Shown one piece after another: positions 1 to 64,000 of a stretch of 64,000 nucleotides of DNA; position 1 is the first letter of the stretch, and every line of letters starts with the position of its first letter. A program made the position numbers and the translations under genes. The notes beneath the pieces are model-generated. The model did no database searches and was not told the DNA's origin. It saw nothing but the letters and a program-made list of their open reading frames with translations. Source of the DNA: Anaerolineales bacterium (GTDB taxonomy: Bacteria > Chloroflexota > Anaerolineae > Anaerolineales > UBA11579); NCBI GenBank assembly GCA_026129335.1, contig JAHCIH010000001.1, positions 92,678 to 156,677 of the forward strand, given 5' to 3'.

Positions 1-66
1 GCGGTCAATCACCCGCTGCAGGCGGCGCACTTCAATCAAATCCACTCCAGTAAACAGCGCAGGCAT
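1..66 (-). CDS. acpS: holo-ACP synthase (AcpS-type phosphopantetheinyl transferase), first 22 codons only; the gene runs off the left edge
   Basis: The minus-strand ATG at 66..64 reads MPALFTGVDLIEVRRLQRVIDR, matching the G-x-D-x-x-E-x-x-R N-terminus typical of AcpS. It forms an ATGA overlap with the stop of the upstream peptidase gene. Confidence 0.45.
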   Translation of the reverse strand, partial: MPALFTGVDLIEVRRLQRVIDR

Positions 67-1355
67 CAGGGCTCCAGGGGCGGGCCGGCGATGGCCACCG
101 CCAGCTTGTCCGGCTGCAGGTACCTGGCCGCGGCTTCCAGCACCTGCTCACGGGTGACCGCGCGGATGCGGGCCGGGTATTCGCGGTAATAGTCCAGGCC
201 CAGCCCATAGCGTTCCATGTTCAACATGGCGTCAGCCACGCCGCCGTTGCTCTCCAACGAGAGCGGCATGCTGCCGATGAAGTTGGACTGGCTGTCGCTG
301 AGTTCCTCTTCGCTGACCAGTTCGCTGGTGAAGCGCGTGATTTCCTGGAAGATCAACTCAGTTGCCTTTTGTTCGTTGGCCGGGTTCACTCCGGCGGCCA
401 CGTCCCAGGCGCCAGGCCCCAGCCCGCCGCCCAGGCCACTGTAAGCGTAATAGGCCAGGCCAGCCTTCTCGCGCACCGCGTCGCCGATGCGGCCCATCAG
501 GCCGAAGCGGCCCAGCACGCTGTTGCCCAGGTTGGCGGCCATAAAGTCCGGCGAGAGCCGTGAAGGGCCGGCGGTGCCGACCACCAGGTCGCTCTGGCTC
601 ATGCCCGGGATGACGTGGCGTTTGGAGACACGCTCTTCCAGCGGCTGCCAGGCGGGCAGTTCCGGCGGGGCGGCCTGCTCGGGGTTGGCCCAGTCTTCCA
701 GCGCGGCGCGCACCTGCTCCACGGCCTGCTCGGCCGGTATGCCACCGGCCACGGCGATGACCATGCCGCGCGGGCCATAGACCTGGCGGTGGAAGTCGGC
801 CAGGTCGTCGCTCAGGATGGCGCCGATGGTCTCCACGGTGCCGTCGTCTGGCCGGCTGTAGGGATGCTCGCGGTAGACCAGCTCATCGAAGACCATGGCA
901 GCCATATCGCGGGTGTCCTGCGCACGCAGGGCCAGCCCGGTGAGCAGTTGGGCGCGCAGCTTCTTGACCTGCTCGGCGGGGAAGCTGGGCGTGCGCAAAC
1001 CTTCGTTGAGGATGTCCAGCAACAGCGGCAAATCTTCAGCCAGCGCTTTGCCGCCGAAGCTGGTGGTGTGCGTGCCGCTGTTGAAGCCGAAGCTGGCGCC
1101 GATGGATTCCAGCGCGTTGTAAATCTCCTGGAAATTGCGCTTGGCCGTGCCGTGCATCAGCGCGTCGGCGGTGAAGTCGGCCAGGCCCAACTTGTCGTCG
1201 GGGTCGAAGAGGCTGCCCGCCTGCAGGTAACCGCGCAGGGTGACTGCCAGGCTGTTGGGGTTGTGGCGGGCCAGCACCACGATGCCGTTGGCCAGCTCGA
1301 CGCGGGTGATGTCGTCGCTGCCGGGGATGGAGGAGGACTTGCGCGCCGCGCTCAT
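66..1355 (-). CDS. M16 (pitrilysin/insulinase) family peptidase, probably the non-catalytic partner subunit
   Basis: 429-aa ORF with M16 fold-like sequence (VELANGIVVLA..., FGFNSGTHTT...) but no HxxEH zinc motif. Its start overlaps the stop of the upstream M16 gene (ATGA at 1352..1355). Confidence 0.8.
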   Translation of the reverse strand: MSAARKSSSIPGSDDITRVELANGIVVLARHNPNSLAVTLRGYLQAGSLFDPDDKLGLADFTADALMHGTAKRNFQEIYNALESIGASFGFNSGTHTTSFGGKALAEDLPLLLDILNEGLRTPSFPAEQVKKLRAQLLTGLALRAQDTRDMAAMVFDELVYREHPYSRPDDGTVETIGAILSDDLADFHRQVYGPRGMVIAVAGGIPAEQAVEQVRAALEDWANPEQAAPPELPAWQPLEERVSKRHVIPGMSQSDLVVGTAGPSRLSPDFMAANLGNSVLGRFGLMGRIGDAVREKAGLAYYAYSGLGGGLGPGAWDVAAGVNPANEQKATELIFQEITRFTSELVSEEELSDSQSNFIGSMPLSLESNGGVADAMLNMERYGLGLDYYREYPARIRAVTREQVLEAAARYLQPDKLAVAIAGPPLEP

Positions 1356-2635
1356 GCCGCCTCTGCTTTGCCGTTCGGCTGGTAAACGCCCAGCACGCGG
1401 GTCTGCGGGCTGAGGTAGCGCTGGGCAGCGCGCTGCACATCGTCTGGGGTTACCTCGGCGAGGCGCTGCAGGTAGTTCTCGAACCAGGCATATTCATCGA
1501 AAATTTCGGCGAAGCCCAGCCAGAAAGCCTGGTTGGTGATACTCTCGCTGCCGTAGGCGAACAGCGCCTGGGACTGCTTCACCGCCCGGGCCAGTTCTTC
1601 CGGCTTGGGCGGGCTATCTTGCAGGCGGGCGATTTCGCCATCCAGCGCGGCGATGACTTCCTCGGCCTTGCGCTCCGGGTGCATCACGATGGTGATGTCG
1701 TACAGAAAGGGGTCGATGGTCGCCTGCAGGCCGCCGCTGACACCCACGGCCAGCTCCTTTTCCACCAGGCTCTGGTACAGCCGGGAGGTCTTGTTGGAGA
1801 GGCCGCCGCTGAAGATGTTCAGATTGCTGGGGCCGGCCAGCAGGCTGTCCGCCACGCTGAGGGCGAAGAAGTCCGCGTCTCTGGCGTCCAGCGCGCGGTA
1901 GGCCGCCTTGATGAAGACGGTTTCGCCCGGCCCCTGAGTGACCACGCGGCGTTCGGATTCCGGCAATGGCTCCGGCTGCGCCACGCGCTGCGGCGCCGGG
2001 CCGGCGGGGATGTCTCCGTACAGCTCGCGGATGCGTTCGAGCATCTTTTCGCTGTCGAAATCGCCGGCCATCGCCAGAATGGCGTTGTTCGGGGCGTAAA
2101 AATGCTTGTAATGGTTGAACAGGTCGTCGCGGCTCATGCTTTCCAGGTCGCGCATGCGCCCGATGACTTCGTGCTTGTAGGGGTGCTGGTCGAAGGCGGC
2201 TTCCTGCACGTCTTCGTCCAGGCGGAAGACGGGGTTGTTCTCGTGCCCCTGACGTTCGGAGATGATCACGGTGCGCTCGGAAGCGACCTCGTCCGACTCG
2301 AAATTGCTGTTCACCAGGCGGTCGGCCTCCAACCGCAGGCCCAGGTCGATCTTCTCGGCCGGCATGGTCTCGAAGTACGCCGTCCAGTCGATGTAGGTCA
2401 TCGCGTTCCAAAAGCCGCCATCACGGGAGATGTCTTTGTCCAGTTGGCCGGCGGGGAACTGCTCGGTGCCTTTGAACTGCATGTGCTCCACCCAGTGTGA
2501 AGCACCGGTGAGACCATCGGGCTCGTCGCGCGAGCCCACGCGCACCCACAGCCAGTGGCTGATGATCGGCGTGGTGTGGATTTCCTTGAGCAGAATGCTA
2601 AGGCCGTTTGACAGGGTGGTTTTTAGGACATCCAT
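1352..2635 (-). CDS. M16 family zinc peptidase, catalytic subunit
   Basis: Contains HWVEH (the HxxEH inverted zincin motif) followed by MQFKGT. I chose the ATG at 2635 (MDVLKTTLSNGL); the ORF track starts 9 codons earlier. Confidence 0.85.
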   Translation of the reverse strand: MDVLKTTLSNGLSILLKEIHTTPIISHWLWVRVGSRDEPDGLTGASHWVEHMQFKGTEQFPAGQLDKDISRDGGFWNAMTYIDWTAYFETMPAEKIDLGLRLEADRLVNSNFESDEVASERTVIISERQGHENNPVFRLDEDVQEAAFDQHPYKHEVIGRMRDLESMSRDDLFNHYKHFYAPNNAILAMAGDFDSEKMLERIRELYGDIPAGPAPQRVAQPEPLPESERRVVTQGPGETVFIKAAYRALDARDADFFALSVADSLLAGPSNLNIFSGGLSNKTSRLYQSLVEKELAVGVSGGLQATIDPFLYDITIVMHPERKAEEVIAALDGEIARLQDSPPKPEELARAVKQSQALFAYGSESITNQAFWLGFAEIFDEYAWFENYLQRLAEVTPDDVQRAAQRYLSPQTRVLGVYQPNGKAEAA

Positions 2636-2705
2636 AACTTTCCAAATTCCGCAAAGCGCCACAAACTATAGCACACTCAAAGGGCGCAGCCCAATTCACG
2701 ATACA

Positions 2706-4091
2706 ATGCCCGATGGCAAATCGAGGACGATGAGCGACAAAGATTTCTCCCCATACCAGGTAGCCGTCATCGGCGCCGGGCCGGCTGGCCTGTTCGCCGC
2801 CCGCGAGCTGGCCAACGCTGGCGCCCAGGTGGCGCTGATTAACCGCGACATCAAGGCCGGCGGCCTGGCCGAATACGGCATCTACCCGAACAAGTTCAAG
2901 ATGAAAGACGGCCTGCGCCGCCAGTTCCGCCAAATTCTTGACCTGCCCAACATCCATTATTTCGGCAATTTGAAGATCAGCAAGGGCAGCGAACTGGACC
3001 TGGACGCGCTGCGCGGCATGGGCTTCGACGCGGTGCTGGTGGCCGTGGGCGCTCAGGGCACCAAGTGGCTGGGCCTGCCGGGCGAAGACCTGCCCGGCGT
3101 GTACCACGCCAAGGATTTGGTGTATCACTACAACCACCTGCCGCCGTTCAGCGGACAGCACTTCCAAATCGGCAGGCGGCTGGCCTGTGTGGGTGTGGGC
3201 AACGTGATGCTCGACATCGCCCATTGGGCGGTGCGTGAACTGAAGGTCGACGAACTGGTCGCCCTGGCCCGCCGCGGCGCGCCGGACGTGCGCTTCACCA
3301 AGAAGGAAATGGAAACCGTGGCTCGCAACTTGGACCTGGCGGCTCTGGATGCTGAACTGGAGCGCACCCGCGAGGCGACGATGGCCGCCGGGCAGGACCC
3401 CGAGGCCGCCAGAGCGTTCATCCTCTCGGCGCTGGACAATGCCGAGGAGCGGGTATCGGATACACGCTTCAGCTTCGAGTTTTTCGTCTCGCCGCACCGC
3501 ATATTGGCCAATGAAGACGGCGAGGTGCGCGCCATTGAAGTGGAGGACACCACCCTGGAAACCCAGGGGGACGGTCGCGTGAAGCTGGTCGGCCTGGGCA
3601 CGTATCGCGAAATCCCCTGCGACACGGTGATCTTCTGCATCGGCGACCGGGTGGACGCCGAGCTGGGCTTGCCTCTGGACGCGTGGGGTGAATTTGCCAA
3701 GCACCCCGAGCCGCGCTTCCCGGTGGCTGAGACGTCCTACGAAGCCTATGACCCCGAGAGCGGGGCCGCGCTGGACGGCGTGTTCCTGGCCGGCTGGGCC
3801 CGCGAGGCCAGCAGTGGGCTGGTGGGCACTGCCCGCAAAGACGGCACCAGCGCGGCCCAGGCCGTGCTGGCCAGCCTGGGCGCCGCCGCGCCGCGCGATG
3901 CGGACGCCGTAACTGCGCTGCGGGCGGCCACGGCCACGCTGGCGGAGCCGGTGGTGGGCAAGGCCGCCCTGGCCCGGCTCGAAGAAGCCGAGGCCGCCCT
4001 GGCCACGGAGCGCGGGCTGCTGGAGTTTAAGTTCGACAGTAATGAGGAAATGCTGGCGGCAATGGGCAAACTGCTGGCCGAGCAGGGTTAG
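2706..4091 (+). CDS. FAD/NAD(P)-binding oxidoreductase, FprA/adrenodoxin-reductase-like (ferredoxin-NADP+ reductase family)
   Basis: Has the VAVIGAGPAGLFAAREL dinucleotide-binding motif, a second Rossmann motif CVGVGNVMLD, and a GWA...G tail motif. The start is either ATG 2706 or ATG 2730; the 5-prime 276 nt of the track ORF overlap the divergent peptidase gene and were discarded. Confidence 0.7.
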   Translation: MPDGKSRTMSDKDFSPYQVAVIGAGPAGLFAARELANAGAQVALINRDIKAGGLAEYGIYPNKFKMKDGLRRQFRQILDLPNIHYFGNLKISKGSELDLDALRGMGFDAVLVAVGAQGTKWLGLPGEDLPGVYHAKDLVYHYNHLPPFSGQHFQIGRRLACVGVGNVMLDIAHWAVRELKVDELVALARRGAPDVRFTKKEMETVARNLDLAALDAELERTREATMAAGQDPEAARAFILSALDNAEERVSDTRFSFEFFVSPHRILANEDGEVRAIEVEDTTLETQGDGRVKLVGLGTYREIPCDTVIFCIGDRVDAELGLPLDAWGEFAKHPEPRFPVAETSYEAYDPESGAALDGVFLAGWAREASSGLVGTARKDGTSAAQAVLASLGAAAPRDADAVTALRAATATLAEPVVGKAALARLEEAEAALATERGLLEFKFDSNEEMLAAMGKLLAEQG

Positions 4092-4125
4092 CTCAGTTCG
4101 TTATTGCCAACCTGTCACAACTTGA

Positions 4126-4163
4126 GGCACAAAGTCATGACTTTGTGCCTTTGTTTTTTCTTG
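4126..4163. terminator. perfect 12+12 palindrome GGCACAAAGTCA/TGACTTTGTGCC followed by a T-run; likely terminator between convergent genes
   Basis: The palindrome lies at 4126..4149, followed by TTTGTTTTTTCTTG. It sits 35 nt after the stop of the + strand gene and overlaps the last codons of the minus-strand ORF 4135..4659. The core GGCACAAAG is shared with the repeats at 13733 and 15525. Confidence 0.6.
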
Positions 4164-4659
4164 CCCTGCCGTTCAAGAGTAGCGACCTTAGCCTGACCAG
4201 CCAGCGGCGCACGTCCACCTCCGCCCACCAGGGCGCCATCATCAGCAATCCCAGGAAGATGACCAACTGGCCGATGAGCACGCCGCGGCCTTGCCAATAA
4301 CCAAAGAAGGGCGCCGGCAGCGGCCGGGTGCCCAGGCCGAACACATCGGCCATGCCTGAGGTGAGCGCGATGACGTAGCCCGTGCCCACCAGGCGGGCGC
4401 CCAGCTCGGTGAGGATCAGCTTCTCTTTGTTGCGCCACAGCGCTTCCATTGTGAAGTAGCCGCCCAGGGCGATGAGGCCCAGGCCGGTAATGAAGACCTG
4501 GATTTGCACGATGCCCACCACCGGGCTGCCCTGCCAGCCGAACCATTCGGGTTGCGCCCCCAAAAGGAAGATAACAAAGCCGACCAAGGCGATGCCTATG
4601 CCGACCCGCTTGCGCAGGCCGCGGCTGGTGGCTGGCGCGGCGGGCAACCGATTGCTCAT
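4135..4659 (-). CDS. hypothetical integral membrane protein (about 4 TM segments)
   Basis: 174-aa ORF with an ATG start and several hydrophobic stretches (IGIALVGFVIFLL, VFITGLGLIALGGYF, VLIGQLVIFLGLLMM). I recognise no family. Confidence 0.55.
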   Translation of the reverse strand: MSNRLPAAPATSRGLRKRVGIGIALVGFVIFLLGAQPEWFGWQGSPVVGIVQIQVFITGLGLIALGGYFTMEALWRNKEKLILTELGARLVGTGYVIALTSGMADVFGLGTRPLPAPFFGYWQGRGVLIGQLVIFLGLLMMAPWWAEVDVRRWLVRLRSLLLNGRARKNKGTKS

Positions 4660-4775
4660 AGGCTGGATTGTAACCGCATGCCCTGGGGCGGATGTGACTG
4701 CCGCGGGACATCTGCCACTGTTGCCGGCGCCTGCCTGGCGTTATACCGGACTCAAACAGCAGCAGGAGGCTGACT

Positions 4776-5534
4776 ATGCAACTCTTCCAAGACAAGGTGG
4801 CGTTGGTCACCGGTGGCAGTACGGGCATTGGGCGGGCTACGGCGCTGAGCTTCGCTGCCAAAGGAGCCCGGGTCACCGTGGCCGACCTGAACTCCGAAGA
4901 AGCGCGCAAAACCGTGGCGCATATCGAAGAGGGCGGGGGCGCGGCCATCTTTGTCGAGACGGACGTCTCCGACCCGGCACAGGCGCAGGCCATGGTGGCC
5001 GAAACGCTGAAGGCGTTTGGCCGCCTGGACTACGCCTGCAATAACGCCGGCATCGAAGGCGTATCCGCCCCTGCTGCGGATATGGCGGAGGCCGATTGGC
5101 AGCGGGTCATCGGCGTCAACCTGAGCGGCGTGTTCTATTCAATGAAGTACGAGATACCCGCCATGCTCGAGGCGGGCGGCGCTATTGTCAACATGGCTTC
5201 GATACTCGGCCAAGTGGGCTTCGCCAATGCGGCGGCCTACACCGCCGCCAAGCACGGAGTGCTGGGGCTGACCAAGGCGGCCGCCCTGGAATACGCCAAG
5301 GCCGGTGTGCGGGTCAACGCGGTCTGCCCAGCGTTCATCGCCACGCCGATGTTGGAGCGGGCGGGCATCACCAGCAATGAGACGGTGCGCGGGGCGATTC
5401 AGGCGGCGCACCCGGTTGGCCGCCTGGGCGAACCGGAAGAGATTGCCGGCGTGGTCACCTTTCTGTGCTCGCCGGAGGCCTCCTTTATGCACGGCGAAGC
5501 CGTGCTGGTGGATGGCGGCTACGTAGCCCAATAG
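4776..5534 (+). CDS. SDR family oxidoreductase (classical short-chain dehydrogenase)
   Basis: Has TGGSTGIG cofactor motif, NNAG, and the catalytic Y-x-x-x-K (YTAAKHG). An AGGAGG RBS lies 7 nt upstream. Confidence 0.9.
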   Translation: MQLFQDKVALVTGGSTGIGRATALSFAAKGARVTVADLNSEEARKTVAHIEEGGGAAIFVETDVSDPAQAQAMVAETLKAFGRLDYACNNAGIEGVSAPAADMAEADWQRVIGVNLSGVFYSMKYEIPAMLEAGGAIVNMASILGQVGFANAAAYTAAKHGVLGLTKAAALEYAKAGVRVNAVCPAFIATPMLERAGITSNETVRGAIQAAHPVGRLGEPEEIAGVVTFLCSPEASFMHGEAVLVDGGYVAQ

Positions 5535-5565
5535 CTCCGAGCCTCATCGGTGCTGAGGCGGAAAG

Positions 5566-6795
5566 CTAGGCGCTGAACTCGAAGGCGGCTTTGATGATGC
5601 CCTCCGAGCCCTTTTGGGCCAGGTCTTCGAGGGCTTTCTTGTAATCCCCCAGCGCGTATTTGCGGTTGACCAACCAGGCGAGGTCGGCTTTGCCCTGCGC
5701 CATGAGGTGGATGGCCAGGTCGTAGGTCTTCCAGGTCTTGCCCTGATACTGCTCGGCGTGGTTGTACTCCGTGGCGGCGAGGAGGCGCAACTCCTGGCTG
5801 AAGATGGCCGACCAGTCCACGCCCTTGGCCTGGCCGGGCACGCCCACCAGCACTACCGTGCCGCCGCGGCGCGCCAGGCGGTTGGCGTCGTCCAGCGCGC
5901 TGTCTACTCCGGTGCACTCGTAGACGCGGTCCACGCCGCCCTCCACTACGCGCTTGCCCAGCAATGGGCGGAGCAGCTCAGCGCCGGTTCGCTCGGCGAC
6001 CTGCGTATACAGGTCGCCGCCCTGCAGCACCTCGTCTGCGCCGAGGCGGCGGGCCGCCTCGGCCTGGTGGGCGTAGCGCGCCGAGACCAGCACGCGGGCT
6101 TTGCTGCCCAAGGCGCGCAGCGCGGCCAGGGTGACCAGGCCAATGGTGCCGGCGCCGAGGATCAGGATGGTCTCGTCGGCGCCGGGCAGGTCGGCCAGCA
6201 CGGCGTGCAGGCCGCAGGCGAACGGCTCGACCATTAGGGCGGCCTCGTCGCTGAGCGCATCGGGCACCGCGTAGAGCTGGCTGCTGTGGGCTACGAAGTT
6301 CTCGCTCCAGGAACCGCCCGTGTCGGGGCAGGAGCCGATGAACAGGCCAGGGGCCAGCGCGCCGGAGCGGCGGTTGAGGCAGCGGTTGGTCAAGCCCTGT
6401 TGGCAGCTGGCGCACCAGTCGGCTTTGGCGAAGCCGCGCGGGGCGCACCAAAGCGTGGGCTCGACGACCACACGCTGGCCGGCCTTGAAGCCGCTGACCG
6501 CCGAGCCGAGCTCGCTGATCAGGCCGACGTTCTCGTGGCCGAAGGTGAAGGGGAAGGCGCTGTAAGGCGAGAAGTAGGGGCTGGTCTTGAGGTAGATCGT
6601 CCCCAGGTCAGTGCCGCAGATGCCGCCCAGCCGGGTGGCGACTCGGGCCCAATCGGGGCCGGGCAGGGCCGGCGGGGGCAGCTCGCGCAGCACCGTACAG
6701 GACAGCCCGGACCACAGCAGGCCAGGGGCGATGCCGCCCAGCGCCAGGCCGAGGCCGTAGCGCGGGTAGGAGAAGGTGAACTGCACGGCCTGCAT
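5566..6795 (-). CDS. zinc-dependent medium-chain alcohol dehydrogenase family protein
   Basis: Has GICGTDL and GHE zinc-ligand motifs, a CxxC structural-zinc region (CASCQQGLTNRC), and a GAGTIGL Rossmann motif. Confidence 0.85.
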   Translation of the reverse strand: MQAVQFTFSYPRYGLGLALGGIAPGLLWSGLSCTVLRELPPPALPGPDWARVATRLGGICGTDLGTIYLKTSPYFSPYSAFPFTFGHENVGLISELGSAVSGFKAGQRVVVEPTLWCAPRGFAKADWCASCQQGLTNRCLNRRSGALAPGLFIGSCPDTGGSWSENFVAHSSQLYAVPDALSDEAALMVEPFACGLHAVLADLPGADETILILGAGTIGLVTLAALRALGSKARVLVSARYAHQAEAARRLGADEVLQGGDLYTQVAERTGAELLRPLLGKRVVEGGVDRVYECTGVDSALDDANRLARRGGTVVLVGVPGQAKGVDWSAIFSQELRLLAATEYNHAEQYQGKTWKTYDLAIHLMAQGKADLAWLVNRKYALGDYKKALEDLAQKGSEGIIKAAFEFSA

Positions 6796-6819
6796 GCCGC
6801 GATTATAAAGCCAGCGGGG

Positions 6820-7254
6820 TCAGCGGGCGGCGGCGTCCATCAGTGCCTTGCCGGTCTCGGTGGGCTTGGCGCGGCCCCACAGGCTGGCCGCCAACAGCAG
6901 CGCCGCGGCAGCCTGCAGAGCGCGGGCGGGCAGCTGCCAATCCGGCCGGGCCGCCAGGCTGGCCGCCGCCAGCAGCCACACGCCCAGGTTCAGCAGCGCC
7001 AGCGCGGCCCAGGCCAGCCGCGGGTCGCCGCGTTTGGGCTCGCCGCGGAAGCGGGGGAAGATCCAATAGGCCACGCCGAAGACCAGCTGCACGATCCAGC
7101 CCATCAGCATAAAGTCGACATGCAGCGGCAGCAGCGCCCACAGAGACGGATGCAGCGGGATGGCCTTGTTGACCAGCAGGACCGCACCGAAAGTGATGCC
7201 CAGCAGGAAGTGCAGCAGGGCCAGGCGGATACCCCAAACGCTGAAACGCGGCAT
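6820..7254 (-). CDS. small polytopic membrane protein, paralogue B of a tandem pair (unknown family)
   Basis: The ATG at 7254 overlaps the TGA of the upstream paralogue by 1 nt. It shares the motif H-x-x-F-[LM]-L-x-G-W-[VI]-x-Q-[ML]-[IV]-x-G-V-x-x-W-[FI]-F-P-[KR] and LLNLG with 7254..7655. The upstream two-thirds of the track ORF 6820..7836 is out-of-context read-through and was discarded. Confidence 0.65.
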   Translation of the reverse strand: MPRFSVWGIRLALLHFLLGITFGAVLLVNKAIPLHPSLWALLPLHVDFMLMGWIVQLVFGVAYWIFPRFRGEPKRGDPRLAWAALALLNLGVWLLAAASLAARPDWQLPARALQAAAALLLAASLWGRAKPTETGKALMDAAAR

Positions 7255-7655
7255 CAGCGTTCCTTGATGCGCGGCCAGGAGTTGAGCACGAAGAGCAGCC
7301 CGGCCAGCCACTGCATGGCAGCCGAAGCGACCAGCACCCAGGCCCACAGCGGCTGGGCCTGCCCCGAGAAGAGCGGCTCGGCCAGGGCGCGCAGCAGCAG
7401 GCCCAGGTTGAGCAGCCAAAATGTCGCCCAGGCGGCCGCTTCGCTGCCGCGCGGGCGCTGCTGGTTGTACTTGGGGAAGAACCAGAAGCCCACGCCCATG
7501 ATCATCTGGGTGACCCAACCGACCAGGAATAGGTGGAAGTACACCGCCGAGAGGCCGGGGATGCTCAGGCCGGCCGCCTGGGCGATCGCTAAGCCCAGCG
7601 CCAGCACAAGGTAGAGCAGCGAGGCCTTGATGAACCAACGGGTAATCGCAGGCAT
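7254..7655 (-). CDS. small polytopic membrane protein, paralogue A of a tandem pair (unknown family)
   Basis: 133-aa ORF with about 4 TM segments. Contains FHLFLVGWVTQMIMGVGFWFFPK and WLLNLG. Confidence 0.65.
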   Translation of the reverse strand: MPAITRWFIKASLLYLVLALGLAIAQAAGLSIPGLSAVYFHLFLVGWVTQMIMGVGFWFFPKYNQQRPRGSEAAAWATFWLLNLGLLLRALAEPLFSGQAQPLWAWVLVASAAMQWLAGLLFVLNSWPRIKER

Positions 7656-7663
7656 CGTTGCGG

Positions 7664-8029
7664 CTAACCGCCGCGGCCCAGCAGTCCGCCGGCGCTTTCC
7701 GGCGGCAGCGTGTCCGAGGTCTGGCGCAAGATGGCGAGGAAGACCAGTTCTTCGTCCAGGGCCTCCACGGCGTGCGTTTCGCCCACATCGAAGACCAACA
7801 GTGAGTGCGGGCCGAACTCGGCGGGCTGGCCATCACCGCCGGTGAAGCGACCGCGGCCTTGCAGCACCACGATGAACAGCGGCGAGCTGGGCGCCTTGTG
7901 TTCGCGGATGCTCTGGCCCGGCTTGAGCGTGAAGCGGATGATCCGACCGCTGGAATCGACCAGGATCGGCTCGGCGTTGGGGTTTTCGTCTTTGAAGACC
8001 AGATTGTCCAATAAGGCGAGGGATTTCAT
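7664..8029 (-). CDS. cupin domain protein
   Basis: ATG at 8029 with an AGGAG RBS. The roughly 121-aa product has a cupin-like G-x5-H-x-A...G...H pattern (PGQSIREHKAP ... GETHAVEA). Confidence 0.65.
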   Translation of the reverse strand: MKSLALLDNLVFKDENPNAEPILVDSSGRIIRFTLKPGQSIREHKAPSSPLFIVVLQGRGRFTGGDGQPAEFGPHSLLVFDVGETHAVEALDEELVFLAILRQTSDTLPPESAGGLLGRGG

Positions 8030-8046
8030 AGGTTGCTCCTTTCTGC

Positions 8047-8517
8047 TTACCAGCCGCGGGCGGCGACCATCATCAGAATGAAGGCGAGGCTGATCACCAC
8101 CAGGCCGATGCGCGGCACCAGTTGCATGCGGCGCAGGATGGCCGGGTCCTGGTCGCCGCCCGCAAAACGGGCTTCGAACTGCCCGAGCACACCGAAGTGC
8201 ACCAGGGTAATGATCATACCCAACCCGCCACCGGCCAATACCAACAGGCCGTGCCGGCTGCTCAGGTAGGCGCCCATATTCCGCCAGCCGGTCATCAGGT
8301 AGTTCAGCCACAGGCCGGAGAGCATGGTGGCGGCGATGAGGTGCGAGGCCAGCCGCGAGATGCTCGGGAAGATGCGGGTCATGAACAGCTTGCGTGTCTC
8401 CAGCGGCATCTTGCTGACCTGTGGCATGAACACAAAGGCCATCAGGCAAATCTCGCCCAACCAGGCGGCGAAGGCGAGGATGTGTATCCAACGGGCGATA
8501 TTGATCCAGCTTGGCAT
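8047..8517 (-). CDS. membrane protein, CopD-like / DUF-type 4-TM protein
   Basis: Starts MPSWINIARWIHILAFAAWLGEI. The W-x-H-x-x-A-x-x-x-W-x-G opening helix resembles CopD-type copper-handling membrane proteins. Family assignment is tentative. Confidence 0.5.
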   Translation of the reverse strand: MPSWINIARWIHILAFAAWLGEICLMAFVFMPQVSKMPLETRKLFMTRIFPSISRLASHLIAATMLSGLWLNYLMTGWRNMGAYLSSRHGLLVLAGGGLGMIITLVHFGVLGQFEARFAGGDQDPAILRRMQLVPRIGLVVISLAFILMMVAARGW

Positions 8518-8583
8518 CAGATTCTCTGGCGAATGACAGGGCGGGGTGGCGCCGTGAGGCATTGCCACCCCGCCCGGGTCAGA

Positions 8584-10044
8584 TTAGGGGTTGGCCGGCC
8601 CTGTACGGAAGATGTCCGGGTTCTGCGGGCCCTCCGCGTGGAGGATGCCGACCAGGCCGCGCTCCAGGCGGCTGAGGGCGTGGTCCACCAGCACGTAGTG
8701 GCCGGGCACGTTCAAGGTGAACTCCACCATCACTGCGCCACCGGGCGGCACCGAGATGGTCTGCACATCGGTGAGCGGCGGGCTGGTCAGCGAACCGAAG
8801 GCATAAGCCCGGTCGAAGATCTCGCCGATGACGTGGAAGGAGCTGGTGAAGTTGGGGCCGCCCACGCCGAGGAAGATGCGCACGCTTTCGCCCACGTTGG
8901 CCGAGAGCCAGTTCTCTTCCGTGGCCAGCGCGCCGGCCGCGCCGTTGAAGACGAAGTACTCCGGCCGCTCGATGGACATCTTCTCGTGGCTGAAGCTGAG
9001 CAGGCCGGGCGTGCCGAAGGGCTCGGTGGTGTAGATCTCGCCCTGCATCACGTAGAACTCGCGGTCCACCGGGGGCAGGCCGCCGGTCGGCTCGATGAGG
9101 ATCAGCCCATACATACCGCTGGCGATGTGGTGCGGCACGCTGGGCGTGGCGCAGTGGTAGACGTAGATGCCGGGGTTAAGCGCCTGGAAGGTGAATACTT
9201 TGGTTTCGCCTGGGCCGACCTGGGTGACCTCGCCGCCGCCCCCAGGGCCGGTGGCAGCGTGCAGGTCCACCGAGTGGGTGAAGGCGCTGTCGGTCTCATT
9301 GCGCAGGGTGATCTCCACCGTGTCGCCCACCCGGGCGCGGATGAAGGGGCCGGGTACGGTGCCGTTGAAGGTGAAGTAGGGATAGGCGGTGCCGCCGGCC
9401 AGTTGGCCGATGACCTCCTGGGCGACCAACTCGGCCTGCACCAATTGCGGGCCGCGGCCGCCCACCGGAGCGGGCAAGTCGGCGGGGTGCTTGATGATGC
9501 TGACCGCGTCCGCCGCGGCGGCGCTGCCCGCGCCGACCTGGATGGTGCCGAACATGCCGGCGGCGCGGTGGCCGATGATGCTGCAGTAGTACTCGAAGCT
9601 GCCTTCCGCGTCAGCCAGGAAAGTGACCGTGATGCGCTCTTCCATCTGGCGCACCGAGCCGCTGTGCACGCCGAATTCGTCAATCACGAAGTCGTGCTCC
9701 GCCGGCTGACCGTTGATGATCGTGATCTGGACTATATCCCCGGGTTGCACCACCAGCAGCGGGTTGGCCTGGCCGTCGATCTCACCACCCACCCCGCGGA
9801 AGACGAGGTTGTGGCCCTCGGAGTCGGTACGCAGGGTGAACTCGACGGTGGGCTCGCCCAGGTCTTCGCCGCTGTGGCTTGGGCCGGGGCTGTGGACGGG
9901 CTCGTCTCCGCTCAGCGCATCCACGCGGTCGACCAGCGCATCCAGCGTGGGCTGCATCTCGGCCAGTTGGGTGGACTCAAGGCAGGCAACTGTGGAAAGC
10001 GCTAATACGGTGAGGATGGTCAATAAGATATGCAATCGCTTCAT
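8584..10044 (-). CDS. nirK: copper-containing nitrite reductase NirK with an N-terminal fused cupredoxin domain and signal peptide
   Basis: Core NirK motifs are present: FNGTVPGP, HSVDLHAATG, YVYHCATPSVPHHIASGMYG. The extra N-terminal domain carries type-1 Cu ligands (HDFVIDE ... YYCSIIGHRAAGM). The hydrophobic signal sequence ends in TVAC. Confidence 0.9.
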   Translation of the reverse strand: MKRLHILLTILTVLALSTVACLESTQLAEMQPTLDALVDRVDALSGDEPVHSPGPSHSGEDLGEPTVEFTLRTDSEGHNLVFRGVGGEIDGQANPLLVVQPGDIVQITIINGQPAEHDFVIDEFGVHSGSVRQMEERITVTFLADAEGSFEYYCSIIGHRAAGMFGTIQVGAGSAAAADAVSIIKHPADLPAPVGGRGPQLVQAELVAQEVIGQLAGGTAYPYFTFNGTVPGPFIRARVGDTVEITLRNETDSAFTHSVDLHAATGPGGGGEVTQVGPGETKVFTFQALNPGIYVYHCATPSVPHHIASGMYGLILIEPTGGLPPVDREFYVMQGEIYTTEPFGTPGLLSFSHEKMSIERPEYFVFNGAAGALATEENWLSANVGESVRIFLGVGGPNFTSSFHVIGEIFDRAYAFGSLTSPPLTDVQTISVPPGGAVMVEFTLNVPGHYVLVDHALSRLERGLVGILHAEGPQNPDIFRTGPANP

Positions 10045-10185
10045 GGTGGCACCTCTTGGGGTCATCTTCTGACGAATCAGAAGGCGAATAGGTTGAGATG
10101 ACTCTAAGAGATGCCCGGCGCGGCGCTTATTGATAGGTGTCTCTTAAAAATAGGGGCAATTGTCCCGAGCGGAGATGTCCGGAAA

Positions 10186-10506
10186 ATGCTACTTCGCGCG
10201 CCAGGACCAACGGGAAAGCGTATACTTGCCTGTGTGGACCTGATTTTCAAAGCCCTTGCCGACCCTACGCGCAGGAAGATCCTGGATGAACTTTCCGAGA
10301 ACGACGGGCAAACATTGTTTGAATTGTGCCAACGGCTGGTCGTGATCCACCAGATCGGCTCGACGCGGCAGGCCATATCGCAGCACCTCGCCATCCTTGA
10401 GGAGGCTGAGCTGGTGCGGGTAAAGCGCAAGGGCCGCTACAAGTTCCACTACATCAACATCGCCCCATTGCAGGCCATCGGACAGCGGTGGACCGGAAAG
10501 AAATAA
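10186..10506 (+). CDS. ArsR/SmtB family transcriptional regulator
   Basis: FKALADPTRRKILDEL ... RQAISQHLAILEEAELV is the canonical ArsR winged-HTH pattern. The start is uncertain (ATG 10186 or the internal GTG). It is divergent from nirK. Confidence 0.8.
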   Translation: MLLRAPGPTGKRILACVDLIFKALADPTRRKILDELSENDGQTLFELCQRLVVIHQIGSTRQAISQHLAILEEAELVRVKRKGRYKFHYINIAPLQAIGQRWTGKK

Positions 10507-10516
10507 GGGAGACGTC

Positions 10517-10915
10517 ATGCGCATCTATATCAGCAGCATCCCCATTGGCAACTACGACAAGGCCCTGACTTTTTATACGGAAGTGCTTGGATTTGTGAAG
10601 AAGCGCGACAATGAAATGGCCCACGGCATCCGCTTCATCACCCTGGTTTCTCCCGAGGATCCGGATGGCCCGGAGCTGTTGCTGGAGCCGAACGCCAACT
10701 ACCGCGGCATCAAGGCGCTGCGCGACGCGCTGGCTGAGGACGGCATCCCGATCACTTCGTTTGCCGTGGAGGATGTGCAGAAGGAGTACGAGCGCTTGCA
10801 GGCGCTGGGCGTAAAGTTCACGCAGAAGCCAATGAGCGCCGGCGGCTGGAAGTCCGCGGTGTTCGATGACACCAACGGCAATCTGATCGAGATTGCCGAG
10901 GTGCCGGAACCCTGA
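10517..10915 (+). CDS. VOC (glyoxalase/bleomycin resistance/dioxygenase) family protein
   Basis: 132 aa with a typical VOC pattern (ALTFYTEVLGF ... FDDTNGNLIEI). Confidence 0.8.
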   Translation: MRIYISSIPIGNYDKALTFYTEVLGFVKKRDNEMAHGIRFITLVSPEDPDGPELLLEPNANYRGIKALRDALAEDGIPITSFAVEDVQKEYERLQALGVKFTQKPMSAGGWKSAVFDDTNGNLIEIAEVPEP

Positions 10916-10922
10916 GAGATAC

Positions 10923-10957
10923 AAAAAGAGGCCACTGAACGGTGGCCTCTTTTTTTG
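10923..10957. terminator. bidirectional rho-independent terminator
   Basis: Reads AAAAAGAGGCCAC-TGAACG-GTGGCCTCTTTTTTT, with an A-run before and a T-run after the stem, between convergent genes. Confidence 0.85.
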
Positions 10958-10975
10958 AGCTCGACAATACTGGTT

Positions 10976-11386
10976 TTAGGCGCGTACACTGACCATCCAA
11001 TGGGTGCCGAACTTGTCAGTCAGCATGCCCAACTCCTGTCCCCAGACTTGCTTCTCGAAGGGCATCATCACGCTGCCGCCAGCGGCCAATTTCTCGAAGA
11101 AGGTGGCCAGCTTTGCGCTGTCCGTGCCGGTCAGGGTGACGCGCATGTTGTCACCAAAGGTGGTAGTGCTGCCGGGCACGGTGTCGCTGGCGAACAACGA
11201 CATGAAGTCATTGTCGAGCGCGGCATGCATCACCTTCTGCTGGTCGGCCTCAGGCATACCTTCGTATAGAGCACCGAAGGTGTTGATGATCAGTTCGCCG
11301 CCGAAGGTCTCTTTATAAAATTCCATTGCCTGGCGGCAGGCGCCGTCAAAGGTCAGGTAGGGGAGCAACTGCAGTTCTTTTGTCAC
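10976..11386 (-). CDS. VOC superfamily protein, PhnB/YjdN-like
   Basis: LLPYLTFDGACRQAMEFYKETFGG ... DKFGTHWMV is the PhnB-like signature. I prefer the GTG at 11386 (AAGGAG RBS 6 nt upstream) over the TTG at 11407 used by the track. Confidence 0.75.
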   Translation of the reverse strand: MTKELQLLPYLTFDGACRQAMEFYKETFGGELIINTFGALYEGMPEADQQKVMHAALDNDFMSLFASDTVPGSTTTFGDNMRVTLTGTDSAKLATFFEKLAAGGSVMMPFEKQVWGQELGMLTDKFGTHWMVSVRA

Positions 11387-11480
11387 GGTAATCTCCTTGT
11401 TAGGCAAGTATCTACTTGCCTAATATAACATTGCCGCCGCTCCATGTAAAGCAAGGGCCGGAGATATTCTCCGGCCTCTA

Positions 11481-11527
11481 GATTGCTTCGTCGGCCCTGG
11501 CTACGCCGGGCCTCCTCGCAATGACGG
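11481..11527. repeat. dispersed intergenic repeat, family 2 (CCGTCATTGCGAGGAG ... GACGAAGCAATC), reverse orientation
   Basis: The reverse complement reads CCGTCATTGCGAGGAGGCCCGGCGTAGCCAGGGCCGACGAAGCAATC. Its termini are the same as the copy at 20391..20457. Confidence 0.75.
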
Positions 11528-11536
11528 TAGGCGGGG

Positions 11537-13339
11537 CTAGTCGCCTTTGGCGATGTCGGCCCCGGCGCGGGCGATGAACTCGGCCACGGGCATGGCGCCG
11601 AGGTCTTCGCCAGATCGTAGGCGCAAGGCCACGGCGCCGGCTTCCATCTCTTTGTCGCCCATCACCAGCATGTAGGGCACCTTCTGTGCCTGGGCATCGC
11701 GGATTTTGGCGCTCATCCGGTCGCTGCCAGCGTTGACCTCGACGCGCAGGCCGGCGGCGCGCAGCCCCTCGGCGACGCTTTCGGCGTAGTCATTGTGCCG
11801 GTCGGCGATGGGGATGAGCACCGCCTGCACTGGGGCCAGCCAGACGGGGAAGGCGCCGGCGAAGTGCTCGATGATCGTGGCCATGAACCGCTCAGTGGTG
11901 CCGGTGACGGCGCGGTGCAGCAGCACCGGCGTGTGCTCCTGGTTGTCCTCACCGATGTAGGTGAGGCCCAGGCGGGCCGGCTGGATGAAGTCCACCTGGA
12001 TGGTGGAGAGCTGCCACTCGCGGCCGAGCACGTCTTTGGCGATGAAGTCCGCCTTGGGGCCGTAGAAGGCGGCTTCGCCCTCGGCTTCCCAGTAGTCCAC
12101 CTGGTTCTTGTCCAGCGCGGCGCGCAGGGCGGCCTCGGCCAAATCCCACTTCTCAGGGTCATCCACGTACTTGCCTTCTTCGCCGCGCAGCGAGAGGCGC
12201 ACCGAGTAGTCGGAGAACTTGTAGCGGTCGAGCACTTCGCGGATGAGCTCTAGCGCCAGGGTGAATTCGCTTTCGATCTGGTCAGGCGTGCAGAAGACAT
12301 GGCAGTCGTCCTGCGTGAGGGCGCGCACCCGGGCCAGGCCGGAGAGCTCGCCGGATTTCTCGTAGCGATACAGCGTGGCAAACTCGCAGAAACGCATCGG
12401 CAGCTCGCGGTAGGAGTGCAGGCCCATCTCTTTGTACAGCGTCATGTGGCTGGGGCAGTTCATCGGCTTGAGCCGGTAGCTGACGCCCTCATCCTGCATG
12501 GGCGGGAACATCACCTCGCTGTAGTTGTCGTAGTGGCCGGACTTTTTGTAGAGGTCTTCTTTGACCAGGTGCCCGGTCCAGACGTGTTGGTAGCCGTAGC
12601 GGGTCTGTACCTCGCGTACATAGCCTTCCATCAGGTGGCGCAGCATTTCGCCCTTGGGCGTGAACAGCGGCACGCCGGGGCCGACGTCTTCGGCGAAGTG
12701 GAACAGGCCCAGCTCGCGGCCCAGTTTGCGGTGGTCGCGCTTCTTGGCTTCCTCCTGGCGCCAGAGGTAGTCTTCGAGTTGGGCGGCGTCCTCCCAGGCC
12801 GTGCCGTAGACGCGCTGCAGTTGCTTGTTCTTCTCGTCGCCGCGCCAGTAGGCGCCGGCGATGCTGAGCAGCTTGAAGGCGTCGGCCGGGACGACGGCAG
12901 TGCTGGGCACATGCGGGCCGCGGCACAGGTCGGTGAAGCTGTCGTGCGTGTAGAAGGAGATCTCGGGCTGTTCCTTGAGCGGCTCGCCGTATTCGTCCAG
13001 GCCGCCCTGCTCCAGGCCCTCGATGAGCTCCAGCTTGTAGGGCTGGCCGGCGAACTGCTCGCGGGCCAGCTCCGCCGAGACGACCTGCTTCTGGAATTTA
13101 TGGTCGGCGGCGATGATCGCGCGCATGCGCGCCTCGATGGCCGCGAAGTCGTCCGGGGTGAGCGGGCGCGGCAGGTCGAAGTCGTAGTAGAAGCCGTCCT
13201 CCACTGGCGGGCCGATGGCGACCTTGGCTTCGCCGGGGGCGAAGAGCTCGGTCACCGCCTGGGCCATGATGTGCGCCGCCGAGTGGCGGATTTTGTAGAG
13301 GTTGCTCTCTTCGTAGCGTTCGGTTTTCTTCTCTGCCAT
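11537..13339 (-). CDS. thrS: threonine--tRNA ligase (short form lacking the N-terminal TGS domain)
   Basis: The protein shows ThrRS-like editing-domain and class II catalytic-core sequence plus an anticodon-binding domain. The ATG at 13339 has a GGAGG RBS. The protein starts about 18 residues before the editing-domain RHSAAH motif. Confidence 0.92.
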   Translation of the reverse strand: MAEKKTERYEESNLYKIRHSAAHIMAQAVTELFAPGEAKVAIGPPVEDGFYYDFDLPRPLTPDDFAAIEARMRAIIAADHKFQKQVVSAELAREQFAGQPYKLELIEGLEQGGLDEYGEPLKEQPEISFYTHDSFTDLCRGPHVPSTAVVPADAFKLLSIAGAYWRGDEKNKQLQRVYGTAWEDAAQLEDYLWRQEEAKKRDHRKLGRELGLFHFAEDVGPGVPLFTPKGEMLRHLMEGYVREVQTRYGYQHVWTGHLVKEDLYKKSGHYDNYSEVMFPPMQDEGVSYRLKPMNCPSHMTLYKEMGLHSYRELPMRFCEFATLYRYEKSGELSGLARVRALTQDDCHVFCTPDQIESEFTLALELIREVLDRYKFSDYSVRLSLRGEEGKYVDDPEKWDLAEAALRAALDKNQVDYWEAEGEAAFYGPKADFIAKDVLGREWQLSTIQVDFIQPARLGLTYIGEDNQEHTPVLLHRAVTGTTERFMATIIEHFAGAFPVWLAPVQAVLIPIADRHNDYAESVAEGLRAAGLRVEVNAGSDRMSAKIRDAQAQKVPYMLVMGDKEMEAGAVALRLRSGEDLGAMPVAEFIARAGADIAKGD

Positions 13340-13344
13340 GGTTC

Positions 13345-13428
13345 CTCCAAAACTGGAAATTGGTAAGCCGTAATTGGAGAATGGCGATTGGAGCTTCGCC
13401 AATTACCAGTTACTAATTTCCAGGCTTT
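13345..13428. repeat. AT-rich imperfect long hairpin (family 4: AGTAAC / GTAATTGG motifs) inserted between the T-box terminator and the thrS RBS
   Basis: CTGGAAATTGGTAA...TTACTAATTTCCAG and GTAATTGG...CCAATTAC form nested inverted repeats. A related sequence lies at 63038..63100. Confidence 0.6.
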
Positions 13429-13431
13429 AAA

Positions 13432-13687
13432 CAAAAATCGCTTGCCCAATGTCGGGGCAAGCGTGCGCTCGCGGTTCCACCCGATTTATGCTGACCAGAG
13501 GTCGGCATATCTCTTAGCTCGGTAACGGGAGCTCCCGGTTGCCTTACTCACTTTCGTTTTCAGGCTTCTGCTCGCGGGTGGTTTTCGCCTGGCTGCTGGC
13601 TGCGGAGGCTTGCAGTCGGTGGCCTCTGCTCCCTGGTGCTGCGCTGCCTGGATACTCGTCCCGGTCGTCGCGTGGTCTGCGGTTGTG
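13432..13687 (-). promoter_or_regulatory. T-box riboswitch leader (threonine specifier ACC) with intrinsic terminator, upstream of thrS
   Basis: The minus strand carries a stem I 5-prime GA-type motif GCGACGACCGGGACGAGTA. The specifier-loop-like GCGAAA-ACC-A places the ACC codon at 13582..13580. The T-box sequence AATCGGGTGGAACCGCG lies at about 13470..13486. The terminator CGCTTGCCC-N7-GGGCAAGCG plus ATTTTTGTTT lies at 13463..13432. Confidence 0.8.
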
Positions 13688-13693
13688 GGGCTG

Positions 13694-13722
13694 ATTATAC
13701 GGCAAACGGGCGCGGGATGCAA
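13694..13722 (-). promoter_or_regulatory. sigma70-type promoter for the thrS leader
   Basis: On the minus strand, TTGCAT (13722..13717), a 17-nt spacer, then TATAAT (13699..13694). Confidence 0.7.
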
Positions 13723-13732
13723 GCGCTGCTCT

Positions 13733-13796
13733 AACCACAAAGCCACAAAGGAAATCTTTTCAAAGTTTTTCTTTGTGTCTTCGTGCCTTTGTGGTT
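13733..13796. repeat. dispersed intergenic hairpin repeat, family 1 (ACCACAAAG / GGCACAAAG motifs)
   Basis: AACCACAAAGCCACAAAGGAAA ... TTTCTTTGTGTCTTCGTGCCTTTGTGGTT. The arms are related to the copy at 15525..15595 and to the core at 4126..4149. Confidence 0.7.
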
Positions 13797-13807
13797 TGTT
13801 TTTTCTG

Positions 13808-13852
13808 TTGACAAACCCCGATTCCCTGGCTAATATATCCAACATGGATATA
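13808..13852 (+). promoter_or_regulatory. sigma70-type promoter of the PadR operon with an overlapping palindromic candidate operator
   Basis: TTGACA (13808..13813), a 17-nt spacer, then TAATAT (13831..13836). The inverted repeat TATATCCA-ACA-TGGATATA at 13834..13852 overlaps the -10 element and the expected transcription start. Confidence 0.7.
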
Positions 13853-13871
13853 TTCACAAAGGATACAGCTC

Positions 13872-14228
13872 ATGGATAAACCTGAAGATCTCCTGCCGCT
13901 GACCCCGGCGGTGTTCCACATCCTGCTGGCCTTGATGGACGAGGAGCGCCACGGCTACGGCATCATGAAAGAAGTCGAAGCGCAGACCCAGGGCGAGATG
14001 CTGCTGCGGCCCGGCACGCTGTACCAGGCAATCAAGCGCATGCTGGAGCTTGGCCTGATCGAGGAATCGGACGAACGGCCCGACCCAGCACTGGACGACG
14101 AGCGCCGGCGCTACTATCGCATCTCGGCCCTCGGCCGCAAGGCCGCCGCGGCCGAAGCGGAGCGCCTGCGCAAGCTGCTGCAGCTGGCGAGCAGCAAGCA
14201 GCTGACTGCGGCCGAGCTGCTGAGCTAA
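13872..14228 (+). CDS. PadR family transcriptional regulator
   Basis: LLALMDEERHGYGIMKEVE ... PGTLYQAIKRMLELGLIE ... RRRYYRISALG is the canonical PadR winged-helix pattern. Confidence 0.9.
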   Translation: MDKPEDLLPLTPAVFHILLALMDEERHGYGIMKEVEAQTQGEMLLRPGTLYQAIKRMLELGLIEESDERPDPALDDERRRYYRISALGRKAAAAEAERLRKLLQLASSKQLTAAELLS

Positions 14229-14235
14229 TCGCTGC

Positions 14236-14955
14236 ATGGCTGATAGCGGTGTGCTGCGAGCCTCACAAAGGCTATTTGTCCGCCTGCTGCGCTTGTACCC
14301 GCGCAGGTTCCGCGAGCAGTACGGCGAGCAGGTCGCCCTGGTGTTCCGTGACTGCAGCCGCGAGGCCCTGGAAGGAGCGGGTGTACGCGGGCTGATCAGC
14401 CTGTGGCTGGGGGCGCTGCCTGACCTGTTCAAAACCGCCATCCAGGAACATTTCCTTCAAATTGGAGAGACCGTGAGAAACCTGATTGCAAACCCGAAAT
14501 CCAGAACCCTGATCGCCTCCTTGCTCTGCCTTCCCATGGCGACCTTCTTTTTGATTGATTCACTGGGGATTGGCCTTTCCCTGCCGGCCAGCGCAGCCCC
14601 GCTGCCGATGCTGATGCTGCTCGCAGGGTTGGCGCTTTTCGGCGCGCCGCTGGGCGCGTCATTTTTATTTGGGTTCTTGGCTATTCTTCCGTTTGCGTTG
14701 ATGGAACTGGTCAACCGCAGAGACTACGGCGAAGACTTCCCCTTTGTGTTGTTTGGCAGCATGTGGTTTATGACCAGTCTGCTCTCTGCTATCCTGATCC
14801 CTTTGGTGCGCAGCCTGCGCGCCGGCAATTTTTCTGAAGCCAACCTGGCCTCGCTGGTCATCCGCGGGGTGCTGCTGGTTATGATCAGCATTGGCTTCGT
14901 CACTTTGCTGGCCGACCAGATGCCCTGTTTCCTGGGCGTGCGCCATTGCGATTAG
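14236..14955 (+). CDS. membrane protein with a PadR-associated N-terminal cytoplasmic domain (permease-prefix-like)
   Basis: The N-terminal roughly 75 aa (LRLYPRRFREQYGEQVALVFRDCSREA...LWLGALPDLFKTAIQEH) are shared with the next gene. They are followed by about 5 TM segments. Confidence 0.7.
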   Translation: MADSGVLRASQRLFVRLLRLYPRRFREQYGEQVALVFRDCSREALEGAGVRGLISLWLGALPDLFKTAIQEHFLQIGETVRNLIANPKSRTLIASLLCLPMATFFLIDSLGIGLSLPASAAPLPMLMLLAGLALFGAPLGASFLFGFLAILPFALMELVNRRDYGEDFPFVLFGSMWFMTSLLSAILIPLVRSLRAGNFSEANLASLVIRGVLLVMISIGFVTLLADQMPCFLGVRHCD

Positions 14956-14972
14956 GGGCGTGAGGGCAGCGC

Positions 14973-15506
14973 ATGCCAACCCTGCTGAAAGCCTCGCAAA
15001 AAGCCTTTGTGCTTTTGCTGCGCCTCTACCCGCGCAGGTTTCGCCAGGCATACGGCGCGGGTATGGCGCAAGTCTTCCGTGACTGCTGCCGGGAGGTGTT
15101 GAAGGAGGCCGGCATACGCGGGTTGGCCGGCCTCTGGCTGGCGGCCTTGCCGGACCTGTTCAAGACCGCCTTTGAGGAACGCGTAAAGGAGTTGCTGCAG
15201 ATGGACAAAGCCGTGTTCAAGGCGCCCAGTGCGCGCATCCCCTTTCAGATGTCGCTGCTGACCCTGGCTTGGGTGCTTGCCTATGTTGGGATCGTTGGCG
15301 TAAGCCAACAGGCGGACGAGGGCGTCCCCGCCCGCCTCTTTCAACTGCTCATGGCCGCGCAGATTCCGATCATCTCTTACTTTGCCTTCACATGGCTCCC
15401 CAAAGAGCCCTTAAAGACTGTCGTGGTCGTCCTTCTGCAGGGTACTCTTTGGTTGGCGGTGTTCCTCACGCCGCAGTGGTTCGAAACGTTCGCCCGCGCG
15501 GGCTGA
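14973..15506 (+). CDS. membrane protein, paralogous N-terminal domain to 14236..14955 with a different TM region
   Basis: The N-terminus LRLYPRRFRQAYGAGMAQVFRDCCREV...LWLAALPDLFKTAFEER is followed by about 4 TM segments. Confidence 0.7.
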   Translation: MPTLLKASQKAFVLLLRLYPRRFRQAYGAGMAQVFRDCCREVLKEAGIRGLAGLWLAALPDLFKTAFEERVKELLQMDKAVFKAPSARIPFQMSLLTLAWVLAYVGIVGVSQQADEGVPARLFQLLMAAQIPIISYFAFTWLPKEPLKTVVVVLLQGTLWLAVFLTPQWFETFARAG

Positions 15507-15524
15507 ACCCTCACAAAAAAAGCT

Positions 15525-15595
15525 ACCACAAAGACACGAAGAGCACAAAGAAGAACCTGCCTAAGGTTCTTTGTGTCCTCTGTGCCTTTGTGGTT
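15525..15595. repeat. dispersed intergenic hairpin repeat, family 1
   Basis: ACCACAAAGACACGAAGAGCACAAAGAAGAACC-TGCCTAA-GGTTCTTTGTGTCCTCTGTGCCTTTGTGGT forms a long imperfect inverted repeat. Confidence 0.75.
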
Positions 15596-15647
15596 AGTGA
15601 AACCAACACAGTAAAATAGGGCCAACCTTCGCCACAAGGAGCCAACC

Positions 15648-16760
15648 ATGTCCAAAGTCCGTTTGCTTGTAGGCACGCGCAAAGGCGCGTTCATCCTTAC
15701 TTCTGATGCGGCGCGCAAGAAGTGGGCCGTGGACGGCCCGCACTTTGGCGGGCTGCCTTTCTATCACCTCAAAGCCTCCCCGGTGAATCCGCAGCGCATC
15801 TACGCCTCGCAGACCGACGACTGGTTCGGCCAGGTGGTGCACCGCAGCGACGACGGCGGCAAGACCTGGGTGGCGGTGAACAATGAGTTCGCTTACGCCA
15901 GCAAGCCGGGTACGCACCAATGGTATGACGGCACGCCGCACCCCTGGGAGTTCAAACGAGTCTGGCACTTTGAGCCCGACCCGATTGACGCCGACACGGT
16001 GTACGCCGGGGTGGAGGATGCCGCGCTGTTCAAATCCACAGACGGCGGAGCCAGCTGGACTGAGCTGGCCAATTTGCGGGACCACGAGAGCGGCTCGCAG
16101 TGGATGCCCGGCGCCGGCGGCCTGTGCCTGCACACCATCCTGATCGACCCCAGCGACCCGCAGCGCATCTACGTGGCTATCTCCGCCGCCGGCGTCTTCC
16201 GCAGCGACGATGGCGGGCAGAGCTGGAAGCCGATCACCAAAGGGCTGCAGTCCAACTTCCTGCCGCAGCCCGACGCTGAGATCGGCCACTGCGTGCATCG
16301 CATTGCGCTGCACCCCAGCCGGCCGCAGACGCTGTTCATGCAGAAACATTGGGACGTGATGCGTAGCGACGACGCCGGCGAGAACTGGCGCGAGATCAGC
16401 GGGAACCTGCCGAGCGACTTCGGCTTCGTGGTGGACGTGCACGCCCACGACCCGGAGACGGTGTATGTGCTACCGATCAAGAGCGACTCGGAGCATTACC
16501 CGCCGGAAGGCAAGCTGCGCGTGTACCGCAGCCAGGGCGGCGAGGACTGGCAGGCGCTGACCCAGGGCCTACCGCAGCAGGACTGCTATGTGAACGTGCT
16601 GCGCGACGCGATGAGCGTGGACAAGCTGGACCCCTGCGGCATTTACTTCGGCACCACCGGCGGCCAGGTGTACGCCTCGGCGGACGAAGGCGACAGCTGG
16701 GGGGCCATCGTGCGCGACCTGCCGGCGGTGCTCTCGGTGGAAGTGCAGACGCTGGACTGA
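15648..16760 (+). CDS. BNR/Asp-box repeat (sialidase-like beta-propeller) protein
   Basis: Carries repeated S-x-D-x-G-x-T/S-W boxes ([34 protein letters not shown]). An AAGGAG RBS precedes the start. Confidence 0.8.
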
Positions 16761-16764
16761 TCAG

Positions 16765-16792
16765 GTAGGGGCGGTTTGCAAACCGCCCCTAC
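16765..16792. repeat. perfect 14+14 GC-rich palindrome, family 3 (GTAGGGGCG...CGCCCCTAC)
   Basis: Reads GTAGGGGCGGTTTGCAAACCGCCCCTAC, between the BNR gene stop and the MoaD-like start. A related copy lies at 42395..42423. Confidence 0.8.
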
Positions 16793-16802
16793 GCGAATGA
16801 CA

Positions 16803-17099
16803 ATGGTACGCGTAAAACTCCCCTACCACTTGCAGAACCTGGCGGGCGTCGGCTCCGAGCTGCGCCTGCAGGTCGCCGAGCCGGTGACCGCCGCCCGCAT
16901 CCTGGACGCGCTGGAGGCGGCCTACCCGATGCTGCGCGGCACGATCCGCGAGCACGGCGGCGGCCCGCGGCGGGCCTACCTGCGCTTCTTCGCCTGCGGC
17001 GAGGACTTCTCGCACCAGCCGCCGGACGCGCCGCTGCCAGCCGCGGTGGCGGCCGGTGAGGAGCCGTTCATGGTCGTGGGGGCGATTGCGGGGGGATGA
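16803..17099 (+). CDS. MoaD/ThiS-like ubiquitin-fold protein ending in Gly-Gly
   Basis: Roughly 98 aa reading [10 protein letters not shown]...[10 protein letters not shown]-stop, with beta-grasp length and a C-terminal GG. I chose the ATG at 16803 because the track start at 16776 lies inside the palindrome. Confidence 0.65.
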
Positions 17100-17176
17100 A
17101 GTCTTTATGACAAACCACCCGCCCGCGCGTGACAAACGCGGCTGGTGGGCGCAGGCGCCCCGGCTACAATAGGAGC

Positions 17177-19297
17177 ATGCCCGCCAGCCAGCTGCGCGCC
17201 TTCTTCGCTCCCCGCTCCGTGGCCGTCATCGGCGCGTCGACTGACCCGGTGAAACTGGGCCACGCCGTGCTGCGCAACCTGGTGGAGGGCGGCTACGTCA
17301 AAGCTGGCCAGGTCTATCCGATCAACCCCAAAGCCGAAGAGATCCTCGGCCTTCGCGCCTATCCGAACGTGGCCGCGGTGCCGGAGCCGATTGAGCTGGC
17401 CGTGATCGTCATCCCGGACAAGGCGGTGGCTGGCGCGCTGCGCGAGTGTGGGCAGAAGGGCATCCCCGCCGCGATCATCATCACCGCCGGCTTCCGCGAG
17501 GCGGGGCCGGAGGGCGTGCAGCGCGAGCAGGAGGTCATCGCCATCGCGCGGGAATACGGCATGCGCCTGATCGGCCCCAACGTGCTCGGCGTGATCGATA
17601 CCTACACGCCAATGAACGCGTCTTTCGCCGCCGACTCGCCGCCGCAGGGGCCGATGGCGTTCAGTTCGCAGTCCGGCGCGCTGGGCACCGCCATCCTGGA
17701 CTGGGCGCAGGGCGGCCAGCTGGGGCTGTCCAAATTCGTCAGCCTAGGCAACAAGGCCGACGTCAGCGAAATCGACCTATTGCAAGATTGGCAGGACGAT
17801 GCCAACACCCGCGTCATCCTGCTCTACAGCGAAGAGTTGACCGACGGCCAGCGCTTCATGCAGGTCGCTCGGCAAGTCTCGCGGGTCAAGCCGATCGTGG
17901 CGATCAAGTCCGGCACTACGCAGGCCGGGGCGCGGGCGGTGTCTTCGCACACCGGCTCGTTGGCCGGGTCGGAGCAGGCCTACCAGGCTGCTTTCCGCCA
18001 GGCGGGCGTGATCCGCGCCGACTCGATGCAGGAGCTATTCGACATGGCGCTGGCTTTCGGCTACCAGCCGCCGCTGCGCGGCGACGGCATCGCCGTGGTG
18101 ACCAACGCCGGCGGCCCGGGCATCCTGGCCACAGACGCCCTGGAGCACTTCGGCCTGGGCCTGGCCCGGCTAGAACCGGCGACCATCCAGGCGTTGGGGG
18201 CGGCGCTGCCCGACGCGGCCAGCGCCAACAACCCGGTGGACGTGCTGGGCGACGCCCGAGCGGACCGCTTCGAAGCTGCGCTGGCCCTGGTGGCCGCCGA
18301 CCCCAACGTGGACGGCATCTTGGTGGTGGTCACCCCGCAGGCGATGACAGAAATCGAGGCCACGGCGCAAGCCGTGGCAGACCTGAGTGCCACCGGCGAC
18401 AAGCCGGTGCTGGCCTGCTTCATGGGCGCCAAGCGCATCCAGCCGGGCATCGAGCTGCTGATGAAGGCCGGCGTGCCCAACTATCCCTTCCCCAACCGAG
18501 CAGCGCAAGCCTTCTGGGCCATGGCCGAGTACCGCCGCATCCGCGAGCGGCCGGAGCCGCAATACGCGCAGTTCGACTTCGACAAGCCCGCCATCCGCGC
18601 CGCTATCGACAAGGTGCGCAGCGAAGGCCGTCTGACCATCGGCGACCTGGAATCGCGGCAGATATTGGAAGCCATCGGGCTGCGCATTCCGCAGTCCGAG
18701 CTGGCCGAAGACGCCGACAAAGCCGCCGAGGTTTCCCGGCGCATCGGCTACCCGGTGGTGCTGAAGATCGCCTCGCCGGACATCTTGCACAAGACCGATG
18801 TGGGCGGCGTGAAAGTCGGCCTGCGCAACGACGCCGAGGTGCGCGACGCCTATGAGCTGATGGTCTACCGGGCGCAGCGCTACTTGCCGGATGCGCGCAT
18901 CTGGGGCTGCCTGGTGCAGCAGATGGTCAGCGGCGCCAGCCTGGAAGTGCTGGTCGGCATGAACCGCGATCCGCAGTTCGGCCCGCTGGTCACCTTCGGC
19001 CTGGGCGGGATCTACGTCGAAACATTGAAAGACGTCACCTTCCGCATCGCGCCCTTCTCAGCGCAGGACGCCGCGGCGATGCTCAGCGAGCTGCGCAGCA
19101 GCGCGCTGCTGGACGGCGTGCGCGGCCAGCCGGCGGCGGACAAGGCCGCTATCGCCGATGCGCTGCTGCGCATCGGGCAGCTGGTGCAGGACTTCCCCGA
19201 AATCGTCGAACTGGACATCAACCCCCTGGTCGTCTTCGCCAAAGGCGGCGGGGCGATTGCTATTGATATGCGCCTGGTGCTGGACGGCAACCAGTAA
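17177..19297 (+). CDS. acetate--CoA ligase family protein (ADP-forming acyl-CoA synthetase; fused CoA-binding/ligase and ATP-grasp domains)
   Basis: PRSVAVIGAS...KLGHAVLRNL CoA-binding start, SQSGALGTAILD, a phosphohistidine region SHTGSLAG, and a C-terminal ATP-grasp (GYPVVLKIASPDILHKTDVGGV). An AGGAG RBS precedes the start. Confidence 0.88.
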   Translation: MPASQLRAFFAPRSVAVIGASTDPVKLGHAVLRNLVEGGYVKAGQVYPINPKAEEILGLRAYPNVAAVPEPIELAVIVIPDKAVAGALRECGQKGIPAAIIITAGFREAGPEGVQREQEVIAIAREYGMRLIGPNVLGVIDTYTPMNASFAADSPPQGPMAFSSQSGALGTAILDWAQGGQLGLSKFVSLGNKADVSEIDLLQDWQDDANTRVILLYSEELTDGQRFMQVARQVSRVKPIVAIKSGTTQAGARAVSSHTGSLAGSEQAYQAAFRQAGVIRADSMQELFDMALAFGYQPPLRGDGIAVVTNAGGPGILATDALEHFGLGLARLEPATIQALGAALPDAASANNPVDVLGDARADRFEAALALVAADPNVDGILVVVTPQAMTEIEATAQAVADLSATGDKPVLACFMGAKRIQPGIELLMKAGVPNYPFPNRAAQAFWAMAEYRRIRERPEPQYAQFDFDKPAIRAAIDKVRSEGRLTIGDLESRQILEAIGLRIPQSELAEDADKAAEVSRRIGYPVVLKIASPDILHKTDVGGVKVGLRNDAEVRDAYELMVYRAQRYLPDARIWGCLVQQMVSGASLEVLVGMNRDPQFGPLVTFGLGGIYVETLKDVTFRIAPFSAQDAAAMLSELRSSALLDGVRGQPAADKAAIADALLRIGQLVQDFPEIVELDINPLVVFAKGGGAIAIDMRLVLDGNQ

Positions 19298-19309
19298 GCG
19301 GAGGACGGC

Positions 19310-20377
19310 ATGAAATCGATTTACATCACCTCAGTGGAACGCTATTCCGGCAAGACTGCCGCCAGCCTGGCGTTGGGCAAGCGTCTGCAGGCCGCCGGGC
19401 GCAAGGTGGGCTACCTCAAGCCGCTCAGCCTGCAGCCCTGGCGGGTCGGCGAACATTGGGCCGACGAGGACGCCGGCTTCGTCAAAGAGATCCTCGGTCT
19501 GGAGAGCCAGCCCTGGGAGATGTCGCCGGTGGTGCTGACCCGCGAGGCGCTGCAAGAGGTGTTGGCCAAGGGCCAACAGGCCGGACTGATGGACAAGGTG
19601 CGCGCCGCGCTCGATGCGGCGGCCAAAGGCAAGGACTACATGCTGTTGGAAGGCGGCGGTAGCCTGCGCGAGGGCTACGCCGTGGGCCTGCCGACCCCCG
19701 AAGTGGCCGCCGAGCTGGGCAGTGATGTGCTCGCCATCGTCAAGTACCGCGATGAGGTACGCCTGCTGGACGACGCGCTGACCGCCCAGCACCGCCTGGG
19801 CGAACTGCTGCGCGGCGTGCTAATCAACCGCGTGCCGGAAGATGCAGCTAGGTTTGTCCAAGAGGAGGCGGTGCCCTACCTGGAGAAGCACGGCATCGCC
19901 GTACTGGGCAGCCTGCCGGAGGACCGCAGCCTGGGCGCGCTGACCGTGCAGGAAGTGCTCGATGTGGTCGGCGGCGAGTTGTTGACCGAAGGCCACGATC
20001 CGCATGCCTTGGTCGAGACGATGACCGTGGGCGCGATGACTTCCGAGGTGGCGCTGAGCCGCTTCCGCCAGCAGCCCAACAAGGCCGTGATCACCGGCGG
20101 TGACCGGGCCGATATTCAGCTGGCCGCGCTGGAAACCTCAACCGTGGCGCTGATCCTCAGCGGCAACCTGCAGCCCAGCCCGCTGGTGCTCAAGCACGCC
20201 GAGGAGGCCGGGGTGGCCGTGGCGCTGGTGCCGGACAATACGCTGGAAGTCGTCGAGGCCATCGACCGCGTCTTCGGCAAGACGCGCCTGGGCCAGCTGG
20301 CCAAGCTGGAGCGCTTCGAGGCGCTTTTCGCCGAGCATGTCGACGCGAAGCGGCTGGACGCCGCACTGGGGCTTTAG
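19310..20377 (+). CDS. phosphotransacetylase N-terminal-domain-like protein (BioD/CobQ-type P-loop-like fold plus DRTGG domain), no PTA catalytic domain
   Basis: Has SGKTAASLALGKRL, YLKP, and AVITGGDRADIQLAAL (a DRTGG-like motif). The 355-aa length is too short to include a Pta catalytic domain. Confidence 0.7.
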   Translation: MKSIYITSVERYSGKTAASLALGKRLQAAGRKVGYLKPLSLQPWRVGEHWADEDAGFVKEILGLESQPWEMSPVVLTREALQEVLAKGQQAGLMDKVRAALDAAAKGKDYMLLEGGGSLREGYAVGLPTPEVAAELGSDVLAIVKYRDEVRLLDDALTAQHRLGELLRGVLINRVPEDAARFVQEEAVPYLEKHGIAVLGSLPEDRSLGALTVQEVLDVVGGELLTEGHDPHALVETMTVGAMTSEVALSRFRQQPNKAVITGGDRADIQLAALETSTVALILSGNLQPSPLVLKHAEEAGVAVALVPDNTLEVVEAIDRVFGKTRLGQLAKLERFEALFAEHVDAKRLDAALGL

Positions 20378-20390
20378 CCAGAGCGAGAGC

Positions 20391-20457
20391 CCGTCATTGC
20401 GAGGAGCATACGCAGCAAGGCATATCATGCCTTGCTGCGTAGCGGACGAAGCAATCT
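20391..20457. repeat. dispersed intergenic repeat, family 2, with a perfect 15-bp internal hairpin
   Basis: CCGTCATTGCGAGGAGCA-TACGCAGCAAGGCAT-ATC-ATGCCTTGCTGCGTA-GCGGACGAAGCAATC. Confidence 0.8.
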
Positions 20458-20547
20458 CCACCTCGGCGATGGCAGGGATTTCAGCATTAATATATCTTGG
20501 GGAAGCGCTGCCCTAAGATTGCACACACCAATGTGATATGCCGGCGT

Positions 20548-21255
20548 TTATTCTGCTGTTTGATGTTCTGTATACGTTTGTATTCTTTTGTTTCTTGCCT
20601 TAATAAAACTCATTACCCGTTTTTTATAAAGTAGATATTCATCAACGTCTGAAAATGTTGGACGAGTTTTGAAGTCGTCAAAAGGCAAATAAAAACCAAT
20701 GTTGTTGTTTTCATCGATCAAATCTTCCAATAAAAAGAAATGGATAAAGCCAATAAAATCTTCAAACAAATCGAAGAAGTTTTTATATCTCAACAGTACG
20801 TCATAAAGTGGACTTTCTTTGCCTATATAAAAGAGACGAATACATTCTAATGTTAGGTCAAATCTATCATCAATTAAACTGTTTACCCCACGAGACTGAT
20901 TGATTGTATGATTGCCGTCAATTCTGTTGTTCGGGAAAACAATATAAGCCCCAATAGTAGAACCCAAATCGAAAAGTTCATCTACTTCGTTTGAAATTTG
21001 CCTTGTAAGCCAATACTTTCGTTTATGGTTTTTATATGAATGTGTTATAGCATCGCTGCCTAAAAAGAATTCGCCAAGCCCTGACCTGTGATATAGGTAT
21101 GCGCCCCTTTTATCATCATGTAACTGGAAGTCTTTACCATTTGGCAAAGATTTACTCCACAACAGCTTGTGGTATTTTCGCAGTGTTGGACTGCTGCTGT
21201 CCGGATCTCTGCCACCTGCATCAGAGTAAACATTAAAATTGGTGTCAATAATCAT
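20548..21255 (-). CDS. orphan hypothetical protein encoded on a strongly AT-rich island
   Basis: The 235-238 aa ORF is the only long ORF in a segment of roughly 30% G+C. Lys/Asn/Ile/Phe/Tyr-rich composition fits foreign origin. The start is ATG 21255 or GTG 21264, and neither has a clear SD. I recognise no family. Confidence 0.7.
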   Translation of the reverse strand: MIIDTNFNVYSDAGGRDPDSSSPTLRKYHKLLWSKSLPNGKDFQLHDDKRGAYLYHRSGLGEFFLGSDAITHSYKNHKRKYWLTRQISNEVDELFDLGSTIGAYIVFPNNRIDGNHTINQSRGVNSLIDDRFDLTLECIRLFYIGKESPLYDVLLRYKNFFDLFEDFIGFIHFFLLEDLIDENNNIGFYLPFDDFKTRPTFSDVDEYLLYKKRVMSFIKARNKRIQTYTEHQTAE

Positions 21256-21318
21256 TTTTGCCACGAGCGGGGGAGCATTAAACTTTCCACCTGCACATGA
21301 AGATTAGTTCAGCTGTGG

Positions 21319-22089
21319 CTAATTCGCCAGCCGCTGCATAAAGTCGGCGATGTGCTGGTTGACCGCCTCGGGGTTGTCCAGGTTGGTCAGGTGCCCGGCG
21401 TCGGGGATGGAGTAATACTTCGCGCCGGCGATGCCCACAGTCAGGTCTTTCTGCTGGCGGGCCACAAAAGCATCTTTGTCCCCGTGCAAAATGATCGTGG
21501 GGCACTTCACTTTGTGCAGGTCGTGCTTGGTTTCCAGGCGCAGGTTGCCCGCCCACTGGCGCAGGAATTCGTCGTGGGTCATGGAAGTGAAGCCCCTTTC
21601 GACGACTTCCCTGTGTTGCGGGTTTACCGCCCAGGTGGTCCATTTGATGGTGGTCTTGTAGGGCAGCAGGCGCACGCTGGCCAGATTCATGGTCACCAGC
21701 CACTTGTCGTACCAGTGATAGTTGTTGGAAAAGGGCGTGCCGATGAGGGCAAGGCCGCGGGCACGCTCCGGATAGCGCACCGCGGCCTGCAGCGAGATGT
21801 GCCCGCCCATGGACAGGCCGCAGAGCACCGCCGACTTGATCTTCAGCGCGTCGAGCAGGGCGATGAGGTCCCGACTGAAATCTTCCGGGTCCACCTCGCC
21901 GGGCGGCAGGCTGCTGTTGCCGTGGCCGCGGGCATCCCAGAGGATGACGCGATACTTCTTGGAGAGCTCGGCCACCTGCGGCCCCCACTGCCCGTGGTAC
22001 ATCGAATTGCCGTGGGTGAACACGATGGGCTCGCCTTTGCCGTACTCTTCGTAATACAGTTTGACGTCGTCGAGTTCGAGATAAGGCAT
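21319..22089 (-). CDS. alpha/beta hydrolase fold protein
   Basis: Has HG oxyanion motif FTHGNS, the nucleophile elbow GLSMGG, and a C-terminal DAGHL. The ATG at 22089 has a GGAGAA RBS. Confidence 0.88.
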   Translation of the reverse strand: MPYLELDDVKLYYEEYGKGEPIVFTHGNSMYHGQWGPQVAELSKKYRVILWDARGHGNSSLPPGEVDPEDFSRDLIALLDALKIKSAVLCGLSMGGHISLQAAVRYPERARGLALIGTPFSNNYHWYDKWLVTMNLASVRLLPYKTTIKWTTWAVNPQHREVVERGFTSMTHDEFLRQWAGNLRLETKHDLHKVKCPTIILHGDKDAFVARQQKDLTVGIAGAKYYSIPDAGHLTNLDNPEAVNQHIADFMQRLAN

Positions 22090-22105
22090 GCTTCTCCTGT
22101 GTCCT

Positions 22106-22136
22106 AACAAAAGACCCACAGATGTGGGCCTTTTTT
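22106..22136. terminator. hairpin with flanking T-runs downstream of tRNA-Val
   Basis: The minus strand reads GGCCCAC-ATCT-GTGGGTC followed by TTTTGTT. The plus strand also has TTTTTTG after the stem. Confidence 0.5.
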
Positions 22137-22153
22137 GTAAAGGTGCTGCGGAA

Positions 22154-22230
22154 TGGTGGGCGCGATAGGACTCGAACCTACGACCTTTGCGATGTCAACG
22201 CAACGCTCTAACCAGCTGAGCTACGCGCCC
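22154..22230 (-). tRNA. tRNA-Val (anticodon GAC), CCA encoded
   Basis: The reverse complement GGGCGCGTAGCTCAGCTGGTTAGAGCGTTGCGTTGACATCGCAAAGGTCGTAGGTTCGAGTCCTATCGCGCCCACCA folds as a cloverleaf. The anticodon loop is TTGACAT and the T-loop is GGTTCGAGTCC. Confidence 0.93.
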
Positions 22231-22272
22231 AAGGTGCGAAATTATACCGCAGGCTACTGCTACAATGAGCCC

Positions 22273-23118
22273 ATGAGCCAGGACGTGCCCGCCCTCGAGG
22301 GCGTGATCTTCCATCAGGCGACTCTGCGCCCGCCCCTGGACCGCTACGTGGAGATGGTCTGGGCGGTGCGCGGCAGCACTTTTTACCGCCGCGAGGTGGT
22401 GCTGCCCAACGGCGCCATGGAGCTGATGCTGAACTACGGCTCGCTGCAGCGCGTGGTGGCCATCGGCGAACGGCCGGTGATGGAAGAGCATCGCCGGCAC
22501 TGGCTCTCCGGGCTGCAAACCGGGCCGCTGTGCGTGGAGTCCGCCGCGGAGAGCGACCTACTCAGCATCCGCTTCCGGCCTGGTGGAGCGGCCTCGTTCC
22601 TTGGACTTCCCATCAGCGAACTCAGCGACCAGGTGCTCCCTGGCGCTGATCTGTTCGGCCGCAGTATCGAAACCTTGCGCGAACGCCTGGCCGGCGAGCC
22701 GGATTTCAGCGCGCGGGTGGGCATTATCGAAGCTTGGCTGCTCGCCCGGCTGCGCCGCGAAGACGAATATGAACATCGGTTGGTGGACCGCGCGATTAGT
22801 TTGCTGCAAACCCGCGCCGGGCGGGCCAACGTGGGGGATCTATGCGAGGAGCTGGGGCTGAGCAACCGACACCTGGTCGCCCTGTTCCGCCGCGCCGCCG
22901 GCGCGCCACCCAAGACCATCGGACGGATGCTGCGCTTTGGCGAGCTGCTGGCAGCGCTGCGCGACACGCAGCAGCCCGATTGGGCGCAACTGGCCGCCCG
23001 GCACGGCTACTATGACCAGTCCCACCTGATCCACGAATTCCGCGCCTTCAGCGGGGTGACCCCGGGTGAATACCTGCTCCGGCGCAGCCCCGATGGGGCC
23101 AGCCTGGTAGTTAGCTAG
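22273..23118 (+). CDS. AraC family transcriptional regulator
   Basis: The C-terminal HTH pair (LCEELGLSNRHLVALFRR ... GYYDQSHLIHEFRAFSGVTPGEY) fits AraC. I chose the ATG at 22273; the track ORF start overlaps the tRNA on the opposite strand. Confidence 0.85.
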   Translation: MSQDVPALEGVIFHQATLRPPLDRYVEMVWAVRGSTFYRREVVLPNGAMELMLNYGSLQRVVAIGERPVMEEHRRHWLSGLQTGPLCVESAAESDLLSIRFRPGGAASFLGLPISELSDQVLPGADLFGRSIETLRERLAGEPDFSARVGIIEAWLLARLRREDEYEHRLVDRAISLLQTRAGRANVGDLCEELGLSNRHLVALFRRAAGAPPKTIGRMLRFGELLAALRDTQQPDWAQLAARHGYYDQSHLIHEFRAFSGVTPGEYLLRRSPDGASLVVS

Positions 23119-23557
23119 CCGGCTGGCTGGCCGTGCGCTCGTAGCGCGTGGTCCAAAGGCTGCGCCACTCGCCGTCTCGCTGGGCGAACTGCTCCGCCTC
23201 GTAGGCGTCCTCTCCAACGGGCCGCCAAACGCTGCGCATCTTGTAGCTGTGTGCGCCGCGGTATTCCTCCTCGGCGTGCAATTCATCGCCCACCACGTCG
23301 AAGTGCCCGCGGGAAGTCCCGCCCGTGTTGTCCCAATAAAAGAAAACCACGCGCTTATCCACGGGGTCCCAGGCATAGATGGACTGGCCGGCGTGGTCGC
23401 CGCGCTGTCCGTGCGAGTGGTGCCGGTTGGCGATGAACAGGCCGTTCTGATCCCATTCGAAATGCTGAAAATCCGTCGTGCTGCCGTCGGCGAACTCGCC
23501 TTTCCAATCGCCAATTAGGAAGGCGAGGGGTTGAAAGTGCTCTGCAATTGTACTCAT
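23111..23557 (-). CDS. hypothetical protein (small soluble, beta-rich; family not recognised)
   Basis: 148-aa ORF; the ATG at 23557 has a GGAG RBS 6 nt upstream. Its 3-prime end overlaps the AraC gene end by 8 nt (convergent). Confidence 0.55.
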   Translation of the reverse strand: MSTIAEHFQPLAFLIGDWKGEFADGSTTDFQHFEWDQNGLFIANRHHSHGQRGDHAGQSIYAWDPVDKRVVFFYWDNTGGTSRGHFDVVGDELHAEEEYRGAHSYKMRSVWRPVGEDAYEAEQFAQRDGEWRSLWTTRYERTASQPAS

Positions 23558-23658
23558 CAGCGACTCCAAGGCAAAGATACTTTATTTTAGGCGAATACCA
23601 GTGCAATGTATTGGAAAAAACTTACCCTGGCATGCAGGGCGGCATCACAATTTTTAAT

Positions 23659-23686
23659 ATAGTATATATACTACATATGATAGTAT
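23659..23686. promoter_or_regulatory. AT-rich candidate operator: a 14-bp perfect palindrome and ATAGTAT direct repeats upstream of the ABC operon
   Basis: The palindrome TAGTATATATACTA lies at 23660..23673. ATAGTAT occurs at 23659 and again at 23680, spaced 21 nt apart. Confidence 0.4.
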
Positions 23687-23724
23687 CTATGCTATTGGTG
23701 AAGCGAGCCAACATAAGGAAGAAG

Positions 23725-24633
23725 ATGCCAAATATAGATACAGCCATAGAGGTTACAGGCCTGCAGATGCGCTATCGCAATCTTGTGGTTCTGGATGGTG
23801 TGGATTTTGCGCTGCGCCGCGGTGAGGTACTGGTGCTACTGGGTCCAAATGGAGCCGGGAAAACAACCATCATTGAAATTTTAGAAGGCTTTCGTGCGCG
23901 CTCTGGCGGTAGTGTGAGTGTCCTCGGGACTGATCCCGAACATGCCGACGAGGCCTGGCGTGCCCGCGTGGGTATCGTGCTCCAGTCGTGGCGTGATCAT
24001 TCAGCGTGGCAGGTACGAGGGTTGCTTAACCATTTCGGTAAATATTTCGGACCGTATTCAACCCCGGAGCGGGCGCGCCCTATGGGCACGGACGAACTGC
24101 TTGAACTTGTGGGCCTGACGAACCAGGCCCACAAAAAGGTGCGCGATCTCTCGGGAGGTCTGCGTCGCCGCCTGGACATCGCCATCGGTCTCGTGGGCAA
24201 TCCCGAGCTTCTCTTTCTGGACGAGCCAACAGTCGGGTTTGACCCCAAAGCCAGGCGCGAATTTCATGATGTGATTCACCGGCTGGCTGACATGCAAGGG
24301 ACGACCATTTTGCTGTCCACGCATGATCTGGATGAAGTCGAAAAATTGAGCGATCGCATTCTGATCTTAGCCGGCGGAAAAATTGTCGCCAACGGCAGCG
24401 CCGACCAACTGGCAAAAGAGTTCTCCAAACAAACAGAGGTGATTTGGACGCAAGATAACCAACGCCATGTCCACGCGGGCAGCGATGCAGCCGAGTTCAC
24501 TCGCAAGCTTCTGGCTCAACATCCGGAAGGCATTAGCAATCTGGAAATTCGCGGCACCAGTCTGGAAGATACTTACATGACCATTGTCGAAACATACGAG
24601 ACGAAACCCAAACAGAAAGAGGGAAAGCAGTGA
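23725..24633 (+). CDS. ABC transporter ATP-binding protein
   Basis: Walker A GPNGAGKTT, signature LSGGLRRR, and Walker B LLFLDEPT. The ATG at 23725 has an AAGGAAGAAG RBS. Confidence 0.92.
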   Translation: MPNIDTAIEVTGLQMRYRNLVVLDGVDFALRRGEVLVLLGPNGAGKTTIIEILEGFRARSGGSVSVLGTDPEHADEAWRARVGIVLQSWRDHSAWQVRGLLNHFGKYFGPYSTPERARPMGTDELLELVGLTNQAHKKVRDLSGGLRRRLDIAIGLVGNPELLFLDEPTVGFDPKARREFHDVIHRLADMQGTTILLSTHDLDEVEKLSDRILILAGGKIVANGSADQLAKEFSKQTEVIWTQDNQRHVHAGSDAAEFTRKLLAQHPEGISNLEIRGTSLEDTYMTIVETYETKPKQKEGKQ

Positions 24634-25463
24634 AATCACTAATCAATGTGATCCACCTTGGTCTGGCCCGGGGATGGACCGAGTTTTCGATACCTATCCT
24701 CACCTGGCAAGGGCTATTGGGGGCGCTGTTTGCTCCAGTCATGCTGCTTGTGATTTTGTGGCTCTTCCGCGAGAGGCAAGCTGAAGGTGTTTCCATGGCT
24801 CTGTTAATGCTGCCAGGTTTTTTGAGCTTCCAGTTAGCCCAGGAGGGCCTGGTAGGGGTTGCCCAAAAGCTCGCCCTTGACCGAGAGGATGGCACGCTTC
24901 TGCGGGCCAAGGCGCTACCCCAAGGAATGTTGGCCTATTTGATCGCTCGGGTCGTGGTGATCGTACTTTCAGCTCTCATGAACTTGATGCTTGTGCTCAT
25001 CCCGGTGTTTTTCATTGTGCCCGGTTTAGCAAATGTCGATGGCGCCGGTTTCGTGACTTTGGCGTGGGTTTTTGCTCTGGCTTTTTTGGCAATCGTCCCC
25101 ATCGGCGCAGTCATTGGTGCCATAGTGAAAAGCCCTGTGGCTGCTCTCGCCTTGTCTCTTTTGCCCATGGGAGCCATGGTTGCAATTTCGGGAATTTTTT
25201 ATCCGCTTACCACCCTGCCTGTGATTAGTGAGATCTTTCCAGTGTATTGGCTGGGCCATGGCCTTCGTTCGGCTTTATTGCCCGAAACTGCCGCAGTACT
25301 TGAGATCGGTGGTTCATGGCGGCCTCTTGAAACCGCCCTCGTTCTTGCTGCTTGGGCCGCTGGAGGTTTGTTATTAGCGCCTGGCATTCTGCGCCGCATG
25401 GCCCGCCGCACCTCCGGGAGCGAAATGGAGGCTGGAAGACGGCGCTATACTCAGAGGGGTTAG
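24630..25463 (+). CDS. ABC-2 type transporter permease
   Basis: Six hydrophobic segments. The GTG start overlaps the ATPase stop (GTGA). Confidence 0.8.
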   Translation: MKSLINVIHLGLARGWTEFSIPILTWQGLLGALFAPVMLLVILWLFRERQAEGVSMALLMLPGFLSFQLAQEGLVGVAQKLALDREDGTLLRAKALPQGMLAYLIARVVVIVLSALMNLMLVLIPVFFIVPGLANVDGAGFVTLAWVFALAFLAIVPIGAVIGAIVKSPVAALALSLLPMGAMVAISGIFYPLTTLPVISEIFPVYWLGHGLRSALLPETAAVLEIGGSWRPLETALVLAAWAAGGLLLAPGILRRMARRTSGSEMEAGRRRYTQRG

Positions 25464-25473
25464 TCGACCATTT

Positions 25474-25719
25474 ATGGAAAGCGACAGCATTCTTTTCAAC
25501 CGCATCGCCGTGCTGCGGGCGGAACGGCAAATATCGCGACGCGAGTTGGCAAATGCGTTAGGTATTCACTACCAAACAGTGGGCTATCTGGAGCGCGGCG
25601 AATTTAATCCCAGCTTACAACTCGCCTTACGTATTGCGGACTTTTTTGGTGTACCAGTAGAGACCGTGTTTTCCCTAAAACCGTTTGAGGGGATTGGCAA
25701 ATCTTCTATTGACGGTTGA
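25474..25719 (+). CDS. XRE/Cro-C1 family helix-turn-helix transcriptional regulator (short YozG-like type)
   Basis: IAVLRAERQISRRELANALGIHYQTVGYLERGEFNPSLQLALRIADFFGVPVETVF. Confidence 0.88.
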   Translation: MESDSILFNRIAVLRAERQISRRELANALGIHYQTVGYLERGEFNPSLQLALRIADFFGVPVETVFSLKPFEGIGKSSIDG

Positions 25720-25740
25720 TAGCCGCACCATTTGAAGATC

Positions 25741-27627
25741 TTACCTGCCGCGCGCCCACAGGGCCAGGCAGGCCAGCGCCCAGAGACGCTTGCCGTGGTC
25801 TTGTTTGCCGGCGGCGTGCTCGGCGAGCAGCTGCACCAGTGTTTCACGCTGCAGCCAGCCGGCCAGCGGGCCGCCGGGCTCCAGCAGCGTCTCGTGCAGC
25901 CAGCCTTGCAGCGGGCCGCGCAACCAAGCGCCCACGGGGATGCCGAAGCCCTGCTTGCCTTTGCCCGCCACCTCGGGCGGAAGCAGGTCGGCGAAGGCCT
26001 TGCGCAGTAGCATCTTGCCCTGGCGGCCGCGTAGCTTGAAGCGCCCCGGCAGCCGCGCCGCCCAGGCGACCAGTTCGTGGTCGAGCAGCGGCGAGCGGCC
26101 TTCCAAGCCGTGGGCCATGGTCATGCGGTCGGCTTTGACCAGCAGGTCGCCGGCCAGGTAGCTCTTGACGTCGGCGTACAGCGTGCGGTCCAGGCGCGTG
26201 CGCGCCGGCGCGGCGGCGTACAGGGCAGCCATCTCCTTTTCGGCGCGGGCGAGATCGAACTGCGCGGCGAAGTCTGGCTGCCAGAGAGCAGCTTTCTGTC
26301 GGGCGGAGAAATAGGAGCCCCAGCGCAGCAGCGAAGCGCGCTTATCGATCTCGACCAGCTGCGGCAGGCGCTTGATGCCGTTGGCCAGGCTGCCGCCCAC
26401 CGGGCGGTCGCTGTGGTCGGGCAGGGCAGCGGCCAGCGCCGGCACCAGCCGGCGACTCAGAAGGCCGGGCAGGCGCAGGTAGCCGTCGGCGTAGCCGTCC
26501 AGCCAGTAGCGCTGGTAGCCGGCGAAGGATTCGTCGCCGCCATCGCCGTTCAAGGCGACGGTGACGTGCTCGCGGGTCAACCGCGCCAGGAGATACAGCG
26601 GTAGGGCCGAGGGGTCGGCGAAGGGCTCGCCGAAGTGACCCAGCAGCGTTTCCAACGTGGCGGGGATGTCGCCGAAGGTCAGGGTGAATTCGTGATGGTC
26701 GGTGGCATAGCGCTGGGCCACGGCGCGGGCGTAGGGCAGTTCGGAGAAGTGGGTCTCCTCGAAGCCCACCGAGAAGGTCTTCACCGCGCCGCTGCTGGCC
26801 TCGGCCATCAGGGCGACGACGATGCTGGAGTCGATCCCGCCGCTGAGGTGCGCGCCCAGCGGCACTTCGCTGATCAAGCGCATGCGCACCGCCTCGCGGG
26901 CCAGCCCGCGCAGTTCTTCGATGAGTTCGCCTTCGCTCGCTTGATGCTTGGGTTCGTAGTCCAGATCCCAATACGGTTCAATGCGCAGCTGCCCACCCTG
27001 CCAGACCATGCGGTGGGCGGCGGGCAGCTTGTACACGCCCTGGTAGGCGGTGTAGGGCTCGGGTACGTATTGCAGGCTGAGATAATCGTCGATCGCCTGC
27101 AGATCAATCTCCGGCTGCTGCGGCAGCGCGCTGAGCAACGCCTGCAGCTCGGAGGCAAAGTAGAGCTGCCCGCCCTGCACACTGTAGAACAGCGGCTTCT
27201 TGCCCAGGCGGTCACGGGCCAGCAGCAAGCGCTCCCTCTGGCTGTCCCAAAGGGCGAAGGCAAACATACCGCGCAGGTACTGCACGCACTCGTCGCCGTG
27301 TTCTTCGTAGAGATGGACGATGCACTCGGTGTCGGTGTTGGTGGTGAAGCGGTGTCCCTGCTTTTCCAGCATTTCGCGCAGTTCGGGATAGTTGTAGCAT
27401 TCGCCGTTGAAGACGATGGCGATGGTCTTGTCTTCGTTGAAGATGGGCTGGTCGCCGCCGGCGACATCGATGATCGCCAGGCGGCGCATGGCCAAGCCCA
27501 CCCCGCCGCCCTCGAAGTAGCCTTCGCCGTCCGGGCCGCGGTGGGCGATAGCCGTGTTCAACTGGCGCAGCGCGGCCGTCTCCGGCCCGCGGCCGGCGCT
27601 CCCCGCAATGCCGCAGATGCCGCACAT
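25741..27627 (-). CDS. asnB: asparagine synthase (glutamine-hydrolysing) family amidotransferase
   Basis: Has the N-terminal MCGI nucleophile and an SGGIDSS PP-loop. It is the last gene of the glycan cluster, so it may act as a sugar amidotransferase rather than in Asn synthesis. Confidence 0.88.
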   Translation of the reverse strand: MCGICGIAGSAGRGPETAALRQLNTAIAHRGPDGEGYFEGGGVGLAMRRLAIIDVAGGDQPIFNEDKTIAIVFNGECYNYPELREMLEKQGHRFTTNTDTECIVHLYEEHGDECVQYLRGMFAFALWDSQRERLLLARDRLGKKPLFYSVQGGQLYFASELQALLSALPQQPEIDLQAIDDYLSLQYVPEPYTAYQGVYKLPAAHRMVWQGGQLRIEPYWDLDYEPKHQASEGELIEELRGLAREAVRMRLISEVPLGAHLSGGIDSSIVVALMAEASSGAVKTFSVGFEETHFSELPYARAVAQRYATDHHEFTLTFGDIPATLETLLGHFGEPFADPSALPLYLLARLTREHVTVALNGDGGDESFAGYQRYWLDGYADGYLRLPGLLSRRLVPALAAALPDHSDRPVGGSLANGIKRLPQLVEIDKRASLLRWGSYFSARQKAALWQPDFAAQFDLARAEKEMAALYAAAPARTRLDRTLYADVKSYLAGDLLVKADRMTMAHGLEGRSPLLDHELVAWAARLPGRFKLRGRQGKMLLRKAFADLLPPEVAGKGKQGFGIPVGAWLRGPLQGWLHETLLEPGGPLAGWLQRETLVQLLAEHAAGKQDHGKRLWALACLALWARGR

Positions 27628-28760
27628 CAGCCATCCCTCCCGGCCGCTTCCAACAGCTGTAAATAGGCCGCGGCCACTTGCGGCCAGCTGTACTCAGTTT
27701 CTACCCGGCGTCGGGCAGCGGCGCCCATGTGCTGGCGCAGGGCTGCGTCAGGCAGCAGGGTTTCCAGGGCATCTTTCAGGGCTTGGGTATCTTCGCTGGG
27801 CACCAGCACACCACAGTCTTCGGTCAGCAGGTCTTCATTGCCGGCAATCCGGCTGGCCAGCACGGGCAGGCCGCTGGCCATCGCCTCGAGCACGGCGTTG
27901 GGCATGCCTTCGTGCCGCGAGGGGTTGACGAATAGGTTGGCCTCAGCCAGCTTGCCGGGCAACTGCTCCCGGTTCAGCCAGCCGCAAAATTCTACCCGTT
28001 CGGCGATGCCCAGCGCGGCGGCTTGCTCGCGCAGTGCTTGCAGGCGCGGGCCGTCGCCGCCGATGGTCAAGCTCCAGGGCAGCTCGCGCAAACCGGCCAG
28101 GGCGTCCACCAGCAGGTCCAGACCTTTTTGGTAGACCACCCGGCCGACGAAAAGCAGCCGCGGCGGTTTCCAGTTGCGCTCGGCGGACGGGAAAGCAGCT
28201 GGGTCCACGCCGTTGGGGATGATTTCGATGGTAGTGCGGGCTTCGAAACGCCCCGCCAGCTCGCGCAAGCCATGGCTGTTGGCCACCACCGCTGCTGCGC
28301 GCCGCCACACGGCGCGCAGCAGCGGCCCCAGCAGGCGATGCTGGCGGGCGAAATCGTAGGGGCGGAAGCCAGGCACGTCGCCGCCACGTAAGCTGACCAC
28401 GTAGGGCAGGCGGAAGAAGAAACTCCACAGCCAGGCAGCCACCCCGCTGGGCGCGCCGAAGAAGGCCAGGGTCACATCAGGGTGCAGGCGGCGCAGCCAG
28501 GTGATGCCCAACAGGCCAGCCGAGAGGATGAAGACGGCCTGCTCGAGCGCCGTGGAACGGTCCTGCCTGCGACGCAACCCCGGCAGGCGGATGATGCGCA
28601 CGCCGTCGCGGGTCTCGTCGTGCGGCAGGCTGCCGTAGCGGGCAGTGAGCACGCTGACCTGCTGGCCCATGGCCGCGAACTGGCGGGCCAGCTGGGCGCT
28701 GGCGTTGCCCGCTCCCGCGCCGATGGGCGGGTATTCGCTGTTCAGGATGAGGATGTGCAT
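27627..28760 (-). CDS. glycosyltransferase family 4 (GT-B)
   Basis: Starts MHILILNSEYPPIGAGAGN and has the EGMPNAVLEAMASGLPV (E-x7-E) motif. Confidence 0.88.
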   Translation of the reverse strand: MHILILNSEYPPIGAGAGNASAQLARQFAAMGQQVSVLTARYGSLPHDETRDGVRIIRLPGLRRRQDRSTALEQAVFILSAGLLGITWLRRLHPDVTLAFFGAPSGVAAWLWSFFFRLPYVVSLRGGDVPGFRPYDFARQHRLLGPLLRAVWRRAAAVVANSHGLRELAGRFEARTTIEIIPNGVDPAAFPSAERNWKPPRLLFVGRVVYQKGLDLLVDALAGLRELPWSLTIGGDGPRLQALREQAAALGIAERVEFCGWLNREQLPGKLAEANLFVNPSRHEGMPNAVLEAMASGLPVLASRIAGNEDLLTEDCGVLVPSEDTQALKDALETLLPDAALRQHMGAAARRRVETEYSWPQVAAAYLQLLEAAGRDG

Positions 28761-28761
28761 C

Positions 28762-30759
28762 TTACTGGTCGCATTTGGGGTAGCGCGGCACCAACAACTG
28801 GATTGAAGGATTGTTCAGAGTGAGGATAGGGTCGTAAGCACACAAGACTGGGTGCGAAACGTTCCGCACCCAGTCATTGTTCTCCGCGGCCAGGGTGTCC
28901 TGACTTTCATCGACCAAATGCAAATAAAGGGGGTCGGTAACAATCAGCCCAAAGCGCTGCTCATCCAACAATTGAGCGAAGCGTTGCAGATAAGCCGTGT
29001 TGTTTGAAATTGCCATTTCCATCAGGAACAACTTTTCATAGTCGCGATACAACGGCACGTTTTCGATAAGGTCAAAGGTGAGTAGGTGCCGCTGCGAGAT
29101 GAACAATACATGGGTGCCATTGTCTAAGGCGCGCTGGGCCTCGGTTTGGACACGTAGCAACCATTGTTCAGCCTCTTGTGGAGGCGCCAAGCGCAGCAAA
29201 GGACCACCGCTGAGCACGGCAAAGCAAATCGGCAGGATTAAGAGTGCCGCCAACAACCAGGCGGGCACGCGCAGTGCCGGCAATTTGACAGACTGCTCTG
29301 GAGCATAGCGGCCCAATATCAGCGCGGCGGTCAGCACTAGCAGCAGCACCATATAGGCGTCCATATTGTGCAGGTTGGTACCGCCGCCGATCTTAACGCT
29401 GACCACCAGTCCGCCGACAAAGAAGATCAGCAGCAATGCACTCACGCCCAACCAGCGCCAGGTTCCGAGGCCCGCGCCGGGTTGGCGCAGACGCAAGGCC
29501 AGCAGGGCGAACAGCGGTGCGGAGACCAGTAGGATGCCGGGTAGGATGCCCAGTGGGAAAGCCGCATTGGGCCACAGGCGCTGCCAGAGCAGCGCCGAGG
29601 TGAACGAAGAGCTGAATTGCTCCGGCGGATTGCCGGAATTGGCGATGTAAAGCGCATAGGCACCCAGAGCCAGCAAGCTCCCGCCAATGGTGTACAGCGC
29701 CAGCTTCCAAAGGTAGTCTAACGAGAGCACTGAGTGGCGGGCGGCCGGGCGCACTTCAACGAAATAGAGCAGGGCGGCAAGGGCACCGGGCAGCGGAACC
29801 CAATTGATGCGGCTTAACCCCGCCCAAATGGAAGCCAGAGCGAGGAAAACCAACGTGCGTCCCAAGCGTTTGGGGTCGAACCCGACGAGCACCAGGAAAA
29901 CGCAGGGCAGCAGGTGATAGAAGACCGCGCCCTGCATCAGGAACAGGAACACCCACAAGATGAACAACAGACGCGGCACGGCTGGCGCCACCTGCAGGCG
30001 CCGGGCCAGCACCCAGGCGGTGAGCAGCGGCATGCTGACCCACAGCATCGCCTGCCACAGCCGGTGCACCCAGAGTTCGGCGCCGGGAATGAGGAAGGGC
30101 AGCGATTGGAGCATATAGCGGCTGGGGTGGGTCACTGGCCAGGGCAGCTTCACGCCATACACCGCCTCGCTGAAGAAGAACGAGGCCTGGTAGTAACGGC
30201 TGATTTCAGACCATTCCAGCGAAAAAGGGTAGGTCTGGACCATCAAAAAGAAGGTGGCCGCCAAATAGACACTGGCGATGGCCAACAGGCTGGCGGGCAA
30301 GGCGGAGAGCCAGCTGGATTTGCGCCAGGCGACCAGCAAGGTGGCGCCCAAAACGGCCAGCACCCAGAAAAGGAATAGCCGCGTATAGCCGTCGAGCATG
30401 AAGCGGCCGTAAAAACCCAGCGCCACCAAGGGCATCACGACCAGCAAGCCGGCGAACAGAACCGCAGCCAGGCCGCCCAGGCTGCGCTGAAGGGCGCGTT
30501 GCCAGCTGTCTAACCCGCGCAGCATGCGCCCCCCGAGTTGGGTCAACGAGAGCAGGGCGGCGACACCTAGCGCAGCCAGCAAGCCATAACCCAGGTACAG
30601 AGCCCCCCGAAAGCGCACCGAGGTAAAGAACAACTCCTCAGCAATGATCTGGTCGCCGAAATTGCCCACGGCGGCCGTGCCCAACAGCAGGCTGAACCAC
30701 AGGCCAAGGCGCAAAGCCGTCAGGCTATTGGGTTGTTGAAATCGGGGCCAGGTTGCCAT
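28762..30759 (-). CDS. large polytopic membrane protein (about 14+ TM segments) with a C-terminal extracytoplasmic domain; possible GT-C type glycosyltransferase or polymerase
   Basis: Roughly 665 aa, hydrophobic throughout the first 480 aa, within a glycan cluster. The start is ATG 30759 or TTG 30771. Function is inferred from context only. Confidence 0.55.
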   Translation of the reverse strand: MATWPRFQQPNSLTALRLGLWFSLLLGTAAVGNFGDQIIAEELFFTSVRFRGALYLGYGLLAALGVAALLSLTQLGGRMLRGLDSWQRALQRSLGGLAAVLFAGLLVVMPLVALGFYGRFMLDGYTRLFLFWVLAVLGATLLVAWRKSSWLSALPASLLAIASVYLAATFFLMVQTYPFSLEWSEISRYYQASFFFSEAVYGVKLPWPVTHPSRYMLQSLPFLIPGAELWVHRLWQAMLWVSMPLLTAWVLARRLQVAPAVPRLLFILWVFLFLMQGAVFYHLLPCVFLVLVGFDPKRLGRTLVFLALASIWAGLSRINWVPLPGALAALLYFVEVRPAARHSVLSLDYLWKLALYTIGGSLLALGAYALYIANSGNPPEQFSSSFTSALLWQRLWPNAAFPLGILPGILLVSAPLFALLALRLRQPGAGLGTWRWLGVSALLLIFFVGGLVVSVKIGGGTNLHNMDAYMVLLLVLTAALILGRYAPEQSVKLPALRVPAWLLAALLILPICFAVLSGGPLLRLAPPQEAEQWLLRVQTEAQRALDNGTHVLFISQRHLLTFDLIENVPLYRDYEKLFLMEMAISNNTAYLQRFAQLLDEQRFGLIVTDPLYLHLVDESQDTLAAENNDWVRNVSHPVLCAYDPILTLNNPSIQLLVPRYPKCDQ

Positions 30760-30767
30760 ACCTTCGT

Positions 30768-31733
30768 TCAACCGTCGAGCTTGGTGAGCAGCGGCTGCGC
30801 CTTGGCCATCCCTGGCAATACGTCGGAGAGGGCCAGCGCCCCCGGCAGGCTGACCAACACGTACAGGGTGCGCACCATAAGAGCCAACACCAGGCTATTG
30901 GCCGCGGAGACCCCGCCCAAGGCGCTGAATGCATAGCTGATTGAAAACTCCTGCAGCCCCCAGCCGCTGATGCTGATCGGAACCAGGGTGACGATGTAGA
31001 CCAGGCTGTACAAACCGGCTATTGTCCAGAAGGGCAGCAGGTCGTGCATGCCGTCCAAAAGCAGATGTAGTGTCAGGAACAGACAGCCCATGTGCACAAA
31101 AGTAAAAACCAGTGCGGTGAGCAGTGCGCGCGGCTGGCTGAGCCACAGTTCGATGGTTTTGAGCAGGCGCTGCCAGATCTTGCGCAAGCGCTGGGCCATG
31201 CGCGCCAACCAGCTTTCGCCCGCAGCCAGCCCGGCCAGCGGCAGGGCCGCTCCGGCGGGCAGGTTGGCTGCGGCCAACAAGCGCAGCCCGATCGGCAGCG
31301 TGAAAGCAAAGCCAGTCAGACCCACTAGGCGGTCAGCCACGAGGGAGGCCGCCGAAACGGCCGCGTCGTAGCCGTACTGCAAGGCGCCCGCCATGCGGGC
31401 GACATCGCCGCCCACAGTGGTCGGCAGGAAGTTGTTGGCGAACAGGCCGGCGAAGGTGATGCGCAGGCTTTGCAGCCAGCCGGCTGGCACTCCGCCGGAA
31501 CGCAGCAGCACGTACCAGCGACGAGCCACAGCCAGCCGCGAAATCAAGGTCAGTAGGATGGCGGCCAGAAAGCGCCACACTTCAATGCGGGCAACCGCGG
31601 CGGAAATTTCGTCCCAGCCTTGCTGGCGGATGAGGTAGATGACCAGGCCGAGCGTGATCAGCGAGCCCAGGCCGCGCAGAAGACCACCAGGGGAGAGCCA
31701 TCCTGGGCGGCTAGTCTTGCTTGCCACCCTCAC
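30768..31733 (-). CDS. UPF0104/LPG-synthase-TM (flippase-like) family membrane protein
   Basis: LVIYLIRQQGWDEI...R...RWYVLL and LRITFAGLFANNFLPTTVGGDVAR are the characteristic motifs. The start is GTG 31733 or GTG 31727 (GGAGG upstream). Confidence 0.75.
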   Translation of the reverse strand: MRVASKTSRPGWLSPGGLLRGLGSLITLGLVIYLIRQQGWDEISAAVARIEVWRFLAAILLTLISRLAVARRWYVLLRSGGVPAGWLQSLRITFAGLFANNFLPTTVGGDVARMAGALQYGYDAAVSAASLVADRLVGLTGFAFTLPIGLRLLAAANLPAGAALPLAGLAAGESWLARMAQRLRKIWQRLLKTIELWLSQPRALLTALVFTFVHMGCLFLTLHLLLDGMHDLLPFWTIAGLYSLVYIVTLVPISISGWGLQEFSISYAFSALGGVSAANSLVLALMVRTLYVLVSLPGALALSDVLPGMAKAQPLLTKLDG

Positions 31734-32724
31734 CTCCGATGCTATAGCGCACGGTGTAAATGGGCTTGGACTGCGATTCGTGATAGGTGCGCACAGACAT
31801 CTCGGCCAGGAGGCCCATCAGGATGGATTGGACGCCCAGCAGGCACAGTAAAGCGCTGACCAGGAAGATGGGCGAGTCCACCGTGCCGGTGCCGTACAAA
31901 GTGCGGCGGATGAACAGGAAAAGCAGGCCTGCCCCGCCCAAGCCGACGAAGCCCATGCCCACGCCGCCGAACAAATAGATCGGCTTGTTGACGAAACCGC
32001 CCATGAACTTGACTGTGAACAGATCCAGGATAACTTTGACGGTGCGCTCCAGACCGTACTTGCTGGTGCCGTGCATGCGGGGGTAGTGATTCACGGGCAC
32101 TTCGGTGATGCGAGCACCTACCTGGCCGGCGTAAGCGGGGATGAAACGATGCATCTCGCCGTACAGGCGAAAGCCGGTGAGCACCTCCCGGCGGTAGGCT
32201 TTGAGTGTGCAGCCGTAATCGTGGAGGTGCACGCCCGTAACCCTTGAGATGATCCAGTTGGCCACCCGTGAGGGGAAAGTGCGAGTAATGAAGTTGTCCT
32301 TACGATATTTACGCCAGCCGCTAGCCAGGTCGTATCCGTTCTCGATTTCCTCGAGCAGGCGGGGGATATCCGCGGGGTCGTTCTGCAGGTCACCATCCAT
32401 CAGCACGATGACCTCGCCGGCCGAATAGTCGATGCCGGCGGAAAGGGCGGCGGTCTGCCCAAAATTGCGCCGCAGGGCTACTACGCGGGTATGTTTGGCG
32501 TCTTTGGCGGCCAGTACCTCCAGCGCCTGCAAGCTGCCGTCAGAACTGCCGTCATCTACAAAGACGGCTTCCCAGACATGGCCGGTGGTCTGCATCGCCT
32601 CCGTAATGCGGCGGTGCAATTCCGGCACGCTCTGCACCTCGTTGAAGATCGGCACTACGATAGAGATACTCAGGCCGGGTTTGGCGGCGCGCGCGGTTTT
32701 GGGTTTCACTGTAGGTTCCAACAT
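31711..32724 (-). CDS. GT2 polyprenyl-phosphate glycosyltransferase (ArnC/GtrB/DPM1-like) with C-terminal TM helices
   Basis: Has SIVVPIFNE, FVDDGSSDGS and MDGDLQNDP (a DxD motif), plus two C-terminal TM helices. Confidence 0.88.
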   Translation of the reverse strand: MLEPTVKPKTARAAKPGLSISIVVPIFNEVQSVPELHRRITEAMQTTGHVWEAVFVDDGSSDGSLQALEVLAAKDAKHTRVVALRRNFGQTAALSAGIDYSAGEVIVLMDGDLQNDPADIPRLLEEIENGYDLASGWRKYRKDNFITRTFPSRVANWIISRVTGVHLHDYGCTLKAYRREVLTGFRLYGEMHRFIPAYAGQVGARITEVPVNHYPRMHGTSKYGLERTVKVILDLFTVKFMGGFVNKPIYLFGGVGMGFVGLGGAGLLFLFIRRTLYGTGTVDSPIFLVSALLCLLGVQSILMGLLAEMSVRTYHESQSKPIYTVRYSIGGEGGKQD

Positions 32725-32726
32725 GG

Positions 32727-34787
32727 TCAGTCTGTGCAAGCCCGCAAGTCTAGCATGCGGCGGTAGTTAATGCGCGCATTATCCCAAACTTCGGCGAAGG
32801 TGACCACGCACTCATCGTCCAGATGGGACGTTGCCCGAATTTCGGGGTCGAGCTCCTCCCAGACACGGCTGTCTATATAGTAGAAGTCATAGCTAAACAG
32901 CTTTAGTTCCTGGAGAGTAGGCTGTTCGATAAACCGATGGTAGATATCATCGAGCGGTGGTTCGCCCTGCACAACAGAGGTCAATTGCCCACTGAGAATC
33001 GTTGTGCTCCCGAGCGGCCCCATCACGTGGGCGTCGCGCGGCAGCTTGCCCCACATCTGGGTGGCGATGAGCGAGTCAAGCTGGTTGAAATTCTCGCCCA
33101 GCCGCGTGGTGCTGGTTGCCGAGAACTGCGTGCCGGCGATCATCAGCCCGCTGAACGAGGTCAGCGCCAGGGCGCCCACCGCGGCCGGGCGCAGCCAACC
33201 TGGCCAGCGGAAGTTGCGGTCGGCGATCACCAGAGGCAGCAGCAGCGTCCAGGCGAGCATCGCCTGCCAGGTGAGCCGTGAAATGTCGCGGTCGGATTGG
33301 TATTGGAAAAAGATGGGGATGGTGAAGCCAAGCCAGGCGGCGCAAGTCAACACGCCGAGCAGCCAGTCGCCTGCTTTTGCGCGATGCCAAGCCCAACGTG
33401 TAATCCAGGGTGTGAAAAGGAAGACAGGCCCCAGTTCAAAAAGGGCGACGATCAACTGAACAGGGGAAAAGAGACTGAGCGGGCCAAGGTGGGCGGAAAC
33501 GATCGCCAAAGGCCACCGCAGGCTAAACCCGAAAAATTGGCTGCTGGCTGCAGTCCCGGCTATTGGCAGCGTACTCGAGACGCCCAGGCCGAGGCTTTGC
33601 AGAAGCCCGGGACCTTCATAACCGAAAAGGAACTCACGCAGCAACTCGGTGATCGTGCCGCCTTGGAATAAGACCAAGACCGCAGAGGCAACCCCGGCGG
33701 CCAGTCCCCAACGCAGCTGAGGCAGGGCGAGGTTGCGCTGCTGGACGAAGAAGATGGCGGCGAAGCCGAACAACCCGAGCATGAAGAGGCCGTAGGTGGC
33801 CTCCCAGGCCAGCGCCCAAGCCGCCAGCACTACGGCCAGCAAGGCAGCAGACCCAATCTTGCGCAGGTTGGGCGCCAGCAGCCAGACCAGCAGGAAGATC
33901 AGCACGGAAAACGTATTCGGCCCTTGGTGGGCCATGACGAGCGGATCCATAATGCCGTTGAGGAAGCCGAAGATGTAATCCATCGGCGGGCCGCCATCCA
34001 CCAGCCAAGGGGAAACCAACGCTTCGGAGAAGGGTTTGTTGATCAGCGCACTGGTGCCTTGCAGCTGCACTTCGCTGTCTGCGCGGAGCAGGAAACCGGG
34101 CGGCAGAATCAGCAGCAGATAGCGCGTGCCGGCGGCTAAAGCCACCAGGGCGGGGATAGCCCAGGCGCCCCAGGCCCGACCGATGTAGCGGCACCCCACC
34201 AGGGCGGCTAGCAGCAACGTAATCGCCCACAGGAAAGATTTGGAGAGATCGAAGGCGCTCCAGGGCAGCATGCCGCCCAGCTGCATCAGGCTGCCGCCCA
34301 CGATGTGAAAGCCATAGTGGTAAGCAAACTTGCGCACATACCCGGGCAGGTATTCCGGCGGGATGTTGCCGTTGCCGATGATTGATATCAGCGAGAGATT
34401 CTTGTGCTCATCGAATAGAGTCAGCCCTTTGCTCCACAACATAAAGAGATAAAACAGGGCAAAACCGACTACCAGCCAGGGCCAGATGCGCAGGTCGGCG
34501 GGATCCAGCCAGCGGTCCGCCCCGCTGCGCCAAGCGACCAGCGCGGCCACGACCAGCAGCAGCACGGCTGGCAGGCTGAAGGCCAACTCGGGCGCCAGCC
34601 AGCGGCCGAACAGGTTCACCAGCCAAACATAGAGCGTGAGGCCCAGCCCCAGCCCGACGATAAGGCGCTCACGGGACTGCAGGCGAAAGGCATGGCTGGC
34701 CAAGAGCCAGCCGGCCAGCCAGACGATCAGCATGACCGCCAGCCAGGGCAGTAAGCTCAGGGGATTGCCGTCTCGATACCAGTACAT
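32727..34787 (-). CDS. large polytopic membrane protein with a C-terminal soluble domain; possible GT-C (ArnT/PMT-like) glycosyltransferase
   Basis: 686 aa with about 16 TM segments. It lies immediately upstream of the polyprenyl-P GT2. Function is inferred from context only. Confidence 0.55.
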   Translation of the reverse strand: MYWYRDGNPLSLLPWLAVMLIVWLAGWLLASHAFRLQSRERLIVGLGLGLTLYVWLVNLFGRWLAPELAFSLPAVLLLVVAALVAWRSGADRWLDPADLRIWPWLVVGFALFYLFMLWSKGLTLFDEHKNLSLISIIGNGNIPPEYLPGYVRKFAYHYGFHIVGGSLMQLGGMLPWSAFDLSKSFLWAITLLLAALVGCRYIGRAWGAWAIPALVALAAGTRYLLLILPPGFLLRADSEVQLQGTSALINKPFSEALVSPWLVDGGPPMDYIFGFLNGIMDPLVMAHQGPNTFSVLIFLLVWLLAPNLRKIGSAALLAVVLAAWALAWEATYGLFMLGLFGFAAIFFVQQRNLALPQLRWGLAAGVASAVLVLFQGGTITELLREFLFGYEGPGLLQSLGLGVSSTLPIAGTAASSQFFGFSLRWPLAIVSAHLGPLSLFSPVQLIVALFELGPVFLFTPWITRWAWHRAKAGDWLLGVLTCAAWLGFTIPIFFQYQSDRDISRLTWQAMLAWTLLLPLVIADRNFRWPGWLRPAAVGALALTSFSGLMIAGTQFSATSTTRLGENFNQLDSLIATQMWGKLPRDAHVMGPLGSTTILSGQLTSVVQGEPPLDDIYHRFIEQPTLQELKLFSYDFYYIDSRVWEELDPEIRATSHLDDECVVTFAEVWDNARINYRRMLDLRACTD

Positions 34788-34827
34788 GGTTGGTTCAGGC
34801 GGGCTGATGCCGCCTGTTTACAGCTGG

Positions 34828-35808
<981 letters not shown>

Positions 35809-35828
35809 TTAAAGATGCGAAGTGAAAA

Positions 35829-36965
35829 TTATATCTTAGCATCGCCAGCCAGCCCCTGCAGCAGGCGGCGGGCGCGCTTTTCCCATGTGTATTCGCCCAC
35901 CGCGGCGCGGGCGGCAGCCGCCAGGCTGGCCCGGCGGCCGGGGTCGGCTTGCAGGCCGCGCAGTGCGGCCAGCCAGGCCGCTTGGTCGCCGCTGGGCAGC
36001 AGCAAGGCATTCCCTTCATCCAGCACTTCGCGCAGCACGGGCAGGTCGCTGGCTAGCAGCGGCCGCCCGGCGGCGAGGTACTCGAAGAGTTTCATTGGAC
36101 TGGTGAACGCGCCGATGTCCTGCCCACCGGAGGCATAAACCTGCTGACCATAGGGCATGGTCAGCAGGTCGCAGGCCGCCTGGTACAGCGGCAGTTCGGC
36201 GTTGGGCACAAAACCGGTGAAATGTACATTGAGCAGCCCGGCAGCCTGCGCGCGGCGGGCGGCCACGTCTTGCTCCCGCCCGCCGATGAACAAGAAGCGC
36301 ATCTCCGGCAGTTGGCTGGCCAGCTCCAGCAGGAAACCGATGCCGCGGCCGGCGTAGAGGTGGCCGCTGTAGCCCACGGTGAACCCTTCGGCCAGGCCCA
36401 ACTGCGCCCGGGCAGCGACTGGCTCGGGCAGATTTTCGTACCGCTGCAAGTCCACTCCGCTGGGGGCGACCAGCAAGAAGTTTTCTCGCGCTGGTAGTTG
36501 GTATTTTTCCTGAAGGCGCTGGGCGTGCTGATTGGTAATCAGCACCAGGCGGCGCGCGCCCGGCGCGCTCAAGAAGGTGCGCAGAAGCCGCGGCCCCATC
36601 ACCCCGCTGGGCATTTCGTGCAGTTCAAAGACGGTCGCCAGGCCGCGGCTCGCCGCCAGGGCGGCGGCCTGGGGCACCCGCGTATACAACAGGTCAGCCC
36701 CCCAAGCTTGCGCGGCCCGCCAGGCGCGCCAGGCATAGTCGTAGCGCCGCAGGGACGGGCTGGCTGGCAGCCAGGCGATGTCCAATTGGCCTTGCAGGCC
36801 GTAATGCGCGGCCAACTGCGCCCAGGGCAGCCCCGGGTCGGCGCCCGGAGCATAGACGCGCAGTTCGTGACCCTCGGCGACCAAGGCCTGGGCCATCTTC
36901 ATCACTTGGATGCTGTTGGCGGTTTGGGACGGGATCGCCCCGGGGGCGACCAGGGCGATTTTCAT
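35829..36965 (-). CDS. glycosyltransferase family 4
   Basis: Starts MKIALVAPGAIPSQTANSIQVMKMAQAL. The ATG at 36965 overlaps the stop of the upstream flippase gene (ATGA). The 73-codon N-terminal extension in the track was rejected. Confidence 0.85.
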   Translation of the reverse strand: MKIALVAPGAIPSQTANSIQVMKMAQALVAEGHELRVYAPGADPGLPWAQLAAHYGLQGQLDIAWLPASPSLRRYDYAWRAWRAAQAWGADLLYTRVPQAAALAASRGLATVFELHEMPSGVMGPRLLRTFLSAPGARRLVLITNQHAQRLQEKYQLPARENFLLVAPSGVDLQRYENLPEPVAARAQLGLAEGFTVGYSGHLYAGRGIGFLLELASQLPEMRFLFIGGREQDVAARRAQAAGLLNVHFTGFVPNAELPLYQAACDLLTMPYGQQVYASGGQDIGAFTSPMKLFEYLAAGRPLLASDLPVLREVLDEGNALLLPSGDQAAWLAALRGLQADPGRRASLAAAARAAVGEYTWEKRARRLLQGLAGDAKI

Positions 36966-38323
36966 GCCGCGGCTGCCGCAGGGTGGGCGCGCAAATCCTG
37001 GAAGATGCGCAGCACGGATAGCGAAACAGTGAAGATGTAATAGCCGGAGAGCAGCGCGGCGAAGGCCACCGCCCCGCCGGAGGCGAACAGCAGGACCCCG
37101 GCCACCTTCAGCACCATGCCGGCCAGGTTGACCAGCGTGGGATAGATGGGGCGGTTGAAGGCCAGCAATGCCGCCCGGCTCCAATAGAAGATGTTGGCGA
37201 AGGTGTAGCCAAGCACCAGGATGATCAGCGGCGCGTAGGCGGGCAAAAAGTCCGGGTTGCCCGAATAGAGCAGGATGAGGTCACGGCCGAAGAAGACCAG
37301 CAGCACGGCCACCGGCAGGGAGTACAGCGCCGCCAAGCCCGAGCCGCGCCCCAGCACTTTGCGCACCGCGGGCCAGTTGTTCTGCGCCACGGCGCGCGAC
37401 AGTTCCGGGTAGGTGGTGGAGGGCAGCGGGCTGACCGGGATCTGCAGGAAGCCGATCAGGGTGCGCGCCAGGCTGTAGAGGCCGCCGGCCACGTTGCCCA
37501 GGAAGGCATTGACCCACAGGTCTTCGCTGTCCTTGGCCACCAGGCTGACCGTGGCGCTGAGGTTCGTGCTGAAGGCAAAGGTGAGCAGGCTGCGGCGATC
37601 GCTTTGCAGCACGGAGATGGGCGTGCGCCACCACCCCGCACCCCACTCGGCGCGGGCGATGCGGAAGGCCAGCAGCATCACCGCCGCGGAGCGCAGCAGT
37701 CGCCCGCCCAGCTCGGCGAGGATGATTTCGTACAAGCCACCGCCGGCGAGGAAGACGGCGATGGTCAACACCAGGCGCAATACGCTCTGGCTGACGTCGA
37801 TCACCGACTTGGCGTCGAAGCGGTTGAAGACCTGCAGCATGCCGTCGGAGCTGTCGTAGAACAGGTTGATCAGCACCAGGCTGCCATAAACGATGAACAC
37901 GCCCTCCACTCCCGGCGTGTCGGAGAACAGGCGTACGCCCAGCGGGGCCAGCAGGGCGATGAGTACGAAGGCGGCCAGCGAACCGCCCGCCTCCAGGATG
38001 GCGGCCAGTTTGTATACCGCGGCAGCCATCTGCGGCTGCTGGCGCTCCTGATAGAGACGCACGTACTTGACCACCAGCTCGTCGATACGGAAGGAGGTGA
38101 AGCGGTTGACTACATTGGCGAAGGTGGCCACGGCGGCCAGCAGGCCCACTCCGGCCACACCCAGCACGCGGGCCTGCAGGGCGCCCTGCACCATGCCAAT
38201 GCCCGCCGAGATGACTGTGGCGCTGACCAGGTAGCTGGAATTGCGGATGATGCGGCGAAGGAATTCGGAATCGAAGATGCGCAGATAGATCTGCTCGAGG
38301 CGGTCCAGCGGCAGCTTCGGCAT
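36962..38323 (-). CDS. Wzx-like oligosaccharide/polysaccharide flippase (MOP superfamily)
   Basis: 453 aa with about 12-14 TM segments. IIRNSSYLVSATVISAGIGMV is a typical Wzx N-terminus. Confidence 0.8.
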   Translation of the reverse strand: MPKLPLDRLEQIYLRIFDSEFLRRIIRNSSYLVSATVISAGIGMVQGALQARVLGVAGVGLLAAVATFANVVNRFTSFRIDELVVKYVRLYQERQQPQMAAAVYKLAAILEAGGSLAAFVLIALLAPLGVRLFSDTPGVEGVFIVYGSLVLINLFYDSSDGMLQVFNRFDAKSVIDVSQSVLRLVLTIAVFLAGGGLYEIILAELGGRLLRSAAVMLLAFRIARAEWGAGWWRTPISVLQSDRRSLLTFAFSTNLSATVSLVAKDSEDLWVNAFLGNVAGGLYSLARTLIGFLQIPVSPLPSTTYPELSRAVAQNNWPAVRKVLGRGSGLAALYSLPVAVLLVFFGRDLILLYSGNPDFLPAYAPLIILVLGYTFANIFYWSRAALLAFNRPIYPTLVNLAGMVLKVAGVLLFASGGAVAFAALLSGYYIFTVSLSVLRIFQDLRAHPAAAAA

Positions 38324-38329
38324 GGGCGC

Positions 38330-39301
38330 TCAGGCCACCCGGATGTCTTTGGCCCAGTCGCGTTCGGCCAGGTACCAATCCACCAGGCGCTGCACGCCTT
38401 CGCGGATGCCCACCTGTGGCTGCCAGTCCAGCAGCTGCGTAGCCTTGCTCACATCCGCCCAGCTGGCCAGCATGTCGGCGGGGTCCATCGGCTTGTGCTC
38501 AATCAGCGCCTTTTTACCCAGCGCCTCTTCAATCAACCCAATCAGCGCATTGATCGAGATGGACTCGTGTCCGCCCAGGTTGACCACTTCGTAGCCCAGC
38601 GGCTTGAGCGCCAGGATGGTGCCGCGGGCGATGTCGTCGATATAAGTAAAACCGCGCGTCTGCTCGCCGTCGCCGAAGACCTGGATGGGCCGCCCCTCGC
38701 TGATCGCCTGCACAAAGCGGAACATGGACATGTTGGGCCGCCCCGAGGGACCATAGACGGTGAAATAGACCACCACGGTCACGTCGATGCCGTGCAGGAA
38801 ATGGTAGGCGTGCGCCAAAGTCTCGGCGCCTTTTTTGGTGGCGGCGTACGGCTGCAGCGGGTGGTTGCTCCCGGCGCTCTCCGGTGTGGGCAGCGGCGCT
38901 TCGGAGCCGTAGATGCTGGAGGTGGAAGCCAGCACGAACTTGGGCACGCCGCGCTGGCGGCACAGCTCGAGCATGTTGAGCGTGCCAGTCATGTTCGAGT
39001 CAACGTAGGCCCATGGGTCGAGCACGCTGTCGCGCACGCCGGCGCGGGCGGCCAGGTTGAACACGGCGTCCATCGGCTTGTCCGGCAGCTGGTCGAGGAT
39101 GCCACGGTCGGCGATGTCGAGCTGGTGGAAAGAGAAGCCCGGCTGCTGCTGCAGAGCGTCCAGGCGGTGCTGCTTCATGCGCACGTCGTAGGAATCGTTC
39201 ATGTTGTCGATGCCTACGATGCTGTGGCCTTCGGCCAGCAGTATTTCGGCGACGCGTCCACCGATGAAGCCGGCGGCCCCGGTAATCAGGTAACGCGCCA
39301 C
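38330..39301 (-). CDS. NAD-dependent epimerase/dehydratase (UDP-glucuronate 4-epimerase-like)
   Basis: Has ITGAAGFIG and the catalytic YxxxK (YAATKKG). The GTG start overlaps the TAG of the upstream dehydrogenase gene by 1 nt. Confidence 0.85.
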   Translation of the reverse strand: MARYLITGAAGFIGGRVAEILLAEGHSIVGIDNMNDSYDVRMKQHRLDALQQQPGFSFHQLDIADRGILDQLPDKPMDAVFNLAARAGVRDSVLDPWAYVDSNMTGTLNMLELCRQRGVPKFVLASTSSIYGSEAPLPTPESAGSNHPLQPYAATKKGAETLAHAYHFLHGIDVTVVVYFTVYGPSGRPNMSMFRFVQAISEGRPIQVFGDGEQTRGFTYIDDIARGTILALKPLGYEVVNLGGHESISINALIGLIEEALGKKALIEHKPMDPADMLASWADVSKATQLLDWQPQVGIREGVQRLVDWYLAERDWAKDIRVA

Positions 39302-40620
39302 TACAGCCGCACCACTTTCGGGTCGTCTTTGGTGGCCGAGCCCAGCGCGTTGCGCGTGTCCACGATGAGTTTGGACTGCTTGAGCACTGCGGGGTAATCG
39401 TAGGCGGTGTGGTTGGTGATGATGATCACCGCGTCGGCGGCTTTGGCCGCCTTCAGGTAGTCAGCCACCGAGTCCAGGCCCCAGTCCTCGTGCTCGATGC
39501 GCGGGACGTAGGGGTCATGGTAGCTGACATCGGCCTTCTTTTCGCGCAGCAGGGCGATAACGTCCAGCGCGGGGGATTCGCGCATGTCGTCAATATCCGG
39601 CTTGTAGGCCGCGCCCAGCACCAGCACCTTGCTGCCGTTGAGCGGCTTGCCTTGCTCGTTGAGCGCTTCCAGGGTCAGCGTGACCACATGGCGGGGCATG
39701 TTGGTGTTGACCTCGGAAGCCAATTCAATGAAGCGCGCCGTGTAATTCAGCGACTTCATCTTCCAGGAAAGGTACAGCGGGTCGATGGGGATGCAGTGCC
39801 CGCCCAGCCCGGGGCCGGGGGTGAACTTCATGAAGCCGAAGGGCTTGCTGGCCGCCGCGTCGATGACTTCCCACACGTCCACGCCCAGGCGGTTGCACAT
39901 CAGGGCCAGTTCGTTCACCAGGCCAATGTTGACCATGCGGAAGGTGTTCTCGAGCAGCTTGGCCATCTCGGCCACCTCGGCGGAGCTGACCGGGATGACC
40001 GTCTCCAGCGCCGCTGAGTACCAGGCGGCGGCCACTTCACTGCAGGCGGGGGTGATGCCGCCGACGACCTTGGGCATGTTCACGGTGGTCCAGTCGGTTC
40101 GGCCGGGGTCGACGCGCTCGGGGGAGAAGGCCAAAAAGAAATCCTTGCCAACCTGCAGGTCGTTGCCCCTGGTGAGCAAGTCGAGCACCAGTTCGCGGGT
40201 GGTGCCGGGGTAGGTGGTCGATTCGAGGACGATGACCATGCCCGGGTGCAGCTGCTCGGCCAGCTTTTCGGTGGCTGAGACAATGTAGGCCAGGTCGGGG
40301 TCGCCGGTCTTGCGCAGCGGGGTGGGCACGCAGATGCTGACCACGTCGATGTCGGCCAGTTCAGCGAAGTCGCTGCTGGCGCGCAGCTTACCTGCCTTGA
40401 CCAGCCGGGCGACCTGCTCGCTCTCGATGTCGCCGATGTAGGATTCGCCTTTGGCGATGGCCTCTATCTTGCGTTCGTCGGGGTCAATGCCCAGCACTTC
40501 GAAACCGGCCTCGGCGAAAACAGCTGCAAGCGGCAGGCCCACGTAGCCCAGGCCAAGCACGGCCATTTTTGCGCTGCGCTCGCGCAGTTTTTCTTCCAGC
40601 GTTGAACGAATTTCGGTCAT
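39301..40620 (-). CDS. nucleotide-sugar 6-dehydrogenase (Ugd/WbpA/WecC family)
   Basis: Has VLGLGYVGLPLA and the catalytic GGHCIPIDP motif, at 439 aa. Confidence 0.9.
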   Translation of the reverse strand: MTEIRSTLEEKLRERSAKMAVLGLGYVGLPLAAVFAEAGFEVLGIDPDERKIEAIAKGESYIGDIESEQVARLVKAGKLRASSDFAELADIDVVSICVPTPLRKTGDPDLAYIVSATEKLAEQLHPGMVIVLESTTYPGTTRELVLDLLTRGNDLQVGKDFFLAFSPERVDPGRTDWTTVNMPKVVGGITPACSEVAAAWYSAALETVIPVSSAEVAEMAKLLENTFRMVNIGLVNELALMCNRLGVDVWEVIDAAASKPFGFMKFTPGPGLGGHCIPIDPLYLSWKMKSLNYTARFIELASEVNTNMPRHVVTLTLEALNEQGKPLNGSKVLVLGAAYKPDIDDMRESPALDVIALLREKKADVSYHDPYVPRIEHEDWGLDSVADYLKAAKAADAVIIITNHTAYDYPAVLKQSKLIVDTRNALGSATKDDPKVVRL

Positions 40621-40676
40621 TTGGCCTCAGGTTTTGCGATTTCCTCGGGAGTTACAACCAGGAATAATACCCGCGC

Positions 40677-41177
40677 TCAGGGTTGTGAGTGGCCGGGCGG
40701 GCGGGATTCTACCATTTCCACCCGGGGCAGCGCCGCCAATTGCATAATCACCGCATCTTCGCCGTCGCTGTAGAAGCGCGGGCGCATGCCCACATCGGCG
40801 AAGCCCAGGCGGCGGTACAGCTGCCGGGCAGCCTGGTTGCCGGTGCGCACTTCCAGTGTAGCGGAACCCATGCCCAGTTCCGCCGCCTCGGCCAGCAGGT
40901 GGCCAAGCAAGCGGCGACCCAGCCCCTGGCGGCGGAAAGCGGCAGCCACGGCGAAGTTGGCGATGTGCAGCTCCTCGTCCAATCGCCAGGCGACGCAGTA
41001 GGCGGCTACCTCGCCGCCCGGCGCTGCGGCAACCCACAGCAGGGCCGCTGGGTTTTCGTGCAGCTCGAAGTCGAAGCTGCCGCGCGTCCACGGCAGCGGG
41101 TAGATGGCTTGCTCAAGGGCCGCGACGGCGTCCAGATCGGCGGCGGCCATGCGCCGCAGGCTGAAGCCGGTGTTCAC
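40677..41177 (-). CDS. rimI: ribosomal-protein-alanine N-acetyltransferase
   Basis: GNAT motif FRRQGLGRRLL. It sits in the tsaE-tsaB-rimI arrangement. The GTG start overlaps the tsaB stop (GTGA). Confidence 0.85.
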   Translation of the reverse strand: MNTGFSLRRMAAADLDAVAALEQAIYPLPWTRGSFDFELHENPAALLWVAAAPGGEVAAYCVAWRLDEELHIANFAVAAAFRRQGLGRRLLGHLLAEAAELGMGSATLEVRTGNQAARQLYRRLGFADVGMRPRFYSDGEDAVIMQLAALPRVEMVESRPPGHSQP

Positions 41178-41842
41178 TGCGGCACCGCCTCGCTGGCCTG
41201 CAGGTACTGCGGGGCCAGCCCCTGGGCCGGGGTGCGCTCGCCGGCTCCCCAGCGCCCCCAAGCCAGCTCGGCCAGCACTGCCGGGCGGCGCTGCGCCCAG
41301 GCGGGTGAGGCCAGCACCACGTTCTTATATTTGCGCCCCAATGTGCGCCGGTCGTCTTCGCTCAGCTCACCACTAACTAGAGTTGGCCTGCTGATGCTCT
41401 CGGTGAGCGCTTCGGCGGTCATCAACTCAGGCGGGCCGTCTGCTTCCCAGGCTTCCTTATAAATGTAGCGGCCCACCGCCAGGCGGCCGCGGCCGGCCTG
41501 CAGCACAGCGGCCAGCGGCAGTTCGCTGCGCGGCTGCCCGGCGGCCAAAATGTCCAGCGTGGGCACGGCCAGCAGGTCGAGCTTGTGGACGAAGGCCAGG
41601 CCCTTGGCGATGGCCAGACCAATGCGCAGCCCGGTGTAGGAGCCGGGGCCGATGGCAACGGCGACGACTTTGAGCTCGGCGGGAGCCAGCCCGGCTGCGC
41701 CCAGCATGTCCTGGATGGCTGGGGCCAGGTCCACGCTGTGGTAGGCGCGGCCCTGCCAGCTGTGCTCAGCCAGCACCTGCAGGCCGTCGTACAGGGCCAA
41801 GCCGCTGGCCTGGGTGGAGGAGTCGATTGCCAGCAGGGTCAT
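41174..41842 (-). CDS. tsaB: tRNA t6A37 biosynthesis protein TsaB
   Basis: Has MTLLAIDSSTQ and GPGSYTGLRIGLAIAKG. The ATG at 41842 overlaps the tsaE stop (ATGA). Confidence 0.9.
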   Translation of the reverse strand: MTLLAIDSSTQASGLALYDGLQVLAEHSWQGRAYHSVDLAPAIQDMLGAAGLAPAELKVVAVAIGPGSYTGLRIGLAIAKGLAFVHKLDLLAVPTLDILAAGQPRSELPLAAVLQAGRGRLAVGRYIYKEAWEADGPPELMTAEALTESISRPTLVSGELSEDDRRTLGRKYKNVVLASPAWAQRRPAVLAELAWGRWGAGERTPAQGLAPQYLQASEAVPQ

Positions 41843-42336
41843 ACCAACCCGTATACGGCTTCCTGCAGCGCGGCGGCCATCGGCTGATAGCGTGCTCCTT
41901 CGGGAGTCACCTCCAGCCGGCGGCGGTCTGCATCCATCCACTCCAGCTTGACCCACAGTCGCTCAGCGGGCAGGGCGGCCTCAATGCGGGCGGGCCATTC
42001 CACCAGCATTGGGCCTTCGGTCAGCAGCTGGTCCAGGTCCAGCGCCTCGGCGTCGGCTGCGGAATCCAGCCGGTAGGCATCCAGGTGGGCCAGGCGCGCC
42101 CCGTCGGGGCGGCGGTAGATGTTGACCAATACGAAAGTGGGGCTGGTGACCTGATCGGCGGAGCCCCAGCCGGCGGCCACGCCCTGCGCCAGGGTGGTCT
42201 TGCCGCTGCCCAGGTCGCCCTCCAGGCAGACCAGGTCGCCGGTTTTCAGCAGCGCGCCCAGTTGCATGCCCAGGCGGCGGGTTTGCTCCGCACTCCTGCT
42301 GAAAATTTCAAACGCGCCGGCGCGCAAAATAGGCAT
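41839..42336 (-). CDS. tsaE: tRNA t6A37 biosynthesis ATPase TsaE
   Basis: LEGDLGSGKTTLAQG ... SPTFVLVNIY ... HLDAYRL. Confidence 0.9.
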   Translation of the reverse strand: MPILRAGAFEIFSRSAEQTRRLGMQLGALLKTGDLVCLEGDLGSGKTTLAQGVAAGWGSADQVTSPTFVLVNIYRRPDGARLAHLDAYRLDSAADAEALDLDQLLTEGPMLVEWPARIEAALPAERLWVKLEWMDADRRRLEVTPEGARYQPMAAALQEAVYGLV

Positions 42337-42394
42337 GGGGAAATTATAGGGGAAACCAAAGCAATAAGGGAGCAGTCATCAGGACAACGTCCCC

Positions 42395-42423
42395 GTTAGG
42401 GGCGCACGGCCGTGCGCCTCTAC
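42395..42423. repeat. GC-rich palindrome, family 3 variant
   Basis: GTTAGGGGCGCACGGCCGTGCGCCTCTAC has the same GT(T)AGGGGCG...CGCC(C/T)CTAC frame as 16765..16792. Confidence 0.65.
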
Positions 42424-42440
42424 AGCTCCATTCCCGAATC

Positions 42441-43280
42441 CTATATGTCCCGGGTCAGCACCCAGTCCAGCAGCCGGTCTGGGGCGAAGCGCAGCGCCCA
42501 AATCGCCAGGGCAATGAAGCGGCCGGGAGCGTAGCGGATGCGCGGCCGGGCGGCGCTCAGGGCATGCAGCACGTCTCTGGCCACCGCCTCCGGCGGCACG
42601 CCGTGCATGCCCAGCCGAGCGGTAGTATTCACCCGGCGGCGCATGGCCTTGCCGTAGAGCGCCTCGGCTTGCTTGGGCAGCTTGGCGCTCATCGTCTCGG
42701 CCATATCCAGCGACTTGTCCCAGAGCGGGGTGGCGATGGGGCCGGGCAGGATGCTGGCCACGTGCAAGCCCCAAGGGCGCAGCTCGCGGCGCAGGCCGTC
42801 GCTGAAAGCTTCCAGAGCGAATTTGGAAGTGGAGTACGGCCCCAGGAACGGCGTGGTCACCCGCCCGCTGATCGAGCTCATGTTGACCACACGCCCCTGC
42901 CCCTGGCGCAGCAGCGGCAGGAAAGCCTGGGTCACCGCGATTTGGCCGAGGAAGTTGACCTCGTGCTGGAAGCGCAGTTCGTCGAGGGGCAGGAATTCCA
43001 ACGGGCCGCCCACCACCACGCCGGCGTTGTTCACCAGGCCCTGCAGGCCGGCACGGCCGACCTGCTTTTGCACCACTTTGACGGCGGCAGCGATTTGGAC
43101 CGGCTTGGTCACATCCACGGTCACCGCGCGGATGCCCTCGGCGGCGGCTTCGAGGCGCTTGGCGTCAGCGGGTTTGCGCACCCCGGCGAACACGCGCCAG
43201 CCGCGCTCGGCCAGATACAAGGCACAGGCCTCGCCAATGCCCGTGGAGGCCCCGGTGATCAGCGCATTTTTATCTTTCAT
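42441..43280 (-). CDS. SDR family oxidoreductase
   Basis: Has TGASTGIG and NNAG, plus the catalytic Y-x-x-x-K (YSTSKFA). Confidence 0.9.
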   Translation of the reverse strand: MKDKNALITGASTGIGEACALYLAERGWRVFAGVRKPADAKRLEAAAEGIRAVTVDVTKPVQIAAAVKVVQKQVGRAGLQGLVNNAGVVVGGPLEFLPLDELRFQHEVNFLGQIAVTQAFLPLLRQGQGRVVNMSSISGRVTTPFLGPYSTSKFALEAFSDGLRRELRPWGLHVASILPGPIATPLWDKSLDMAETMSAKLPKQAEALYGKAMRRRVNTTARLGMHGVPPEAVARDVLHALSAARPRIRYAPGRFIALAIWALRFAPDRLLDWVLTRDI

Positions 43281-43501
43281 AACAAGATATTAACCGCGAA
43301 AAGGTGATTTCTCCGATGGGGATGAGGGGCCATGATAAAATTTCCTGGTCTTATCCTCGATTGCTCGGCTTTTTGGCCGGGTTCCATTGCTTCATCTCTG
43401 CTGAACTGCATCGCCTGCTCAACGCAGCCCTACGAAACACAATCATGGGCAGGCCGTTATCAGGGGAGCCAACCCGTACTCCACAGCACCAAGGAGGAAA
43501 A

Positions 43502-45175
43502 ATGGCTAACTCAGCCCGAAAACAGAAAACCGTGGTCGCCGGCGCCCTGGGCGAATGCGTGCATGTCGCCGGCGTGTCCAACTTCCTGCGCCTGGCGCAG
43601 CAAGCCGGCTGGCGCACCGTGTTCCTCGGCCCCGCCGTGCCCATTGAGCGCATGCTGGAAGTGGCCCGCAACGAGCAGGCCGACCTGGTCGGCGTGTCCT
43701 ATCGCCTGACTCCGGAGACCGGCGAGCGCCTGCTGGCCGAGTTCGCCGAGGAGGCCGATGAGCTGCACAGCGCCGGGGTGCAGTTCGCCTTCGCCGGCAC
43801 ACCCCCGGTGGTGGAGCGCGCCGACAAGCTCGGCTTCTTCAGCGCCACCTTTGATGGCACCGAGACAATGGATGAGGTACTGGCCTTCTTGCATGGCGAG
43901 CAGGCCGGTCCGGCCAGCGAGGCCGATTTCCCGCAGACGACGGTGGAGCGCATCCAATGGAAAGCGCCCTACCCGCTGATTCGTCATCACTTCGGCCTGC
44001 CGACGATGGAAGAGACGATCAACGGCATCGAGCAAATTGCCGAAGCCCGCGCCCTGGACGTGATTTCCATCGGCACCGACCAGGACGCCCAGGAGAATTT
44101 CTTCCACCCCGAGCGGCAGAACCCGCGCCGCCGCGGGGCCGGCGGCGTGCCGGTGCGCAGCGCCGACGATTTCAGCGTCCTGTACCAGGCCAGCCGGCAA
44201 GGCAACTTTCCGCTGCTGCGCACCTACACTGGCACGGACGACTTCATCCAACTGGCCGAGATGTTCGTGGAGACCATCCACATGGCCTGGGCAGCCATCC
44301 CGCTGTTCTGGTTCAACAAAATGGACGGGCGCGGCCCTTGGGATTTGCAAGGCTCGCTGCGCGAGCACCAGGAGCTGATGGCCTGGTACGGCGAGCGCGA
44401 CATCCCTGTGGAGCTGAACGAAGCGCACCACTGGGGCATGCGTGACGCGCCGGATGTGATTTTCTGCGTGGCGCTGTACCTGGCCGCCTACAACGCCAAG
44501 GCCTACGGCGTGCGCGACCACATCGTGCAGATGATGTTCAACAGCCCGCCAGGCCTCTCCGACACGATGGACCTGGCCAAGATGATGGCCGGGCTGGAAC
44601 TGATTTCCGAGCTGGAAGACAAGAACTTCCGCGTCTGGCGGCAGACGCGCAGCGGCCTGCTCAGCTTTCCGGTGGACATCGACTCCGCCCGCGGCCACCT
44701 GGCCGCCAGCATCTATCTGCAGATGCAGCTCAAGCCGCACATCATCCACATCGTCGGCCATACCGAAGCAGACCACGCCGCCACCGGCGAAGAGATTATC
44801 GCCGCCAGCAAGATGGGCCGCCGGGCCATTGAGAACGCGCTGCGCGGCCTGCCCGATGCCACGCACGACCCTGCCATCGTGGCCCGCCGCGAGGAGCTGG
44901 TCGCCGACGCCCGTTTGCTGCTGGACGCCATCCGCGGCCTGGCCGCGCCGGGCGTGCAAGACCCGCTGGCCGACGCGGCCACCCTTGCCGCGGCAGTGGA
45001 AAGCGGCATCATGGACGCGCCGCAGTTGGGCAACAACCCGCACGGCCGCGGCGAGATCCGCACCACCTTCGACCCCCGTGGGGCCTGCATCAGCGTGGAC
45101 CCCGAAACTGGCAAACCGATCACTGAGAAGCAGCGCCTGAAAGCTGTGGCGCAGAAAGCAAGGAGCGCGCCATGA
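43502..45175 (+). CDS. B12-binding-domain-like protein fused to a large uncharacterised C-terminal domain
   Basis: The N-terminal roughly 130 aa resemble a cobalamin-binding Rossmann domain (VVAGALGECVHVAGVSNFL ... ADLVGVSYRL), but the DxHxxG motif is altered to E-C-V-H-V-A-G. The ATG at 43502 has an AAGGAGGAAAA RBS. Confidence 0.6.
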   Translation: MANSARKQKTVVAGALGECVHVAGVSNFLRLAQQAGWRTVFLGPAVPIERMLEVARNEQADLVGVSYRLTPETGERLLAEFAEEADELHSAGVQFAFAGTPPVVERADKLGFFSATFDGTETMDEVLAFLHGEQAGPASEADFPQTTVERIQWKAPYPLIRHHFGLPTMEETINGIEQIAEARALDVISIGTDQDAQENFFHPERQNPRRRGAGGVPVRSADDFSVLYQASRQGNFPLLRTYTGTDDFIQLAEMFVETIHMAWAAIPLFWFNKMDGRGPWDLQGSLREHQELMAWYGERDIPVELNEAHHWGMRDAPDVIFCVALYLAAYNAKAYGVRDHIVQMMFNSPPGLSDTMDLAKMMAGLELISELEDKNFRVWRQTRSGLLSFPVDIDSARGHLAASIYLQMQLKPHIIHIVGHTEADHAATGEEIIAASKMGRRAIENALRGLPDATHDPAIVARREELVADARLLLDAIRGLAAPGVQDPLADAATLAAAVESGIMDAPQLGNNPHGRGEIRTTFDPRGACISVDPETGKPITEKQRLKAVAQKARSAP

Positions 45176-46290
45176 CCAAAAAGGCAGCCAAAAAGATACG
45201 CTACACCGTAGTGGGCGCCGGCCACGGCGGCAAGGCCATGGCCGCCCATTTGGCCATCATGGGTTTCGAGGTGGTGCTGTACAACCGCAACCCCGACCAT
45301 ATTTCAGCTATCCAACGCCGCGGCGGCATCGACCTGGAACCGGAAGACAGAGGCCCGCAGGGCTTCGGCAAATTGAAACTGGCCACTTCGGATATGGGTG
45401 CGGCGCTGAAGAACGCCGATGTGATCATGGTGGTGCTGCCCTCCAGCGCCCATGTGGACATCGCCACCGCCGCGGCGCCCCACTTGAAAGACGGCCAGAT
45501 CGTGGTGCTCAACCCGGGGCGCACCTGCGGCGCGCTGGAGTTCTACCAAACCATGCGGGCGCACGGCTGCACGGCGGATGTGACCATCGCCGAAGCCGAG
45601 ACGCTGATCTACGCCAGCCGTTCCGACGGCCCGGCCCAGGCGCGCATCTTCCGCATCAAGGAGGCCGTGCCGCTGGCCGCCTTCCCCGCCACGCGCACCC
45701 AGAGCGTGTTGGACGCGCTGGAAGGCGCTTACCCGCAGTTCATCGACGGCGTGAATGTGCTCCACACCGGCCTGAATAACATGGGCGCCATCTTCCACCC
45801 GGCGCTGACTGTGCTCAACGCCGGGCGCATCGAATCCACCCACGGCGACTACGAGTTCTATATTGAAGGAGTGACGCCCTCCGTGGCTCGCGTGCTGGAG
45901 GTGCTGGACCGAGAACGGGTGACGGTGGCCTCGGCCCTGGGCATCCGCGCTCGCACGGCGATGGAGTGGCTGCAGCAGGCCTACAATTCCACCGGCGCGG
46001 ACCTGCTGGAAGCCATTCACAACCAGCAGGGATACCACGGTATCAAAGCCCCCAGCACGGTCAACCACCGCTACGTGACCGAAGACGTGCCGATGAGCCT
46101 GGTGCCGATTGCTTCTTTCGGCACGCGCTACGGCGTTTCGGTGCGCGGCATGGATGCCATGATCCGCATGGCTTCGTTCATGCACCGCACCGACTACTGG
46201 CACCGCGGCCGCACACTGGACAAGTTGAACCTGGGGCAGATGAGCGTCAGCGAGCTGACCCATTTCGTCAGCGAAGGGCCGGAGAACTGA
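45172..46290 (+). CDS. NAD(P)-dependent octopine/nopaline (opine) dehydrogenase family protein
   Basis: VVGAGHGGKAMAAHLAIMGFEV Rossmann motif and an opine-dehydrogenase-like C-terminal half (YVTEDVPMSLVP). Its ATGA overlaps the upstream gene. Confidence 0.75.
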   Translation: MTKKAAKKIRYTVVGAGHGGKAMAAHLAIMGFEVVLYNRNPDHISAIQRRGGIDLEPEDRGPQGFGKLKLATSDMGAALKNADVIMVVLPSSAHVDIATAAAPHLKDGQIVVLNPGRTCGALEFYQTMRAHGCTADVTIAEAETLIYASRSDGPAQARIFRIKEAVPLAAFPATRTQSVLDALEGAYPQFIDGVNVLHTGLNNMGAIFHPALTVLNAGRIESTHGDYEFYIEGVTPSVARVLEVLDRERVTVASALGIRARTAMEWLQQAYNSTGADLLEAIHNQQGYHGIKAPSTVNHRYVTEDVPMSLVPIASFGTRYGVSVRGMDAMIRMASFMHRTDYWHRGRTLDKLNLGQMSVSELTHFVSEGPEN

Positions 46291-46354
46291 GCCAGGCCGC
46301 CTGAGCCGAAAGCTTCCGGCTACATAAAATTGAAAATGGGCCTAAAATGGCCCC

Positions 46355-48373
46355 ATGACCCACATCCCTGAACTGCTGGTCAATATTTCGGTGGCGCTGG
46401 GGGCCGCCTTTGTGGGTGGCCTGATCGCCCGCCGCCTGGGCCTGCCCGCCATCCTCGGCTATCTGCTGGCCGGCATCGCCATCGGCCCGTTCACCCCCGG
46501 TTTCGCCGGGGATACTCAAACCATTCTTGACCTGGCCGAACTGGGCGTCATCTTCCTGATGTTCGGAGTGGGCCTGCATTTCTCCTTCGCCGACCTGTGG
46601 CGGGTGCGCAGCATCGCCGTGCCCGGGGCCATCGGCCAATTGCTGCTGGCCACCCTGATCGGCTTCGTGCTCAGCCAATATTGGGGGCTCTCGGTGAGCT
46701 CCAGCATCGTAATTGGCCTGGCCATCTCGATCGCCAGCACGGTGGTCTTGCTGCGCAACCTGATGGACCGCAACCTGCTGAACACGCACAGCGGCCAGGT
46801 GGCGGTGGGTTGGCTGGTGATGGAAGACCTGGCCACCATTCTGATCCTGATCCTCATGCCCGCCCTGGCGGTGCAAAGCGGCCGGTTTGAATGGAGCCAG
46901 CTGTTCTTCACCCTCTTCAAGGCCGGCATCTTCGTGGCGCTGATGTTTTTAGTGGGCAAGCATTTCTTCCCCTGGCTGCTCAACCTCATCGCCCACACCC
47001 GCTCGCGCGAACTGTTCATCCTGGCGGTGTTGTTCATCTCGCTGGGCACCGCGCTGGGCGCCGCCGAGTTGTTCGGCGTCTCGCTGGCGCTGGGCGCCTT
47101 TGCAGCCGGGGCGATCGTCAGCGAGTCGCCGCAGAGCTACCAGGTGGGCGCGGACGTGCTGCCGTTTCAGGAGGCCTTTGCGGTGGTCTTCTTCGTCTCC
47201 GTCGGCATGCTGGTCAACCCGTCTTTCCTGTTCGCCAACCTGGGCAAGGTCGTCGCCCTGACCTTGCTGGTGGTCTTCGGCAAAGCGATCATCACGCTCG
47301 GGCTCGGCACTTTGATCCGCGGGCCGGCCACAGCGTTCCTGGTGGTCGCCGCAGGGCTGAGCCAGATCGGCGAGTTCTCGTTCATCGTGGGCCAGGCCGG
47401 GCTGCAGCTCGGCCTGCTGAGTTCGAACAACTATTCGCTGATCCTGGCTGCGGCGCTGGTCTCGATCACGGTCAACCCGGCCCTGTTCAGCGCGATCACG
47501 CCGGTGGAAAAATGGCTGCGCGGCATCCCCTGGTTTTGGAAGCGCCTGGACCAGCAGCCAGTGGTCGAGCATCCCGTTGAATTGAAAGAAGATGCCGCCC
47601 CGGTGGTGGTCGTCGGTTACGGCCGGGTGGGCAAGCACCTGTTGCGTGTGTTGAAGCGCCTGGACATCCCGGTGTTGATCATCGAGTCCGATGCCGAAGT
47701 GGTCGGCGAGTTGAATGAGATGGGCATCCCCACCATCTACGGCGACGCGGCCAATTCCGAAGTACTCCTGCACGCCGGCCTGAAGAAGGCCAAGGCGATG
47801 GTGGTGACCCTGCCTGAAGAGGCGGCCACCGAGATCATCGTGGCCACCGCCCACCGCGCCAACCCGGCGCTGCCGATCATCGCCCGCGCGGCCACCGCCG
47901 AGAACATTGAGCAGTTGGCCAGGCTCGGCGCCAAGCACGTCATCCAGCCGGAGTTGGAGGGCGGGCTGGAGATGGTCAGCCACACGCTGCTCGAGCTGGG
48001 CCTGCCGCGCCGCGAGGTGGATACCTACGCCGCCGAAGTGCGCAACAAGCACTACGAGTTCGAAGAAGGCCGCCGCGCCCATTTGTTGATGCGCAACCTG
48101 TTGCGTGCTGCGGATGAGATGGAGATCACCTGGTACGAGGTGGGCAAGAACAACTGGATCGCCGGCCGCAGTCTGGCGGAAAGCGACCTGCGCGGCCGCA
48201 CCGGCGCTTCGGTGGTAGCGATCATCCGGGACGGCAAGCTGATCCCCAATCCCAAGTCGACCACGGTGTTCACCGCCGGTGACCGCATCGGCGCTATCGG
48301 CGAGGAGGGGCAGTTGGAAGCTTTACAGGAGATGCTGGATAAGGCGGGGGCGGGCAGCAAGGCCAGGAAGTAA
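46355..48373 (+). CDS. monovalent cation:proton antiporter-2 (Kef/YbaL type) with C-terminal TrkA-N and TrkA-C (RCK) domains
   Basis: Has about 12 TM segments, then VVVVGYGRVGKHL (an RCK Rossmann motif), and a TrkA-C-like tail. Confidence 0.88.
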   Translation: MTHIPELLVNISVALGAAFVGGLIARRLGLPAILGYLLAGIAIGPFTPGFAGDTQTILDLAELGVIFLMFGVGLHFSFADLWRVRSIAVPGAIGQLLLATLIGFVLSQYWGLSVSSSIVIGLAISIASTVVLLRNLMDRNLLNTHSGQVAVGWLVMEDLATILILILMPALAVQSGRFEWSQLFFTLFKAGIFVALMFLVGKHFFPWLLNLIAHTRSRELFILAVLFISLGTALGAAELFGVSLALGAFAAGAIVSESPQSYQVGADVLPFQEAFAVVFFVSVGMLVNPSFLFANLGKVVALTLLVVFGKAIITLGLGTLIRGPATAFLVVAAGLSQIGEFSFIVGQAGLQLGLLSSNNYSLILAAALVSITVNPALFSAITPVEKWLRGIPWFWKRLDQQPVVEHPVELKEDAAPVVVVGYGRVGKHLLRVLKRLDIPVLIIESDAEVVGELNEMGIPTIYGDAANSEVLLHAGLKKAKAMVVTLPEEAATEIIVATAHRANPALPIIARAATAENIEQLARLGAKHVIQPELEGGLEMVSHTLLELGLPRREVDTYAAEVRNKHYEFEEGRRAHLLMRNLLRAADEMEITWYEVGKNNWIAGRSLAESDLRGRTGASVVAIIRDGKLIPNPKSTTVFTAGDRIGAIGEEGQLEALQEMLDKAGAGSKARK

Positions 48374-48423
48374 GCGCGGTAGTTGGGGCCTGCTGCAATA
48401 GTTATCTAATTTATCGTTACAGG

Positions 48424-48510
48424 GATTCTTCGTCGGGCCTGCGGCCCTCCGTCGGAATGACAAACAATAACGTGTCATTCCGAACGAGCCGAGTTGCGGC
48501 GAGCAGGAAA
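48424..48510. repeat. two inverted, degenerate family-2-like repeat units (GTCATTCCGA... variant); a further fragment lies at 48551..48569
   Basis: GATTCTTCGTCGGGCCTGCGGCCCTCCGTCGGAATGACA, a 12-nt spacer, then GTCATTCCGAACGAGCCGAGTTGCGGCGAGCAGGAAA. TCGGAATGAC and GTCATTCCGA form a 10-bp inverted repeat. Confidence 0.6.
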
Positions 48511-48591
48511 CCCTTCCGCCCTTTGGTCGAATCTTATCTGCAGGTGGTGGTATTTCTTCCGAAATGACAACTGGCGGCTGAAGGCTGACGG

Positions 48592-49479
48592 CTAGCTCCT
48601 GCCCATCTCCTCACGCACCGTCTGGTACAGGTTCTCGGCGCGCAGTTCGCTGAGCGTATAGCAGGGCGCATTTAGGTGCTCGGCCAGCTGGTTGGCCAGG
48701 CCCTGGTCGAAGGCGGCGTGCTCCATGTTGATCACCACACTGCGGATCTCGTCTTTGGCGATCTTCTCGGCCAGGCGGTGGGCTTCCTTCTGCGGAGCGC
48801 CCTCGCCGAGGGGCACGTTGCCGGCGCCGTCGGTGAGCAGGATGAGCAGCGGCATCACGTCCGGGTGCAGGCGGCGCTCGCGGGTGAGCACCTCGTGAGC
48901 CAGCAGCAGGCCGGCGGAGAGCGGCGTCTTGCCGCCCACGGGGATGTCGGCCAGGGCGCGCTGGGCCAGTTGCACTGAATTGGTCGGCGGCAGGACCAGG
49001 TTGGCGCGGTCCTTCTGGAAAACGATCAGGCCCACGCGGTCGCGGCGCTGGTAGGCATCGGTGAGCAGCGAGAGGATCGCGCCTTTGGTGGCGGCCATGC
49101 GTTCGGCCACCGCCATCGACCACGAGGCATCCACCACGAAAAGCACCAGGTTGGCGGCGCGCTTGACGCGCACCTTACGCTGCAGATCCTGGCGCTGGAT
49201 GGCGAAGGCCATCTCCTTGCGCTGCTCCTCGCGGGCCTGCTGGTGCGGCGCCGCGGCGCGGAAGGTGGCATCGAAGGCGATGTCGCTCAGGTCGCTGCCC
49301 GCCGGGCGCGCCTGGATGTAGCGGCCGCGCTTGCGCTCCGTGTGGGTGCGCGAACGCCGCCCGCTGTGGCGGCGGGTGATCTTGTCCAGCGGGTTGTCCA
49401 GTTTGCGGGGGGCGAAAGGCTGGCTGGCCTGCACCTGCTGGCCGCCGTCCCACCAGCGCGCATCGTTGCCGCCGAACAC
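48592..49479 (-). CDS. BchD/ChlD-type C-terminal region (VWA/MIDAS domain) of a chelatase medium subunit, probably expressed only as a -1 frameshift fusion with the upstream ChlI-like ORF
   Basis: Has VLFVVDASWSM (MIDAS), RDRVGLIVF and GGKTPLSAGL. The conventional ORF starts at the GTG at 49479 with no SD. The same frame is open upstream to 49611 with no start codon and passes through the A10 run at 49546..49555. Confidence 0.75.
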   Translation of the reverse strand: MFGGNDARWWDGGQQVQASQPFAPRKLDNPLDKITRRHSGRRSRTHTERKRGRYIQARPAGSDLSDIAFDATFRAAAPHQQAREEQRKEMAFAIQRQDLQRKVRVKRAANLVLFVVDASWSMAVAERMAATKGAILSLLTDAYQRRDRVGLIVFQKDRANLVLPPTNSVQLAQRALADIPVGGKTPLSAGLLLAHEVLTRERRLHPDVMPLLILLTDGAGNVPLGEGAPQKEAHRLAEKIAKDEIRSVVINMEHAAFDQGLANQLAEHLNAPCYTLSELRAENLYQTVREEMGRS

Positions 49480-49541
49480 ATCTTGCGGCCCGGGTTCCGG
49501 GCTGCGCTCCGTGGGTTCGGCTTCGCTAGGTTGCGGCTGAT

Positions 49542-50651
49542 CTACTTTTTTTTTTGCGGTTCCTGGCTGTCGGCCGGCTCGTCTTCTTCGCCCTGGGCGT
49601 TCATTTCCGCTTCAGTGGCGGCATCTTTCTGCACTTCGGCGATGCGCTCCTGCAGCTCGGTGACGCTCATCTCTGTCTGGTGGAAGGGGCCGCGCTTGAT
49701 GCGGTGCGGCAGGGCCAGCTCGGCGGCGATGGCGATGTCCAGGTCGCTGATCCCCTTGCGCTGGTCGAAGGCGGCCTGGGCGCGGGCGGTCTTGAGGATC
49801 ACCAAGTCGGCGCGGTGGCCGTCCACTTGCAGCGAGCTGGTCAGCGCGGCGATGGAGATCAGGTCGCGCGAGGTGTAATCTACTTTGTCGACCAGTTCGC
49901 GCGCCGCCATGATCTTTTCGGCGAGTTCCTGCTCTTTGGGCTGCCATTCGGCATAGAAAGCCTCGGGGTTGCCCTCGAAGGCCAGGTTGCGCTGCATGAT
50001 CTGCACGCGCTGGCGGGCGTCGCGGATGCCGTGCATTTCCACCGCCAGGGCGAAACGGTCGAGCAGCTGCGGGCGCAGGTCGCCTTCCTCGGGGTTCATC
50101 GTGCCGATGAGGATGAAGCGCGCCGGGTGAACGAAGGAAATGCCCTCGCGCTCCACAGTGTTCACGCCCATCGCCGCCGAGTCGAGCAGCAGGTCGACGA
50201 CGTGGTCGTCGAGCAGGTTGACTTCGTCGATGTAGAGCAGGCCGCGGTTGGCCGCGGCCAACACGCCGGGTTCAAAGCGGCGTTCGCCTTTTTGAATGGC
50301 GCGCTCAATATCCAGCGTGCCCACCACGCGGTCTTCGGTGGCGCTGACCGGCAGGTCAATGAAGCCGATCTTGCGCTGGGTTACGTTCAGCTCTTCGCCG
50401 GCTGCTTTGCGCTCCTTGACCCAGTCGGACCAGGTTTCGGGGCTGTTGGGGTCGTCGTTGAAGGGCGAATCGGCGAAAACTTCGATCTCGGGCAGCAGCG
50501 CAGCCATGGCGCGCGCCGCGGTGGACTTGGCCGTGCCGCGCTCGCCGCGGATGAGCACGCCGCCGATGCGCTGGTCCACGGCGTTGAGCAGCAACGCTCG
50601 CTTCATGCGTTCCTGGCCGACAATGGCGGTGAAAGGGTAAATGTTTCGCAT
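49542..50651 (-). CDS. ChlI/BchI-like AAA+ chelatase small subunit
   Basis: YPFTAIVGQERMKRALLLNAV, Walker A GERGTAKST, Walker B LLYIDEVNLL, and sensor/arginine-finger regions. The start is ATG 50651 or TTG 50675. Confidence 0.88.
   Translation of the reverse strand: MRNIYPFTAIVGQERMKRALLLNAVDQRIGGVLIRGERGTAKSTAARAMAALLPEIEVFADSPFNDDPNSPETWSDWVKERKAAGEELNVTQRKIGFIDLPVSATEDRVVGTLDIERAIQKGERRFEPGVLAAANRGLLYIDEVNLLDDHVVDLLLDSAAMGVNTVEREGISFVHPARFILIGTMNPEEGDLRPQLLDRFALAVEMHGIRDARQRVQIMQRNLAFEGNPEAFYAEWQPKEQELAEKIMAARELVDKVDYTSRDLISIAALTSSLQVDGHRADLVILKTARAQAAFDQRKGISDLDIAIAAELALPHRIKRGPFHQTEMSVTELQERIAEVQKDAATEAEMNAQGEEDEPADSQEPQKKK
49545..49555 (-). other. candidate recoding site: A10 run containing the -1 slippery heptamer A_AAA_AAG immediately before the TAG stop
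   Basis: The minus strand reads CCG CAA AAA AAA AAG TAG in the zero frame. The -1 frame continues GTA GAT CAG CCG CAA CCT ... into the VWA ORF. Confidence 0.6.
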
Positions 50652-50756
50652 GGGTTTCTGTGCGCTAGGGCGCAAGAGGCAATCTTATCACAAGGGAGAT
50701 TCTCATTTTTAAGCGGTTATAATAGCCGCCATCTTCGGACTGGAGTTAATAGTTTA

Positions 50757-52193
50757 ATGGAGCAAAACGACATCCCCCAGGAGGGGGGACCGGCCAACGC
50801 GAACGAAATCGAGGCGTCCGGGCCGGCAAATGAACTAACCATGGAGCAATTATTGGAGCAGGGGGATCTGAACCTGGATTTGCCCAAGGCTGGCGATATG
50901 GTCACCGGCGTGATCGCCGGGATAACCAACGACGAAATTATGGTGAGCATCGGCGCCAAATCAGAAGGCGTCATCCCTTCGCGCGAAGTGCAGCAACTCA
51001 GCCCGGAAGAGCGTGAGAAGTTGCAGGTCGGCGAGGATATCCAGGTCTATGTGGTCAGCTCAGATCTGAGCCGCGGCGCCATGCAGCTTTCCTATACCCG
51101 CTCAATGGAAGACGACGATTGGGCCCAGGCCGAGGAACTGCTTAAATCCAAAGACACCTATGAGGGCGAGGTCATCGGCCACAACAAGGGCGGGCTGATC
51201 GTGCGCGTGGGCCGCCTGCGCGGCTTTGTGCCCGCCTCGCAGATCAGCCAGGTGCGCCGCATGCGCTACCAGGGCGATACGCCCGAGCAGCGCTGGGGCG
51301 AGATGGTCGGCGAGACCCTGGTGGGTCGCGTGATCGAAGTGGACCGTGAGCGTCGCCGGCTGATCCTTTCCGAGCGCGCCGCGGCGCAGGAAACCCGCGA
51401 GGCCTTGAAAGACCGCCTGCTCTCCGAGATCAAGGTGGGCGACACCCGCAAGGGCCGCGTCACCAGCATCGCCGACTTCGGCGCCTTCGTGAACATCAGC
51501 GGCGCCGACGGCCTGGTGCACCTCTCCGAACTGTCTTGGGAACGCGTGGACCATCCCGGCAAACTGCTCAAGGTGGGCGACGAGGTTGAAGTCAAGGTGA
51601 TCAACATCGACCAGGACCGCAAGCGCATCGGCCTTTCCATGCGCCAGCTGCAGTCCGACCCCTGGGACAAGCACGTCAACGAATACAAAGAAGGCCAGTT
51701 GGTGCAGGGCACCATCACCCGCCTGGTCAAGTTCGGCGCCTTTGCCCGCTTGGACGACTACGTGGAAGGCCTGATCCACATCTCCGAGCTCAGCGAAGAC
51801 CGCATCGAGCATCCCAAAGAAGTCGTCAAAGAAGGCGACCCGGTGACCCTGCGCATCATCCGCATCGAAGCGGACAAGCGCCGCATCGGCCTCTCGCTGC
51901 GCAAGGTGCACTCGGCGCAGTACAGCGACCAGGACTACGAAGCCGCCCTGGCCGAAGCCGGCCTGGACGCGGACGCCGGCAGCCCGGCGGCGGAAGCCGC
52001 GCCGGAGGCTGAGATGGAAACCCCTGCCGAGGAGCCCGCTGCGGAAGCGCCCGCTGAGGACAGCAGCCAGGACGCTGAGCCGCCGGCAGAAGAAGCTGCC
52101 GCCGAAGAGCCCGCTGCCGAAGCCGAGCCGGAGAACGAAGAGGCTGCCGCAGAGGAAGTGCCTGTCGAGAGCGAAGAGCCTTCCGGCGAGTAA
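50757..52193 (+). CDS. rpsA: 30S ribosomal protein S1 with a long acidic Ala/Glu/Pro-rich C-terminal tail
   Basis: Four S1 (OB) repeats, each with the G-x-V...GxxGxxxxS/E pattern (for example [27 protein letters not shown]). The track ORF 49554..52193 is chimeric with antisense chlI, so I chose the ATG at 50757. Confidence 0.88.
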
Positions 52194-52212
52194 AGCCCCA
52201 TCGTAAGAATAT

Positions 52213-52246
52213 AAAAAGAGCGTGCCAACGGCACGCTCTTTTTTGT
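52213..52246. terminator. bidirectional rho-independent terminator
   Basis: AAAAAGAGCGTGCC-AAC-GGCACGCTCTTTTTTG between the convergent rpsA and MerR-family genes. Confidence 0.85.
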
Positions 52247-52256
52247 GCAGGTCTGG

Positions 52257-52658
52257 CTATTCTTGCGGGAAGCAGCTTTCGCCCTTGCTGCAGATGCAGG
52301 CCCCGATCTCGTGGCAGTCGCAGTCCAGCCCCGCCTCGATCAGGCGCTTCATGGTCTGTGCCTGGCGCAGGGTGGCTTCCACCTCGGCCAGCTTGGTCCT
52401 GGCGAACTTACGCCAGCGCACCGCCGCGCGGGTGCTGCCGGGGTGCGCGTGCAGCAGGGTGCGAATGTCGGCGATGCTGAAGCCCAGCTCGCGGGCGGTT
52501 TGGATGACCAGCAGGCGGTCCAGCGCCTCTGCGCTGTAACGCCGCCAGCCGCTTTGCCGCTGCGGGGCGGGCAGCAGCCCCTCGCTTTCGTAGTAGCGAA
52601 TCGCCGAGGGCGCCACCCCCGCCTTTTGGGCCAATTCACCGATTTGCAGAGCAATCAT
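52257..52658 (-). CDS. MerR family transcriptional regulator with a Cys-rich C-terminal sensor tail
   Basis: IGELAQKAGVAPSAIRYYESEGLL HTH, a coiled-coil region, then GLDCDCHEIGACICSKGESC. The ATG at 52658 has a GGAG RBS. Confidence 0.88.
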   Translation of the reverse strand: MIALQIGELAQKAGVAPSAIRYYESEGLLPAPQRQSGWRRYSAEALDRLLVIQTARELGFSIADIRTLLHAHPGSTRAAVRWRKFARTKLAEVEATLRQAQTMKRLIEAGLDCDCHEIGACICSKGESCFPQE

Positions 52659-52676
52659 CGTCTTCTCCAAAAACGC

Positions 52677-52707
52677 TTGACTTAAAGTGCACTTGAAATT
52701 CTACACT
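52677..52707 (+). promoter_or_regulatory. MerR-type promoter with a 19-nt spacer containing a palindromic operator
   Basis: TTGACT (52677..52682), a 19-nt spacer, then TACACT (52702..52707). The spacer carries the perfect 10-bp palindrome AAGTGCACTT inside a longer dyad, TTAAAGTGCACTTGAA. Confidence 0.7.
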
Positions 52708-52740
52708 GAACTTCAAATCTGTCCAACAAAGGAGTTCGCT

Positions 52741-53145
52741 ATGCAAGACCAAAGGAAACAAATCGTGCGGGACCTGTTCGCGGCCTTCAACGCCAACCAG
52801 ATCGAAGACCTGGTGGGCAGGCTGCTGGCCGAAGACCTGGCCTACCGCGGCCCGGGCCGCGCTGGCGGAGCGGATGCCTGGCTCACCGCCTGGCGCGAGA
52901 CCCAGGTTACTTTCCCCGGCTCTCAATTCGAGATCACCACGCAGACCGTGGACGGGGATACGGTGACCAGTGAGTTCACCTTCTCAGGCACGCATCAGGG
53001 CAACCTGGCCGGCTTCGAGCCGACCGGCAAGAGCTTCCAGGTGAGCGGCCAGTCGGTCACCGTCTTCAATGGAGAGCAGATCGTCGCCATCGAAGAATCG
53101 ATCGACGGCGCTGCCCTGTTCAGCCAGTTGGGCCTCAGTCCCTAA
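52741..53145 (+). CDS. SnoaL-like / ester-cyclase (NTF2-fold) protein
   Basis: 134 aa with FTFSGTHQGNLAGFEPTGKSF, typical of ester-cyclase-type SnoaL proteins. An AAAGGAG RBS precedes the start. Confidence 0.7.
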   Translation: MQDQRKQIVRDLFAAFNANQIEDLVGRLLAEDLAYRGPGRAGGADAWLTAWRETQVTFPGSQFEITTQTVDGDTVTSEFTFSGTHQGNLAGFEPTGKSFQVSGQSVTVFNGEQIVAIEESIDGAALFSQLGLSP

Positions 53146-53167
53146 CGCCCAGTTGGCTCATCGGGCG

Positions 53168-53207
53168 AGACCGCGCGGCGCGCAAGCGCCGCGCGGTCTG
53201 TTTAATT
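53168..53207 (+). terminator. GC-rich 14-bp stem hairpin after the SnoaL-like gene
   Basis: AGACCGCGCGGCGC-GCAA-GCGCCGCGCGGTCT followed by GTTTAATT, a weak T-tract. Confidence 0.6.
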
Positions 53208-53336
53208 CCCCTGCCCCCAATTTCGGTTTCCCTATACAAAAGCGAATTTGGTAGAATCAAACCGTTGTTGGGAACTGCCGTGCTGACCCTCAGCACGGCG
53301 TTTTTCCAACAAGAACGGAGATACACCTTGGCTGGA

Positions 53337-55844
<2,508 letters not shown>

Positions 55845-55859
55845 ACTGACTGCAACCTG

Positions 55860-55891
55860 CTGAGCGCCCAACACTTGGGCGCTCAGTTGTT
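55860..55891 (+). terminator. rho-independent terminator after clpC
   Basis: CTGAGCGCCCAA-CAC-TTGGGCGCTCAG followed by TTGTT. Confidence 0.7.
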
Positions 55892-55931
55892 AATCGTCTG
55901 CCTGCGGCTTAGTATGCTACATTGATAGGGT

Positions 55932-56360
55932 ATGGCCGAGAAAATCAATTCCCAGCAGTTTGCCGCCCTGATGCAACGTCTGGCGGGGGCATGGGGTACG
56001 CAGAACACCGAGGATGCGCTGGCCTGCTTCACAGCGGATGCAGTCTACATGCAGCCGCCGGATGTGCAGTTCTACACTGGCCACGAGCAGTTGCGCGCCT
56101 ACTTTGGTGCGCTCAGCCCGGGAACGTATTTGCATTACCAGAATTTGTGGTTCGATGAGCAGCAGCAAATCGGCTGTGCCGAGTTCTCTTTCGGTGTGGC
56201 CGGCAAACCCAAGGCAGACCACGGAACTTTCGTAATTGAACTGCGCGATGGCCTTATCGCTCATTGGCGGGAGTACGTGCAAAAAGGCCCTGCTGATTTT
56301 GAAGACTTTCGGTCACACGATGGCAAAGAATGGCAGTGGCACATCGGGAATTATCGATGA
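55932..56360 (+). CDS. NTF2-fold / SnoaL-like domain protein
   Basis: 142 aa. The patterns FTADAVYMQPP and AHWREY are typical of SnoaL-like proteins. Confidence 0.6.
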   Translation: MAEKINSQQFAALMQRLAGAWGTQNTEDALACFTADAVYMQPPDVQFYTGHEQLRAYFGALSPGTYLHYQNLWFDEQQQIGCAEFSFGVAGKPKADHGTFVIELRDGLIAHWREYVQKGPADFEDFRSHDGKEWQWHIGNYR

Positions 56361-56746
56361 AGATCAAGGGGATCGCCTGGATAGGCATAGTTAGCGATGA
56401 CTCCGCAGTACGTGATTTTTATACCCATACATTGCAATTGAAATTGTTGGATGAAGCACAGGATTACGTCTACTATGCGGTGGATGAAGTCGCCCGGCTT
56501 GAAATCCTCGCCAGTGCCTCGCGCACAGCCGCCCAGCAGCGGCCGGATGCTCCGGCGATCGGCTTCCTGGTGGATGATTTGGATGAAAGCGTGGCCGAGT
56601 TGAGCGCGCAAGGCGTTCAACTGCTGACGGATATCAAAGAATGGCGCTCCGGCGAGATACTGCATCGCTGGGTCTATTTCGCCGACCCTGGCGGAAATAT
56701 CTTGCTCCTGCTGGAACGTCACGGCGATGAGCAGGCAGGTGAATGA
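56357..56746 (+). CDS. VOC (glyoxalase) family protein
   Basis: Has GIAWIGIVSDD ... FYTHTLQL ... FADPGGNILLLLE. Its ATGA overlaps the upstream gene. Confidence 0.75.
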   Translation: MKIKGIAWIGIVSDDSAVRDFYTHTLQLKLLDEAQDYVYYAVDEVARLEILASASRTAAQQRPDAPAIGFLVDDLDESVAELSAQGVQLLTDIKEWRSGEILHRWVYFADPGGNILLLLERHGDEQAGE

Positions 56747-56808
56747 GCCGGGCTTCGTCGAATAGCCACTAGATAGATTATTTGTTCTATTTGTTGTACA
56801 ATGGCGCC

Positions 56809-57306
56809 ATGAACATACTGGAGCGCTTCCTGGGCCACGACCTGGACAGCACGCGTGAATTGCTGGAGCTCTGCCTGCCGTTGAGCGATGAGCAGCTGGA
56901 CCGCCGTTTTGATGCTGGCTGGGGCACGCTGCGGCTGACCTTCGAGCACATGATCGCCAATATCGAGGTGTGGAGCGACCTGATGCAGGAGCGCCCCGTG
57001 CGCACCGACCCGCGGCCCAACTCGGCGCTGGACCTGCTCTTCCGTCTCGAAGCTGCTTATAGTGACTTTGCCGCCTTCGCCCTGCAAGCTGAGCGCGAAG
57101 GCCGCCTGGATGCGCTCTTCAGCGATGTGTTGGACCGACCGCCCCAGCAGAAGACGGTCGGCGGCGCCATCGGCCACCTGATCACCCATAACATGCACCA
57201 CCGCGCCGAGTTGCTGCATATGCTCCACCGCCTGGGTCTGCCCGGCGAGCTGCCCGAGGGCGACCTGATGGGCTGGGAGATGCGCCGCGGCGTGCTGCAA
57301 GGATAA
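56809..57306 (+). CDS. DinB family (four-helix bundle metal-binding) protein
   Basis: Has TFEHMIANIEVW and HLITHNMHHRAELLHML, the His triad pattern of DinB/YfiT proteins. Confidence 0.75.
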   Translation: MNILERFLGHDLDSTRELLELCLPLSDEQLDRRFDAGWGTLRLTFEHMIANIEVWSDLMQERPVRTDPRPNSALDLLFRLEAAYSDFAAFALQAEREGRLDALFSDVLDRPPQQKTVGGAIGHLITHNMHHRAELLHMLHRLGLPGELPEGDLMGWEMRRGVLQG

Positions 57307-57310
57307 ACCC

Positions 57311-58699
57311 ATGGCCAGGACCATCACGCAATACAAGTGCACTGCCTGCGGGCGGGCGGCGGCCAAACCGCTGGGCCGCTGCCCGGGCTGCGGCGAGTGG
57401 AACACCTACGCCGAAGAGATGCTGGAAAGCCGCGGCCCGCGGCGCACGGCCGCCAACGGATCAGTGACCCGGGCTAAGCCACAGCCACTGGCCGAGATCG
57501 AGGGTGGCGCCGAAAACGAACGCCTGGCGCTCTCCATCGGTGAGTTCGGGCGCGTGCTGGGCGGCGGCGTAGTGCCCGGCTCGCTGGTGCTGCTGGGCGG
57601 CGACCCCGGCATCGGCAAGAGCACCCTGCTGCTGCAAACCGCCATCGAACTGGCCCCCGAAGGGCGGGTGCTTTACGTCTCCGGCGAAGAGTCGCCGGGC
57701 CAGATAAAAATGCGTGCAGAACGCTTGCGAGGTTCTGCCACTGAACGGCCGCTGCCCGATGGGCTGCTCTTGGTCACCGAGACCAACGTCGAAGCTATTT
57801 TGGCGCACGTCGAGACCGTCAAGCCGCGCGTGTTGATCATCGATTCCATCCAGACGGTCTATGACCCGGCCGTGGACTCCTCGGCCGGGTCGGTGACCCA
57901 GCTGCGCGAGTGTAGCGACCGTTTCCGCCAACTCGCTAAAAGCAGCGGTCTGGCCGTCTTCCTCATCGGCCATGTGACCAAAGAGGGCGTCATCGCCGGG
58001 CCGCGCCTGCTGGAGCACATGGTGGATACCGTGCTCTACCTCGAGGGCGATCGCTTCCACAGCTATCGGCTGCTGCGAGCGGTGAAGAACCGCTTCGGCG
58101 CCACCGACGAAGTCGGCGTCTTCGAGATGCGCGGCCAGGGTTTGCACGAGGTGCCTAATCCGTCAGAAGCCTTCCTCGCCGAGCGGGTGGTCAACGCGCC
58201 GGGCTCGGCCATCGCCGTGACCATGGAGGGCACCCGCCCGCTGCTGGTCGAGGTGCAGGGGCTGACCAGCCCCTCGGCCTTCGGCAACCCGCGGCGCTCC
58301 GGCAATGGCGTGGACCTCAACCGCCTGCTGCTGATCACCGCCGTGCTCACCCGCCGGCTTGGCCTGCGCCTGGGCGACCAGGACGTCTTCGTCAATGTGG
58401 TCGGCGGGCTGCGCATCGGCGAGCCCGCCGCCGACCTGGCACTGGCCGCGGCGATCTACTCCTCGGCCAAGGACCTGCCGCTGCGCGCCGACACCGTGCT
58501 GATCGGCGAAGTGGGCCTCAGCGGCGAGCTGCGCGCCGCGCCGCAGTTGGCCGCGCGGCTCAAAGAAGCCGCCGCGCTGGGCTTCAAGACAGCGGTGCTG
58601 CCCAAGCGCTTGCGGGCGGGCGAGGAATTGCCCAAGGGTATCGAGATCAAAGAAGCGCGCACGCTGCGCGAGGCGTTGGAATTCGGGGCTAAGAACTAG
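57311..58699 (+). CDS. radA: DNA repair protein RadA (Sms)
   Basis: N-terminal zinc ribbon CTACGRAAAKPLGRCPGCGEW, Walker A GGDPGIGKST, the KNRFG motif, and a Lon-like C-terminal domain. Confidence 0.93.
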   Translation: MARTITQYKCTACGRAAAKPLGRCPGCGEWNTYAEEMLESRGPRRTAANGSVTRAKPQPLAEIEGGAENERLALSIGEFGRVLGGGVVPGSLVLLGGDPGIGKSTLLLQTAIELAPEGRVLYVSGEESPGQIKMRAERLRGSATERPLPDGLLLVTETNVEAILAHVETVKPRVLIIDSIQTVYDPAVDSSAGSVTQLRECSDRFRQLAKSSGLAVFLIGHVTKEGVIAGPRLLEHMVDTVLYLEGDRFHSYRLLRAVKNRFGATDEVGVFEMRGQGLHEVPNPSEAFLAERVVNAPGSAIAVTMEGTRPLLVEVQGLTSPSAFGNPRRSGNGVDLNRLLLITAVLTRRLGLRLGDQDVFVNVVGGLRIGEPAADLALAAAIYSSAKDLPLRADTVLIGEVGLSGELRAAPQLAARLKEAAALGFKTAVLPKRLRAGEELPKGIEIKEARTLREALEFGAKN

Positions 58700-59468
58700 C
58701 TCGCTGGCGCACGATTTCAAACAGCAAAATACTGCCCGCGGCGGCCACGTTGAGCGATTCGGCTCCGCCGGGCATGGGGATGTGCAACGGCTGCGGCGCC
58801 AGGGCGCGGGCCGCAGCGCTGGCGCCGTGCGCCTCGCCGCCCAGCAGCAGCGCCAGCGGTTGGCGCAGGTCGTGCTCGTAGTAGGCGGGCCCTTCCCCCG
58901 CCGCGGCGAGCAAGGGCTGCAGCTTGTGCGCCGCCAGCACCGCGGCGATCTCCTCCCAGCTTTGCGATAATACCGGCAGGCGGAAGTGAGCGCCCATGCC
59001 GCCGCGCAGCACCTTGGGGCCATAGGCGTCGGCGCAGCCCGGAGCCAGCAGCACGGCCCCGCAGCCGGCGGCTGCCGCGCTGCGCAGCAGCGTACCCAGG
59101 TTGCCGGGGTCGGCCACGCCGTCCAGCACCAGCACGAAATCCAAGTTGGCCGGTAGGGCGGGCGGCTGCAGCGCCAGCTGCAGCAGGATGCCCTGCGGAG
59201 TCTGCGTGTCGGCGGCAGCCTTCATCACCGCCTCCGAGACCAGCTCGACGGTCGCACCGCGAGCGGCCAGCTCGCGCAGCAGCCGCGGCTCGGCGGCGGC
59301 CAGTTCCTCGGTGTGCAAGGCCAGGCGCAGCGGCCAGCCGGAGAGCAGCGCTTCGCGGGCCAGGCGCACGCCCTCGACCACGAAGGCGCCGGCCCCCTTG
59401 CGCCGCTTGGTCTGGCGCAGCAGGGCGCGGGTCTCCTGGACTTTAGCGTTTTGCGCGGAGCGGATCAC
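58689..59468 (-). CDS. TrmH/SpoU family RNA 2-prime-O-methyltransferase (RlmB-like)
   Basis: Has DGVADPGNLGTLLRSAAA, LLLGGEAHG and IPMPGGAESLNVAAAGSI. Its 3-prime end overlaps the radA end by 11 nt (convergent). Confidence 0.88.
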   Translation of the reverse strand: MIRSAQNAKVQETRALLRQTKRRKGAGAFVVEGVRLAREALLSGWPLRLALHTEELAAAEPRLLRELAARGATVELVSEAVMKAAADTQTPQGILLQLALQPPALPANLDFVLVLDGVADPGNLGTLLRSAAAAGCGAVLLAPGCADAYGPKVLRGGMGAHFRLPVLSQSWEEIAAVLAAHKLQPLLAAAGEGPAYYEHDLRQPLALLLGGEAHGASAAARALAPQPLHIPMPGGAESLNVAAAGSILLFEIVRQRASS

Positions 59469-59528
59469 CCCGTCATTCTAATTCAGAGCCGGTGTTAGAA
59501 TGCCGCCATCCGACCCCGAGAGGTGCCC

Positions 59529-60632
59529 ATGCCTGACCCGCGCGTCCAAAAACTTGCCCAAACCCTGGTGGACTATTCCGTCGCGGTGAAACCCGGCGAC
59601 TGGGTGGTGATCGCCAGCCACCCCCTGGCCGAGCCGCTGACCAGCGAGGTGCTGCGTTATGTATTGCGGGCAGGCGGCAAACCCAGCATGCTGATGAACC
59701 TGCCATCCACCAGCCAGATATTCCTGGAAGAGGCCAGCGAGGAGCAGCTCAAGTGGCTCTCGCCTTTCGAGCGCCTGCCCTTCGAACAGGCGGACGTTTT
59801 CATGAATATCGAGGCCACCAGCAATACGCGCAGCCTGAGCATGGTGGACACCCAAAAGCAGCAAACCCGCTCGCTGGCGCGCAGCGAGATCATGCAGACC
59901 TACATGCGGCGCAGCGCCAGCGGTGAACTGCGTTGGACGCTGACCCAGTTCCCCTGCAACGCCTTCGCCCAGGAAGCCGACATGAGCCTAAGCGACTACG
60001 AGGACTTCGTCTACCAGGCCTGCAAGGTGGATCAGCCAGACCCGGTCAAACTGTGGAACGACATCGAGGCCGACCAGGCGCGCCTGGTGGAGTGGCTGGC
60101 GGGCAGGAAGAAAGTCGAGCTGCGCAGCGCAAATATTGACCTGACCCTGTCCATCGAGGGGCGTACATTCATCAATTCGACCGCCAAGCACAACATGCCC
60201 GGATCGGAGATCTTCACTGGCCCGGTGGAAGATTCGGCGCAGGGTTGGGTAAAGTTCACCTACCCGGCGATCCGCCTGGGCAACGAGGTGGACGGCATCC
60301 GCCTGGAGTTCAAAGACGGCAAGGTGGTGGCGGCCAGCGCCGAGAAGAACGAGGACTATCTGCTGAAGATGCTCGACCAGGACGAAGGCGCCCGCTTCCT
60401 GGGCGAACTGGGCATCGGCACCAACTTCGGCATCGATCGCTTCACCAAGAGCATCTTGTACGATGAGAAGATGGGCGGCACCATCCACCTGGCGCTGGGC
60501 GCCAGCTATCCGGAGACCGGCGGCAAAAATCAGTCGGCGCTGCACTGGGACATGATCTGTGACATGCGCCAGGACAGCGAGATCCGCGTGGACGGCGAGC
60601 TGTTCTACAAGGATGGGCAGTTTCAGGTGTAG
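59529..60632 (+). CDS. aminopeptidase, M29 (AmpS/PepS) family
   Basis: Has LAQTLVDYSV..KPGD, NMPGSEIFTGP, LGELGIGTN and ALHWDM. I prefer the ATG at 59529 over the GTG at 59523. Confidence 0.85.
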   Translation: MPDPRVQKLAQTLVDYSVAVKPGDWVVIASHPLAEPLTSEVLRYVLRAGGKPSMLMNLPSTSQIFLEEASEEQLKWLSPFERLPFEQADVFMNIEATSNTRSLSMVDTQKQQTRSLARSEIMQTYMRRSASGELRWTLTQFPCNAFAQEADMSLSDYEDFVYQACKVDQPDPVKLWNDIEADQARLVEWLAGRKKVELRSANIDLTLSIEGRTFINSTAKHNMPGSEIFTGPVEDSAQGWVKFTYPAIRLGNEVDGIRLEFKDGKVVAASAEKNEDYLLKMLDQDEGARFLGELGIGTNFGIDRFTKSILYDEKMGGTIHLALGASYPETGGKNQSALHWDMICDMRQDSEIRVDGELFYKDGQFQV

Positions 60633-60731
60633 GAATCAGCCGGCGCGATGCGTCCCATCGGCGGCATTGTACGGACGAGACGAATTGACTGCACTCACCC
60701 TGGGTAATAAAATATGGGCAAGAGGCCATAA

Positions 60732-61103
60732 ATGAAGACAAGCACCACGAAAAAGCCCCGCGTCTACGCGATAAGTTTTGCCAGCGTGTACCCCATGTAT
60801 ATCGCCAAGGCGGAGAAAAAAGAGCGCACCAAAGCGGAGGTGGATAAAGTCATCCGTTGGCTCACTGGCTATAGCCAAAGGCAAATGGAGAGCCAGATCA
60901 AGAAGCAGACCGATCTTGAGACCTTCTTTGCCGATGCACCTCAGCTGAACCCGGCCCGCTCGCAAATCACCGGAGTGATTTGCGGCGTTCGCCTCGAGGA
61001 GATTGAAGACGACACGATGCGCGAAATTCGCTATATGGACAAATTGGTCGATGAACTGGCCAGGGGCAGGCCCATGGAGAAAATCCTGCGCCAGCCTGTC
61101 TAA
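60732..61103 (+). CDS. DUF2200-like small protein
   Basis: [32 protein letters not shown] resembles the DUF2200 family as I remember it. Confidence 0.6.
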
Positions 61104-61112
61104 GGAGACAAA

Positions 61113-61146
61113 AAGAGGCCCGCTGAAAGCGGGCCTCTTTTTTATC
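61113..61146. terminator. bidirectional rho-independent terminator
   Basis: AAAAGAGGCCCGC-TGAAA-GCGGGCCTCTTTTTTAT between the convergent DUF2200 gene and rplT. Confidence 0.85.
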
Positions 61147-61159
61147 GTCGGGCTAAAGC

Positions 61160-61504
61160 CTAGTTGCTCTGCTGCACCAAGGCCTTGAACGCCTGCGGGT
61201 CGTGCACGGCGATCTCGGCCAGCATCTTGCGGTTCACGCCGATATTGGCCTTCTTGAAGGCGCTCATCAGGCGGCTGTAGCTGGTGCCGTTCAGGCGGGC
61301 GGCGGCGTTGATCCGCGTGATCCACAGGCTGCGCAGGTCGCGCTTGCGGTTGCGGCGGTCACGGTAGGCGTACCACAGGCTCTTCAGCATGGCCTCGTTG
61401 GCGCGCTTGAAAAGCTTGGAGCGCGTGCCGAACTGACCCTTGGTGGCCTTGAGCACTTTTTGATGCCGCTTGCGGCGGGTGATGCCGGTCTTTACTCTTG
61501 CCAT
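61160..61504 (-). CDS. rplT: 50S ribosomal protein L20
   Basis: [26 protein letters not shown] ... canonical L20. Confidence 0.95.
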
Positions 61505-61512
61505 GATTCCTC

Positions 61513-61743
61513 TTACTTCGCCGTGTGCGTGCTGGGGTTGGCGCGGTACTTATGCATGTACGGCGCCAGGCGGCGGATGCGTTTGATAAAGCCTTTGCCC
61601 TTCACCGGGATCATCTCGGAGAACAGGGCCTTGGTGCGGGCAGATGTGCGCCGGCGCAAGTGGCTCTTGCCGCCCTTGGTGCGCACCAACTTGCCGGAAC
61701 CGGTCAAGCGGAAGCGCTTGGCCGTGGCTTTGTGGGTCTTCAT
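61513..61743 (-). CDS. rpmI: 50S ribosomal protein L35
   Basis: [29 protein letters not shown] ... canonical L35 start. The track start at 61764 adds 7 codons. Confidence 0.88.
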
Positions 61744-61774
61744 GCGAAATTTCTTTACTGCCACGCTCTAACTC

Positions 61775-62503
61775 CTACTCTGCCTGTTTTTCGGCAGGTT
61801 TTTCTTCTTTCTTGGCCGCCGGTTTCTTGGCAGCGGCCGGCTTCTTCTCCGCGGCGGGCTTCTTGGCCGCGGTCGCTTTGGTGGGTTCCGCCTTCGCCTT
61901 GGCCGCAGGCTTGGCTTTCTCTTCCTGCGGGGCCGCTTCGGCTTCCGCTTCACCGTCCTGCGGCGCCTCGGCCTTGGGGGCCTTGGCGGCGCCTTCGCTG
62001 GGGGCCAGCACCATCAGCAGGGTGCGGCCCTCAAAGGCCGGCGCCTGCTCGATGAACGACACATCTTCCAGCTCGGCGGCGATCTCCTTCAAGTCCTGCA
62101 GGGCGATTTCGGGATAATCACGCTCACGACCGCGGAAGCGGATGCGCACGCGCACTTTCTTGCCATCCTGCAGCCAGCCGCGCGCCGCCTTGGTCTTGAA
62201 GCCGCGGTGGTGCTCGGTGGTCTTGGGGCGCAGGCGGATCTCTTTGATCTCGATCTTCTTCTGCGCCTTGCGCGCCTCACGCTCCTTCTTGGTGCGCTCG
62301 TAGGTAAACTTGCCGTAACTGACTACCCGGCAAACCGGAGGGTTGGAGTTTGGGGCTACTTCCACCAGGTCCAGCCCGGCGGCTTCGGCGATGCGCAGCG
62401 CTTCTTCGATGGAAACCACGCCACGGTTTTCGCCGTCGCCGTCAATCAGACGGACCTCTTTTGCGCGAATGGCTCTATTTACCCGGTAATCAGATGTGCT
62501 AAT
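61775..62503 (-). CDS. infC: translation initiation factor IF-3 with an ATT start codon and a roughly 70-aa Lys/Ala/Pro/Glu-rich C-terminal extension
   Basis: Upstream of the track start, the frame reads ATT-AGC-ACA... = (M)STSDYRVNRAIRAKEVRLIDGDGENRGVVSIEEAL, the conserved IF3 N-domain. An AAGGAG RBS lies 9 nt before the ATT at 62503..62501. No ATG, GTG or TTG is available there. Confidence 0.85.
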   Translation of the reverse strand: MSTSDYRVNRAIRAKEVRLIDGDGENRGVVSIEEALRIAEAAGLDLVEVAPNSNPPVCRVVSYGKFTYERTKKEREARKAQKKIEIKEIRLRPKTTEHHRGFKTKAARGWLQDGKKVRVRIRFRGRERDYPEIALQDLKEIAAELEDVSFIEQAPAFEGRTLLMVLAPSEGAAKAPKAEAPQDGEAEAEAAPQEEKAKPAAKAKAEPTKATAAKKPAAEKKPAAAKKPAAKKEEKPAEKQAE

Positions 62504-62547
62504 CTGTGTCGTCTCCTTGCCGCTTGTTGCTCATAAGGGCGGGCCGC

Positions 62548-62577
62548 ATCATACCATACCCCTTGAACAGCCGTCAA
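62548..62577 (-). promoter_or_regulatory. sigma70-type promoter (extended -10) for infC-rpmI-rplT
   Basis: On the minus strand, TTGACG (62577..62572), an 18-nt spacer ending in TGG, then TATGAT (62553..62548). Confidence 0.6.
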
Positions 62578-62671
62578 TCGCGCGAATCGCCGCCTACTGA
62601 GCGAACCTTTTAGCCTGATTTTGTGTTCTTTTAGGTACAAGTTCGCCGTCGTTTTTCAGCAGGAGAAGAAG

Positions 62672-63049
62672 ATGGCCAGCCCTTACGCCATGGTCGTGGA
62701 AGACGACCCGCAGATCGCCGCCCTGTTCCAACTGGCCTTGCAGGATGCGGGCTACCAGACCGAAATCATGGACAATGGACATAAAGCCCAGGCCAACCTG
62801 GTCTTCACCGCGCCAGACCTGGTGCTGCTCGACCTGCACTTGCCCAGCCTGGACGGCAGCGTGCTGCTGCGCCAGATCCGCAGCCAGCACCGCCTGATGC
62901 ACACCCGCATCATACTGGTCACCGGCGACGCTGCCGGCGCCCAGCGCTTCGCCGGCCAGGTGGACAGCACGCTGCACAAGCCGGTGGGTTACGAGGAAGT
63001 GCACAGGGTGGCGCGCGAACTGATGCCGGTGTTTGTGGTTAGTAATTAG
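62672..63049 (+). CDS. single-domain response regulator (REC only)
   Basis: Has MVVEDDP and the phospho-acceptor context LVLLDLHLPSLDG. No output domain is present. An AGGAGAAGAAG RBS precedes the start. Confidence 0.85.
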   Translation: MASPYAMVVEDDPQIAALFQLALQDAGYQTEIMDNGHKAQANLVFTAPDLVLLDLHLPSLDGSVLLRQIRSQHRLMHTRIILVTGDAAGAQRFAGQVDSTLHKPVGYEEVHRVARELMPVFVVSN

Positions 63050-63100
63050 TAACTTGTAATTACAAGTTACTGATTACCAATCTCCAATCCCTGCCCCCTC
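63038..63100. repeat. AT-rich long palindrome (family 4), core 12+12 perfect inverted repeat AGTAACTTGTAA/TTACAAGTTACT
   Basis: The perfect palindrome lies at 63050..63073. Its flanks (TTAGTAATT / GATTACCAATCTCCAATC) resemble the element at 13345..13428. It sits between convergent genes. Confidence 0.65.
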
Positions 63101-64000
63101 TTACAAATCCACAGTCGCTGAATGGATTCCGGTCGCCCCGCTGGGCGCCGGGTTGCGCGGCATCAACTCTTGCAGGCGGCCGGCGCCGTCGTAGGCGCGC
63201 ACGCTGATCATGTGCCGCCCGCGGGCATACGGCCAACTGTGCCGCCAAAGTGTCCAAGTCAGCTGGCTGAGCTCCGGCTGGATCAGCCCGGCCTGCTCCC
63301 AGCCCTGGTTGTCCATCTGCACTTCCACCTTGCTGATGCCGCGTGCGCCCGCCCAGGCGATGCCCCCGCTGTGCACCAGGCCCTGCGGCCCCTGCTCACG
63401 GTCCACCATCACCGTGTCCACCACCGAGACGGTGTGCGGGATCGCTTCGCGGTCCCAGCCGCGGCGCACCCAATAGCCGTCCACGCGCTGCGAGACGAAC
63501 TCGATGTGGGTGATCCATTTGGGTTGCTTCATGCCGTAGCGGTTGGGGATGTAGATGCGCAGCGGGTAGCCGTGCTCTGGGGGCAGCGGTTCGCCGTTCA
63601 TCGCGTAGACCAGCAGGCAGCGCTCGTCCTGCAGATCGTCCAGGGCCACGAATTCGTCAAAGCCGTCCGCGGCGGAGATGTGCGCGCCGACCACGCTGGC
63701 GCCCAGGCCCACCTGACCCAACAGGTGGGGCAGCGGCACGCCGGTCCAGCGGCTGGAGGAAGTCAGGTCGCCGCCGATCGGGTTGGAGATGCACTGCATA
63801 GTCAATATCTGCGTGCGCGCTGGCAGATTGCGGATGTCGGCCAGGCTGAGCAGCAGCGGGTTATCCACCAGCCCGTTGATCTGCACCTGCCAGTCCGCTT
63901 CGTCCAGCCGCGGCGGCCGGGTGTTGATGTCTATGCGGTAGAAGTCGTCGTTAGCGGTCAGCTCGGCCCGGGTGCCCGGCACCGCGGCCGAACGGGCGGC
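63101..64000 (-). CDS. molybdopterin-dependent oxidoreductase (sulfite-oxidase family), C-terminal part; the gene continues past the right edge
   Basis: Has W.V.I.G.V motif (DWQVQINGLVDNPLLLSLADI), the Mo-ligand context TMQCISNPIGG, RWTGVPL, YAMNGEPLPPEHGYPLR, and an Ig-like C-terminal domain. The frame is open to nt 64000. Confidence 0.85.
   Translation of the reverse strand, partial: AARSAAVPGTRAELTANDDFYRIDINTRPPRLDEADWQVQINGLVDNPLLLSLADIRNLPARTQILTMQCISNPIGGDLTSSSRWTGVPLPHLLGQVGLGASVVGAHISAADGFDEFVALDDLQDERCLLVYAMNGEPLPPEHGYPLRIYIPNRYGMKQPKWITHIEFVSQRVDGYWVRRGWDREAIPHTVSVVDTVMVDREQGPQGLVHSGGIAWAGARGISKVEVQMDNQGWEQAGLIQPELSQLTWTLWRHSWPYARGRHMISVRAYDGAGRLQELMPRNPAPSGATGIHSATVDL

Follow-up and report, generated by a model that had tools for sequence, protein, structure and literature searches.

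The minus strand of this stretch carries a ChlI-like AAA+ open reading frame (ORF) that runs into an overlapping, VWA-encoding ORF in the -1 frame, which raises the question of whether the pair represents two genes, a broken gene, or a single gene decoded in two ways. The initial annotation had favoured the last of these, with two chelatase subunits produced from one locus by a -1 shift in a run of ten A residues, and had suspected that the principle was already known. Both ideas held up. The locus is a member of the published fs-chlD or "magnesium chelatase" recoding family, a real and already known phenomenon (PMC3711429, PMC9227772), and the two-subunit reading is supported by the match to the profile TIGR02442, by comparative evidence, and by published work (PMC3711429, PMC5009743, PMC9227772). 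We consider it very probable that the locus is one gene, an orthologue of fs-chlD, decoded in two ways through a -1 slip in the A10 run.

The fs-chlD cluster of -1 frameshift genes was described by Antonov 2013 (PMC3711429), Atkins 2016 (PMC5009743) and Kuznetsov 2022 (PMC9227772); the last of these reports fs-chlD in Anaerolineae and cites a further study on fs-chlD, Antonov 2020 (doi 10.1093/molbev/msaa081). Within the Chloroflexi, the published set includes Herpetosiphon, Anaerolinea thermophila, Ornatilinea, Longilinea, Levilinea and Brevefilum.

Layout of the overlapping frames

The window, i.e. the whole stretch of 64,000 nucleotides that was analysed, contains the following features at this locus.

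50651..49542, minus strand: zero-frame ChlI-like ORF, from ATG 50651 to TAG 49544..49542; 369 aa, the product of standard decoding
50546..50523, minus strand: Walker A motif GERGTAKS of the ChlI-like AAA+ part
50240..50211, minus strand: Walker B motif LLYIDEVNLL of the ChlI-like AAA+ part
50096..50052, minus strand: Arg-finger region NPEEGDLRPQLLDRF of the ChlI-like AAA+ part
49564..49561, minus strand: AGGA, a Shine-Dalgarno-like (SD-like) tetramer 9 nt before the heptamer; candidate upstream stimulator
49546..49555, minus strand: A10 run, the putative recoding site as read from the sequence
49551..49545, minus strand: slippery heptamer A_AAA_AAG, in the zero-frame phase (X_XXY_YYZ)
49544..49542, minus strand: zero-frame TAG, directly abutting the heptamer; predicted to terminate the small subunit
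48592..49545, minus strand: -1 frame continuation, 317 aa plus stop; Pro/Glu-rich linker, then VWA domain
49494..49474, minus strand: conserved motif PGPQDVF of the -1 frame part
49477..49479, minus strand: GTG, the one codon from which a separate VWA protein could start; judged unused
49458..49441, minus strand: conserved motif RWWDGG of the -1 frame part
49131..49117, minus strand: MIDAS motif DASWS (DxSxS) of the VWA domain

The positions first reported for the end of the ORF, the A10 run, the heptamer, the opening of the -1 frame and the gap without start codons were all confirmed to the base. The mechanical ORF list starts the ChlI-like ORF at TTG 50675, and ATG 50651 is used here; its last codons are CCG CAA AAA AAA AAG TAG. 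The -1 frame is bounded by TGA 49614..49612 and stays open from 49611 to TAG 48594..48592, and the two ORFs overlap at 49611..49542 with the slippery site inside the overlap. The A10 run is the single homopolymer of at least 8 nt in the 64-kb window, which has a G+C content of 64%. From base composition only about 0.004 A10/T10 runs are expected in a window of this length, and the run is thus far beyond chance. In the genes of the window, AAG is the preferred lysine codon (166 against 79 occurrences).

This arrangement corresponds to that of fs-chlD genes, in which a ChlI-like ORF is followed by an overlapping -1 ORF with the ChlD linker and VWA/MIDAS region, an A_AAA_AAR or poly-A site lies in the zero-frame phase inside the overlap, and the small and medium subunits come from one gene that is commonly annotated as two adjacent genes. 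We found no essential difference from these genes; the particular features here are that the run is A10 followed by G, that it abuts the TAG, and that no downstream hairpin is evident.

Predicted products and their family matches

Standard decoding would halt at TAG 49544..49542 and release a 369-aa ChlI-like AAA+ ATPase, the putative small subunit. In a fraction of cases, decoding would slip one base back within the A10 run and read on in the -1 frame, first through a Pro-rich acidic linker and then through the VWA/MIDAS region. The outcome would be a ChlD-like medium subunit of 686 aa, identical to the small subunit over its first 369 residues. The computed length is close to the roughly 690 aa estimated earlier. 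The product of the -1 slip reads ...EPQKKK-VDQPQPSEAEPTERSPEPGPQDVFGGND..., and the fusion-spanning peptide would be ...KKK-VDQPQPSEAEPTER.

Profile searches agree with the architecture that had been suggested for the fusion, namely an AAA+ module, an acidic/Pro linker and a VWA domain with a DASWS MIDAS motif. Pfam assigns Mg_chelatase, AAA_5 and AAA_lid_2 to the N-terminal part, and VWA and VWA_2 to the C-terminal part. Residues 2-328 of the N-terminal part align with the solved ChlI/BchI structures 8OSF, 6L8D and 1G8P (E values as low as 1e-106). The VWA domain in turn can be aligned with the integrin-I domain of BchD in 2X31. In the profile HMM alignment across the junction, the 686-aa fusion matches NCBIfam TIGR02442 ("putative cobaltochelatase") as one chain, covering profile positions 1-640 of 641, and neither half by itself covers the profile. 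The score of the fusion is 775.8 bits against a cut-off of 779.45, i.e. 3.7 bits under it. The matches to the BchI/ChlI small subunit (TIGR02030, 409.7 against an equivalog cut-off of 466.95) and to the BchD/ChlD medium subunit (TIGR02031, 441.5 against an equivalog cut-off of 499.55) are likewise below threshold. As judged by sequence comparison, the fold-level kinship of the N-terminal part to BchI/ChlI is clear, and the name "chelatase" is given by homology alone. Thousands of homologues of 665-695 aa exist as a single ORF, with identities of up to 81%.

By analogy with BchI/BchD and CobS/CobT, both products may assemble into an AAA+ motor complex whose subunit ratio would be set by the slip frequency. 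The locus shares with these systems the AAA+ module, the acidic Pro-rich linker and the VWA domain with its MIDAS; in contrast to BchI/BchD, the AAA+ module of the medium subunit here would be identical to the small subunit and not a diverged copy of it.

Conservation of the split layout and competing explanations

The layout of the sequence, the extent to which it is conserved and the selective pressure on the -1 frame can be read directly from the relatives. We collected 80 orthologous loci from genomes, using only the N-terminal part as the query to keep the set unbiased, and scored 76 species-representative Chloroflexota genomes; a second set comprised 80 metagenome loci, in which 69 contigs were scored for layout. 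The VWA part lies in the -1 frame in 72 of the 76 species genomes, and two more (L006 and L080) have the -1 relation at the junction together with extra indels elsewhere, bringing the total to 74/76. Among the metagenome contigs, the -1 layout is present in 60/69, including 48/48 of the closer ones. Over 130 related loci thus share it. A run of A7-A10 marks the frame change in 78/80 genome loci, the remaining two contigs stopping short of the junction, and occupies the same position in 66/80 metagenome loci; most loci without the run end ahead of the junction or lack the VWA part. Over the genome loci and the window, A9 is the predominant length (61 cases), followed by A10 and A8 (7 each) and A7 (4). 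A/T runs of at least 8 nt number 145 at the junctions, compared with 36 in the other ~1.27 Mb of these loci.

In the genome-set orthologues, the run is followed within 1-16 nt by the zero-frame stop, and in many loci a -1-frame stop also precedes the run by 1-5 nt while the zero-frame stop follows it by 2-9 nt (e.g. TGAGGAAAAAAAAACTTAA). With stops placed this closely on either side, the shift is possible only inside the run, and the overlap window is often the run alone. The linker flanking the run is otherwise poorly conserved. Across 63 distinct main-clade sequences, the variable positions after the run are only +7, +10, +13, +16 and +19, all of them third positions of the -1 frame. This wobble periodicity indicates that the -1 frame is translated across and past the zero-frame stop. 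The A run and the -1 relation are therefore conserved under purifying selection, in agreement with the published report of purifying selection on A_AAA_AAR (PMC5009743).

These observations bear on three other explanations. The split might be a homopolymer error of sequencing or assembly, the true gene having A11 and being an ordinary single-ORF ChlD-like gene. Such an error would fit the five in-frame relatives that have exactly one A more than their split sisters (L028, L058, L081, L082 and L136), as well as the indels in this gene in the long-read metagenome-assembled genomes (MAGs) L006 and L080. However, the -1 layout recurs at the frequencies given above in independent assemblies from many projects, and the closest relatives (L001, L005 and L087) are all split. 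One of them, L005, which is 88% identical, reads CAA AAA AAA AAC TAG, with the A10-plus-stop layout of the window. Since the zero-frame stop is also maintained right behind the run, we regard an error as very improbable. A decaying pseudogene of a once-fused chlD has the frame break itself as its sole support, and its probability is close to nil: Anaerolineae whose proteins are 55-90% identical break at one and the same site, purifying selection acts on both halves, which are intact, and neither the catalytic motifs nor the MIDAS motif is missing.

Two separate genes are the usual annotation of such pairs (PMC3711429), and translation of the VWA protein would then begin separately, either from GTG 49479 or through re-initiation once the TAG is passed, with no fusion formed. 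This GTG is the earliest ATG, GTG or TTG in the -1 frame, 66 nt past the run, and in many loci of the main clade an ATG comes 55-58 nt past it. Yet, as had been noted before and as we agree, GTG 49479 lacks a Shine-Dalgarno sequence, and it is a Val codon within the conserved P-x-P-Q-[DEN]-[VI]-F motif, where L087 has Ile. According to the peptides and start positions of each locus, the first start codon comes only ~345 nt past the run in L087, ~318 nt in L004 and ~180 nt in L002; in L088, too, it falls within the range of 180-345 nt, and in all four loci it sits in conserved sequence. Moreover, the codon-periodic conservation of the -1 frame begins with the first codon behind the run, and the linker and VWA domain align as a single chain with TIGR02442 and with the thousands of fused proteins, which makes independent genes highly unlikely, even more so than an error. 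Given the conserved -1 layout, the run at the junction and the wobble pattern after the stop, we rejected assembly error, pseudogene and independent VWA initiation, and retained the single gene decoded in two ways.

Route of the proposed slip, neighbourhood and function

We infer that the slip occurs in this organism; its efficiency, the machine that slips and the role of the complex are put forward on the same footing. At the ribosome, two tRNA-Lys would re-pair in tandem in the -1 direction on A_AAA_AAG, and the adjacent stop codon would probably help. Alternatively, RNA polymerase may add one A to the transcript. Both routes lead to the same junction (...QKKKVDQ... / ...QKKKVDQPQPSEAEPTER), so that detecting the junction peptide would establish the fusion without telling ribosome from RNA polymerase, and the sequence data are compatible with either.

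The site had been described as dnaX-type. Like E. coli dnaX (tau/gamma; PMC3711429), the locus has the heptamer A_AAA_AAG and is predicted to encode two AAA+ proteins with a common N-terminal part in a ratio set by the slip; the polarity differs, as the slip gives the short product in dnaX and would give the long product here. Of the dnaX features, the heptamer is the one that clearly applies. E. coli dnaX has an upstream SD and a hairpin 5-6 nt downstream. The CAGGAA element pointed out upstream of the run is present here, with its AGGA 9 nt before the heptamer, but is not maintained in the nearest relatives, as L001 has GAAAGAACCTGT and L005 has AGGA 2 nt before the run; a purine-rich stretch at this place is also expected from the coding of a Glu/Gly-rich acidic linker. 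No convincing hairpin was found 5-9 nt downstream when 65 and 105 nt were folded (z -2.1 and -1.5), and the sole hairpin downstream of the site begins ~38 nt away. The folds of 12 close relatives differ and share no common downstream structure. With weak z-scores and divergent folds, a downstream hairpin was rejected as a stimulator for this subclade. Strong GC hairpins do occur in L042, L057 and L060, unlike the window. Reviews describe downstream structures for Pseudomonas-type genes; they are usual but not universal in the fs-chlD family. A promoter and terminator scan of 48300..51000 gave nothing informative.

A mainly transcriptional origin of the shift, in which stuttering of RNA polymerase on the A10 (T10 in the template) adds one A to a fraction of transcripts, with ribosomal slippage as a minor contribution, would account for several of these features. 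The runs mostly have 9-10 A's, compared with the 6-7 needed for tandem tRNA slippage, and the efficiency of family cassettes in E. coli reporters climbs with run length (63%, 40% and 10% frameshifting for 11, 9 and 7 A's; PMC3711429). The A9 run in Thermus thermophilus dnaX acts by transcriptional slippage (PMC3711429), and the long A run here could likewise act in transcription. The subclade has no conserved downstream RNA structure, and the in-frame relatives also retain the A run, which fits a process that gains or drops a base. On the other side, A_AAA_AAN is in phase in every orthologous run including A7 and A8, although the phase has no power to separate the mechanisms, as a heptamer in phase is inevitable in runs of at least 8, and the A7 runs, few in number, are mutually related. 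In addition, the site has been read as ribosomal frameshifting (PMC5009743, PMC9227772). Taking these points together, we hold a mainly transcriptional shift to be possible but doubtful.

Our search of the neighbourhood for a large chelatase subunit was negative. A Pfam scan of 30 window ORFs (about 25.7-64 kb) showed no cobN/chlH-like gene (PF02514), and no ORF of the whole 64-kb window is as long as 900 aa. By inspection, there was no cobN-like gene among the ORFs of at least 800 aa within 6 kb of the 80 orthologues. The big ORFs near the orthologues, considered as large subunits and rejected, resemble an adhesin-like repeat protein, a SARP-type regulator and a GAF/PP2C sensor; further large neighbours are, by appearance, RpoC, a glycyl-radical enzyme, ClpC and a transposase, and none of them resembles CobN. 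A link to B12, following the Rodionov-type assignment of chlID to cobalt chelatase, was also dropped, as no cobalamin riboswitch was found: across the window and 11 orthologous loci, Rfam matched nothing but tRNA, and around the 5' region of the gene there was no match at E<=1. A further ORF at 50717..50974 (minus strand), conserved-looking in four relatives, is probably spurious, as it appears to lie antisense to the expected 5' part of rpsA. Some published Chloroflexi hosts of fs-chlD lack a gene for the large subunit or the B12/chlorophyll pathways.

In the window and the relatives examined, the vicinity of the gene holds no large subunit of the H/N type, no B12 riboswitch and no tetrapyrrole gene. 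In Anaerolineales the pair might therefore not serve as a tetrapyrrole chelatase motor but be an AAA+/VWA machine that works by itself on an unknown client, and its poly-A run might be a two-way stoichiometry device whose lineages toggle by one A. In the fused alleles the run is retained, and 1-7 codons past it comes a stop in the -1 frame; some in-frame relatives show dnaX-like polarity. We offer this reading as speculation, and rather an unlikely one. If true, the -1 slip would yield the long product in split alleles and, with the polarity of dnaX, the short one in fused alleles.

For annotation, the reading of one gene decoded in two ways means that the locus should be recorded as one recoded gene with two products, neither as two genes nor as a pseudogene, and the same correction is due for well over a hundred Chloroflexota MAG loci. 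No new principle is involved, as programmed -1 recoding of chlD has been published and experimentally tested in other members of the family. The clade can be used to ask if it is the ribosome or RNA polymerase on which long A runs act, and what role a ChlI/ChlD pair plays in anaerobes that seemingly do without a large chelatase subunit.

Reading frames at the junction and their products

The gene lies on the minus strand, where a ChlI-like ORF is continued in the -1 frame by a linker and a ChlD-type VWA region. Its features are as follows:

ATG 50651 to TAG 49544..49542, minus strand: ChlI-like zero-frame ORF, 369 aa, ending CCG CAA AAA AAA AAG TAG
49546..49555, minus strand: A10 run, ten A's
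49551..49545, minus strand: slippery heptamer A_AAA_AAG in the zero-frame X_XXY_YYZ phase, abutted by the stop
49611 to TAG 48594..48592, minus strand: open -1 frame, preceded by TGA 49614..49612
49131..49117, minus strand: MIDAS motif DASWS, within the -1 fusion product

Each of the elements described in the initial annotation (ORF, A10 run, heptamer, abutting stop and open -1 frame) was thus recovered. A mechanical ORF list gave an alternative upstream start, TTG 50675; we took ATG 50651 because homologues start at the Met of MxxIYPFTAIVGQ. A conceptual -1 slip gives a product of 686 aa, close to the ~690 aa first estimated, which reads ...EPQKKK-VDQPQPSEAEPTERSPEPGPQDVFGGNDARWWDGG.... An SD-like element had also been proposed upstream of the run; AGGA is present on the minus strand 9 nt upstream of the heptamer, but is not conserved in the orthologous loci L001 and L005. 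The A10 run is the sole homopolymer of at least 8 across the 64-kb window (64% G+C), for which ~0.004 A10/T10 runs are expected from base composition, and the window's genes prefer AAG for Lys (166:79).

Residues 2-328 of the N part align with the solved ChlI/BchI structures 8OSF, 6L8D and 1G8P (E down to 1e-106) and include a Walker B motif, an Arg-finger region and a sensor region, and the VWA domain of the C part can be aligned to the integrin-I domain of BchD in 2X31. The -1 fusion covers positions 1-640 of 641 of NCBIfam TIGR02442, "putative cobaltochelatase", in agreement with the AAA+/linker/VWA medium-subunit architecture suggested at the outset; its score of 775.8 bits is 3.7 bits under the curated cut-off, and its profile HMM scores lie below both the BchD and BchI equivalog cut-offs. 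This architecture is shared by single-ORF proteins of 665-695 aa, which number in the thousands and reach 81% identity. The Walker A motif, GERGTAKS (50523..50546, minus strand), has Ala in place of the usually invariant Gly of ChlI/BchI (GDRGTGKS), and this Ala is common to the aligned close homologues except the protein P0010.

Conservation of the run and the frame relation

The initial annotation had called for a comparison of orthologous loci. Our genome sample was collected with the N part alone as query, one genome per species, and therefore took no account of the C part's frame. It comprised 80 loci, nearly all from Anaerolineae/Chloroflexota MAGs, the closest being Anaerolineales L001 and L005 (88% identity), which makes an Anaerolineales origin of the window almost certain. 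An A run marks the frame change in 78/80, and the remaining two contigs stop short of the junction. Window included, run lengths were A9 (61), A10 (7), A8 (7) and A7 (4). Every run contains an in-phase A_AAA_AAN, and a zero-frame stop follows 1-16 nt past it; L005 has the same layout as the window (CAA AAA AAA AAC TAG). Among the 76 loci containing both parts, the VWA part is in the -1 frame in 72; L006 and L080 also have the -1 relation at the junction, plus indels elsewhere in the gene, and L028 and L058 are in frame, each with exactly one A more than its sister loci. A further set of 80 metagenome contigs, likewise drawn without regard to frame, gave the -1 layout in 60 of 69 (58 with A7-A10), including 48/48 of the closer contigs. 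L006 and L080 are long-read MAGs by name. The additional frame breaks that they carry within the gene, but not at the A run, probably come from assembly indels, and frame should be called with caution in assemblies of this kind.

Across ~1.27 Mb covering all loci of both samples, 145 A/T runs of at least 8 lie at junctions vs 36 elsewhere. Many genome-set loci have a -1-frame stop 1-5 nt ahead of the run (e.g. TGAGGAAAAAAAAACTTAA, or GAT AAA AAA AAA with TAA in the -1 frame), so in those loci the frames can be joined nowhere but in the run. Among 63 distinct main-clade sequences, variation in the 19 nt that follow the run is essentially confined to +7, +10, +13, +16 and +19, with rare changes at +1, +6 and +8. 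The first five are all third codon positions when the stretch is read in the -1 frame, as N-L-K-L-E-D-E, and third-position variation continues through and beyond the zero-frame TAA. At the level of sequence comparison, this pattern is a direct signature of -1-frame translation of the stretch after the run.

Some relatives have a single in-frame ORF yet keep an A8-A10 run at the same site (L028, L058, L081-L086, L136, L139, L141, L142, L155, L159, L164, L165). Some are plain A(n+1) versions of split sisters; for L139/L141/L142, L155/L159 and L083-86, the in-frame state recurs over several independent contigs. A -1-frame stop lies 1-7 codons past the run in 12/14 of the fused relatives. Their polarity would be dnaX-like, with standard decoding giving the long product and a -1 slip the short ChlI-like one; this merits attention as a side observation.

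Origin of the frame break and route of slippage

The evidence best supports programmed -1 recoding in the A run: standard decoding would yield the small subunit and a -1 slip the medium subunit. Comparative and profile evidence thus supports the original interpretation of one locus with two subunits. An independent start of the VWA protein is rejected. As first noted, GTG 49479 is the first ATG/GTG/TTG in the open -1 frame and lacks an SD, and it is a Val codon within the conserved PxPQ[DEN][VI]F; L087 has Ile there, its first start codon being ~345 nt beyond the run, and the first start codons of L004 (~318 nt), L002 (180 nt) and L088 (183 nt) fall well within conserved sequence. A pseudogene is excluded, since both halves and the shift site are conserved among proteins that are 55-90% identical. 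In-frame A(n+1) alleles do occur (L028, L058, L081, L082, L136), but the split state is the rule among relatives, the nearest included, and a homopolymer miscall in the window's assembly is very improbable.

For programmed recoding, the heptamer and adjoining stop codon are ingredients of a ribosomal route. No downstream hairpin was found at stimulatory distance in the window (folding z-scores -1.5 and -2.1), where the sole one begins ~38 nt away, and no downstream fold was shared by 12 relatives. A9-A10 runs exceed what tandem slippage needs and fall in the polymerase slippage range; RNA-polymerase slippage as the main route is less likely than not. Efficiency in the fs-chlD (frameshifted chlD) family grows with run length (63%, 40% and 10% for 11, 9 and 7 A's), and in Thermus dnaX the slippage on an A9 run is transcriptional (PMC3711429). 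Both routes predict the identical peptide ...QKKKVDQ..., and are therefore not separable here. A strong GC hairpin, GGCGCCCCCGCC-NAC-GGGGGCGCC, lies ~25-30 nt after the run in the L042, L057, L060 subclade only and resembles the purine/pyrimidine-rich stems of Pseudomonas chelatase genes (PMC5009743); no comparable hairpin occurs in the window's own subclade.

Neighbourhood and relation to the fs-chlD family

The gene stands alone, with rpsA and clpC upstream and divergent; the divergent rpsA is kept in 46/80 genome-set loci. Other features of the window are:

46355..48373, plus strand: Kef-type antiporter gene, convergent, facing the stop of the chlD-like gene
43304..45175, plus strand: B12-binding domain protein (PF02310, Pfam), 623 aa
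28762..30771 and 32727..34787, minus strand: large ORFs of 669 and 686 aa, no Pfam match at 1e-5
22157..22230, minus strand: tRNA gene, the only Rfam match in the window at gathering threshold

A nearby large-subunit gene did not appear: the 30 ORFs Pfam-scanned, all from about 25.7-64 kb, include no tetrapyrrole or cobN/chlH genes and represent polysaccharide, tsaB, rimI, radA, infC and similar genes. No ORF of at least 900 aa occurs anywhere in the 64-kb window, inspection of the ORFs of at least 800 aa within 6 kb of the gene showed nothing cobN-like in 80 relatives, and an Rfam search found no cobalamin riboswitch in the window or 11 relatives. Since large subunit, tetrapyrrole genes and riboswitch are absent nearby, it is from homology that we infer a chelatase role for the products. 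The PF02310 protein, the only cobalamin-related one among the scanned ORFs, would use B12, not make it. The 669- and 686-aa ORFs sit inside a polysaccharide-biosynthesis cluster (about 25.7-40.6 kb) that also has glycosyltransferases, a flippase, GDP-mannose dehydratase-like enzymes, UDP-glucose dehydrogenase and asparagine synthase.

Antonov et al. 2013 described 23 fs-genes with a -1 shift, Herpetosiphon among them. These carry the annotation of a pair of adjacent genes, fused homologues exist in other Chloroflexi, and reporter assays validated the shift (PMC3711429). Purifying selection on A_AAA_AAR was reported by Atkins et al. 2016 (PMC5009743); according to Antonov 2020, as cited in PMC9227772, a single chlD yields two subunits of cobalt chelatase. 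Kuznetsov et al. 2022 listed fs-chlD in Anaerolinea, Ornatilinea, Longilinea, Levilinea and Brevefilum; some Chloroflexi that carry it have neither a large subunit nor B12/chlorophyll pathways, its function there being unknown (PMC9227772). As the initial annotation suggested, frameshift-dependent chlD genes yielding two subunits had already been reported (PMC3711429, PMC9227772). The window gene is an orthologue sharing class and signal with these genes, and is thus a member of this published fs-chlD/"magnesium chelatase" recoding family. The finding is real but already known; its remaining value is correct annotation of the locus.
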